The notes beneath the pieces were generated by a model, which saw nothing but the letters and a program-made list of their open reading frames with translations, was not told where the DNA came from and did no database searches. DNA of 64,000 nt, taken from the human T2T-CHM13v2.0 reference genome, Homo sapiens. A program made the position numbers and the translations under genes. Location: the NCBI RefSeq assembly GCF_009914755.1, contig NC_060948.1; one strand, written 5' to 3'. Positions 1 to 64,000 of this stretch are shown piece after piece (the stretch's first letter is position 1; every line of letters starts with the position of its first letter).

Positions 1-343
1 TACTAATTTTGTCTACATCATTATTCCCACACTTTAGTTTTTCAGAATTGATTCTGTTGTTTCTTTTCTAATTCTTTATTGAAATATCTAGTACATTAAT
101 TTTCAAGTTATTAGAGAAATATTTGTCTGTAAACTCCTATTGTAATATCACTTTTCTTGCTACTCACAGATTTAATCTTTAATATTGGCGGTATCATTGA
201 GTTCTAAGTACATTTCAATTCCTAGTATGATAATCTATGAATTGCTGAGAAATAGTGTTTACAATTTTGTTGTTCTATTTCCACTTAAGTTTATTTTTAC
301 TTCTGCTAACTCAATTGAAAATTCTTTACTAATTTTTAAAATC

Positions 344-458
344 CTTGAACCCAAGAGATGGAGGTTGCAGTGAGCTGAGATCAGGCCACTGCATTCCAGA
401 CTGAGTGACAGAGTGGAACGAGATTTCAAAACAAAACAAAACAAAACAAAACAAAACA
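344..458 (+). mobile_element. 5'-truncated Alu (right-arm 3' end) with (CAAAA)n tail; also at ~20661-20775, 40950-41064, 61235-61354
   Basis: cttgaacccaagagatggaggttgcagtgagctgagatc...ccactgcattccag matches the Alu right arm. The tail is one repeat longer in unit 4. Confidence 0.85.
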
Positions 459-2009
459 GTCACTGGAAAGATAATAAAATACATAAATGTGGGATGTAAT
501 ATGTAATCGTGATAAAATAAACTGGATTTTTTGTATAAGTTATACATATAAATGTAATGCCAAGACACTGATAAGACAACTCATGGTCTTATCTCAATAC
601 TTAGTGTCTTCATGTAACATATGTCCTTTAGGATAGTTATAGTCCGTTTTCTTTCCAGGAGAGACAGATGAGAATGCAGAAATGTTAAAGTGCAAGGGAC
701 GGAAGCTTCCAGCTGTGCCCACCTGTAACCTGACGTAGACAGTTCCACCGTTTGCTTCATTAATCATGCCAAAGGCTCTAATGCAAATGTGGTACAGAGT
801 CACATGTTTTTGTATCTACATGATAGAAACTATAACTTCATCCCTATATAGAAGGGTATATAGCATATGCCTCAGTGATAAATATAAGTGAATCATTGAT
901 CAGTAGGAAACCATTTTAAAAGTCTTTCATAACAGAACAAAATCCCTGAAAACATTTTCTTCTCAATCTCTGAGTTTTCTTACACGGCTTATGAATCTCT
1001 AGCCATACTAAAGAGATAGTATGCTGCTCTTCCCACAAATTATTCATTGTATATAATTCCTGTAATCTAATAACAGTACCTTTACACCTCAGGGTTTAAA
1101 ATGACTCCAACCTTTTTCTGTTTCTCCAATTAAAATAACTTTTTTAAGGTTTAATCTTCAGTAATTTTTTGTAGTAATATTTTTGAAGGTATTTGACCAG
1201 GATGATTTGCTTATATACCTACCTGACGTCTCCCTTTCTTCTGAATACATATTTTATTACCCACCTATTAGATCTAAGTTTAAGAAGTTGGAATAGGGAT
1301 TTAAATCTAAATTCTACATTTGAATTTACAGGAGTCAGCGAGTCCGGGAAGTGCCTTTATGCACAGACCAATATCTGGCAATGGCACTAGGAGACAAATA
1401 AGCTTTACCAGTCTCAAAGCCCTGGCTACTACAGTGAATCCACCCTTCTCCTGGATCTTATCTACTTCAGCAAAAGAAGGCCACCCACTAAACCAGGCCC
1501 TTGTACTTTGGGTGGAAACTCCTAAGTCCTCTAGTCTCCTCAAACAGACAGCCAGGCTGCCAATTTCCACAATAATAATTTCTATAGCACTGAGTCTTTG
1601 GTAGCCTTGTAACTATAGCTACTGATGCTACAGTCTGGTCCCTGTATGATAAAACACCAGAGCAACAGAAACAAAAATATTGACTGAAGCCTTCTAAAAT
1701 CTCTCTAAATATACCTTCAATAAATATCGTTTTTTTTTACAGAACGACTGCTTTCAGCTTCCTGAACGAACGCTTGGCCTTCGCTAGTTGTCACTGTTGA
1801 AATTGATTCAAAAGTGTACATTTAACATGAAAGTCAACACAGAATTTCATGTGTCAGCAACTAAAATTTTCAAAATGTTGCAAAATACAAATGTGAAACT
1901 GTATTTGTGAAATTTACCATTCATTGAAATTATATTTTCATACCTACCCAGGCACAGAATTTTTTATAACTGTCTGCATGTTCTCCTCATGTGGGGGAAA
2001 AACAGCATC

Positions 2010-2117
2010 AGCAGGCAGAGGAATCCTTTGAAGCTGGAGGGAGAGGTTGCAGTGATCTGAGAGTTTGCCACTTGACTGCAGCCTGGATGACACAGTGAGA
2101 CTCCAACTGAAAAGAAA

Positions 2118-2162
<45 letters not shown>

Positions 2163-2225
2163 AAAATTGATAAGTAAAAAAAAAATCCGTATTCGAAAAC
2201 ATGCTCACAGGCTAACTCCCATATC

Positions 2226-2274
<49 letters not shown>
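2010..2274 (+). repeat. Degenerate Alu right-arm fragment followed by two (AC)n microsatellites (~2121-2160 and ~2228-2274), length-variable between units
   Basis: gaggttgcagtga...ctgcagcctggatgacacagtgagactcca followed by AC tracts; equivalents at ~22330-22587, 42615-42875, 62905-63159. Confidence 0.8.
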
Positions 2275-2276
<2 letters not shown>

Positions 2277-2698
2277 TCCTTGAAAACGAAAGTTCCACAA
2301 GGGCGAAACAAGAAAACAAATTTAACACCCCCCAAAGAAAGTACGAAGAGTAACCTCAAAAGAACCGCAGGGGAAAACAATTCAAAATTTACAAGTATCT
2401 ACCCTAAAAGAAGCTGAAAGTCCCTCAAAAACTTTCCAGAGGCCATGTCCTTGTATTACAAAAATGATCATAAAAACTGGCAGGAGTAGACGAATAGAAA
2501 TGCATCTTAAAACTTGCTGAACACTTCAAGTCTCCCATAAGAATTGTAATGGAAAATGGATCAGTCGGCAGTTTTTTCCATACAATTATGAACAAATTAT
2601 ATTTCTTCATACATAGATTTGTTTTTTCAATATTCTAAGGAATTAACTTTTATATTAATAGTAGGTGATGTAAGAAAGCAGGCCTTTATCAAGATAAC

Positions 2699-5600
2699 TG
2701 ACACTGGATGTCCATACCATTACTCAGGTGGGCCTTAATTCCCAGCCAGGTTCCCTCCCTGGACACACACTGAAGGTCCCCAGCCATTTGGCAATCTCTT
2801 CACATTCCCAGCCCTGGAGGTAGCCCTAAAATACATGTACCTGAAGAAAATAAAACATTGCCTCACACTGGAGCCCAGTGTGGTCCTCCAGATTCCGTGT
2901 GAGGTGGACTAACTTATATGGGAAGGCAGGGCAGCGGGAGTGAGGATGGCAGAGAGGATTACACATGTCAAGGCAGCCGGGGTCATGGAAACAAAACATG
3001 ACTGGCCTGGGAGAAACACTGTGAAAGGACACAGACCTAGGTGGGCCTCAGGTGGACATCCTCGTGGAGAAAAAGGGGGCCCTGGTTGATCTCAAAATGA
3101 GCCCCAGGTGGTAGCAGGTCTTACCGCAGGGCAGGGAGCTGGCGAGTAATGATGAGACAGCTATCCCTTAAGCCCTGCTTGTCACCCACTGACTTTAGCC
3201 ACATATGCATCATAGTGGCTTAAGGTGCCCCGATCCTGAAATGTGGGTGTTACATGTCCCTGATGGGCCTCTCTCCCCCAACCCACGGATTGCCTGGGAT
3301 TGCTCACTGCAGTCTCCTCCCGGATCCTTGGGTTCTCCATGTGGGGCCCAGATCCAGGTCAAAAGGCCTCTCAGTTCCCAGCCCTTCCCAGCCCTAGGCT
3401 GCTCGCCTGGCCTCCTCTCTGTTCCGCCTCTAGGGCTGACCCTCTCTCCATGGGATAGAACTGCAATGGATTGAGCCATAGGCCCTGGCTGATGATCTAG
3501 GGGACTGCAGAAGTGGGTCCAGGACAGTTCAGGTGACAGTTCAAAGCCAATTCCCCAGAGACCAAGGAATGACCAGCTAGGTCCTTTCCCATGATGCCCC
3601 ACGGCGAACCCCACCTCAGCAATCCTGCCAAAACCCGGGCAGTCATGTTCAGCCAAACAGCTGAATGAGCTCAGGTAGGAGGTGTACTGCCTGCAGCTGG
3701 AGGCTTGACCTTCGTGATCCCAGAACCGCTGGACTGCAGTGGAATGAGACACCCTGTAGCCTGCAGGGAGAGGAGTCAGGAAGGTTCATGCCAGTCCCAC
3801 CCTCCCACACACCAGCTCCCCTACCATGCTGGGAGGCATTCCTTACCGAGGATGCCAACACAGTGCTCCTTCATGATGATTTCACTGTGGAAATAAAGGT
3901 TGGGATGAAAGGAAATCATCCTGCCACCGGTAACCGGGATGGCTGAGTTCCTCCACCTGCCGGATCAAGGAGAAAGAGGATGGATTCAATGGGACCATCT
4001 CAACTAGCCGGGCTGAGGTGGCCTACTAGCTGTAGTGAACCATGAGTTTCCCCTTCCCAGCTCTCCCACTGAGACAACCCTGGTCCCCAGGGGGACCTCA
4101 AACTGACTCAGACACTGGACTCCTCCCACAGACCCAGGCTCCCCAGCCTGACCTGCAAATCCATCACGTAGCAAAGCAGGACTTCCGCATGCTTTCCGAC
4201 CCACGCCGACATCTCGTGTGCCAAACAATCTACCTCTGCGCAAGAACTCTCCAGAGGATTGGGTGGGCAAGCCTCGTGACGCCTTGCAATTTCGCAAGAA
4301 CACAGACAATGTGGAACAGGGCCATCTCCCAGACATTTGGCCAGTCACCCTTCATTGTTGGCCCTCTATCTCTGTCTGGCGAGGAGGCAACGCCACAACT
4401 GTGGTGGTTTTTGGAGTGGGTGGACCCCGGCCAAGACGGCCTGGGCTGACCAGAGACGGGAGGCAGAAAAAGTGGGCAGGTGGTTGCAGCTGAGGGACGG
4501 GAGGGACCGGGGGTGGTGTGAGGCGGCTGCTTCTCTGAGTTTCTGAGATGCAGGAGGCCTTTGTGTGCTGGGTGCTGGACATGCTCCGCTGATGTCCGGG
4601 TGTGTGGTGTCCTCTTATCCTAGTCTCCCTGAGGGGTGGGCCTGTCCACCTGAGGGAAGCCTTGTAGTTAGAAGCCACAGCAGGGTCGTGCCTGGCGCTC
4701 TCCAAGGGAATTGCGTGGGTCCAGAGGAAGTTATACAGGCTCAGGGCCTACACGCCTTTGAGTGCAGCGCCTGCAGTTGGATGAATGCGCATCTGCGGAG
4801 CTGGTGCCCGCCGTCAGGTGGTCGGCAGCCCCATGCGCCGCGAACCCGTCTTAAGCACCTTGTGTTTCTGGGGTGAGCCTGCTGGAAACAGGCACCGAGA
4901 GCAGGGGTGGTTCAATGGCTGGTAATGGCATACAGATTCCCCGTCCTCCAGGGACGTTCCCAGGGAAACGCGTCCTTCGAATTTGGGCTGTGCGCAAAGG
5001 GACCTTGGCGCCGCGATTCTCCCTTGTCAGTGCTGGCCCTGGCTCCCCTTCCCTACCACGTGCTCCCAGGGCTGCTACAAGCGAGCTGCCCTCACAGCTG
5101 CGGGAACGTGGCCTCGGCTCCCACGCTGTCCCCCATCCCCTGCCTCCTGGCTGACCCCACGTGCCTCCCACCTGGCTCCTCCCCGCAAACAGCCCCCATA
5201 CCCCCCGAGGCCCGATGACTATCCCCTGCTGCCCGCCATCCCAAATCGGCAGCCGCAAGGATATGGCTCTGGCTCACAAGGCGGAGATGCTCTGTGGCCT
5301 GGGGCATTCACGGAGCCCAGCTCCAAGTGAAGGACCTCCAGCGAGTCCATTGACGGCCCCGGTGTGCTCGGTCCAGGGCCAGGCTGTGCCCGCTGGCCCT
5401 CCTTCTGCCACCCCACGTCGGGCTCCACCTCAACCACCACCTCCACCTCAGCCATGATGTCTTCCACCTTCAGCACCGCCTCCTCTTCCAAGGCCGCCTC
5501 CTTGCTCTGTACCCCGGCCGTCCTCTCCAGCATTGCCTCCAGCCTCAACACGGTTTTCTCCTGGGTGCTCCCACAGACCCTGGGCCTGCGCAGCCCAGCC

Positions 5601-5700
5601 CAGCCCAGCCCATGCCCCGCACCCGTAGGCTCTGGGGGCCCGCTCCCCAGCAGACCCGCTCCCTGCAAGACCCACGGGCGTCGCCCTGCTGTGAACCTGG
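2699..5700 (-). pseudogene. FAM197Y: Diverged unprocessed TSPY-family paralogue A, head-to-head with TSPY; exon homologues ~5700-5202, 4229-4153, 3956-3847, 3760-3615, 3496-3407; probably the FAM197Y/CYorf16 antisense unit
   Basis: Minus-strand translations align to TSPY exons 1-5: [18 protein letters not shown]; EMSAWVGKHAEVLLCYVMDLQ; VEELSHP...FHPNLYFHSEIIMKEH; GYRVSHSTAVQRFWD...GRIAE (146 nt, same length as TSPY exon 4); IISQGLWLNPLQFY. Exons 2 and 3 are frameshifted. The gene symbol rests on prior knowledge that an antisense unit lies in each TSPY repeat. Confidence 0.8.
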
Positions 5701-7300
5701 TCCCACACCTACGTGGACCCAGGTTTCCTGAGGAGCTCCGCTGGACCCGCAGATCCCGCACTGGCCAAAGGGCTCCGGTCCCCAGCAGGCTCAACTGCGC
5801 ACAGGAGCTCGGGAGCCAGAGGCCCCGGCCCTGGGCTTGCAGAGCCCCACCAACAGGCACCGCAACCGCTGCTGCGGGTGCGGGAGCCTCTGGGTCGTCA
5901 AGGCAGCGCACAACAGCGTGCGCGCAGGCCGACAATGGCCAACCCTGGCGGCTGGCCTCTGGTGTGCCCAGGGCATAGGACAAGAGGCCCTTTGGAATGC
6001 TCCTTGGAGTACAGCATCCTCAGGGAGGAAGCATGGTACTCGGAGCCTCTATTTGCCTCGACCTGTGAGAGTGTGTGCCGGGGCTCTGGCCTCTACAGCA
6101 GATCAATTCCACCTCAGCACCGGCAGGCGACTTTCCTCCCACGTGCCCGCCCCGATCACTTCCCCCAGGACACCCCTGCCGCCCTAGCCCCAGCAACCAG
6201 AGAGAGTTCTCTGCATCTGCTGTATTACCTCCGTACCATCTACCTGGCCTGCCTAACGAAGAGAGATGTTTCCTGTGTTCATGACACATAGAGATGTTCA
6301 TGGCTTGCCACACTGAGGATGTCAGGGCACAGGGCTGCCATGCCCACAATTCCAAAGGCCACGCAGCCCGCGTGTGCCCGGATGCCTAGCTACCCGGCAC
6401 AAGCTCCAAGGGCTTCTCGGAGGAGGCTTGGGCAGGGAAGGCGGGGGGTGGGGGGGCTGGAGATGCAGGCCCGCCAGTGGCTGTGCCGCCCAGGGAGACG
6501 CCCACCGCCCTCCCATTGATTGGCCACGACGGGAGGAAGTCGGCCTGGGTGCGGCCCCCCGGCCCTTCGCGCGCAGTCCCTTAGGGGGCGCCTGGAAGCC
6601 CGGCGCATGCGCCCTGAGGGCTCGCTGACCTATCGGGTGCCAGAGAGGCTGCGGCAGGGTTTCTGTGGCGTGGGTCGGGCAGCACAGGCCTTGGTGTGTG
6701 CGAGTGCCAAGGAGGGCACCGCCTTCAGGATGGAGGCTGTGCAGGAGGGGGCGGCCGGGGTGGAGAGTGAGCAGGCGGCTTTGGGGGAGGAGGCGGTGCT
6801 GCTGTTGGATGACATAATGGCGGAGGTGGAGGTGGTGGCGGAGGAGGAGGGCCTCGTGGAGCGGCGGGAGGAGGCCCAGCGGGCACAGCAGGCTGTGCCT
6901 GGCCCTGGGCCCATGACCCCAGAGTCTGCACTGGAGGAGCTGCTGGCCGTTCAGGTGGAGCTGGAGCCGGTTAATGCCCAAGCCAGGAAGGCCTTTTCTC
7001 GGCAGCGGGAAAAGATGGAGCGGAGGCGCAAGCCCCAGCTAGACCGCAGAGGCGCCGTCATCCAGAGCGTCCCTGGCTTCTGGGCCAATGTTGTATCCTT
7101 CTCAGTGTTTCTTCGGCCTTTCTAGTGGAGAGGTGCTCTCGGGGAAGTGTAAGTGACCGATGGGCAGCTCGGCGTCGATGTGACTCTTTGGGGAACAAAG
7201 GGGAGTTGCCACGGACCAATGTGGCTGTGGAAAGCCGGAGCAGGCGTGGGTACTATTGTCCTGCATGCGGCAGAGAAACCCTTGGTGATGCCGAGCAGCA
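4780..7300. promoter_or_regulatory. CpG island covering TSPY exon 1, paralogue A exon 1 and the intervening candidate bidirectional promoter
   Basis: Visibly high GC and CpG density relative to AT-rich flanks; GC-box-like sequence (ccaccgccc ~6502-6510) upstream of the ATG. Edges approximate. Confidence 0.8.
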
Positions 7301-9169
7301 GACGTTTGGGGCATCTTTTTGAAGAGCAGAAGCGAGTTCAGAGCGGAAGAGGTTTTTCAGTGAATGAAGCTATTTTTAAGGGAGTGTGATTGCTGCCCCT
7401 TGCTAGTCCGATCTGGGACTGGGCGTCTTCGGCTATAAGCAGATTCTGCCACTCCTCAGACACCAGCAAGTCTCTGCAAATCGCGCCTCCCCATGTCAGT
7501 GCAGTCAGCCTCAGAATCATACACCCTCTGTGAACACAGGAGGCCTTAGTTTACGGGGACGGGGAGGCGAAAGGAGATCATACATGGAAGCAGATCTGAG
7601 AAATCCCCTACCCCAGCCTCTGGGTGCTCTTAGGCCTTCTTCCCTGTTGCTCCTCGCTTTCCCTTCCATCGTGTGTAAAGTCTCTTTGACCTAAATCAGA
7701 TTGCAAACCACCCCCAGATGTCAGCCCTGATCACTGACGAAGATGAAGACATGCTGAGCTACATGGTCAGCCTGGAGGTGAGGCCAGGAAGACTGGGGCT
7801 AGAGGGTTTAGCGGGGGAGGGTAAGGGAAATAATTCATTCCTGTAAGCAAGAGTGAGCACCTCACCCGAAAACCTATCTAAGCTTTCTCCACCTTGTCCT
7901 GACAGGTGGGAGAAGAGAAGCATCCTGTTCATCTCTGCAAGATCATGTTGTTCTTTCGGAGTAACCCCTACTTCCAGAATAAAGTGATTACCAAGGAATA
8001 TCTGGTGAACATCACAGGTGACAGGTGGCTCCCAGGATGGGTAGTGGGAGGAAGATGGTGGGTGGATCATTGCCAACGGGATCCAGCCCCCTTCCCACAA
8101 AAACTCCTGTCTCTGTAGAATACAGGGCTTCTCATTCCACTCCAATTGAGTGGTATCCGGATTATGAAGTGGAGGCCTATTGCCGCAGACACCACAACAG
8201 CAGCCTTAACTTCTTCAACTGGTTCTCTGACCACAACTTCGCAGGATCTAACAAGATTGCTGAGGTGAGTCCTCACTGGGAAACATGAGGAATGACCCCG
8301 TGTGTTCCCAGCTGCTTGGGTCACCTTTCTGAGCCCTGATGAGGCCTTTCCCGATTGAGTCCCCTGACAGATCCTATGTAAGGACCTGTGGCGCAATCCC
8401 CTGCAATACTACAAGAGGATGAAGCCACCTGAAGAGGGAACAGAGACGTCAGGTGAGCCGTTAGTTGGCACTGGAGCTGTTTGATGCCCAGTATAAGGGG
8501 GTTGACACACCTGCCTATTCAGGGAGCCTGGGTGCTCATTTCAGAAATGTAGAAATTGAGGCTCCTTTCGTACATGTAGAAATTCCTTGAGAGGAAGACA
8601 GAGAGTGACAGAATCCAGGACGTTCATGGCATTGGGCTGAAAAGGCACGTTAGAGACTGCACTGCAAAGCGGGTGATAGCTGTGGAGTCTTAAGCCCAGT
8701 GAAGAATCGTCCATTTCCAGAATCAATGAGAAGTAAAGCTGAAAATCATTCAGTTCAGTCTGTGGCACTTGATTCCACGGCTGTCAACCCCACCGGCAGT
8801 CATCCCACCAACCCCATGAGATTGGGCTCCCTGAATGTGCGTCCTGGTCATCCTTGCCCCAAACCACAAAGGACTGTTTAGATTGATGGATTTCCTTAAG
8901 CTGTTGCCCCATCAGACTTGTGTGTGCTTTTAGGGCCCAGTGCATCTTGTTAGCTGACTCCCCTCACAGACAATACTGGGAATGGGGCAGGGATTGCGCA
9001 GAACAGTTTGTAACACGTGGTAGGAGGAAGTTTAAGGGATCACAAATGGGGAAGGGATATCCTTTTCTCAGCGGGCCCCACAATTGAAACATTGCAAAGT
9101 ATGGCTCAGAGAAAATGCGTTTTAACATGAGTTTGTGTTTCTCTAGGGGACTCCCAGTTGTTGAGTTGA
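6607..9169 (+). CDS. TSPY: Testis-specific Y-encoded protein (NAP/SET family), copy 1, 308 aa; coding exons 6607-7092, 7700-7777, 7906-8017, 8119-8264, 8371-8452, 9147-9169
   Basis: Translates [18 protein letters not shown]...FWANV|[10 protein letters not shown]...|[26 protein letters not shown]...|...KIAE|[14 protein letters not shown]...|GDSQLLS*. All introns are GT-AG and the exons sum to 927 nt with no internal stop. The paralogue number (TSPY1/3/4/8/10 etc.) cannot be assigned from sequence alone. Confidence 0.96.
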
Positions 9170-9339
9170 ATATGATGGAGCATCAGATTTTACCTAATAC
9201 AGCAGAACTCCTAAAAAGTTACAGCCATATGCAGGACGGCAGTACTCAGCATGGTCTTATGCACAGGAACTAAAGGAAAAAGAGATCGAGTCACAAAAAT
9301 TCAGGAAGAGGGGGTAAATGTGGATTGTATGGAATGAAA

Positions 9340-9345
9340 AATAAA
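9340..9345 (+). terminator. TSPY polyadenylation signal AATAAA followed by GT-rich downstream element
   Basis: AATAAA ~170 nt after the stop codon, then a (GT)n tract from ~9358. Confidence 0.8.
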
Positions 9346-9357
9346 CATTCTCAAGGA

Positions 9358-9395
9358 TGTGTGACTCTGTGTCTGTGTGTGTGTGTGTGTGTCTT

Positions 9396-9427
<32 letters not shown>
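9358..9427 (+). repeat. Interrupted (GT)n microsatellite downstream of the TSPY polyA signal
   Basis: Directly visible; shorter versions at ~29691-29752 and ~49959-50024. Confidence 0.9.
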
Positions 9428-9430
<3 letters not shown>

Positions 9431-12084
9431 TTATCCACTTTATTCGGGTGTCATAATGAATTGATCAATCCACGTGCTTTATTCTCTTCATGGAAATAAC
9501 CAGTCTGCGTTGGAGCTGGGCCTCTAAAGTTGTAGAGTGAATGGGTGTGGGATGTGTTGGGATTCTTCCTACAGGACAGAGTGGGAGAGGTAAAAGCAAA
9601 AGACAGCTTAGTTGGAGGCTGACTTCGTCCTGTGGAAGCAGAGATAGTTCAAGGAAAGGGGTTACTGGGTTTCCAGGGCCCAGTTTGCTGGGACCTCCAA
9701 AATCCTTCATTTTGGGTATCATCATACACAGTAGCTAAGCACAGGATGATGGAAATCTTAAAGTTCGCTTTCGTGTTGAATCCACATGTTCTTTTAAAGG
9801 TGAATGCATGATCCTTTTCTGGGACAATCAGCCTCTCAGGACTTCTGAAACATCAACGTGAGAAGAAATGGGCATGTAAGGTGTATGGAGGGACTGTGGG
9901 AAAGGTGACAGAGGCATGTGGGAAGGCATTCAGGATACGCTTTTGGCATAGATGACTAAGGGAAAACAGAAACTTACAGAAGTGAGGGGAAAGGGGGTGG
10001 ATTAGTGGAATATAAGATTGTTGGAGAATCCATCCATGGACTCTCTTGTCACTTGATGACCCAGGATATGGACACTCTTGTTGATGTTTACATCTTTAGT
10101 TGTTTTAAGCTTTTCTCCAAGATTCTGTGTTAGGTGAGGAGCCAATAACGTATGTAGCTAACAACAGTACGAGTGCATTTTGTGCTCTTGCAAAGTCTAG
10201 TGAGGCTCTATTCTCCCTCGTGATTGGCACTGCAGATTGTATCTGGAGCCCAGGGCCCCTAAATTTTCTGTGGCCTCTTCAGCATAGTTTGCCTAAGGTT
10301 TAGAACGTAAAGCGAATATAGTTGCGGAATATGTTTTGCAAGCCTCACACAGGAGGACAAAACATACAGCTTTCATTCGCGAGTGGGAGGCTGCTTCCCA
10401 GGAACACGTGTGTCTGCACAAGACAAGGGGTTGCCTCTGTCAAGGATGGGGCAGGAGGATTTCAGTGTCGGAGGCAGAACTTTCTTTCCTGTTCCCAGAT
10501 GAAACAGTTCCAACACGAGCATCCATGTTGACCACACGCTACTAGAGTGCTAACATTGCTGTCCCGTATAGACTCTGGTCAGCACAGCTTCTGTGAGAAG
10601 AGCTATGTTGTTTCAGGGAAGAGGGTTTGACAGTCAAAGTTCCTGAATCTGTTGTGGTGCCTGCAATATGCATTCTACCCCTCCTGCTCGGTGTCAAAGC
10701 AGTTGAGCTTTGAAAATCTATCGCCCGGTTTTGTCCCTGCTCCTATGCAGACCTCTGAAGCTCTGGAGCGGGAGTCTTGTCCTCCTCTGACTACCGTCCC
10801 CCTGACCCACAAACACAGGAGAAACAGGTGTTCTAAGCAAATTATTCTGAAAACAGTCGGAACCCTTTGGCCCCCTCAAGCTGCCCTGTATCCTACTGTG
10901 TGCATGTCAAAGACACTGTGGTCCAGTACGGTATCCCTATAGCGGCAATGGGGCAACAGATTGGTGTGTGCACTCTGGGCAACTCAGATTAGGAAACGTC
11001 TGGGGACTTGCCTATAACGAGGTCGTCTTAAAACGTGTTGCCCCAAATTTAAGGCATAGGAAAATGTTGAGGAAAGGGTCTTGCAATGATTTTTCTAGGA
11101 GGTAAATAGATAAGAAAATGACCGTAAATAGATGCCAGGGCTAGTTTTGGAGCTAGCCTGTTTTAAAGTGGTGGTAGGGGAGGAGCTTTTTCCAAGGCAG
11201 GTAGCAAACCAGGAACTGTCTACGATGGATGGGCGTGCCACGGGTTGGTGGCTCAGCCATATTGCCACCCCACCGAGTGAATGCAGCAGACTGGGCTTCT
11301 TCCTTGAATCCTACGTGCAATTCAGTCTAGTGATTTCACATGAGATCCCTTCTTCTGGTATTATCACAGATCGTGCTGAATTATACAGGCTGTGTAATGC
11401 TTCTTCCACTGAATATCCGTGCACGTGGGCCACAGATGCTAAGGGCACTGACAAATTTGCACCGTGCCTCAGTAACTCGGAAGCACATCTGTGATTTGTA
11501 CCGACAGGGACTTGGTGTCTTTTCGTGTTTAAAGTAGCACGTGTGTGTTTGTGGTTGCGTATGTTTATTTCTCTGTGCGGGTTTGTATATTTTCTCTGAC
11601 TCCACCTGTGTCTCCGTGGTTCCGATATTTTTCCACACTCCCTGCGACAATTTGCACATGCCTATCTCTACAACCATTGTAGACTTTGTATCTGTGTCTT
11701 TGAACATCTGTCACTCTCTCTCCCTTCCTTTTTTCTTTTCCTTCCTTTACACCCCTTTCATCCTTCCCTTGCTTCCCCACCACACTCTCTCCATCTGTAT
11801 CGTCTATCTTTCTATTCTCTATCTGGGTTTCCTTTCTAATTCTGAATTCAAGGGCATTGAATTGAAAAGAAGCACTCTTCGTACTTTTATGTGTTTTAAC
11901 TCATTTGGGGAATTTGGCGTGGTATTATTTACAGGGTTCTCTCTGCCCTTTCTCATTGTTCTCCCCAGCCGGGGCTGTTATTATGTGAAAGCTGGTTTCC
12001 TTCATCACATCGCGTAGGCTCTAATGATGTTTCGTTTATTTTGATTCTCCTCACACTACATAGTTTTAATTTACCTAATGTGAC

Positions 12085-12390
12085 TGTTTTTTTGTTTGTT
12101 TTCCGAGAATGGGTCTTACTCTGTCTTCTAGGTTGGACAGCAGCCCCACGATCTCAGCCCACTGCAGCCCAGGCACCACACACCCATGTGATCCTGTCAA
12201 CTCAGACTCTCACACACCTGGCAGTACAGGTGCATGCCACCCCTCCAAGCTATGTATTAATTAACTAAATACTTACTTTTTGAATGTGGGTCCATGTTGC
12301 CCCAGGCTCATCTGGAACTCCTGAGTGCAGGCAATCCTCCCACCTCAGCTTATCAAAGTGCTGGGATGACAGGTGTGACCCATGGCCCTG
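12085..12390 (-). mobile_element. Old diverged Alu (AluJ-like); also at ~32410-32715 and ~52682-52987
   Basis: T-rich tail, gggtcttactctgtc...catgttgccccaggct...aactcctgag...caatcctcccacctcagc...caaagtgctgggatgacaggtgtga. Confidence 0.75.
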
Positions 12391-12532
12391 CCATGGCTTT
12401 GTGTTTTTTGCTTTTTTCTTCCTCCTCCTCACGTCTTGTTTTGAAACATGCACTGAAGGTTTCAATTCATGGACTGTAGTCTCTGTGCCTGGAATTTCTA
12501 TCTTTCAACTCATCATCAGCATTCATTGGGAT

Positions 12533-12536
<4 letters not shown>

Positions 12537-12579
<43 letters not shown>

Positions 12580-12692
12580 AGAATACCTATGTACACACAT
12601 ATATATGTATATACATGTATATACGTATATATGCACATTTATATACGTATATACATGTATATACGTATATATATACATGTACACATATGTAT
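12537..12692. repeat. (TA)n / TA-rich low-complexity tract
   Basis: Directly visible; the pure (TA)n run is expanded only in unit 1. Confidence 0.9.
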
Positions 12693-12779
12693 TTATTTCT
12701 CAAGTTACGAAACGGCTTGCATTCTTTCCTGTGTCATGAAAAAGACTTTGCTAGAAAAGAAAAGCACTGCTTTATAATA

Positions 12780-14560
12780 AAATATTTTATTTGCATTTAT
12801 TTTGTTAAGGCATTTTAAAAATTGTATGTTTGTTTAAAAAATGTCATATGAAATGATACATATTTACAACTTAAGGCGTGATGTTCAACAGGTCATATAC
12901 ATTATGCATTGGATACATCCAGCCAATCAACATATGTGTGACCTCACATAGTTGTCATTTTTGTTGTGAAAAAACTTGACTTGCACTGTATTCGAATATT
13001 TTTAGAGAAAGAATATGTTACCACTAGTTATAGTGAGCATGCTGAAGAAAATATTTTTAACCTATTCCTCCTTTATAACTAGAAGTATGAGTTCTTCATC
13101 CAGCATCTCGTCAGTGCACCCTCTTCACCGCAGTCATTGGAGTCACTACTTCTGTGAAGTCCGCTTTTTTGATTTCATATAAGAATGAGATCATGTGCTA
13201 TTTTCCTTTCTGATACCTGGCTTATGTCACTTAACAGAATGGCATGCACACATTCAGCAGATTCCCACACATTCTCACAACTGGCAGGATTTCCTGATTT
13301 CTTATTGCAGCGCATATTTCCGTTGCGCATATGCGTTTTTGCCCCATTTTTTAATCCACTTATCAATGGAGGGACACTCAGGTTGCTTCCGCATTTTGGC
13401 TACAGCAAAAATGTAATGAGTGCAGCAATAATTGCATGGGTGCGCGCACCGCTTCAACATACTGATCTGTGTACTGGCGGGCGTGCCCGGGTATTCTGAT
13501 TTGCTGGATCATATAGTGGGTGGTTCTAATTGTAGATTTCTGAAGGCTGTTTATACTTAAATAAGAGCCATAAAGCTTCTTTAATGCCAGCACTAATTTA
13601 CATTCTCCCCAAAAGTGAGCAGGGAATTCGTTTTCTCTGCCTCCTCACCAGAGATTAGGGTTTTCTTTTCTTTCTTTTTTTTTTTTGTTTGTTTGTCTTT
13701 CGGATAATATGCATTCTGACTGAAGTGAGAAGAAATCTCATTGTGTTTTTGATTTGCATTTTCGTGATGGATTGGGGATAATGAGGAATTTTTAGTGTGT
13801 CTTCTGGGCAACTGTATGTCTCAGTTTCACAAATGAGTCTTCGCAGCCTTCGCCCATTTGTTTTCATGCTATTGAGTTGTTGGGAGTTCCTTATGTACTG
13901 TGACTATTCCCCCATGAACAGATGTATGGTGATCCAATCATTGCTCCCATCCTGTAGGATGCCCCTTCTGTATGTTGAGTTTTCTATGGTGTGGTGAAGC
14001 ACTTTAGTTTGATATGATTCCATTCTCTATTTTTGATGGTGTTTACTGTGTTCTTGCAGTCACTTTGAGACCATCATTGCACACACGGACGCCATGGAGC
14101 TTCTTCCTTGTGATCTCTTCTGCTATTTTTATCGTTTCACATCTGACACTGGAGTTTGGTGATAAATAATCCACTTGTAAAATCCTTTGTGTGGCTATTC
14201 AGATTTCCCCAACCTAGTTTATAGAAGATACTTGATTTTGCATTGGGCGTTCTTGCTTCTTTGGGAAAAGGCTGTGAGCTGCAAATGCAGTGACTTAGTT
14301 CTGGGCTCCTGTTGTTTTTCCTAAGCTCTAGTCTCTGCTTTTCTGCCAGTGCTATTGTATTTTGGTACAAAAAGTTTTGTAGTAGTATATCATGAAGTTA
14401 GGTAGTGTGGTGGCTCCAGCTTTGTGCTTTTTACTGGATTGCTCTGGGTTTTCAGGATCTTCTGCCATTTCATAGCAAATTTGGGATTCCCAGATTGTTT
14501 TTCTAAGAAGAATGTGTCATTGATATTTTTACAGGGGTTGTATAGAATCTGAGGATGACT
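12780..14560 (-). mobile_element. Old LINE-1 remnant (ORF2 3' part plus 3' UTR); also at ~33083-34864 and ~53355-55135
   Basis: Minus-strand peptides TKMQIKNTMRFLLTSVRMHIIRK (cf. L1 ORF2 REMQIKTTMRYHLTPVRMAIIKK) and YQN...KSSIFYKLGWGN (cf. KDSLFNKWCWEN); L1 3' UTR motifs gagatcatg...tggcttat and ttgctggatcatat. Confidence 0.85.
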
Positions 14561-14627
14561 CAGGTAGTAGTGATGTCAATGCCGTTTAGACAATGTGCGT
14601 GTTTGTGTGCACAAGCTCAGGGCCAAG

Positions 14628-16045
14628 AGACACTGGGTGTCCTCACCAATACTGAGGTGGGCCTTAATATCCAGCCAGATTGCCTTCTGGAAACACACGG
14701 AATGTCCTGTTCTGTTTTGCCATCTCTTCACATTTCCTCCCCTGTGAGCCCTGTGTGGTCCTCCAGATTCCCTGTGCGGTGGCCTGCCTTTTTTGGGGTG
14801 GGGAGTTGCTGGGTGAATGAGGATGGCGGAGGGAACCAAGCATGTCAGTGGAGCGTGGTGTCATCCAAACGGTACTTAGCAGGCCTGGGAGAGTCATTCT
14901 GGGAGGACGCAGACCTAGAGAGGCCTCAGGTGGGCATCTGTGTGGAGGGTGAGAGATCCCTGGTTGAGCCCAAACTGAACCCCAGGTAGAAGCAAGCCTC
15001 AGGACAGGGAAGTAGCTAGCAAGGGATGATGAGGCAGCTATCTCTTGACCCTGGCTTCCCACCCATTGACCTTAGCTACTTATGCCTATTAAGCAGATTA
15101 CGGTTCCCCCATCGTGAAATGTGGGTACCACCGTTCCCTAATGGGCATTTCTCCACCAGCCCATGATGGCCTGAGTTTCCTTACTGCAGTCTCCTCCCTG
15201 AGCCTTGGCTTCTCTATGTGTGTCCTAACTCCAGGACCCACAGGCCTGTCAACCCCCAGCCCTGGGCTGCTTCCCTGGCCTCTTCTCTGTTCCCTCTCTG
15301 AGGGCCTAACTCCCTTGGGTAGTGCTGCAGAATATAGAGCCACAGGCCCTGGCTGATGATCTGGTGGACTGGGCAAATTGGTCGTGACAGGTCAGGTTCT
15401 GGTTCAAAGCCAATTCCTCCGATGCCAAGGAATGTCGAAGAAGGTCCTTTGCCATGATGCCCCATAGCTGCCCCACCTCAGCAATCGTGCCGTAACCTGG
15501 GCCCTCACAGTCAGACAACCAGCTGAAGAAGCTCAGGCAGTGACCTGCGGGAAACTCGGGCTTTCACCTGCATGACCCTAGAACCACTGGACTGCAGTGG
15601 AGCCAGTCACCCTGTATCCTGGAGGGAGACGAGTCAGGAAGGCGCACGCCAGGCCCAGCTCCCGAGGTACTACCCCCTCTACTCCTCAGGGAGGATGCCA
15701 ATGCAATACTCCTTAGTCATCACTTTGTTTCCGAAGTAAATGTTGTGATGAAAGGCAAACTTCTTCCTACCCCTTGTATTCAGGGTGGCCGAGTTCCTCC
15801 ACCTGCCTGTCCAAGAAGGAGAAACAGGGCTGTGAAGGGGCAATTTCATCTAGGTGGGCTGAGGTGGCATTCTAGCCGGGGTGAAGCATGCGTTTCCCCT
15901 TCCCAGCTTTCCCGCTGAGACACACCTGAGCCCCAGAAGGACCTCAACCTGACCAGGACCTTAGCGCCCTCCCCCAGACCCAGGCTTTCCATCCTGACCT
16001 GCAAATCCAACATGCAGCTTTGAAGGACTTTCTCATGGTTTCTGA
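14628..16045 (-). pseudogene. Second diverged TSPY-family paralogue B, 5'-truncated (3' part of exon 2 ending 15999; exon 3 from 15802; exon 4 15618-15477; exon 5 from 15360)
   Basis: Translates ...KVLQSCMLDLQ|VEELGHPEY...KFAFHHNIYFGNKVMTKEYCIGIL|GYRVTGSTAVQWF*...FFSWLSDCEGPGYGTIAE|IISQGLWLYILQHY. Co-linear nucleotide similarity to 2699-4200 includes introns; in-frame stops present. Confidence 0.8.
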
Positions 16046-18094
16046 GCTCCTTGCTCTCACCAGAAAGAATCAGAACTTTTAAAGTGTTCTTTATGCCAAC
16101 TTAAATTTTTTCATTTTTACTACCTCATGTTTTGGATGAGGCATGTATTTTTAAATTTATTTTCACCCTTATTGTACCTCTATGATAAACTGCTTGCTTA
16201 CATTCATACCGTAATTATCTCTCAGGTTACTTGTCTGTTCCTAAAGATTCACTGAAACGAAGAATTCTATATATGCTTGTATCTTTCAGCAACCGTATGT
16301 CAGATAGCACTGCACATTACTGCAGACATCGCATATACAGGTCCAAAGGTAGAGGAAGAAGAAGAAAGCAAGCGTTAAACTCTATTCATTCCTAAAAGCA
16401 TATCAGAAACTCACAAATAACAGTGAAATCAAAGAATGATCACAGCCAATTCCATTACATACCTAGACTGAAATACGAAACTTCAAAGAAAAGAAACATT
16501 AGAACTTTGGGTTTGTAAAAATTTTCCTATATAGATAAAATTATTGGTAACTGTGTCTCACTAGAAAACGTAAACAAAAATCCATGTTTTTCATATTTGT
16601 AAATATACATAGTTTTATTTCCATCAGTTATGACATGCAAGCAAGTAATAAAGTGAAAGTACAATCAAATGATATATGGAACTTCCTCAGTCTTAAAATA
16701 TTCCATGGAGACTATCAATTTTATGAAAACTATAAAGAATGCTTCATGAAACTACATTGTACAGTGCCATTTACTATTTTACTGACATTTTAAATAATCA
16801 ACAATTAAAGGGAATACGTCAACATTATTTAATACCAATAACGTTATTTTTCTTGAGTAATCCTGTTGAAATTAAGGATTTTAAATAAAACATTAAAAAC
16901 AAATTATATTGACTGATTTCAGCTTTGGATGAAATCATACTTGTGTATTTGTAGTAATGCGAAGCATAACTTTCTCCTCACAATTAATCTTTTATAACAT
17001 CGGTGTTATAGTTTTCTCTGACACCAACATTGTGATATCGCACAGGTTTACTGCATGCATGCATTACATGCCTCCAGAGAGTAGGCTTCAAATATATGGA
17101 AAAATTATATTTATGAAAAAATTCTAGGAAAGGGAATGGTGAAATGGAAGAGAATTTCTCACTTGCTAACTGTTGGACATGGATTTGTATATATTTGGAT
17201 ATAGACACATACTGGCACACTGTGAGTTTGCCCATGTATATATACACTTATATGAGAAACCCATAATATATGGGTTGTGTAATCTTTTAATTAATCCATA
17301 ATTGTATGTGTGTGAAATTAGATAAGCGGTTACCTTTTCTTTACTCAATTTGATGGAAAGCCAAAAAACTCTGTCCACCTTCATTTCAATTAATCCAATA
17401 CTGTTAACTGCTGGTAGCTTCATTCTCCTTGTTCTCTTACGGCAACCGGAAAGTTAATTCTCGCTCTAATTTGGCTTTCAAGGTGCGATCAACAAGAGTG
17501 TCACCTTGCTGTGGATTGTGACCTCTGACTCCACCTCTGTCTTCCTTTTGCAGTCCTACCTTTGCATAGGTAACAAACTTTGTACATGGTTAAAAGGATA
17601 AAAGTTCAGTGAAATGTCAAGCCATGCTGTGAAATGTTCCATAGTTTCTATATCTCTAATTGTCCTTTGATGTTATAGAGGCAAGAAAAATAATTCAATG
17701 TTTTTCTTAGTATCTAGTCCAATGCACGCTTTCTTCATAATACTGCAAACAAGGCACTGACATGGAAACGTGGCTGGACGTCTCAAAATCTCTTCTCATT
17801 AATTACCATTATGTTAATCACTGTTGCCCACAACTGGAATTGGACTTTGAAATCCCCTGGTGGAAATTGCTATAATGGCTCAAACTACTGGAAAGACTAT
17901 CTTTTTTTTACCTGAAAATATCTGATGAGCATAGACGTATGCTATATACAGGAACATATTGTACATTAACAACATACCATCACTGCCACTCAATAATAGG
18001 TATCCCAAACCTTTGAGCCAAACTGAGCTCGGGTGCTCCCACAAACCAAGCTTTTCCCTCCACAGATTTCTTATGTCAAAAAGCCACAACTCCA

Positions 18095-18400
18095 GGCCAG
18101 GCTTCGTGGCTCTTGTTGTAATTTCTACATTTTGGGAGGCCGAGGTTGGTGGGTCACTTGAGGTCAGGAGTTGGAGACCAGCATGGGCAACATGGCAAAA
18201 AGCTGTCTCTACCAAAAATACAAAAATTAGCCAGACCTAGTGGCACTTTCCTGTGGTCCCAGCTACTTGGGAGGCTGAGGCAGGAGAACCACCTGAACAT
18301 GGGTGGCAGAGATTGTATAGTAAGCCAAGATCAGACTACTGCACTCCAGCCTGGATGACACAGCGAGACCATGACTGAAAAAAGAAAAAAAAAAAATAAA
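18095..18400 (+). mobile_element. Full-length diverged Alu with degenerate target-site duplication (caactcca); also at ~38398-38690 and ~58669-58974
   Basis: ggccaggc...tttgggaggccgagg...gaggtcaggagtt...aaaaatacaaaaattagcc...ctgcactccagcctgg followed by A tail; caactcca occurs on both flanks. Confidence 0.92.
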
Positions 18401-18445
18401 GGCAACTCCACTCGTCCACTGGCTTAGGTAAAAAGTACTGGAGTT

Positions 18446-18763
18446 GGCTGGGCTCGGTGGCTCACACCTGTATTCCCAGCACTTTGGATTTTGGGAAGCT
18501 GAGTCGGGCGGGTCACCTGAGATCTGTAGTAGGAGAGCAGCCTGGCCAACATGGTGAAGCCTGGCTTCTACTAAAAATACAAAACATTAGCTGAGCGTGG
18601 TGATGCATGCTTGTAATCCCAGCTACTGCAGAGGCTGAACCTGGGAGGCGGAGGATGTGTTGAGCTGAGATCCTGCCACTGCGCTCCAGCCTGGTCTACA
18701 GAGCGAGAGTACCCTGTGAGAAACAAAGGTGAAGAGAACAAGAAAAAAAAAATGAGAAAAATA
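18446..18763 (+). mobile_element. Second full-length diverged Alu; also at ~38736-39052 and ~59020-59337
   Basis: ggctgggctcggtggctcacacctgtattcccagcacttt...cctggccaacatggtgaa...ctactaaaaatacaaaa...ccactgcgctccagcctgg. Confidence 0.92.
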
Positions 18764-18858
18764 AGACCCACTGCAAAAGGTTGCCACAGAAAAGATTAAA
18801 CATTTCAGCAACTTCTATCTTCTGTCATGGAAGCCAAGGTTATTTGGACCAAACCTCC

Positions 18859-19211
18859 TGTCTTAGTTCATTTTCACGCTGCTGAAGAAGACATACCTGA
18901 AACTGGGAATAAAAGGAGGTTTAATTGGACTGACAGTTCCACATGGCTGTGGAGGCCTCAGAATCATGGTATACGAATAAAGGCACTTCTTACATGGCAA
19001 TGCCAAGAGAGAATGAGGAAGAACCTGAGGCAGAAACCCCTGAAAAACCCATCAGATCCCGTGAGACTTCTTCACTGTCACAAGAATAGCATGAGAAAGA
19101 CCAACCCCCATGATTCAATTACCTCCCCCTGGGTCGCACCCGCAACACGAGGGAATTCTGGGAGATACAATTGAAGCTGAGATTTGAATGGAGACACACC
19201 AAACCATGTCA
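18859..19211 (-). mobile_element. THE1 (ERVL-MaLR) solo LTR, THE1C-like
   Basis: TG...CA termini, 353 bp, diagnostic ttttcacgctgctga...gtttaattggact...catgattcaattacctccccctgggtc...caaaccatgtca; 5-bp flanks cctcc/cttcc fit a target-site duplication. Subfamily assigned from recalled consensus. Confidence 0.9.
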
Positions 19212-19729
19212 CTTCCCAAACAATTAAAAATTCCCAATAGAAGAAGCATTAATTATATCAAAAAGTGGTGGACCAAGAAGGAACTATTAGCCTCATATCT
19301 CAAGAAAGACTCCAGTCAAGGCCTAGGGACTACTCATGAAAAGAGTTTAATAGCCGACTCTCTCCCAGTGGATCTGGATTCCACCGGACTGTATCTTCAC
19401 AGTAAGGGTGAAACAGAAGCAAACCCATTCCTATTTCCAAGCTCAAGGAACTTTGGTCAAAGTTCTCTTGGAGCTGAGCAGAACAAGGAGGCAAACAGAA
19501 AAGATTTGTGTCCCTGAGAAGTCATGGCCACAGGCTGGCTATCACACAGATTGTCAAGCCAGTTCCATATTGCATGGGTATTACAGAAAATCTCAAAACA
19601 TAAATTTGTGTGTGGGTTGTCCCAGAGTAGCAGGATCTGGCAGAAGGAAATTTCCTTCTAACCCTCAAAGAATCCACATAAATCTTGTTACATTTGGGAT
19701 TTTACGATTTGCTTCAGGAATGAGAATGG

Positions 19730-20650
19730 CCTTAATTTTCATATCTTTTTCTACACTCAGTTTATGTCTTGTTGGCATCAAAGTTCTGCTTCCTTCACAC
19801 AATGAGTTTAGGATTTTCCCTTTTTTATTCTATAGAATTCTTCATATATATTGAAATGCTCTGCCTGGGGAAAAAAATCTGAGCCTAGCGTTTTATCTCT
19901 AGGAAGAATCCTTTATTTCCTTGAACATTTATGAGACTATACAGATTATATATGTCTTCTTGTATCAATTTTACTAAGCTATATACATAGCTTATGTTTA
20001 TATATTATATATATAAATGTAAGATACAAATATAAAAATTATGTATAAATATGAAAATATATATAGAAAGCGATATATATGTCTATATATATAGACAGAT
20101 TATAAATATCTGTCTATTTGATCTAAGTTTTCAAATTTGTAGGTTAAGGTGTTAACGATATTTCCTTATTAGCTTCTTAATCTATGCTGTATCTATGGTT
20201 GTGTACCTTTTAAATTCTTAGTTTTATCTATGTTTTCTCCCTTTTTTTCTAAACTTGACTGACGGTTGCATCATTTATTATATTTCTCCAACAAGCAAAG
20301 GTTAGCTTTGTATGTTTTACTAATTTTGTCTACATCATTATTCCCACACTTTAGTTTTTCAGAATTGATTCTGTTGTTTCTTTTCTAATTCTTTATTGAA
20401 ATATCTAGTACATTAATTTTCAAGTTATTAGAGAAATATTTGTCTGTAAACTCCTATTGTAATATCACTTTTCTTGCTACTCACAGATTTAATCTTTAAT
20501 ATTGGCGGTATCATTGAGTTCTAAGTACATTTCAATTCCTAGTATGATAATCTATGAATTGCTGAGAAATAGTGTTTACAATTTTGTTGTTCTATTTCCA
20601 CTTAAGTTTATTTTTACTTCTGCTAACTCAATTGAAAATTCTTTACTAAT
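19730..20650 (-). mobile_element. Ancient LINE-1 (L1M-like) ORF2 fragment interrupted by a TA-rich tract (~19980-20110); also at 1-333, ~40019-40939, ~60304-61224
   Basis: T-rich sequence resembling the antisense of L1 ORF2; highly diverged, boundaries approximate. Confidence 0.55.
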
Positions 20651-22434
20651 TTTTAAAATCCTTGAACCCAAGAGATGGAGGTTGCAGTGAGCTGAGATCA
20701 GGCCACTGCATTCCAGACTGAGTGACAGAGTGGAACGAGATTTCAAAACAAAACAAAACAAAACAAAACAAAACAGTCACTGGAAAGATAATAAAATACA
20801 TAAATGTGGGATGTAATATGTAATCGTGATAAAATAAACTGGATTTTTTGTATAAGTTATACATATAAATGTAATGCCAAGACACTGATAAGACAACTCA
20901 TGGTCTTATCTCAATACTTAGTGTCTTCATGTAACATATGTCCTTTAGGATAGTTATAGTCCGTTTTCTTTCCAGGAGAGACAGATGAGAATGCAGAAAT
21001 GTTAAAGTGCAAGGGACGGAAGCTTCCAGCTGTGCCCACCTGTAACCTGACGTAGACAGTTCCACCGTTTGCTTCATTAATCATGCCAAAGGCTCTAATG
21101 CAAATGTGGTACAGAGTCACATGTTTTTGTATCTACATGATAGAAACTATAACTTCATCCCTATATAGAAGGGTATATAGCATATGCCTCAGTGATAAAT
21201 ATAAGTGAATCATTGATCAGTAGGAAACCATTTTAAAAGTCTTTCATAACAGAACAAAATCCCTGAAAACATTTTCTTCTCAATCTCTGAGTTTTCTTAC
21301 ACGGCTTATGAATCTCTAGCCATACTAAAGAGATAGTATGCTGCTCTTCCCACAAATTATTCATTGTATATAATTCCTGTAATCTAATAACAGTACCTTT
21401 ACACCTCAGGGTTTAAAATGACTCCAACCTTTTTCTGTTTCTCCAATTAAAATAACTTTTTTAAGGTTTAATCTTCAGTAATTTTTTGTAGTAATATTTT
21501 TGAAGGTATTTGACCAGGATGATTTGCTTATATACCTACCTGACGTCTCCCTTTCTTCTGAATACATATTTTATTACCCACCTATTAGATCTAAGTTTAA
21601 GAAGTTGGAATAGGGATTTAAATCTAAATTCTACATTTGAATTTACAGGAGTCAGCGAGTCCGGGAAGTGCCTTTATGCACAGACCAATATCTGGCAATG
21701 GCACCAGGAGACAAATAAGCTTTACCAGTCTCAAAGCCCTGGCTACTACAGTGAATCCACCCTTCTCCTGGATCTTATCTACTTCAGCAAAAGAAGGCCA
21801 CCCACTAAACCAGGCCCTTGTACTTTGGGTGGAAACTCCTAAGTCCTCTAGTCTCCTCAAACAGACAGCCAGGCTGCCAATTTCCACAATAATAATTTCT
21901 ATAGCACTGAGTCTTTGGTAGCCTTGTAACTATAGCTACTGATGCTACAGTCTGGTCCCTGTATGATAAAACACCAGAGCAACAGAAACAAAAATATTGA
22001 CTGAAGCCTTCTAAAATCTCTCTAAATATACCTTCAATAAATATCGTTTTTTTTTACAGAACGACTGCTTTCAGCTTCCTGAACGAACGCTTGGCCTTCG
22101 CTAGTTGTCACTGTTGAAATTGATTCAAAAGTGTACATTTAACATGAAAGTCAACACAGAATTTCATGTGTCAGCAACTAAAATTTTCAAAATGTTGCAA
22201 AATACAAATGTGAAACTGTATTTGTGAAATTTACCATTCATTGAAATTATATTTTCATACCTACCCAGGCACAGAATTTTTTATAACTGTCTGCATGTTC
22301 TCCTCATGTGGGGGAAAAACAGCATCAGCAGGCAGAGGAATCCTTTGAAGCTGGAGGGAGAGGTTGCAGTGATCTGAGAGTTTGCCACTTGACTGCAGCC
22401 TGGATGACACAGTGAGACTCCAACTGAAAAGAAA

Positions 22435-22471
<37 letters not shown>

Positions 22472-22536
22472 CCAAAATTGATAAGTAAAAAAAAAATCCG
22501 TATTCGAAAACATGCTCACAGGCTAACTCCCATATC

Positions 22537-22589
<53 letters not shown>

Positions 22590-23011
22590 TCCTTGAAAAC
22601 GAAAGTTCCACAAGGGCGAAACAAGAAAACAAATTTAACACCCCCCAAAGAAAGTACGAAGAGTAACCTCAAAAGAACCGCAGGGGAAAACAATTCAAAA
22701 TTTACAAGTATCTACCCTAAAAGAAGCTGAAAGTCCCTCAAAAACTTTCCAGAGGCCATGTCCTTGTATTACAAAAATGATCATAAAAACTGGCAGGAGT
22801 AGACGAATAGAAATGCATCTTAAAACTTGCTGAACACTTCAAGTCTCCCATAAGAATTGTAATGGAAAATGGATCAGTCGGCAGTTTTTTCCATACAATT
22901 ATGAACAAATTATATTTCTTCATACATAGATTTGTTTTTTCAATATTCTAAGGAATTAACTTTTATATTAATAGTAGGTGATGTAAGAAAGCAGGCCTTT
23001 ATCAAGATAAC

Positions 23012-26000
23012 TGACACTGGATGTCCATACCATTACTCAGGTGGGCCTTAATTCCCAGCCAGGTTCCCTCCCTGGACACACACTGAAGGTCCCCAGCCAT
23101 TTGGCAATCTCTTCACATTCCCAGCCCTGGAGGTAGCCCTAAAATACATGTACCTGAAGAAAATAAAACATTGCCTCACACTGGAGCCCAGTGTGGTCCT
23201 CCAGATTCCGTGTGAGGTGGACTAACTTATATGGGAAGGCAGGGCAGCAGGAGTGAGGATGGCAGAGAGGATTACACATGTCAAGGCAGCCGGGGTCATG
23301 GAAACAAAACATGACTGGCCTGGGAGAAACACTGTGAAAGGACACAGACCTAGGTGGGCCTCAGGTGGACATCCTCATGGAGAAAAAGGGGGCCCTGGTT
23401 GATCTCAAAATGAGCCCCAGGTGGTAGCAGGTCTTACCGCAGGGCAGGGAGCTGGCGAGTAATGATGAGACAGCTATCCCTTAAGCCCTGCTTGTCACCC
23501 ACTGACTTTAGCCACATATGCATCATAGTGGCTTAAGGTGCCCCGATCCTGAAATGTGGGTGTTACATGTCCCTGATGGGCCTCTCTCCCCCAACCCACG
23601 GATTGCCTGGGATTGCTCACTGCAGTCTCCTCCCGGATCCTTGGGTTCTCCATGTGGGGCCCAGATCCAGGTCAAAAGGCCTCTCAGTTCCCAGCCCTTC
23701 CCAGCCCTAGGCTGCTCGCCTGGCCTCCTCTCTGTTCCGCCTCTAGGTCTGACCCTCTCTCCATGGGATAGAACTGCAATGGATTGAGCCATAGGCCCTG
23801 GCTGATGATCTAGGGGACTGCAGAAGTGGGTCCAGGACAGTTCAGGTGACAGTTCAAAGCCAATTCCCCAGAGACCAAGGAATGACCAGCTAGGTCCTTT
23901 CCCATGATGCCCCACGGCGAACCCCACCTCAGCAATCCTGCCAAAACCCGGGCAGTCATGTTCAGCCAAACAGCTGAATGAGCTCAGGTAGGAGGTGTAC
24001 TGCCTGCAGCTGGAGGCTTGACCTTCGTGATCCCAGAACCGCTGGACTGCAGTGGAATGAGACACCCTGTAGCCTGCAGGGAGAGGAGTCAGGAAGGTTC
24101 ATGCCAGTCCCACCCTCCCACACACCAGCTCCCCTACCATGCTGGGAGGCATTCCTTACCGAGGATGCCAACACAGTGCTCCTTCATGATGATTTCACTG
24201 TGGAAATAAAGGTTGGGATGAAAGGAAATCATCCTGCCACCGGTAACCGGGATGGCTGAGTTCCTCCACCTGCCGGATCAAGGAGAAAGAGGATGGATTC
24301 AATGGGACCATCTCAACTAGCTGGGCTGAGGTGGCCTACTAGCTGTAGTGAACCATGAGTTTCCCCTTCCCAGCTCTCCCACTGAGACAACCCTGGTCCC
24401 CAGGGGGACCTCAAACTGACTCAGACACTGGACTCCTCCCACAGACCCAGGCTCCCCAGCCTGACCTGCAAATCCATCACGTAGCAAAGCAGGACTTCCG
24501 CATGCTTTCCGACCCACGCCGACATCTCGGGTGTGCCAAACAATCTACCTCTGCGCAAGAACTCTCCAGAGGATTGGGTGGGCAAGCCTCGTGACGCCTT
24601 GCAATTTCGCAAGAACACAGACAATGTGGAACAGGGCCATCTCCCAGACATTTGGCCAGTCACCCTTCATTGTTGGCCCTCTATCTCTGTCTGGCGAGGA
24701 GGCAACGCCACAACTGTGGTGGGTTTTGGAGTGGGTGGACCCCGGCCAAGACGGCCTGGGCTGACCAGAGACGGGAGGCAGAAAAAGTGGGCAGGTGGTT
24801 GCAGCTGAGGGACGGGAGGGACCGGGGGTGGTGTGAGGCGGCTGCTTCTCTGAGTTTCTGAGATGCAGGAGGCCTTTGTGTGCTGGGTGCTGGACATGCT
24901 CCGCTGATGTCCGGGTGTGTGGTGTCCTCTTATCCTAGTCTCCCTGAGGGGTGGGCCTGTCCACCTGAGGGAAGCCTTGTAGTTAGAAGCCACAGCAGGG
25001 TCGTGCCTGGCGCTCTCCAAGGGAATTGCGTGGGTCCAGAGGAAGTTATACAGGCTCAGGGCCTACACGCCTTTGAGTGCAGCGCCTGCAGTTGGATGAA
25101 TGCGCATCTGCGGAGCTGGTGCCCGCCGTCAGGTGGTCGGCAGCCCCATGCGCCGCGAACCCGTCTTAAGCACCTTGTGTTTCTGGGGTGAGCCTGCTGG
25201 AAACAGGCACCGAGAGCAGGGGTGGTTCAATGGCTGGTAATGGCATACAGATTCCCCGTCCTCCAGGGACGTTCCCAGGGAAACGCGTCCTTCGAATTTG
25301 GGCTGTGCGCAAAGGGACCTTGGCGCCGCGATTCTCCCTTGTCAGTGCTGGCCCTGGCTCCCCTTCCCTACCACGTGCTCCCAGGGCTGCTACAAGCGAG
25401 CTGCCCTCACAGCTGCGGGAACGTGGCCTCGGCTCCCACGCTGTCCCCCATCCCCTGCCTCCTGGCTGACCCCACGTGCCTCCCACCTGGCTCCTCCCCC
25501 CAAACAGCCCCCATACCCCCGAGGCCCGATGACTATCCCCTGCTGCCCGCCATCCCAAATCGGCAGCCGCAAGGATATGGCTCTGGCTCACAAGGCGGAG
25601 ATGCTCTGTGGCCTGGGGCATTCACGGAGCCCAGCTCCAAGTGAAGGACCTCCAGCGAGTCCATTGACGGCCCCGGTGTGCTCGGTCCAGGGCCAGGCTG
25701 TGCCCGCTGGCCCTCCTTCTGCCACCCCACGTCGGGCTCCACCTCAACCACCACCTCCACCTCAGCCATGATGTCTTCCACCTTCAGCACCGCCTCCTCT
25801 TCCAAGGCCGCCTCCTTGCTCTGTACCCCGGCCGTCCTCTCCAGCATTGCCTCCAGCCTGAACACGGTTTTCTCCTGGGTGCTCCCACAGACCCTGGGCC
25901 TGCGCAGCCCAGCCCAGCCCAGCCCATGCCCCGCACCCGTAGGCTCTGGGGGCCCGCTCCCCAGCAGACCCGCTCCCTGCAAGACCCACGGGCGTCGCCC

Positions 26001-26014
26001 TGCTGTGAACCTGG
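23012..26014 (-). pseudogene. FAM197Y: TSPY-family paralogue A, unit 2; exon homologues ~26014-25517, 24544-24466, 24269-24160, 24073-23928, 23809-23720
   Basis: Copy of 2699-5700; exon 2 homologue is 79 nt here (77 nt in units 1 and 3). Confidence 0.8.
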
Positions 26015-27630
26015 TCCCACACCTACGTGGACCCAGGTTTCCTGAGGAGCTCCGCTGGACCCGCAGATCCCGCACTGGCCAAAGGGCTCCGGTCCCCAGC
26101 AGGCTCAACTGCGCACAGGAGCTCGGGAGCCAGAGGCCCCGGCCCTGGGCTTGCAGAGCCCCACCAACAGGCACCGCAACCGCTGCTGCGGGTGCGGGAG
26201 CCTCTGGGTCGTCAAGGCAGCGCACAACAGCGTGCGCGCAGGCCGACAATGGCCAACCCTGGCGGCTGGCCTCTGGTGTGCCCAGGGCATAGGACAAGAG
26301 GCCCTTTGGAATGCTCCTTGGAGTACAGCATCCTCAGGGAGGAAGCATGGTACTCGGAGCCTCTATTTGCCTCGACCTGTGAGAGTGTGTGCCGGGGCTC
26401 TGGCCTCTACAGCAGATCAATTCCACCTCAGCACCGGCAGGCGACTTTCCTCCCACGTGCCCGCCCCGATCACTTCCCCCAGGACACCCCTGCCGCCCTA
26501 GCCCCAGCAACCAGAGAGAGTTCTCTGCATCTGCTGTATTACCTCCGTACCATCTACCTGGCCTGCCTAACGAAGAGAGATGTTTCCTGTGTTCATGACA
26601 CATAGAGATGTTCATGGCTTGCCACACTGAGGATGTCAGGGCACAGGGCTGCCATGCCCACAATTCCAAAGGCCACGCAGCCCGCGTGTGCCCGGATGCC
26701 TAGCTACCCGGCACAAGCTCCAAGGGCTTCTCGGAGGAGGCTTGGGCAGGGAAGGCAGGGGGGTGGGGGGGCTGGAGATGCAGGCCCGCCAGTGGCTGTG
26801 CCGCCCAGGGAGACGCCCACCGCCCTCCCATTGACTGGCCACGACGGGAGGAAGTCGGCCTGGGTGCGGCCCCCCGGCCCTTCGCGCGCAGTCCCTTAGG
26901 GGGCGCCTGGAAGCCCGGCGCATGCGCCCTGAGGGCTCGCTGACCTACCGGGTGCCAGAGAGGCTGCGGCAGGGTTTCTGTGGCGTGGGTCGGGCAGCAC
27001 AGGCCTTGGTGTGTGCGAGTGCCAAGGAGGGCACCGCCTTCAGGATGGAGGCTGTACAGGAGGGGGCGGCCGGGGTGGAGAGTGAGCAGGCGGCTTTGGG
27101 GGAGGAGGCGGTGCTGCTGTTGGATGACATAATGGCGGAGGTGGAGGTGGTGGCGGAGGTGGAGGTGGTGGCGGAGGAGGAGGGCCTCGTGGAGCGGCGG
27201 GAGGAGGCCCAGCGGGCACAGCAGGCTGTGCCTGGCCCTGGGCCCATGACCCCAGAGTCTGCACTGGAGGAGCTGCTGGCCGTTCAGGTGGAGCTGGAGC
27301 CGGTTAATGCCCAAGCCAGGAAGGCCTTTTCTCGGCAGCGGGAAAAGATGGAGCGGAGGCGCAAGCCCCAGCTAGACCGCAGAGGCGCCGTCATCCAGAG
27401 CGTCCCTGGCTTCTGGGCCAATGTTGTATCCTTCTCAGTGTTTCTTCGGCCTTTCTAGTGGAGAGGTGCTCTCGGGGAAGTGTAAGTGACCGATGGGCAG
27501 CTCGGCGTCGATGTGACTCTTTGGGGAACAAAGGGGAGTTGCCACGGACCAATGTGGCTGTGGAAAGCCGGAGCAGGCGTGGGTACTATTGTCCTGCATG
27601 CGGCAGAGAAACCCTTGGTGATGCCGAGCA
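25095..27630. promoter_or_regulatory. CpG island / TSPY promoter, unit 2
   Basis: Copy of 4780-7300. Confidence 0.8.
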
Positions 27631-29502
27631 GCAGACGTTTGGGGCATCTTTTTGAAGAGCAGAAGCGAGTTCAGAGCGGAAGAGGTTTTTCAGTGAATGA
27701 AGCTATTTTTAAGGGAGTGTGATTGCTGCCCCTTGCTAGTCCGATCTGGGACTGGGCGTCTTCGGCTATAAGCAGATTCTGCCACTCCTCAGACACCAGC
27801 AAGTCTCTGCAAATCGCGCCTCCCCATGTCAGTGCAGTCAGCCTCAGAATCATACACCCTCTGTGAACACAGGAGGCCTTAGTTTACGGGGAGGGGGAGG
27901 CGAAAGGAGATCATACATGGAAGCAGATCTGAGAAATCCCCTACCCCAGCCTCTGGGTGCTCTTAGGCCTTCTTCCCTGTTGCTCCTCGCTTTCCCTTCC
28001 ATCGTGTGTAAAGTCTCTTTGACCTAAATCAGATTGCAAACCACCCCCAGATGTCAGCCCTGATCACTGACGAAGATGAAGACATGCTGAGCTACATGGT
28101 CAGCCTGGAGGTGAGGCCAGGAAGACTGGGGCTAGAGGGTTTAGCGGGGGAGGGTAAGGGAAATAATTCATTCCTGTAAGCAAGAGTGAGCACCTCACCC
28201 GAAAACCTATCTAAGCTTTCTCCACCTTGTCCTGACAGGTGGAAGAAGAGAAGCATCCTGTTCATCTCTGCAAGATCATGTTGTTCTTTCGGAGTAACCC
28301 CTACTTCCAGAATAAAGTGATTACCAAGGAATATCTGGTGAACATCACAGGTGACAGGTGGCTCCCAGGATGGGTAGTGGAAGGAAGATGGTGGGTGGAT
28401 CATTGCCAACGGGATCCAGCCCCCTTCCCACAAAAACTCCTGTCTCTGTAGAATACAGGGCTTCTCATTCCACTCCAATTGAGTGGTATCCGGATTATGA
28501 AGTGGAGGCCTATCGCCGCAGACACCACAACAGCAGCCTTAACTTCTTCAACTGGTTCTCTGACCACAACTTCGCAGGATCTAACAAGATTGCTGAGGTG
28601 AGTCCTCACTGGGAAACATGAGGAATGACCCCGTGTGTTCCCAGCTGCTTGGGTCACCTTTCTGAGCCCTGATGAGGCCTTTCCCGATTGAGTCCCCTGA
28701 CAGATCCTATGTAAGGACCTGTGGCGCAATCCCCTGCAATACTACAAGAGGATGAAGCCACCTGAAGAGGGAACAGAGACGTCAGGTGAGCCGTTAGTTG
28801 GCACTGGAGCTGTTTGATGCCCAGTATAAGGGGGTTGACACACCTGCCTATTCAGGGAGCCTGGGTGCTCATTTCAGAAATGTAGAAATTGAGGCTCCTT
28901 TCGTACATGTAGAAATTCCTTGAGAGGAAGACAGAGAGTGACAGAATCCAGGACGTTCATGGCATTGGGCTGAAAAGGCACGTTAGAGACTGCACTGCAA
29001 AGCGGGTGATAGCTGTGGAGTCTTAAGCCCAGTGAAGAATCGTCCATTTCCAGAATCAATGAGAAGTAAAGCTGAAAATCATTCAGTTCAGTCTGTGGCA
29101 CTTGATTCCACGGCTGTCAACCCCACCGGCAGTCATCCCACCAACCCCATGAGATTGGGCTCCCTGAATGTGCGTCCTGGTCATCCTTGCCCCAAACCAC
29201 AAAGGACTGTTTAGATTGATGGATTTCCTTAAGCTGTTGCCCCATCAGACTTGTGTGTGCTTTTAGGGCCCAGTGCATCTTGTTAGCTGACTCCCCTCAC
29301 AGACAATACTGGGAATGGGGCAGGGATTGCGCAGAACAGTTTGTAACACGTGGTAGGAGGAAGTTTAAGGGATCACAAATGGGGAAGGGATATCCTTTTC
29401 TCAGCGGGCCCCACAATTGAAACATTTCAAAGTATGGCTCAGAGAAAATGCGTTTTAACATGAGTTTGTGTTTCTCTAGGGGACTCCCAGTTGTTGAGTT
29501 GA
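26922..29502 (+). CDS. TSPY: TSPY copy 2, 314 aa (18-bp in-frame duplication in exon 1); coding exons 26922-27425, 28033-28110, 28239-28350, 28452-28597, 28704-28785, 29480-29502
   Basis: Same exon structure as copy 1; [18 protein letters not shown] duplication; intact frame of 945 nt. Confidence 0.96.
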
Positions 29503-29672
29503 ATATGATGGAGCATCAGATTTTACCTAATACAGCAGAACTCCTAAAAAGTTACAGCCATATGCAGGACGGCAGTACTCAGCATGGTCTTATGCACAGG
29601 AACTAAAGGAAAAAGAGATCGAGTCACAAAAATTCAGGAAGAGGGGGTAAATGTGGATTGTATGGAATGAAA

Positions 29673-29678
29673 AATAAA
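29673..29678 (+). terminator. TSPY polyadenylation signal, copy 2
   Basis: AATAAA in the same context as copy 1. Confidence 0.8.
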
Positions 29679-32600
29679 CATTCTCAAGGATGTGTGACTC
29701 TGTGTCTGTGTGTGTGTGTGTGTCTTTGTGTTTGTGTGTGTGTGTGTGTGTATGTTTATCCACTTTATTCGGGTGTCATAATGAATTGATCAATCCACGT
29801 GCTTTATTCTCTTCATGGAAATAACCAGTCTGCGTTGGAGCTGGGCCTCTAAAGTTGTAGAGTGAATGGGTGTGGGATGTGTTGGGATTCTTCCTACAGG
29901 ACAGAGTGGGAGAGGTAAAAGCAAAAGACAGCTTAGTTGGAGGCTGACTTCGTCCTGTGGAAGCAGAGATAGTTCAAGGAAAGGGGTTACTGGGTTTCCA
30001 GGGCCCAGTTTGCTGGGACCTCCAAAATCCTTCATTTTGGGTATCATCATACACAGTAGCTAAGCACAGGATGATGGAAATCTTAAAGTTCGCTTTCGTG
30101 TTGAATCCACATGTTCTTTTAAAGGTGAATGCATGATCCTTTTCTGGGACAATCAGCCTCTCAGGACTTCTGAAACATCAACGTGAGAAGAAATGGGCAT
30201 GCAAGGTGTATGGAGGGACTGTGGGAAAGGTGACAGAGGCATGTGGGAAGGCATTCAGCATACGCTTTTGGTAGAGATGACTAAGGGAAAACAGAAACTT
30301 ACAGAAGTGAGGGGAAAGGGGGTGGATTAGTGGAATATAAGATTGTTGGAGAATCCATCCATGGACTCTCTTGTCACTTGATGACCCAGGATATGGACAC
30401 TCTTGTTGATGTTTACATCTTTAGTTGTTTTAAGCTTTTCTCCAAGATTCTGTGTTAGGTGAGGAGCCAATAACGTATGTAGCTAACAACAGTACGAGTG
30501 CATTTTGTGCTCTTGCAAAGTCTAGTGAGGCTCTATTCTCCCTCGTGATTGGCACTGCAGATTGTATCTGGAGCCCAGGGCCCCTAAATTTTCTGTGGCC
30601 TCTTCAGCATAGTTTGCCTAAGGTTTAGAACGTAAAGCGAATATAGTTGCGGAATATGTTTTGCAAGCCTCACACAGGAGGACAAAACATACAGCTTTCA
30701 TTCGCGAGTGGGAGGCTGCTTCCCAGGAACACGTGTGTCTGCACAAGACAAGGGGTTGCCTCTGTCAAGGATGGGGCAGGAGGATTTCAGTGTCGGAGGC
30801 AGAACTTTCTTTCCTGTTCCCAGATGAAACAGTTCCAACACGAGCATCCATGTTGACCACACGCTACTAGAGTGCTAACATTGCTGTCCCGTATAGACTC
30901 TGGTCAGCACAGCTTCTGTGAGAAGAGCTATGTTGTTTCAGGGAAGAGGGTTTGACAGTCAAAGTTCCTGAATCTGTTGTGGTGCCTGCAATATGCATTC
31001 TACCCCTCCTGCTCGGTGTCAAAGCAGTTGAGCTTTGAAAATCTATCGCCCGGTTTTGTCCCTGCTCCTATGCAGACCTCTGAAGCTCTGGAGCGGGAGT
31101 CTTGTCCTCCTCTGACTACCGTCCCCCTGACCCACAAACACAGGAGAAACAGGTGTTCTAAGCAAATTATTCTGAAAACAGTCGGAACCCTTTGGCCCCC
31201 TCAAGCTGCCCTGTATCCTACTGTGTGCATGTCAAAGACACTGTGGTCCAGTACGGTATCCCTATAGCGGCAATGGGGCAACAGATTGGTGTGTGCACTC
31301 TGGGCAACTCAGATTAGGAAACGTCTGGGGACTTGCCTATAACGAGGTCGTCTTAAAACGTGTTGCCCCAAATTTAAGGCATAGGAAAATGTTGAGGAAA
31401 GGGTCTTGCAATGATTTTTCTAGGAGGTAAATAGATAAGAAAATGACCGTAAATAGATGCCAGGGCTAGTTTTGGAGCTAGCCTGTTTTAAAGTGGTGGT
31501 AGGGGAGGAGCTTTTTCCAAGGCAGGTAGCAAACCAGGAACTGTCTACGATGGATGGGCGTGCCACGGGTTGGTGGCTCAGCCATATTGCCACCCCACCG
31601 AGTGAATGCAGCAGACTGGGCTTCTTCCTTGAATCCTACGTGCAATTCAGTCTAGTGATTTCACATGAGATCCCTTCTTCTGGTATTATCACAGATCGTG
31701 CTGAATTATACAGGCTGTGTAATGCTTCTTCCACTGAATATCCGTGCACGTGGGCCACAGATGCTAAGGGCACTGACAAATTTGCACCGTGCCTCAGTAA
31801 CTCGGAAGCACATCTGTGATTTGTACCGACAGGGACTTGGTGTCTTTTCGTGTTTAAAGTAGCACGTGTGTGTTTGTGGTTGCGTATGTTTATTTCTCTG
31901 TGCGGGTTTGTATATTTTCTCTGACTCCACCTGTGTCTCCGTGGTTCCGATATTTTTCCACACTCCCTGCGACAATTTGCACATGCCTATCTCTACAACC
32001 ATTGTAGACTTTGTATCTGTGTCTTTGAACATCTGTCACTCTCTCTCCCTTCCTTTTTTCTTTTCCTTCCTTTACACCCCTTTCATCCTTCCCTTGCTTC
32101 CCCACCACACTCTCTCCATCTGTATCGTCTATGTTTCTATTCTCTATCTGGGTTTACTTTCTAATTCTGAATTCAAGGGCATTGAATTGAAAAGAAGCAC
32201 TCTTCGTACTTTTATGTGTTTTAACTCATTTGGGGAATTTGGCGTGGTATTATTTACAGGGTTCTCTCTGCCCTTTCTCATTGTTCTCCCCAGCCGGGGC
32301 TGTTATTATGTGAAAGCTGGTTTCCTTCATCACATCGCGTAGGCTCTAATGATGTTTCGTTTATTTTGATTCTCCTCACACTACATAGTTTTAATTTACC
32401 TAATGTGACTCTTTTTTTGTTTGTTTTCCGAGAATGGGTCTTACTCTGTCTTCTAGGTTGGACAGCAGCCCCACGATCTCAGCCCACTGCAGCCCAGGCA
32501 CCACACACCCATGTGATCCTGTCAACTCAGACTCTCACACACCTGGCAGTACAGGTGCATGCCACCCCTCCAAGCTATGTATTAATTAACTAAATACTTA

Positions 32601-34931
32601 CTTTTTGAATGTGGGTCCATGTTGCCCCAGGCTCATCTGGAACTCCTGAGTGCAGGCAATCCTCCCACCTCAGCTTATCAAAGTGCTGGGATGACAGGTG
32701 TGACCCATGGCCCTGCCATGGCTTTGTGTTTTTTGCTTTTTTCTTCCTCCTCCTCACGTCTTGTTTTGAAACATGCACTGAAGGTTTCAATTCATGGACT
32801 ATAGTCTCTGTGCCTGGAATTTCTATCTTTCAACTCATCATCAGCATTCATTGGGATTTTCATATATATATACACCTATATAAGAATACCTATGTACACA
32901 CATATATACGTATATACATGTATATACGTATATATGCACATTTATATACGTATATACATGTATATACGTATATATATACATGTACACATATGTATTTATT
33001 TCTCAAGTTACGAAACGGCTTGCATTCTTTCCTGTGTCATGAAAAAGACTTTGCTAGAAAAGAAAAGCACTGCTTTATAATAAAATATTTTATTTGCATT
33101 TATTTTGTTAAGGCATTTTAAAAATTGTATGTTTGTTTAAAAAATGTCATATGAAATGATACATATTTACAACTTAAGGCGTGATGTTCAACAGGTCATA
33201 TACATTATGCATTGGATACATCCAGCCAATCAACATATGTGTGACCTCACATAGTTGTCATTTTTGTTGTGAAAAAACTTGACCTGCACTGTATTCGAAT
33301 ATTTTTAGAGAAAGAATATGTTACCACTAGTTATAGTGAGCATGCTGAAGAAAATATTTTTAACCTATTCCTCCTTTATAACTAGAAGTATGAGTTCTTC
33401 ATCCAGCATCTCGTCAGTGCACCCTCTTCACCGCAGTCATTGGAGTCACTACTTCTGTGAAGTCCGCTTTTTTGATTTCATATAAGAATGAGATCATGTG
33501 CTATTTTCCTTTCTGATACCTGGCTTATGTCACTTAACAGAATGGCATGCACACATTCAGCAGATTCCCACACATTCTCACAACTGGCAGGATTTCCTGA
33601 TTTCTTATTGCAGCGCATATTTCCGTTGCGCATATGCGTTTTTGCCCCATTTTTTAATCCACTTATCAATGGAGGGACACTCAGGTTGCTTCCGCATTTT
33701 GGCTACAGCAAAAATGTAATGAGTGCAGCAATAATTGCATGGGTGCGCGCACCGCTTCAACATACTGATCTGTGTACTGGCGGGCGTGCCCGGGTATTCT
33801 GATTTGCTGGATCATATAGTGGGTGGTTCTACTTGTAGATTTCTGAAGGCTGTTTATACTTAAATAAGAGCCATAAAGCTTCTTTAATGCCAGCACTAAT
33901 TTACATTCTCCCCAAAAGTGAGCAGGGAATTCGTTTTCTCTGCCTCCTCACCAGAGATTAGGGTTTTCTTTTCTTTCTTTTTTTTTTTTTGTTTGTTTGT
34001 CTTTCGGATAATATGCATTCTGACTGAAGTGAGAAGAAATCTCATTGTGTTTTTGATTTGCATTTTCGTGATGGATTGGGGATAATGAGGAATTTTTAGT
34101 GTGTCTTCTGGGCAACTGTATGTCTCAGTTTCACAAATGAGTCTTCGCAGCCTTCGCCCATTTGTTTTCATGCTATTGAGTTGTTGGGAGTTCCTTATGT
34201 ACTGTGACTATTCCCCCATGAACAGATGTATGGTGATCCAATCATTGCTCCCATCCTGTAGGATGCCCCTTCTGTATGTTGAGTTTTCTATGGTGTGGTG
34301 AAGCACTTTAGTTTGATATGATTCCATTCTCTATTTTTGATGGTGTTTACTGTGTTCTTGCAGTCACTTTGAGACCATCATTGCACACACGGACGCCATG
34401 GAGCTTCTTCCTTGTGATCTCTTCTGCTATTTTTATCGTTTCACATCTGACACTGGAGTTTGGTGATAAATAATCCACTTGTAAAATCCTTTGTGTGGCT
34501 ATTCAGATTTCCCCAACCTAGTTTATAGAAGATACTTGATTTTGCATTGGGCGTTCTTGCTTCTTTGGGAAAAGGCTGTGAGCTGCAAATGCAGTGACTT
34601 AGTTCTGGGCTCCTGTTGTTTTTCCTAAGCTCTAGTCTCTGCTTTTCTGCCAGTGCTATTGTATTTTGGTACAAAAAGTTTTGTAGTAGTATATCATGAA
34701 GTTAGGTAGTGTGGTGGCTCCAGCTTTGTGCTTTTTACTGGATTGCTCTGGGTTTTCAGGATCTTCTGCCATTTCATAGCAAATTTGGGATTCCCAGATT
34801 GTTTTTCTAAGAAGAATGTGTCATTGATATTTTTACAGGGGTTGTATAGAATCTGAGGATGACTCAGGTAGTAGTGATGTCAATGCCGTTTAGACAATGT
34901 GCGTGTTTGTGTGCACAAGCTCAGGGCCAAG

Positions 34932-36349
34932 AGACACTGGGTGTCCTCACCAATACTGAGGTGGGCCTTAATATCCAGCCAGATTGCCTTCTGGAAACAC
35001 ACGGAATGTCCTGTTCTGTTTTGCCATCTCTTCACATTTCCTCCCCTGTGAGCCCTGTGTGGTCCTCCAGATTCCCTGTGCGGTGGCCTGCCTTTTTTGG
35101 GGTGGGGAGTTGCTGGGTGAATGAGGATGGCGGAGGGAACCAAGCATGTCAGTGGAGCGTGGTGTCATCCAAACGGTACTTAGCAGGCCTGGGAGAGTCA
35201 TTCTGGGAGGACGCAGACCTAGAGAGGCCTCAGGTGGGCATCTGTGTGGAGGGTGAGAGATCCCTGGTTGAGCCCAAACTGAACCCCAGGTAGAAGCAAG
35301 CCTCAGGACAGGGAAGTAGCTAGCAAGGGATGATGAGGCAGCTATCTCTTGACCCTGGCTTCCCACCCATTGACCTTAGCTACTTATGCCTATTAAGCAG
35401 ATTACGGTTCCCCCATCGTGAAATGTGGGTACCACAGTTCCCTGATGGGCATTTCTCCACCAGCCCATGATGGCCTGAGTTTCCTTACTGCAGTCTCCTC
35501 CCTGAGCCTTGGCTTCTCTATGTGTGTCCTAACTCCAGGACCCACAGGCCTGTCAACCCCCAGCCCTGGGCTGCTTCCCTGGCCTCTTCTCTGTTCCCTC
35601 TCTGAGGGCCTAACTCCCTTGGGTAGTGCTGCAGAATATAGAGCCACAGGCCCTGGCTGATGATCTGGTGGACTGGGCAAATTGGTCGTGACAGGTCAGG
35701 TTCTGGTTCAAAGCCAATTCCTCCGATGCCAAGGAATGTCGAAGAAGGTCCTTTGCCATGATGCCCCATAGCTGCCCCACCTCAGCAATCGTGCCGTAAC
35801 CTGGGCCCTCACAGTCAGACAACCAGCTGAAGAAGCTCAGGCAGTGACCTGCGGGAAACTCGGGCTTTCACCTGCATGACCCTAGAACCACTGGACTGCA
35901 GTGGAGCCAGTCGCCCTGTATCCTGGAGGGAGACGAGTCAGGAAGGCGCACGCCAGGCCCAGCTCCCGAGGTACTACCCCCTCTACTCCTCAGGGAGGAT
36001 GCCAACGCAATACTCCTTAGTCATCACTTTGTTTCCGAAGTAAATGTTGTGATGAAAGGCAAACTTCTTCCTACCCCTTGTATTCAGGGTGGCCGAGTTC
36101 CTCCACCTGCCTGTCCAAGAAGGAGAAACAGGGCTGTGAAGGGGCAATTTCATCTAGGTGGGCTGAGGTGGCATTCTAGCCGGGGTGAAGCATGCGTTTC
36201 CCCTTCCCAGCTTTCCCGCTGAGACACACCTGAGCCCCAGAAGGACCTCAACCTGACCAGGACCTTAGCACCCTCCCCCAGACCCAGGCTTTCCATCCTG
36301 ACCTGCAAATCCAACATGCAGCTTTGAAGGACTTTCTCATGGTTTCTGA
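34932..36349 (-). pseudogene. TSPY-family paralogue B, unit 2
   Basis: Copy of 14628-16045. Confidence 0.8.
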
Positions 36350-39147
36350 GCTCCTTGCTCTCACCAGAAAGAATCAGAACTTTTAAAGTGTTCTTTATGC
36401 CAACTTAAATTTTTCATTTTTACTACCTCATGTTTTGGATGAGGCATGTATTTTTAAATTTATTTTCACCCTTGTTGTACCTCTATGATAAACTGCTTGC
36501 TTACATTCATACCGTAATTATCTCTCAGGTTACTTGTCTGTTCCTAAAGATTCACTGAAACGAAGAATTCTATATATGCTTGTATCTTTCAGCAACCGTA
36601 TGTCAGATAGCACTGCACATTACTGCAGACATCGCATATACAGGTCCAAAGGTAGAGGAAGAAGAAGAAAGCAAGCGTTAAACTCTATTCATTCCTAAAA
36701 GCATATCAGAAACTCACAAATAACAGTGAAATCAAAGAATGATCACAGCCAATTCCATTACATACCTAGACTGAAATACGAAACTTCAAAGAAAAGAAAC
36801 ATTAGAACTTTGGGTTTGTAAAAATTTTCCTATATAGATAAAATTATTGGTAACTGTGTCTCACTAGAAAACGTAAACAAAAATCCATGTTTTTCATATT
36901 TGTAAATATACATAGTTTTATTTCCATCAGTTATGACATGCAAGCAAGTAATAAAGTGAAAGTACAATCAAATGATATATGGAACTTCCTCAGTCTTAAA
37001 ATATTCCATGGAGACTATCAATTTTATGAAAACTATAAAGAATGCTTCATGAAACTACATTGTACAGTGCCATTTACTATTTTACTGACATTTTAAATAA
37101 TCAACAATTAAAGGGAATACGTCAACATTATTTAATACCAATAACGTTATTTTTCTTGAGTAATCCTGTTGAAATTAAGGATTTTAAATAAAACATTAAA
37201 AACAAATTATATTGACTGATTTCAGCTTTGGATGAAATCATACTTGTGTATTTGTAGTAATGCGAAGCATAACTTTCTCCTCACAATTAATCTTTTATAA
37301 CATCGGTGTTATAGTTTTCTCTGACACCAACATTGTGATATCGCACAGGTTTACTGCATGCATGCATTACATGCCTCCAGAGAGTAGGCTTCAAATATAT
37401 GGAAAAATTATATTTATGAAAAAATTCTAGGAAAGGGAATGGTGAAATGGAAGAGAATTTCTCACTTGCTAACTGTTGGACATGGATTTGTATATATTTG
37501 GATATAGACACATACTGGCACACTGTGAGTTTGCCCATGTATATATACACTTATATGAGAAACCCATAATATATGGGTTGTGTAATCTTTTAATTAATCC
37601 ATAATTGTATGTGTGTGAAATTAGATAAGCGGTTACCTTTTCTTTACTCAATTTGATGGAAAGCCAAAAAACTCTGTCCACCTTCATTTCAATTAATCCA
37701 ATACTGTTAACTGCTGGTAGCTTCATTCTCCTTGTTCTCTTACGGCAACCGGAAAGTTAATTCTCGCTCTAATTTGGCTTTCAAGGTGCGATCAACAAGA
37801 GTGTCACCTTGCTGTGGATTGTGACCTCTGACTCCACCTCTGTCTTCCTTTTGCAGTCCTACCTTTGCATAGGTAACAAACTTTGTACATGGTTAAAAGG
37901 ATAAAAGTTCAGTGAAATGTCAAGCCATGCTGTGAAATGTTCCATAGTTTCTATATCTCTAATTGTCCTTTGATGTTATAGAGGCAAGAAAAATAATTCA
38001 ATGTTTTTCTTAGTATCTAGTCCAATGCACGCTTTCTTCATAATACTGCAAACAAGGCACTGACATGGAAACGTGGCTGGACGTCTCAAAATCTCTTCTC
38101 ATTAATTACCATTATGTTAATCACTGTTGCCCACAACTGGAATTGGACTTTGAAATCCCCTGGTGGAAATTGCTATAATGGCTCAAACTACTGGAAAGAC
38201 TATCTTTTTTTTACCTGAAAATATCTGATGAGCATAGACGTATGCTATATACAGGAACATATTGTACATTAACAACATACCATCACTGCCACTCAATAAT
38301 AGGTATCCCAAACCTTTGAGCCAAACTGAGCTCGGGTGCTCCCACAAACCAAGCTTTTCCCTCCACAGATTTCTTATGTCAAAAAGCCACAACTCCAGGC
38401 CAGGCTTCGTGGCTCTTGTTGTAATTTCTACATTTTGGGAGGCCGAGGTTGGTGGGTCACTTGAGGTCAGGAGTTGGAGACCAGCATGGGCAACATGGCA
38501 AAAAGCTGTCTCTACCAAAAATACAAAAATTAGCCAGACCTAGTGGCACTTTCCTGTGGTCCCAGCTACTTGGGAGGCTGAGGTAGGAGAACCACCTGAA
38601 CATGGGTGGCAGAGATTGTATAGTAAGCCAAGATCAGACTACTGCACTCCAGCCTGGATGACACAGCGAGACCATGAAAAAAAAAATAAAGGCAACTCCA
38701 CTCGTCCACTGGCTTAGGTAAAAAATACTGGAGTTGGCTGGGCTCGGTGGCTCACACCTGTATTCCCAGCACTTTGGATTTTGGGAAGCTGAGTCGGGCG
38801 GGTCACCTGAGATCTGTAGTAGGAGAGCAGCCTGGCCAACATGGTGAAGCCTGGCTTCTACTAAAAATACAAAACATTAGCTGAGCGTGGTGATGCATGC
38901 TTGTAATCCCAGCTACTGCAGAGGCTGAACCTGGGAGGCGGAGGATGTGTTGAGCTGAGATCCTGCCACTGCGCTCCAGCCTGGTCTACAGAGCGAGAGT
39001 ACCCTGTGAGAAACAAAGGTGAAGAGAACAAGAAAAAAAAATGAGAAAAATAAGACCCACTGCAAAAGGTTGCCACAGAAAAGATTAAACATTTCAGCAA
39101 CTTCTATCTTCTATCATGGAAGCCAAGGTTATTTGGACCAAACCTCC

Positions 39148-39500
39148 TGTCTTAGTTCATTTTCACGCTGCTGAAGAAGAGATACCTGAAACTGGGAATA
39201 AAAGGAGGTTTAATTGGACTGACAGTTCCACATGGCTGTGGAGGCCTCAGAATCATGGTATACGAATAAAGGCACTTCTTACATGGCAATGCCAAGAGAG
39301 AATGAGGAAGAACCTGAGGCAGAAACCCCTGAAAAACCCATCAGATCCCGTGAGACTTCTTCACTGTCACAAGAATAGCATGAGAAAGACCGACCCCCAT
39401 GATTCAATTACCTCCCCCTGGGTCCCACCCGCAACACGAGGGAATTCTGGGAGATACAATTGAAGCTGAGATTTGAATGGAGACACACCAAACCATGTCA
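39148..39500 (-). mobile_element. THE1 solo LTR, unit 2
   Basis: Copy of 18859-19211. Confidence 0.9.
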
Positions 39501-42500
39501 CTTCCCAAACAATTAAAAATTCCCAATAGAAGAAGCATTAATTATATCAAAAAGTGGTGGACCAAGAAGGAACTATTAGCCTCATATCTCAAGAAAGACT
39601 CCAGTCAAGGCCTAGGGACTACTCATGAAAAGAGTTTAATAGCCGACTCTCTCCCAGTGGATCTGGATTCCACCGGACTGTATCTTCACAGTAAGGGTGA
39701 AACAGAAGCAAACCCATTCCTATTTCCAAGCTCAAGGAACTTTGGTCAAAGTTCTCTTGGAGCTGAGCAGAACAAGGAGGCAAACAGAAAAGATTTGTGT
39801 CCCTGAGAAGTCATGGCCACAGGCTGGCTATCACACAGATTGTCAAGCCAGTTCCATATTGCATGGGTATTACAGAAAATCTCAAAACATAAATTTGTGT
39901 GTGGGTTGTCCCAGAGTAGCAGGATCTGGCAGAAGGAAATTTCCTTCTAACCCTCAAAGAATCCACATAAATCTTGTTACATTTGGGATTTTACGATTTG
40001 CTTCAGGAATGAGAATGGCCTTAATTTTCATATCTTTTTCTACACTCAGTTTATGGCTTGTTGGCGTCAAAGTTCTGCTTGCTTCACACAATGAGTTTAG
40101 GATTTTCCCTTTTTTATTCTATAGAATTCTTCATATATATTGAAATGCTCTGCCTGGGGAAAAAAATCTGAGCCTAGCGTTTTATCTCTAGGAAGAATCC
40201 TTTATTTCCTTGAACATTTATGAGACTATACAGATTATATATGTCTTCTTGTATCAATTTTACTAAGCTATATACATAGCTTATGTTTATATATTATATA
40301 TATAAATGTAAGATACAAATATAAAAATTATGTATAAATATGAAAATATATATAGAAAGCGATATATATGTCTATATATATAGACAGATTATAAATATCT
40401 GTCTATTTGATCTAAGTTTTCAAATTTGTAGGTTAAGGTGTTAATGATATTTCCTTATTAGCTTCTTAATCTATGCTGTATCTATGGTTGTGTACCTTTT
40501 AAATTCTTAGTTTTATCTATGTTTTCTCCCTTTTTTTCTAAACTTGACTGACGGTTGCATCATTTATTATATTTCTCCAACAAGCAAAGGTTAGCTTTGT
40601 ATGTTTTACTAATTTTGTCTACATCATTATTCCCACACTTTAGTTTTTCAGAATTGATTCTGTTGTTTCTTTTCTAATTCTTTATTGAAATATCTAGTAC
40701 ATTAATTTTCAAGTTATTAGAGAAATATTTGTCTGTAAACTCCTATTGTAATATCACTTTTCTTGCTACTCACAGATTTAATCTTTAATATTGGCGGTAT
40801 CATTGAGTTCTAAGTACATTTCAATTCCTAGTATGATAATCTATGAATTGCTGAGAAATAGTGTTTACAATTTTGTTGTTCTATTTCCACTTAAGTTTAT
40901 TTTTACTTCTGCTAACTCAATTGAAAATTCTTTACTAATTTTTAAAATCCTTGAACCCAAGAGATGGAGGTTGCAGTGAGCTGAGATCAGGCCACTGCAT
41001 TCCAGACTGAGTGACAGAGTGGAACGAGATTTCAAAACAAAACAAAACAAAACAAAACAAAACAGTCACTGGAAAGATAATAAAATACATAAATGTGGGA
41101 TGTAATATGTAATCGTGATAAAATAAACTGGATTTTTTGTATAAGTTATACATATAAATGTAATGCCAAGACACTGATAAGACAACTCATGGTCTTATCT
41201 CAATACTTAGTGTCTTCATGTAACATATGTCCTTTAGGATAGTTATAGTCCGTTTTCTTTCCAGGAGAGACAGATGAGAATGCAGAAATGTTAAAGTGCA
41301 AGGGACGGAAGCTTCCAGCTGTGCCCACCTGTAACCTGACGTAGACAGTTCCACCGTTTGCTTCATTAATCATGCCAAAGGCTCTAATGCAAATGTGGTA
41401 CAGAGTCACATGTTTTTGTATCTACATGATAGAAACTATAACTTCATCCCTATATAGAAGGGTATATAGCATATGCCTCAGTGATAAATATAAGTGAATC
41501 ATTGATCAGTAGGAAACCATTTTAAAAGTCTTTCATAACAGAACAAAATCCCTGAAAACATTTTCTTCTCAATCTCTGAGTTTTCTTACACGGCTTATGA
41601 ATCTCTAGCCATACTAAAGAGATAGTATGCTGCTCTTCCCACAAATTATTCATTGTATATAATTCCTGTAATCTAATAACAGTACCTTTACACCTCAGGG
41701 TTTAAAATGACTCCAACCTTTTTCTGTTTCTCCAATTAAAATAACTTTTTTAAGGTTTAATCTTCAGTAATTTTTTGTAGTAATATTTTTGAAGGTATTT
41801 GACCAGGATGATTTGCTTATATACCTACCTGACGTCTCCCTTTCTTCTGAATACATATTTTATTACCCACCTATTAGATCTAAGTTTAAGAAGTTGGAAT
41901 AGGGATTTAAATCTAAATTCTACATTTGAATTTACAGGAGTCAGCGAGTCCGGGAAGTGCCTTTATGCACAGACCAATATCTGGCAATGGCACTAGGAGA
42001 CAAATAAGCTTTACCAGTCTCAAAGCCCTGGCTACTACAGTGAATCCACCCTTCTCCTGGATCTTATCTACTTCAGCAAAAGAAGGCCACCCACTAAACC
42101 AGGCCCTTGTACTTTGGGTGGAAACTCCTAAGTCCTCTAGTCTCCTCAAACAGACAGCCAGGCTGCCAATTTCCACAATAATAATTTCTATAGCACTGAG
42201 TCTTTGGTAGCCTTGTAACTATAGCTACTGATGCTACAGTCTGGTCCCTGTATGATAAAACACCAGAGCAACAGAAACAAAAATATTGACTGAAGCCTTC
42301 TAAAATCTCTCTAAATATACCTTCAATAAATATGGTTTTTTTTACAGAACGACTGCTTTCAGCTTCCTGAACTAACGCTTGGCCTTCGCTAGTTGTCACT
42401 GTTGAAATTGATTCAAAAGTGTACATTTAACATGAAAGTCAACACAGAATTTCATGTGTCAGCAACTAAAATTTTCAAAATGTTGCAAAATACAAATGTG

Positions 42501-42722
42501 AAACTGTATTTGTGAAATTTACCATTCATTGAAATTATATTTTCATACCTACCCAGGCACAGAATTTTTTATAACTGTCTGCATGTTCTCCTCATGTGGG
42601 GGAAAAGCAGCATCAGCAGGCAGAGGAATCCTTTGAAGCTGGAGGGAGAGGTTGCAGTGATCTGAGAGTTTGCCACTTGACTGCAGCCTGGATGACACAG
42701 TGAGACTCCAACTGAAAAGAAA

Positions 42723-42765
<43 letters not shown>

Positions 42766-42837
42766 AAAATTGATAAGTAAAAAAAAAATCCATATTCGAA
42801 AACATGCTCACAGGCTATCTCCCATATCTAACACACA

Positions 42838-42877
<40 letters not shown>

Positions 42878-43299
42878 TCCTTGAAAACGAAAGTTCCACA
42901 AGGGCAAAAGAAGAAAACAAATTTAACACCCCCCAAAGAAAGTACAAAGAGTAACCTCAAAAGAACCGCAGGGGAAAACAATTCAAAATTTACAAGTATC
43001 TACCCTAAAAGAAGCTGAAAGTCCCTCAAAAACTTTCCAGAGGCCATGTCCTTGTATTACAAAAATGATCATAAAAACTGGCAGGAGTAGACGAATAGAA
43101 ATGCATCTTAAAACTTGCTAAACCCTTCAAGTCTCCCATAAGAATTGTAATGGAAAATGGATCGGTCGGCAGCTTTTTCCATACAATTATGAACAAATTA
43201 TATTTCTTCATACATAGATTTGTTTTTTCAATATTCTAAGGAATTAACTTTTATATTAATAGTAGGTGATGTAAGAAAGCAGGCCTTTATCAAGATAAC

Positions 43300-46200
43300 T
43301 GACACTGGATGTCCATACCATTACTCAGGTGGGCCTTAATTCCCAGCCGGGTTCCCTCCCTGGACACACACTGAAGGTCCCCAGCCATTTGGCAATCTCT
43401 TCACATTCCCAGCCCTGGAGGTAGCCCTAAAATACATGTACCTGAAGAAAATAAAACATTGCCTCACACTGGAGCCCAGTGTGGTCCTCCAGATTCCGTG
43501 TGAGGTGTACTAACTTATATGGGAAGGCAGGGCAGCGGGAGTGAGGATGGCAGAGAGGATTACACATGTCAAGGCAGCCGGGGTCATGGAAACAAAACAT
43601 GACTGGCCTGGGAGAAACACTGTGAAAGGACACAGACCTAGGTGGGCCTCAGGTGGACATCCTCATGGAGAAAAAGGGGGCCCTGGTTGATCTCAAAATG
43701 AGCCCCAGGTGGTAGCAGGTCTTACCGCAGGGCAGGGAGCTGGCGAGTAATGATGAGACAGCTATCCCTTAAGCCCTGCTTGTCACCCACTGACTTTAGC
43801 CACATATGCATCATAGTGGCTTAAGGTGCCCCGATCCTGAAATGTGGGTGTTACATGTCCCTGATGGGCCTCTCTCCCCCAACCCACGGATTGCCTGGGA
43901 TTGCTCACTGCAGTCTCCTCCCGGATCCTTGGGTTCTCCATGTGGGGCCCAGATCCAGGTCAAAAGGCCTCTCAGTTCCCAGCCCTTCCCAGCCCTAGGC
44001 TGCTCGCCTGGCCTCCTCTCTGTTCCGCCTCTAGGGCTGACCCTCTCTCCATGGGATAGAACTGCAATGGATTGAGCCATAGGCCCTGGCTGATGATCTA
44101 GGGGACTGCAGAAGTGGGTCCAGGACAGTTCAGGTGACAGTTCAAAGCCAATTCCCCAGAGACCAAGGAATGACCAGCTAGGTCCTTTCCCATGATGCCC
44201 CACGGCGAACCCCACCTCAGCAATCCTGCCAAAACCCGGGCAGTCATGTTCAGCCAAACAGCTGAATGAGCTCAGGTAGGAGGTGTACTGCCTGCAGCTG
44301 GAGGCTTGACCTTCGTGATCCCAGAACCGCTGGACTGCAGTGGAATGAGACACCCTGTAGCCTGCAGGGAGAGGAGTCAGGAAGGTTCATGCCAGTCCCA
44401 CCCTCCCACACACCAGCTCCCCTACCATGCTGGGAGGCATTCCTTACCGAGGATGCCAACACAGTGCTCCTTCATGATGATTTCACTGTGGAAATAAAGG
44501 TTGGGATGAAAGGAAATCATCCTGCCACCGGTAACCGGGATGGCTGAGTTCCTCCACCTGCCGGATCAAGGAGAAAGAGGATGGATTCAATGGGACCATC
44601 TCAACTAGCCGGGCTGAGGTGGCCTACTAGCTGTAGTGAACCATGAGTTTCCCCTTCCCAGCTCTCCCACTGAGACAACCCTGGTCCCCAGGGGGACCTC
44701 AAACTGACTCAGACACTGGACTCCTCCCACAGACCCAGGCTCCCCAGCCTGACCTGCAAATCCATCACGTAGCAAAGCAGGACTTCCGCATGCTTTCCGA
44801 CCCACGCCGACATCTCGTGTGCCAAACAATCTACCTCTGCGCAAGAACTCTCCAGAGGATTGGGTGGGCAAGCCTCGTGACGCCTTGCAATTTCGCAAGA
44901 ACACAGACAATGTGGAACAGGGCCATCTCCCAGACATTTGGCCAGTCACCCTTCATTGTTGGCCCTCTATCTCTGTCTGGCGAGGAGGCAACGCCACAAC
45001 TGTGGTGGTTTTTGGAGTGGGTGGACCCCGGCCAAGACGGCCTGGGCTGACCAGAGACGGGAGGCAGAAAAAGTGGGCAGGTGGTTGCAGCTGAGGGACG
45101 GGAGGGACCGGGGGTGGTGTGAGGCGGCTGCTTCTCTGAGTTTCTGAGATGCAGGAGGCCTTTGTGTGCTGGGTGCTGGACATGCTCCGCTGATGTCCGG
45201 GTGTGTGGTGTCCTCTTATCCTAGTCTCCCTGAGGGGTGGGCCTGTCCACCTGAGGGAAGCCTTGTAGTTAGAAGCCACAGCAGGGTCGTGCCTGGCGCT
45301 CTCCAAGGGAATTGCGTGGGTCCAGAGGAAGTTATACAGGCTCAGGGCCTACACGCCTTTGAGTGCAGCGCCTGCAGTTGGATGAATGCGCATCTGCGGA
45401 GCTGGTGCCCGCCGTCAGGTGGTCGGCAGCCCCATGCGCCGCGAACCCGTCTTAAGCACCTTGTGTTTCTGGGGTGAGCCTGCTGGAAACAGGCACCGAG
45501 AGCAGGGGTGGTTCAATGGCTGGTAATGGCATACAGATTCCCCGTCCTCCAGGGACGTTCCCAGGGAAACGCGTCCTTCGAATTTGGGCTGTGCGCAAAG
45601 GGACCTTGGCGCCGCGATTCTCCCTTGTCAGTGCTGGCCCTGGCTCCCCTTCCCTACCACGTGCTCCCAGGGCTGCTACAAGCGAGCTGCCCTCACAGCT
45701 GCGGGAACGTGGCCTCGGCTCCCACGCTGTCCCCCATCCCCTGCCTCCTGGCTGACCCCACGTGCCTCCCACCTGGCTCCTCCCCCCAAACAGCCCCCAT
45801 ACCCCCCGAGGCCCGATGACTATCCCCTGCTGCCCGCCATCCCAAATCGGCAGCCGCAAGGATATGGCTCTGGCTCACAAGGCGGAGATGCTCTGTGGCC
45901 TGGGGCATTCACGGAGCCCAGCTCCAAGTGAAGGACCTCCAGTGAGTCCATTGACGGCCCCGGTGTGCTCGGTCCAGGGCCAGGCTGTGCCCGCTGGCCC
46001 TCCTTCTGCCACCCCACGTCGGGCTCCACCTCAACCACCACCTCCACCTCAGCCATGATGTCTTCCACCTTCAGCACCGCCTCCTCTTCCAAGGCCGCCT
46101 CCTTGCTCTGTACCCCGGCCGTCCTCTCCAGCATTGCCTCCAGCCTGAACACGGTTTTCTCCTGGGTGCTCCCACAGACCCTGGGCCTGCGCAGCCCAGC

Positions 46201-46301
46201 CCAGCCCAGCCCATGCCCCGCACCCGTAGGCTCTGGGGGCCCGCTCCCCAGCAGACCCGCTCCCTGCAAGACCCACGGGCGTCGCCCTGCTGTGAACCTG
46301 G
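43300..46301 (-). pseudogene. FAM197Y: TSPY-family paralogue A, unit 3; exon homologues ~46301-45803, 44830-44754, 44557-44448, 44361-44216, 44097-44008
   Basis: Copy of 2699-5700. Confidence 0.8.
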
Positions 46302-47900
46302 TCCCACACCTACGTGGACCCAGGTTTCCTGAGGAGCTCCGCTGGACCCGCAGATCCCGCACTGGCCAAAGGGCTCCGGTCCCCAGCAGGCTCAACTGCG
46401 CACAGGAGCTCGGGAGCCAGAGGCCCCGGCCCTGGGCTTGCAGAGCCCCACCAACAGGCACCGCAACCGCTGCTGCGGGTGCGGGAGCCTCTGGGTCGTC
46501 AAGGCAGCGCACAACAGCGTGTGTGCAGGCCGACAATGGCCAACCCTGGCGGCTGGCCTCTGGTGTGCCCAGGGCATAGGACAAGAGGCCCTTTGGAATG
46601 CTCCTTGGAGTACAGCATCCTCAGGGAGGAAGCATGGTACTCGGAGCCTCTATTTGCCTCGACCTGTGAGAGTGTGTGCCGGGGCTCTGGCCTCTACAGC
46701 AGATCAATTCCACCTCAGCACCGGCAGGCGACTTTCCTCCCACGTGCCCGCCCCGATCACTTCCCCCAGGACACCCCTGCCGCCCTAGCCCCAGCAACCA
46801 GAGAGAGTTCTCTGCATCTGCTGTATTACCTCCGTACCATCTACCTGGCCTGCCTAACGAAGAGAGATGTTTCCTGTGTTCATGACACATAGAGATGTTC
46901 ATGGCTTGCCACACTGAGGATGTCAGGGCACAGGGCTGCCATGCCCACAGTTCCAAAGGCCACGCAGCCCGCGTGTGCCCGGATGCCTAGCTACCCGGCA
47001 CAAGCTCCAAGGGCTTCTCGGAGGAGGCTTGGGCAGGGAAGGCGGGGGGTGGGGGGGCTGGAGATGCAGGCCCGCCAGTGGCTGTGCCGCCCAGGGAGAC
47101 GCCCACCGCCCTCCCATTGACTGGCCACGACGGGAGGAAGTCGGCCTGGGTGCGGCCCCCCGGCCCTTCGCGCGCAGTCCCTTAGGGGGCGCCTGGAAGC
47201 CCGGCGCATGCGCCCTGAGGGCTCGCTGACCTACCGGGTGCCAGAGAGGCTGCGGCAGGGTTTCTGTGGCGTGGGTCGGGCAGCACAGGCCTTGGTGTGT
47301 GCGAGTGCCAAGGAGGGCACCGCCTTCAGGATGGAGGCTGTACAGGAGGGGGCGGCCGGGGTGGAGAGTGAGCAGGCGGCTTTGGGGGAGGAGGCGGTGC
47401 TGCTGTTGGATGACATAATGGCGGAGGTGGAGGTGGTGGCGGAGGAGGAGGGCCTCGTGGAGCGGCGGGAGGAGGCCCAGCGGGCACAGCAGGCTGTGCC
47501 TGGCCCTGGGCCCATGACCCCAGAGTCTGCACTGGAGGAGCTGCTGGCCGTTCAGGTGGAGCTGGAGCCGGTTAATGCCCAAGCCAGGAAGGCCTTTTCT
47601 CGGCAGCGGGAAAAGATGGAGCGGAGGCGCAAGCCCCAGCTAGACCGCAGAGGCGCCGTCATCCAGAGCGTCCCTGGCTTCTGGGCCAATGTTGTATCCT
47701 TCTCAGTGTTTCTTCGGCCTTTCTAGTGGAGAGGTGCTCTCGGGGAAGTGTAAGTGACCGATGGGCAGCTCGGCGTCGATGTGACTCTTTGGGGAACAAA
47801 GGGGAGTTGCCACGGACCAATGTGGCTGTGGAAAGCCGGAGCAGGCGTGGGTACTATTGTCCTGCATGCGGCAGAGAAACCCTTGGTGATGCCGAGCAGC
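45380..47900. promoter_or_regulatory. CpG island / TSPY promoter, unit 3
   Basis: Copy of 4780-7300. Confidence 0.8.
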
Positions 47901-49770
47901 AGACGTTTGGGGCATCTTTTTGAAGAGCAGAAGCGAGTTCAGAGCGGAAGAGGTTTTTCAGTGAATGAAGCTATTTTTAAGGGAGTGTGATTGCTGCCCC
48001 TTGCTAGTCCGATCTGGGACTGGGCGTCTTCGGCTATAAGCAGATTCTGCCACTCCTCAGACACCAGCAAGTCTCTGCAAATCGCGCCTCCCCATGTCAG
48101 TGCAGTCAGCCTCAGAATCATACACCCTCTGTGAACACAGGAGGCCTTAGTTTACGGGGAGGGGGAGGCGAAAGGAGATCATACATGGAAGCAGATCTGA
48201 GAAATCCCCTACCCCAGCCTCTGGGTGCTCTTAGGCCTTCTTCCCTGTTGCTCCTCGCTTTCCCTTCCATCGTGTGTAAAGTCTCTTTGACCTAAATCAG
48301 ATTGCAAACCACCCCCAGATGTCAGCCCTGATCACTGACGAAGATGAAGACATGCTGAGCTACATGGTCAGCCTGGAGGTGAGGCCAGGAAGACTGGGGC
48401 TAGAGGGTTTAGCGGGGGAGGGTAAGGGAAATAATTCATTCCTGTAAGCAAGAGTGAGCACCTCACCCGAAAACCTATCTAAGCTTTCTCCACCTTGTCC
48501 TGACAGGTGGAAGAAGAGAAGCATCCTGTTCATCTCTGCAAGATCATGTTGTTCTTTCGGAGTAACCCCTACTTCCAGAATAAAGTGATTACCAAGGAAT
48601 ATCTGGTGAACATCACAGGTGACAGGTGGCTCCCAGGATGGGTAGTGGAAGGAAGATGGTGGGTGGATCATTGCCAACGGGATCCAGCCCCCTTCCCACA
48701 AAAACTCCTGTCTCTGTAGAATACAGGGCTTCTCATTCCACTCCAATTGAGTGGTATCCGGATTATGAAGTGGAGGCGTATCGCCGCAGACACCACAACA
48801 GCAGCCTTAACTTCTTCAACTGGTTCTCTGACCACAACTTCGCAGGATCTAACAAGATTGCTGAGGTGAGTCCTCACTGGGAAACATGAGGAATGACCCC
48901 GTGTGTTCCCAGCTGCTTGGGTCACCTTTCTGAGCCCTGATGAGGCCTTTCCCGATTGAGTCCCCTGACAGATCCTATGTAAGGACCTGTGGCGCAATCC
49001 CCTGCAATACTACAAGAGGATGAAGCCACCTGAAGAGGGAACAGAGACGTCAGGTGAGCCGTTAGTTGGCACTGGAGCTGTTTGATGCCCAGTATAAGGG
49101 GGTTGACACACCTGCCTATTCAGGGAGCCTGGGTGCTCATTTCAGAAATGTAGAAATTGAGGCTCCTTTCGTACATGTAGAAATTCCTTGAGAGGAAGAC
49201 AGAGAGTGACAGAATCCAGGACGTTCATGGCATTGGGCTGAAAAGGCACGTTAGAGACTGCACTGCAAAGCGGGTGATAGCTGTGGAGTCTTAAGCCCAG
49301 TGAAGAATCGTCCATTTCCAGAATCAATGAGAAGTAAAGCTGAAAATCATTCAGTTCAGTCTGTGGCACTTGATTCCACGGCTGTCAACCCCACCGGCAG
49401 TCATCCCACCAACCCCATGAGATTGGGCTCCCTGAATGTGCGTCCTGGTCATCCTTGCCCCAAACCACAAAGGACTGTTTAGATTGATGGATTTCCTTAA
49501 GCTGTTGCCCCATCAGACTTGTGTGTGCTTTTAGGGCCCAGTGCATCTTGTTAGCTGACTCCCCTCACAGACAATACTGGGAATGGGGCAGGGATTGCGC
49601 AGAACAGTTTGTAACACGTGGTAGGAGGAAGTTTAAGGGATCACAAATGGGGAAGGGATATCCTTTTCTCAGCGGGCCCCACAATTGAAACATTTCAAAG
49701 TATGGCTCAGAGAAAATGCGTTTTAACATGAGTTTGTGTTTCTCTAGGGGACTCCCAGTTGTTGAGTTGA
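47208..49770 (+). CDS. TSPY: TSPY copy 3, 308 aa; coding exons 47208-47693, 48301-48378, 48507-48618, 48720-48865, 48972-49053, 49748-49770
   Basis: Same exon structure, intact frame, GT-AG junctions checked. Confidence 0.96.
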
Positions 49771-49940
49771 ATATGATGGAGCATCAGATTTTACCTAATA
49801 CAGCAGAACTCCTAAAAAGTTACAGCCATATGCAGGACGGCAGTACTCAGCATGGTCTTATGCACAGGAACTAAAGGAAAAAGAGATCGAGTCACAAAAA
49901 TTCAGGAAGAGGGGGTAAATGTGGATTGTATGGAATGAAA

Positions 49941-49946
49941 AATAAA
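49941..49946 (+). terminator. TSPY polyadenylation signal, copy 3
   Basis: AATAAA in the same context as copy 1. Confidence 0.8.
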
Positions 49947-52900
49947 CATTCTCAAGGATGTGTGACTCTGTGTCTGTGTGTGTGTGTGTGTGTCTTTGAG
50001 TTTGTGTGTGTGTGTGTGTGTGTATGTTTATCCACTTTATTCGGGTGTCATAATGAATTGATCAATCCACGTGCTTTATTCTCTTCATGGAAATAACCAG
50101 TCTGCGTTGGAGCTGGGCCTCTAAAGTTGTAGAGTGAATGGGTGTGGGATGTGTTGGGATTCTTCCTACAGGACAGAGTGGGAGAGGTAAAAGCAAAAGA
50201 CAGCTTAGTTGGAGGCTGACTTCGTCCTGTGGAAGCAGAGATAGTTCAAGGAAAGGGGTTACTGGGTTTCCAGGGCCCAGTTTGCTGGGACCTCCAAAAT
50301 CCTTCATTTTGGGTATCATCATACACAGTAGCTAAGCACAGGATGATGGAAATCTTAAAGTTCGCTTTCGTGTTGAATCCACATGTTCTTTTAAAGGTGA
50401 ATGCATGATCCTTTTCTGGGACAATCAGCCTCTCAGGACTTCTGAAACATCAACGTGAGAAGAAATGGGCATGTAAGGTGTATGGAGGGACTGTGGGAAA
50501 GGTGACAGAGGCATGTGGGAAGGCATTCAGGATACGCTTTTGGCATAGATGACTAAGGGAAAACAGAAACTTACAGAAGTGAGGGGAAAGGGGGTGGATT
50601 AGTGGAATATAAGATTGTTGGAGAATCCATCCATGGACTCTCTTGTCACTTGATGACCCAGGATATGGACACTCTTGTTGATGTTTACATCTTTAGTTGT
50701 TTTAAGCTTTTCTCCAAGATTCTGTGTTAGGTGAGGAGCCAATAACGTATGTAGCTAACAACAGTACGAGTGCATTTTGTGCTCTTGCAAAGTCTAGTGA
50801 GGCTCTATTCTCCCTCGTGATTGGCACTGCAGATTGTATCTGGAGCCCAGGGCCCCTAAATTTTCTGTGGCCTCTTCAGCATAGTTTGCCTAAGGTTTAG
50901 AACGTAAAGCGAATATAGTTGCGGAATATGTTTTGCAAGCCTCACACAGGAGGACAAAACATACAGCTTTCATTCGCGAGTGGGAGGCTGCTTCCCAGGA
51001 ACACGTGTGTCTGCACAAGACAAGGGGTTGCCTCTGTCAAGGATGGGGCAGGAGGATTTCAGTGTCGGAGGCAGAACTTTCTTTCCTGTTCCCAGATGAA
51101 ACAGTTCCAACACGAGCATCCATGTTGACCACACGCTACTAGAGTGCTAACATTGCTGTCCCGTATAGACTCTGGTCAGCACAGCTTCTGTGAGAAGAGC
51201 TATGTTGTTTCAGGGAAGAGGGTTTGACAGTCAAAGTTCCTGAATCTGTTGTGGTGCCTGCAATATGCATTCTACCCCTCCTGCTCGGTGTCAAAGCAGT
51301 TGAGCTTTGAAAATCTATCGCCCGGTTTTGTCCCTGCTCCTATGCAGACCTCTGAAGCTCTGGAGCGGGAGTCTTGTCCTCCTCTGACTACCGTCCCCCT
51401 GACCCACAAACACAGGAGAAACAGGTGTTCTAAGCAAATTATTCTGAAAACAGTCGGAACCCTTTGGCCCCCTCAAGCTGCCCTGTATCCTACTGTGTGC
51501 ATGTCAAAGACACTGTGGTCCAGTACGGTATCCCTATAGCGGCAATGGGGCAACAGATTGGTGTGTGCACTCTGGGCAACTCAGATTAGGAAACGTCTGG
51601 GGACTTGCCTATAACGAGGTCGTCTTAAAACGTGTTGCCCCAAATTTAAGGCATAGGAAAATGTTGAGGAAAGGGTCTTGCAATGATTTTTCTAGGAGGT
51701 AAATAGATAAGAAAATGACCGTAAATAGATGCCAGGGCTAGTTTTGGAGCTAGCCTGTTTTAAAGTGGTGGTAGGGGAGGAGCTTTTTCCAAGGCAGGTA
51801 GCAAACCAGGAACTGTCTACGATGGATGGGCGTGCCACGGGTTGGTGGCTCAGCCATATTGCCACCCCACCGAGTGAATGCAGCAGACTGGGCTTCTTCC
51901 TTGAATCCTACGTGCAATTCAGTCTAGTGATTTCACATGAGATCCCTTCTTCTGGTATTATCACAGATCGTGCTGAATTATACAGGCTGTGTAATGCTTC
52001 TTCCACTGAATATCCGTGCACGTGGGCCACAGATGCTAAGGGCACTGACAAATTTGCACCGTGCCTCAGTAACTCGGAAGCACATCTGTGATTTGTACCG
52101 ACAGGGACTTGGTGTCTTTTCGTGTTTAAAGTAGCACGTGTGTGTTTGTGGTTGCGTATGTTTATTTCTCTGTGCGGGTTTGTATATTTTCTCTGACTCC
52201 ACCTGTGTCTCCGTGGTTCCGATATTTTTCCACACTCCCTGCGACAATTTGCACATGCCTATCTCTACAACCATTGTAGACTTTGTATCTGTGTCTTTGA
52301 ACATCTGTCACTCTCTCTCCCTTCCTTTTTTCTTTTCCTTCCTTTACACCCCTTTCATCCTTCCCTTGCTTCCCCACCACACTCTCTCCATCTGTATCGT
52401 CTATCTTTCTATTCTCTATCTGGGTTTACTTTCTAATTCTGAATTCAAGGGCATTGAATTGAAAAGAAGCACTCTTCGTACTTTTATGTGTTTTAACTCA
52501 TTTGGGGAATTTGGCGTGGTATTATTTACAGGGTTCTCTCTGCCCTTTCTCATTGTTCTCCCCAGCCGGGGCTGTTATTATGTGAAAGCTGGTTTCCTTC
52601 ATCACATCGCGTAGGCTCTAATGATGTTTCGTTTATTTTGATTCTCCTCACACTACATAGTTTTAATTTACCTAATGTGACTGTTTTTTTGTTTGTTTTC
52701 CGAGAATGGGTCTTACTCTGTCTTCTAGGTTGGACAGCAGCCCCACGATCTCAGCCCACTGCAGCCCAGGCACCACACACCCATGTGATCCTGTCAACTC
52801 AGACTCTCACACACCTGGCAGTACAGGTGCATGCCACCCCTCCAAGCTATGTATTAATTAACTAAATACTTACTTTTTGAATGTGGGTCCATGTTGCCCC

Positions 52901-55202
52901 AGGCTCATCTGGAACTCCTGAGTGCAGGCAATCCTCCCACCTCAGCTTATCAAAGTGCTGGGATGACAGGTGTGACCCATGGCCCTGCCATGGCTTTGTG
53001 TTTTTTGCTTTTTTCTTCCTCCTCCTCACGTCTTGTTTTGAAACATGCACTGAAGGTTTCAATTCATGGACTATAGTCTCTGTGCCTGGAATTTCTATCT
53101 TTCAACTCATCATCAGCATTCATTGGGATTTTCATATATATATACACCTATATAAGAATACCTATGTACACACATATATACGTATATACATGTATATACG
53201 TATATATGCACATTTATATACGTATATACATGTATATACGTATATATATACATGTACACATATGTATTTATTTCTCAAGTTACGAAACGGCTTGCATTCT
53301 TTCCTGTGTCATGAAAAAGACTTTGCTAGAAAAGAAAAGCACTGCTTTATAATAAAATATTTTATTTGCATTTATTTTGTTAAGGCATTTTAAAAATTGT
53401 ATGTTTGTTTAAAAAATGTCATATGAAATGATACATATTTACAACTTAAGGCGTGATGTTCAACAGGTCATATACATTATGCATTGGATACATCCAGCCA
53501 ATCAACATATGTGTGACCTCACATAGTTGTCATTTTTGTTGTGAAAAAACTTGACCTGCACTGTATTCGAATATTTTTAGAGAAAGAATATGTTACCACT
53601 AGTTATAGTGAGCATGCTGAAGAAAATATTTTTAACCTATTCCTCCTTTATAACTAGAAGTATGAGTTCTTCATCCAGCATCTCGTCAGTGCACCCTCTT
53701 CACCGCAGTCATTGGAGTCACTACTTCTGTGAAGTCCGCTTTTTTGATTTCATATAAGAATGAGATCATGTGCTATTTTCCTTTCTGATACCTGGCTTAT
53801 GTCACTTAACAGAATGGCATGCACACATTCAGCAGATTCCCACACGTTCTCACAACTGGCAGGATTTCCTGATTTCTTATTGCAGCGCATATTTCCGTTG
53901 CGCATATGCGTTTTTGCCCCATTTTTTAATCCACTTATCAATGGAGGGACACTCAGGTTGCTTCCGCATTTTGGCTACAGCAAAAATGTAATGAGTGCAG
54001 CAATAATTGCATGGGTGCGCGCACCGCTTCAACATACTGATCTGTGTACTGGCGGGCGTGCCCGGGTATTCTGATTTGCTGGATCATATAGTGGGTGGTT
54101 CTACTTGTAGATTTCTGAAGGCTGTTTATACTTAAATAAGAGCCATAAAGCTTCTTTAATGCCAGCACTAATTTACATTCTCCCCAAAAGTGAGCAGGGA
54201 ATTCGTTTTCTCTGCCTCCTCACCAGAGATTAGGGTTTTCTTTTCTTTCTTTTTTTTTTTTTGTTTGTTTGTCTTTCGGATAATATGCATTCTGACTGAA
54301 GTGAGAAGAAATCTCATTGTGTTTTTGATTTGCATTTTCGTGATGGATTGGGGATAATGAGGAATTTTTAGTGTGTCTTCTGGGCAACTGTATGTCTCAG
54401 TTTCACAAATGAGTCTTCGCAGCCTTCGCCCATTTGTTTTCATGCTATTGAGTTGTTGGGAGTTCCTTATGTACTGTGACTATTCCCCCATGAACAGATG
54501 TATGGTGATCCAATCATTGCTCCCATCCTGTAGGATGCCCCTTCTGTATGTTGAGTTTTCTATGGTGTGGTGAAGCACTTTAGTTTGATATGATTCCATT
54601 CTCTATTTTTGATGGTGTTTACTGTGTTCTTGCAGTCACTTTGAGACCATCATTGCACACACGGACGCCATGGAGCTTCTTCCTTGTGATCTCTTCTGCT
54701 ATTTTTATCGTTTCACATCTGACACTGGAGTTTGGTGATAAATAATCCACTTGTAAAATCCTTTGTGTGGCTATTCAGATTTCCCCAACCTAGTTTATAG
54801 AAGATACTTGATTTTGCATTGGGCGTTCTTGCTTCTTTGGGAAAAGGCTGTGAGCTGCAAATGCAGTGACTTAGTTCTGGGCTCCTGTTGTTTTTCCTAA
54901 GCTCTAGTCTCTGCTTTTCTGCCAGTGCTATTGTATTTTGGTACAAAAAGTTTTGTAGTAGTATATCATGAAGTTAGGTAGTGGGGTGGCTCCAGCTTTG
55001 TGCTTTTTACTGGATTGCTCTGGGTTTTCAGGATCTTCTGCCATTTCATAGCAAATTTGGGATTCCCAGATTGTTTTCTAAGAAGAATGTGTCATTGATA
55101 TTTTTAAAGGGGTTGTATAGAATCTGAGGATGACTCAGGTAGTAGTGATGTCAATGCCGTTTAGACAATGTGCGTGTTTGTGTGCACATGCTCAGGGCCA
55201 AG

Positions 55203-56620
55203 AGACACTGGGTGTCCTCACCAATACTGAGGTGGGCCTTAATATCCAGCCAGATTGCCTTCTGGAAACACACGGAATGTCCTGTTCTGTTTTGCCATCT
55301 CTTCACATTTCCTCCCCTGTGAGCCCTGTGTGGTCCTCCAGATTCCCTGTGCGGTGGCCTGCCTTTTTTGGGGTGGGGAGTTGCTGGGTGAATGAGGATG
55401 GCTGAGGGAACCAAGCATGTCAGTGGAGCGTGGTGTCATCCAAACGGTACTTAGCAGGCCTGGGAGAGTCATTCTGGGAGGACGCAGACCTAGAGAGGCC
55501 TCAGGTGGGCATCTGTGTGGAGGGTGAGAGATCCCTGGTTGAGCCCAAACTGAACCCCAGGTAGAAGCAAGCCTCAGGACAGGGAAGTAGCTAGCAAGGG
55601 ATGATGAGGCAGCTATCTCTTGACCCTGGCTTCCCACCCATTGACCTTAGCTACTTATGCCTATTAAGCAGATTACGGTTCCCCCATCGTGAAATGTGGG
55701 TACCACAGTTCCCTGATGGGCATTTCTCCACCAGCCCATGATGGCCTGAGTTTCCTTACTGCAGTCTCCTCCCTGAGCCTTGGCTTCTCTATGTGTGTCC
55801 TAACTCCAGGACCCACAGGCCTGTCAACCCCCAGCCCTGGGCTGCTTCCCTGGCCTCTTCTCTGTTCCCTCTCTGAGGGCCTAACTCCCTTGGGTAGTGC
55901 TGCAGAATATAGAGCCACAGGCCCTGGCTGATGATCTGGTGGACTGGGCAAATTGGTCGTGACAGGTCAGGTTCTGGTTCAAAGCCAATTCCTCCGATGC
56001 CAAGGAATGTCGAAGAAGGTCCTTTGCCATGATGTCCCATAGCTGTCCCACCTCAGCAATCGTGCCGTAACCTGGGCCCTCACAGTCAGACAACCAGCTG
56101 AAGAAGCTCAGGCAGTGACCTGCGGGAAACTCGGGCTTTCACCTGCATGACCCTAGAACCACTGGACTGCAGTGGAGCCAGTCGCCCTGTATCCTGGAGG
56201 GAGACGAGTCAGGAAGGCGCACGCCAGGCCCAGCTCCCGAGGTACTACCCCCTCTACTCCTCAGGGAGGATGCCAACGCAATACTCCTTAGTCATCACTT
56301 TGTTTCCGAAGTAAATGTTGTGATGAAAGGCAAACTTCTTCCTACCCCTTGTATTCAGGGTGGCCGAGTTCCTCCACCTGCCTGTCCAAGAAGGAGAAAC
56401 AGGGCTGTGAAGGGGCAATTTCATCTAGGTGGGCTGAGGTGGCACTCTAGCCGGGGTGAAGCATGCGTTTCCCCTTCCCAGCTTTCCCGCTGAGACACAC
56501 CTGAGCCCCAGAAGGACCTCAACCTGACCAGGACCTTAGCACCCTCCCCCAGACCCAGGCTTTCCATCCTGACCTGCAAATCCAACATGCAGCTTTGAAG
56601 GACTTTCTCATGGTTTCTGA
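55203..56620 (-). pseudogene. TSPY-family paralogue B, unit 3
   Basis: Copy of 14628-16045. Confidence 0.8.
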
Positions 56621-59432
56621 GCTCCTTGCTCTCACCAGAAAGAATCAGAACTTTTAAAGTGTTCTTTATGCCAACTTAAATTTTTCATTTTTACTACCTC
56701 ATGTTTTGGATGAGGCATGTATTTTTAAATTTATTTTCACCCTTATTGTACCTCTATGATAAACTGCTTGCTTACATTCATACCGTAATTATCTCTCAGG
56801 TTACTTGTCTGTTCCTAAAGATTCACTGAAACGAAGAATTCTATATATGCTTGTATCTTTCAGCAACCGTATGTCAGATAGCACTGCACATTACTGCAGA
56901 CATCGCATATACAGGTCCAAAGGTAGAGGAAGAAGAAGAAAGCAAGCGTTAAACTCTATTCATTCCTAAAAGCATATCAGAAACTCACAAATAACAGTGA
57001 AATCAAAGAATGATCACAGCCAATTCCATTACATACCTAGACTGAAATACGAAACTTCAAAGAAAAGAAACATTAGAACTTTGGGTTTGTAAAAATTTTC
57101 CTATATAGATAAAATTATTGGTAACTGTGTCTCACTAGAAAACGTAAACAAAAATCCATGTTTTTCATATTTGTAAATATACATAGTTTTATTTCCATCA
57201 GTTATGACATGCAAGCAAGTAATAAAGTGAAAGTACAATCAAATGATATATGGAACTTCCTCAGTCTTAAAATATTCCATGGAGACTATCAATTTTATGA
57301 AAACTATAAAGAATGCTTCATGAAACTACATTGTACAGTGCCATTTACTATTTTACTGACATTTTAAATAATCAACAATTAAAGGGAATACGTCAACATT
57401 ATTTAATACCAATAACGTTATTTTTCTTGAGTAATCCTGTTGAAATTAAGGATTTTAAATAAAACATTAAAAACAAATTATATTGACTGATTTCAGCTTT
57501 GGATGAAATCATACTTGTGTATTTGTAGTAATGCGAAGCATAACTTTCTCCTCACAATTAATCTTTTATAACATCGGTGTTATAGTTTTCTCTGACACCA
57601 ACATTGTGATATCGCACAGGTTTACTGCATGCATGCATTACATGCCTCCAGAGAGTAGGCTTCAAATATATGGAAAAATTATATTTATGAAAAAATTCTA
57701 GGAAAGGGAATGGTGAAATGGAAGAGAATTTCTCACTTGCTAACTGTTGGACATGGATTTGTATATATTTGGATATAGACACATACTGGCACACTGTGAG
57801 TTTGCCCATGTATATATACACTTATATGAGAAACCCATAATATATGGGTTGTGTAATCTTTTAATTAATCCATAATTGTATGTGTGTGAAATTAGATAAG
57901 CGGTTACCTTTTCTTTACTCAATTTGATGGAAAGCCAAAAAACTCTGTCCACCTTCATTTCAATTAATCCAATACTGTTAACTGCTGGTAGCTTCATTCT
58001 CCTTGTTCTCTTACGGCAACCGGAAAGTTAATTCTCGCTCTAATTTGGCTTTCAAGGTGCGATCAACAAGAGTGTCACCTTGCTGTGGATTGTGACCTCT
58101 GACTCCACCTCTGTCTTCCTTTTGCAGTCCTACCTTTGCATAGGTAACAAACTTTGTACATGGTTAAAAGGATAAAAGTTCAGTGAAATGTCAAGCCATG
58201 CTGTGAAATGTTCCATAGTTTCTATATCTCTAATTGTCCTTTGATGTTATAGAGGCAAGAAAAATAATTCAATGTTTTTCTTAGTATCTAGTCCAATGCA
58301 CTCTTTCTTCATAATACTGCAAACAAGGCACTGACATGGAAACGTGGCTGGACGTCTCAAAATCTCTTCTCATTAATTACCATTATGTTAATCACTGTTG
58401 CCCACAACTGGAATTGGACTTTGAAATCCCCTGGTGGAAATTGCTATAATGGCTCAAACTACTGGAAAGACTATCTTTTTTTTACCTGAAAATATCTGAT
58501 GAGCATAGACGTATGCTATATACAGGAACATATTGTACATTAACAACATACCATCACTGCCACTCAATAATAGGTATCCCAAACCTTTGAGCCAAACTGA
58601 GCTCGGGTGCTCCCACAAACCAAGCTTTTCCCTCCACAGATTTCTTATGTCAAAAAGCCACAACTCCAGGCCAGGCTTCGTGGCTCTTGTTGTAATTTCT
58701 ACATTTTGGGAGGCCGAGGTTGGTGGGTCACTTGAGGTCAGGAGTTGGAGACCAGCATGGGCAACATGGCAAAAAGCTGTCTCTACCAAAAATACAAAAA
58801 TTAGCCAGACCTAGTGGCACTTTCCTGTGGTCCCAGCTACTTGGGAGGCTGAGGCAGGAGAACCACCTGAACATGGGTGGCAGAGATTGTATAGTAAGCC
58901 AAGATCAGACTACTGCACTCCAGCCTGGATGACACAGCGAGACCATGACTGAAAAAAGAAAAAAAAAAAATAAAGGCAACTCCACTCGTCCACTGGCTTA
59001 GGTAAAAAGTACTGGAGTTGGCTGGGCTCGGTGGCTCACACCTGTATTCCCAGCACTTTGGATTTTGGGAAGCTGAGTCGGGCGGGTCACCTGAGATCTG
59101 TAGTAGGAGAGCAGCCTGGCCAACATGGTGAAGCCTGGCTTCTACTAAAAATACAAAACATTAGCTGAGCGTGGTGATGCATGCTTGTAATCCCAGCTAC
59201 TGCAGAGGCTGAACCTGGGAGGCGGAGGATGTGTTGAGCTGAGATCCTGCCACTGCGCTCCAGCCTGGTCTACAGAGCGAGAGTACCCTGTGAGAAACAA
59301 AGGTGAAGAGAACAAGAAAAAAAAAATGAGAAAAATAAGACCCACTGCAAAAGGTTGCCACAGAAAAGATTAAACATTTCAGCAACTTCTATCTTCTGTC
59401 ATGGAAGCCAAGGTTATTTGGACCAAACCTCC

Positions 59433-59785
59433 TGTCTTAGTTCATTTTCACGCTGCTGAAGAAGACATACCTGAAACTGGGAATAAAAGGAGGTTTAATT
59501 GGACTGACAGTTCCACATGGCTGTGGAGGCCTCAGAATCATGGTATACGAATAAAGGCACTTCTTACATGGCAATGCCAAGAGAGAATGAGGAAGAACCT
59601 GAGGCAGAAACCCCTGAAAAACCCATCAGATCCCGTGAGACTTCTTCACTGTCACAAGAATAGCATGAGAAAGACCGACCCCCATGATTCAATTACCTCC
59701 CCCTGGGTCCCACCCGCAACACGAGGGAATTCTGGGAGATACAATTGAAGCTGAGATTTGAATGGAGACACACCAAACCATGTCA
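59433..59785 (-). mobile_element. THE1 solo LTR, unit 3
   Basis: Copy of 18859-19211. Confidence 0.9.
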
Positions 59786-60891
59786 CTTCCCAAACAATTA
59801 AAAATTCCCAATAGAAGAAGCATTAATTATATCAAAAAGTGGTGGACCAAGAAGGAACTATTAGCCTCATATCTCAAGAAAGACTCCAGTCAAGGCCTAG
59901 GGACTACTCATGAAAAGAGTTTAATAGCCGACTCTCTCCCAGTGGATCTGGATTCCACCGGACTGTATCTTCACAGTAAGGGTGAAACAGAAGCAAACCC
60001 ATTCCTATTTCCAAGCTCAAGGAACTTTGGTCAAAGTTCTCTTGGAGCTGAGCAGAACAAGGAGGCAAACAGAAAAGATTTGTGTCCCTGAGAAGTCATG
60101 GCCACAGGCTGGCTATCACACAGATTGTCAAGCCAGTTCCATATTGCATGGGTATTACAGAAAATCTCAAAACATAAATTTGTGTGTGGGTTGTCCCAGA
60201 GTAGCAGGATCTGGCAGAAGGAAATTTCCTTCTAACCCTCAAAGAATCCACATAAATCTTGTTACATTTGGGATTTTACGATTTGCTTCAGGAATGAGAA
60301 TGGCCTTAATTTTCATATCTTTTTCTACACTCAGTTTATGGCTTGTTGGCGTCAAAGTTCTGCTTGCTTCACACAATGAGTTTAGGATTTTCCCTTTTTT
60401 ATTCTATAGAATTCTTCATATATATTGAAATGCTCTGCCTGGGGAAAAAAATCTGAGCCTAGCGTTTTATCTCTAGGAAGAATCCTTTATTTCCTTGAAC
60501 ATTTATGAGACTATACAGATTATATATGTCTTCTTGTATCAATTTTACTAAGCTATATACATAGCTTATGTTTATATATTATATATATAAATGTAAGATA
60601 CAAATATAAAAATTATGTATAAATATGAAAATATATATAGAAAGCGATATATATGTCTATATATATAGACAGATTATAAATATCTGTCTATTTGATCTAA
60701 GTTTTCAAATTTGTAGGTTAAGGTGTTAACGATATTTCCTTATTAGCTTCTTAATCTATGCTGTATCTATGGTTGTGTACCTTTTAAATTCTTAGTTTTA
60801 TCTATGTTTTCTCCCTTTTTTTCTAAACTTGACTGACGGTTGCATCATTTATTATATTTCTCCAACAAGCAAAGGTTAGCTTTGTATGTTT

Positions 60892-63012
60892 TACTAATTT
60901 TGTCTACATCATTATTCCCACACTTTAGTTTTTCAGAATTGATTCTGTTGTTTCTTTTCTAATTCTTTATTGAAATATCTAGTACATTAATTTTCAAGTT
61001 ATTAGAGAAATATTTGTCTGTAAACTCCTATTGTAATATCACTTTTCTTGCTACTCACAGATTTAATCTTTAATATTGGCGGTATCATTGAGTTCTAAGT
61101 ACATTTCAATTCCTAGTATGATAATCTATGAATTGCTGAGAAATAGTGTTTACAATTTTGTTGTTCTATTTCCACTTAAGTTTATTTTTACTTCTGCTAA
61201 CTCAATTGAAAATTCTTTACTAATTTTTAAAATCCTTGAACCCAAGAGATGGAGGTTGCAGTGAGCTGAGATCAGGCCACTGCATTCCAGACTGAGTGAC
61301 AGAGTGGAACGAGATTTCAAAACAAAACAAAACAAAACAAAACAAAACAAAACAGTCACTGGAAAGATAATAAAATACATAAATGTGGGATGTAATATGT
61401 AATCGTGATAAAATAAACTGGATTTTTTGTATAAGTTATACATATAAATGTAATGCCAAGACACTGATAAGACAACTCATGGTCTTATCTCAATACTTAG
61501 TGTCTTCATGTAACATATGTCCTTTAGGATAGTTATAGTCCGTTTTCTTTCCAGGAGAGACAGATGAGAATGCAGAAATGTTAAAGTGCAAGGGACGGAA
61601 GCTTCCAGCTGTGCCCACCTGTAACCTGACGTAGACAGTTCCACCGTTTGCTTCATTAATCATGCCAAAGGCTCTAATGCAAATGTGGTACAGAGTCACA
61701 TGTTTTTGTATCTACATGATAGAAACTATAACTTCATCCCTATATAGAAGGGTATATAGCATATGCCTCAGTGATAAATATAAGTGAATCATTGATCAGT
61801 AGGAAACCATTTTAAAAGTCTTTCATAACAGAACAAAATCCCTGAAAACATTTTCTTCTCAATCTCTGAGTTTTCTTACACGGCTTATGAATCTCTAGCC
61901 ATACTAAAGAGATAGTATGCTGCTCTTCCCACAAATTATTCATTGTATATAATTCCTGTAATCTAATAACAGTACCTTTACACCTCAGGGTTTAAAATGA
62001 CTCCAACCTTTTTCTGTTTCTCCAATTAAAATAACTTTTTTAAGGTTTAATCTTCAGTAATTTTTTGTAGTAATATTTTTGAAGGTATTTGACCAGGATG
62101 ATTTGCTTATATACCTACCTGACGTCTCCCTTTCTTCTGAATACATATTTTATTACCCACCTATTAGATCTAAGTTTAAGAAGTTGGAATAGGGATTTAA
62201 ATCTAAATTCTACATTTGAATTTACAGGAGTCAGCGAGTCCGGGAAGTGCCTTTATGCACAGACCAATATCTGGCAATGGCACTAGGAGACAAATAAGCT
62301 TTACCAGTCTCAAAGCCCTGGCTACTACAGTGAATCCACCCTTCTCCTGGATCTTATCTACTTCAGCAAAAGAAGGCCACCCACTAAACCAGGCCCTTGT
62401 ACTTTGGGTGGAAACTCCTAAGTCCTCTAGTCTCCTCAAACAGACAGCCAGGCTGCCAATTTCCACAATAATAATTTCTATAGCACTGAGTCTTTGGTAG
62501 CCTTGTAACTATAGCTACTGATGCTACAGTCTGGTCCCTGTATGATAAAACACCAGAGCAACAGAAACAAAAATATTGACTGAAGCCTTCTAAAATCTCT
62601 CTAAATATACCTTCAATAAATATGGTTTTTTTTACAGAACGACTGCTTTCAGCTTCCTGAACTAACGCTTGGCCTTCGCTAGTTGTCACTGTTGAAATTG
62701 ATTCAAAAGTGTACATTTAACATGAAAGTCAACACAGAATTTCATGTGTCAGCAACTAAAATTTTCAAAATGTTGCAAAATACAAATGTGAAACTGTATT
62801 TGTGAAATTTACCATTCATTGAAATTATATTTTCATACCTACCCAGGCACAGAATTTTTTATAACTGTCTGCATGTTCTCCTCATGTGGGGGAAAAGCAG
62901 CATCAGCAGGCAGAGGAATCCTTTGAAGCTGGAGGGAGAGGTTGCAGTGATCTGAGAGTTTGCCACTTGACTGCAGCCTGGATGACACAGTGAGACTCCA
63001 ACTGAAAAGAAA

Positions 63013-63049
<37 letters not shown>

Positions 63050-63114
63050 CCAAAATTGATAAGTAAAAAAAAAATCCATATTCGAAAACATGCTCACAGG
63101 CTAACTCCCATATC

Positions 63115-63161
<47 letters not shown>

Positions 63162-64000
63162 TCCTTGAAAACGAAAGTTCCACAAGGGCAAAACAAGAAA
63201 ACAAATTTAACACCCCCCAAAGAAAGTACAAAGAGTAACCTCAAAAGAACCGCAGGGGAAAACAATTCAAAATTTACAAGTATCTACCCTAAAAGAAGCT
63301 GAAAGTCCCTCAAAAACTTTCCAGAGGCCATGTCCTTGTATTACAAAAATGATCATAAAAACTGGCAGGAGTAGACGAATAGAAATGCATCTTAAAACTT
63401 GCTAAACCCTTCAAGTCTCCCATAAGAATTGTAATGGAAAATGGATCGGTCGGCAGCTTTTTCCATACAATTATGAACAAATTATATTTCTTCATACATA
63501 GATTTGTTTTTTCAATATTCTAAGGAATTAACTTTTATATTAATAGTAGGTGATGTAAGAAAGCAGGCCTTTATCAAGATAACTGACACTGGATGTCCAT
63601 ACCATTACTCAGGTGGGCCTTAATTCCCAGCCGGGTTCCCTCCCTGGACACACACTGAAGGTCCCCAGCCATTTGGCAATCTCTTCACATTCCCAGCCCT
63701 GGAGGTAGCCCTAAAATACATGTACCTGAAGAAAATAAAACATTGCCTCACACTGGAGCCCAGTGTGGTCCTCCAGATTCCGTGTGAGGTGGACTAACTT
63801 ATATGGGAAGGCAGGGCAGCGGGAGTGAGGATGGCAGAGAGGATTACACATGTCAAGGCAGCCGGGGTCATGGAAACAAAACATGACTGGCCTGGGAGAA
63901 ACACTGTGAAAGGACACAGACCTAGGTGGGCCTCAGGTGGACATCCTCGTGGAGAAAAAGGGGGCCCTGGTTGATCTCAAAATGAGCCCCAGGTGGTAGC
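60892..64000 (+). repeat. TSPY/DYZ5 tandem array unit 4 (partial, cut by window end)
   Basis: Matches positions 1 to ~3115 of unit 1. Confidence 0.95.
63584..64000 (-). pseudogene. 3' flank portion of TSPY-family paralogue A, unit 4 (cut by window end)
   Basis: Matches 2699 to ~3115. Confidence 0.65.

What the first reader, a model, noticed from the sequence alone, without database searches (positions are those of the whole stretch)
14628..16045. Second, headless minus-strand TSPY-like copy (B): an ancient tandem duplicate of copy A
Seen in sequence: 14628-16045 is co-linear with 2699-4200, including introns and about 700 bp of 3' flank (gtgggccttaat, tgtggtcctccagattcc, ggccctggctgatgatct, gagttcctccacctgc, ctgacctgcaaatcca), yet it is far more diverged than the 20 kb units are from each other. 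A and B share VEEL-HP, STAVQ, IISQGLWL and MDLQ/LDLQ to the exclusion of TSPY, so they form their own subfamily. B has no exon 1 and is bounded by L1 and AT-rich DNA. Inference: the A/B duplication predates amplification of the 20.3 kb unit, giving three TSPY-family bodies per unit. On the minus strand, A of unit n+1 lies upstream of B of unit n, so chimeric A-to-B splicing is possible.
Basis: partly seen in the sequence, partly recalled or inferred. Interest (0 to 1): 0.7.

Follow-up and report, generated by a model that had tools for sequence, protein, structure and literature searches.

The report
Fossil second TSPY gene inside array
Each 20-kb repeat of the human Y-chromosome TSPY array carries, besides the working gene, two broken remains of a related gene; they likely descend from a second TSPY gene that cats, seals, whales and bats still use, and this headless copy is predicted to make no protein.

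Summary
B (14629-16049, minus) matches A at 72.5% over 1358 columns; array units match at 99.4%. B is a dead fragment from mid exon 2 to past exon 5, with two stops, a lost donor and a 4-nt deletion in 30 of 30 array copies read.

A and B are not a private tandem pair. They are two of four lineages of a chrY-wide pseudogene family: A is nearer copies beside RBMY (C), B nearer a fourth type (D). The older module is B, inverted TSPY, A; the A-then-B adjacency comes from a younger seam at 20660/20661.

In protein trees the family groups with the second mammalian TSPY paralogue (cat TSPY1a type), not with primate TSPY1: support 92/85 to 99/93, and 9 versus 1 shared derived residues. Its exon-1 head looks primate TSPY1-like, so it is a mosaic. 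A's upstream DNA, up to TSPY's CCAAT box, is homologous to the DNA before RBMY.

A-to-B splicing could not be tested and would be non-coding.

The parts
14629..16049 (-). Copy B: 5'-truncated unprocessed TSPY-family pseudogene (mid exon 2 to about 650 nt past exon 5)
15999..16049 (-). B: last two thirds of exon 2, GT donor intact; breakpoint to AT-rich DNA near 16049, shared by 7 of 7 B-lineage rows
15690..15802 (-). B exon 3: 113 nt against 112 in TSPY (family-wide +1), TAG, donor reads CT
15477..15618 (-). B exon 4: 142 nt (4-nt deletion), TAG shared by all B and D rows; acceptor and donor intact
15281..15360 (-). B exon 5 equivalent, acceptor intact
13658..13903 (-). Piece of degenerate L1 ORF2 in B's 3' flank (the L1 likely spans about 13200-14560)
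   Evidence: the wider span is by eye
16050..20660 (.). AT-rich DNA with Alus that replaced B's head; no remnant of exon 1
20660..20661 (.). Seam of the 20.3-kb unit: B-side flank joined to a cut Alu of the A-side flank; also at 343, 40949, 61234
2700..5602 (-). Copy A: family member with head; 76-nt deletion in exon 1 and donor AT for GT; body of the annotated minus-strand lncRNA
   Evidence: hub annotation (lncRNA exons 3847-3956 and 3615-3760 equal family exons 3 and 4)
5603..6524 (.). Spacer between A and TSPY, up to TSPY's inverted CCAAT box; homologous to the spacer between C copies and RBMY
6594..9357 (+). TSPY1-type gene, the middle gene of the B, TSPY, A module
   Evidence: hub annotation
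34933..36349 (-). Copy B of unit 2
55204..56620 (-). Copy B of unit 3

Best explanation
B is a headless, broken copy of a TSPY-family gene that is repeated in the units of the array; it likely descends from the second mammalian TSPY paralogue and likely has no product, being carried along passively with TSPY1. Steps: (1, inferred) TSPY duplicated into type I and type II before primates and laurasiatherians split. (2, shown lesions, inferred order) The primate type II copy took on a TSPY1-like exon-1 head and died once: exon-1 deletion, lost exon-1 donor, +1 in exon 3. (3, shown tree) The dead copy spread on the Y by segmental duplication into lineages A, C and B, D. (4, shown) B lost its head inside exon 2. 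(5, shown junction, inferred mechanism) The module B, inverted TSPY1, A was made tandem by a join through an Alu and amplified. (6, inferred) Gene conversion keeps the copies uniform and GC-biased. The only role with evidence is as homology for rearrangement between cassettes.
For: Lesions fixed in 30 of 30 array copies read. A/B identity is flat: exons 72.7-78.0%, introns 67.6-76.8%, downstream 74.9%. Exon 3 is 113 nt in 12 of 19 family rows, from all four lineages. Exon-1 donor is AT in 5 of 5 heads. Protein trees put the family with type II: 93/96 (71 rows), 92/85 (32 rows), 99/93 (30 rows, no long outgroups). AU against joining anthropoid TSPY1 p 0.008, against all type I p 0.032. Derived residues shared only with type II 9, only with anthropoid TSPY1 1. 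TSPY introns 1 and 5 do not align with the family's. Cat Q1WF20 matches the TSPY1a group in the supplement of PMC6280758. Old trios at 5.92-5.93, 7.33-7.34, 10.2 and 22.34-22.35 Mb. Weak-to-strong substitution excess in array copies 79:81 vs 37:101, p 8e-5.
Against: The family stem is long (0.47-0.54) and only 124 columns were used. With long outgroups in the set, AU did not reject family plus anthropoid TSPY1 (p 0.088) nor family plus outgroups (p 0.2); two of three trees were not starred. Of 12 strict type I/II sites, 5 are type II, 1 type I, 6 neither; the family carries 8 of 19 type II states and 3 of 19 anthropoid states. A's exon-1 head scores best with primate TSPY1 (187 human, 185 macaque, at most 106 for type II), so a conversion or chimera must be added. 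Short introns 2-4 still align with TSPY1 at 57-71%. No primate type II gene and no synteny in other mammals were examined. 'No product' rests on sequence and annotation, not on RNA data.
Confidence: 0.7

Rival explanations
1. The family is an early primate duplicate of TSPY1 whose exons 2-5 evolved fast and came to resemble type II by convergence or retention of old states; B is still a dead copy.
For: Exon-1 head 73% identical to TSPY1 in DNA and closest to primate TSPY1 in protein; AU p 0.088 in one set; introns 2-4 alignable.
Against: 9 vs 1 shared derived residues; AU p 0.008 without long outgroups; exons 2-5 only 58-65% identical to TSPY1; long introns unalignable.
Confidence: 0.17
2. B is a direct tandem duplicate of A and the pair is a local subfamily.
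For: Same strand, co-linear, 72.5% identical.
Against: A and B are not sisters; A is nearer C and B nearer D; the adjacency is made by the young seam.
Confidence: 0.04
3. B is kept because read-through antisense RNA from A splices into it and yields a functional non-coding RNA that tunes TSPY.
For: Three AG acceptors intact; A is transcribed through its family exons 3 and 4 (hub annotation); B lies downstream on the same strand.
Against: No exon-over-intron conservation; no annotated exon in B; annotated transcripts end at least about 2.6 kb short (FAM197Y5 end, computed from the hub table); eight AATAAA between.
Confidence: 0.07
4. The A/B match is an interspersed repeat.
For: The T2T-Y paper lists five new repeat annotations in each unit, which may cover this DNA.
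Against: All listed hits are on chrY and the element has TSPY's exon-intron layout.
Confidence: 0.01

Closest known systems
Human TSPY1 (TSPY/SET/NAP family, Pfam NAP PF00956)
   Same: Exons 2-5 with the same intron positions; exon 4 is 146 nt in most family rows.
   Different: 58-62% DNA and 36-40% protein identity over exons 2-5; opposite strand; B has no head and no open frame.
Cat TSPY1a/c group (type II TSPY of carnivores, whales, camel, bats), PMC6280758
   Same: Groups with it in three trees and shares 9 derived residues.
   Different: Those are annotated coding genes; the human family is dead and has a TSPY1-like head. The paper (passages and one supplement seen) places human with TSPY1b, infers lineage-specific loss, and found no cat ortholog of CYorf16.
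CYorf16 / FAM197Y
   Same: The minus-strand transcript of each unit; its annotated exons coincide with copy A's exons 3 and 4, so it is a sense transcript of B's relative.
   Different: Described as an antisense ORF or pseudogene unit (PMC6280758, PMC3954084, passages). It does not cover B.
Annotated dispersed TSPY pseudogenes of chrY
   Same: The T2T-Y paper reports that most TSPY pseudogenes form a branch apart from coding copies (passages); several dispersed family members found here may be those genes.
   Different: I could not match coordinates to gene names; the hub table lists no gene over B.

Membership tests
TSPY-family unprocessed pseudogene | Homology to TSPY exons with introns at TSPY positions | tested here: met
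TSPY-family unprocessed pseudogene | Disabling lesions | tested here: met
   two TAG, lost donor, 4-nt deletion, 5' truncation in 30 of 30
TSPY-family unprocessed pseudogene | No selection on exons | tested here: met
   exon identity equals intron identity; a formal dN/dS was not computed
Coding TSPY1 (type I) | Intact six-exon ORF with NAP domain | tested here: not met
Coding TSPY1 (type I) | Groups with human TSPY1 | tested here: not met
   AU p about 1e-74 in DNA; p 0.008 but 0.088 in protein
Type II TSPY (cat TSPY1a-like) | Groups with type II over exons 2-5 | tested here: met
   93/96, 92/85, 99/93
Type II TSPY (cat TSPY1a-like) | Diagnostic residues | tested here: inconclusive
   9 vs 1 derived, yet only 8 of 19 type II states and 5 of 12 strict sites
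Type II TSPY (cat TSPY1a-like) | Type II exon 1 | tested here: not met
   absent in B; in A closest to primate TSPY1
Type II TSPY (cat TSPY1a-like) | Synteny or intron homology with non-primate type II genes | not testable with these tools
   no other mammalian genomes are held
FAM197Y / CYorf16 transcription unit | Annotated transcript over the locus | tested here: not met
   hub annotation: exons lie in A, none in B
Interspersed repeat | Copies across chromosomes | tested here: not met

The most novel reading that the evidence does not exclude
The human TSPY and RBMY arrays descend from one cassette in which a live gene sits between two fossils of the lost type II TSPY (B, TSPY, A and D, RBMY, C). 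The middle gene was swapped at a CCAAT box, so TSPY1 and RBMY share a homologous upstream region, and FAM197Y/CYorf16 is the surviving transcript of the lost gene.
Probability: 0.4. Interest if true: 0.65.

Novelty: new member of a known kind. Interest (0 to 1): 0.45.

Why it matters
B itself is a pseudogene. What matters is what it records. Humans are thought to have kept one of two ancient TSPY subfamilies; the second likely survives as about 90 fossils inside the array and dozens elsewhere on the Y. That would give CYorf16/FAM197Y an origin, link the TSPY and RBMY arrays in one history, and offer a testable reason for their shared germ-cell expression (own knowledge): a homologous upstream region. 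The copies also give a neutral marker for gene conversion inside the largest protein-coding array after rDNA.

Tried and rejected
Interspersed repeat: rejected.

The 7.33-Mb copy as 'B with its head': first thought so, rejected. Its body is C-type and only its 3' end is B-type, so B's own head was not found.

B's 650-nt tail as TSPY intron 5, and an exon-6 remnant: no better than shuffles.

Pfam on A exon 4 and five L1-region frames: nothing relevant. A protein search with A exon 4 found 7 unspliced ORF hits, none named and none a coding ortholog. The representative search added no named type II protein.

No structure or complex was predicted: B has no ORF worth folding. A formal dN/dS was not computed; exon against intron identity was used instead.

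Left open: the 7 kb between the 7.33 and 7.34 Mb copies was not read, so TSPY there rests on one 29-nt motif with 2 mismatches. 18 of the 37 sites were not read, and 24 hits were not listed. Bhowmick et al. 2007 (PMC1832091) was not held and Skaletsky 2003 was not read; either may already describe part of this.

Full report
Observation. The window holds three units of the human TSPY array, 99.4-99.5% identical. B (14629-16045, minus) aligns to A (2700-4199, minus) at 72.5% over 1358 columns plus 78.6% over 117; the score is 811 against at most 30 in 50 shuffles. Both map on TSPY exons 2-5. A genome search scored 40 of 139 candidates, all 99-100% copies of B on chrY.

Anatomy of B. It begins inside exon 2 near 16049, joined to AT-rich DNA; 7 of 7 B-lineage rows share this break. 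Exon 3 has a TAG and a donor reading CT; exon 4 has a TAG and a 4-nt deletion. All five marks are present in 30 of 30 array copies read. Acceptors of exons 3-5 and donors of exons 2 and 4 are intact. A/B identity is no higher in exons (72.7-78.0%) than in introns (67.6-76.8%) or downstream (74.9%). An L1 ORF2 piece lies 3' (E 0.006). No head remnant is found upstream.

A chrY-wide family. Motif searches gave 85, 124 and 37 hits with 0 control hits; every listed hit is on chrY (24 hits not listed). I read 19 of the 37 sites. A tree of 19 rows, leaving out six near-identical loci, shows four lineages: A, C, B and D, with A nearer C and B nearer D (100/100). With four TSPY rows added, the family is one side of a 0.4 branch; B with TSPY and A_win with B_win as sisters are both rejected. 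The ancestor was likely dead already: exon 3 is 113 nt against 112 in 12 of 19 rows from all lineages, and 5 of 5 heads carry an exon-1 deletion (76 nt in A) and AT for the donor GT.

The module and the seam. Old copies at 82-89% identity keep the order B, inverted TSPY, A at 5.92-5.93 and 10.2 Mb; motif spacing shows the same at 7.33-7.34 and 22.34-22.35 Mb. In those copies B's upstream flank runs on into other DNA and A's downstream flank holds a longer Alu; in the array the two are joined at 20660/20661, cutting the Alu. So the unit runs B, TSPY, A, and A-before-B adjacency is a product of tandem amplification. Rough dating (inference): A/B distance about 0.30 against 0.13 for the 88% copies; if those are about 30 million years old (they group with human apart from macaque at 99/71; the date is own knowledge), A and B split some 60-70 million years ago.

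Deeper origin. Named mammalian TSPY proteins fall into two boreoeutherian groups: type I (human TSPY1, rodents, pig, ruminants, donkey, one set of carnivores and whales) and type II (cat Q1WF20, seals, mustelids, camel, blue whale, bats). I chose 58 database proteins by taxon and added 15 human rows; two were left out as truncated or mosaic. The human family joins type II at 93/96 (71 rows), 92/85 (32 rows) and 99/93 (30 rows without long outgroups), in the smaller sets as sister to the laurasiatherian members, as the species tree predicts. AU tests: with anthropoid TSPY1 p 0.008 but 0.088; with all type I p 0.032; with outgroups p 0.2; with Atlantogenata p 0.036. Derived residues shared only with type II: 9; only with anthropoid TSPY1: 1. 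Against: a long stem, 124 columns, only 8 of 19 type II states kept, and an exon-1 head closest to primate TSPY1. TSPY's long introns 1 and 5 do not align with the family's, which fits an old split of the body with a later conversion of the head.

RBMY link. Of 27 chrY hits to the RBMY domain PF08081, 15 have a family motif head-to-head at 11.6-15.4 kb and 13 tail-to-tail. Five of the 15 were read and are C-type; three tail-to-tail copies read are D-type; no triplet was read at both ends. An RBMY-like coding exon lies upstream of the head in L034 and L040-L042 (identified by a recalled motif). A's upstream DNA is homologous to that spacer up to 6524, the inverted CCAAT box 37 nt before the TSPY9 start equivalent (116 of 157, shuffles at most 36 against 107). 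The 7.33-Mb copy is C in its body and B in its 3' flank, a crossover that joins an RBMY cassette to a TSPY cassette.

How it works. B most likely does nothing by itself: it is copied and homogenised with the unit. Array copies show a weak-to-strong excess (79:81 against 37:101, p 8e-5) and CpG o/e 0.25, as GC-biased conversion predicts; two dispersed B rows also had ratios of 0.6-1.1 on few sites. Splicing from A into B is possible in sequence but has no annotation support, must pass eight AATAAA and could not code.

Literature. Ten searches. PMC6280758 (passages, one supplement; its figure PDF unreadable) reports two TSPY subfamilies, human with TSPY1b, and no cat ortholog of CYorf16. The T2T-Y preprint 10.1101/2022.12.01.518724 (passages; supplements closed) reports five new repeat annotations per unit and a separate pseudogene branch. 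PMC3924835 (parts 1-2 of 4) counts five pseudogenes. PMC3954084, PMC3954093, PMC4772468, PMC3403216, PMC3759724, PMC13639308 and preprints 2024.04.02.587783, 2022.12.01.518658, 2023.11.30.569198 and 2026.06.03.729890 (passages) do not, in what I saw, describe B, call FAM197Y TSPY-derived, or link the two arrays. Bhowmick 2007 and Skaletsky 2003 were not read, and preprint supplements may hold more.

Verdict. A real, unannotated, dead gene fragment: a new member of a known kind. Interest 0.45.

Noticed in passing
window 3615-5127 (-): The annotated lncRNA uses copy A's TSPY-family exons 3 and 4, and its long first exon retains intron 1, whose donor is dead; FAM197Y/CYorf16 is thus likely a sense transcript of a TSPY-family pseudogene. 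A 104-codon ORF starts at 5533.
   Followed up: partly
window 5603-6524; L034 3581-4300; L040 4190-4900: The TSPY upstream region up to its CCAAT box is homologous to the DNA before RBMY copies.
   Followed up: partly
L034 (chrY 7.33 Mb): Hybrid copy, C-type body with B-type 3' flank, joining an RBMY-like gene upstream to a TSPY/A module downstream.
   Followed up: partly
window copies A and B: Weak-to-strong substitution excess and kept CpG in array copies; the RBMY-array copy C_22.73 also has CpG o/e 0.24.
   Followed up: partly
L037, L045, L038 (chrY 10.19-10.23 Mb): The TSPY2 locus looks like one modern array unit (96-99%) set inside an old 87-89% cassette, as a homologous insertion would give.
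   Followed up: no
P0087, P0067, P0073, P0071: Seal and whale TSPY proteins that look like type I/II mosaics, suggesting repeated conversion between the two paralogues in other mammals.
   Followed up: no
window 5299-5602 vs 6671-6982: A's head and TSPY exon 1 form an inverted repeat of about 310 nt at 73%, about 1.07 kb apart, a possible substrate for the head conversion.
   Followed up: partly
window 8121-8422: The unit-1 TSPY model uses an alternative exon-5 acceptor and ends in another frame; TSPY9 has a 6-codon duplication in exon 1.
   Followed up: no
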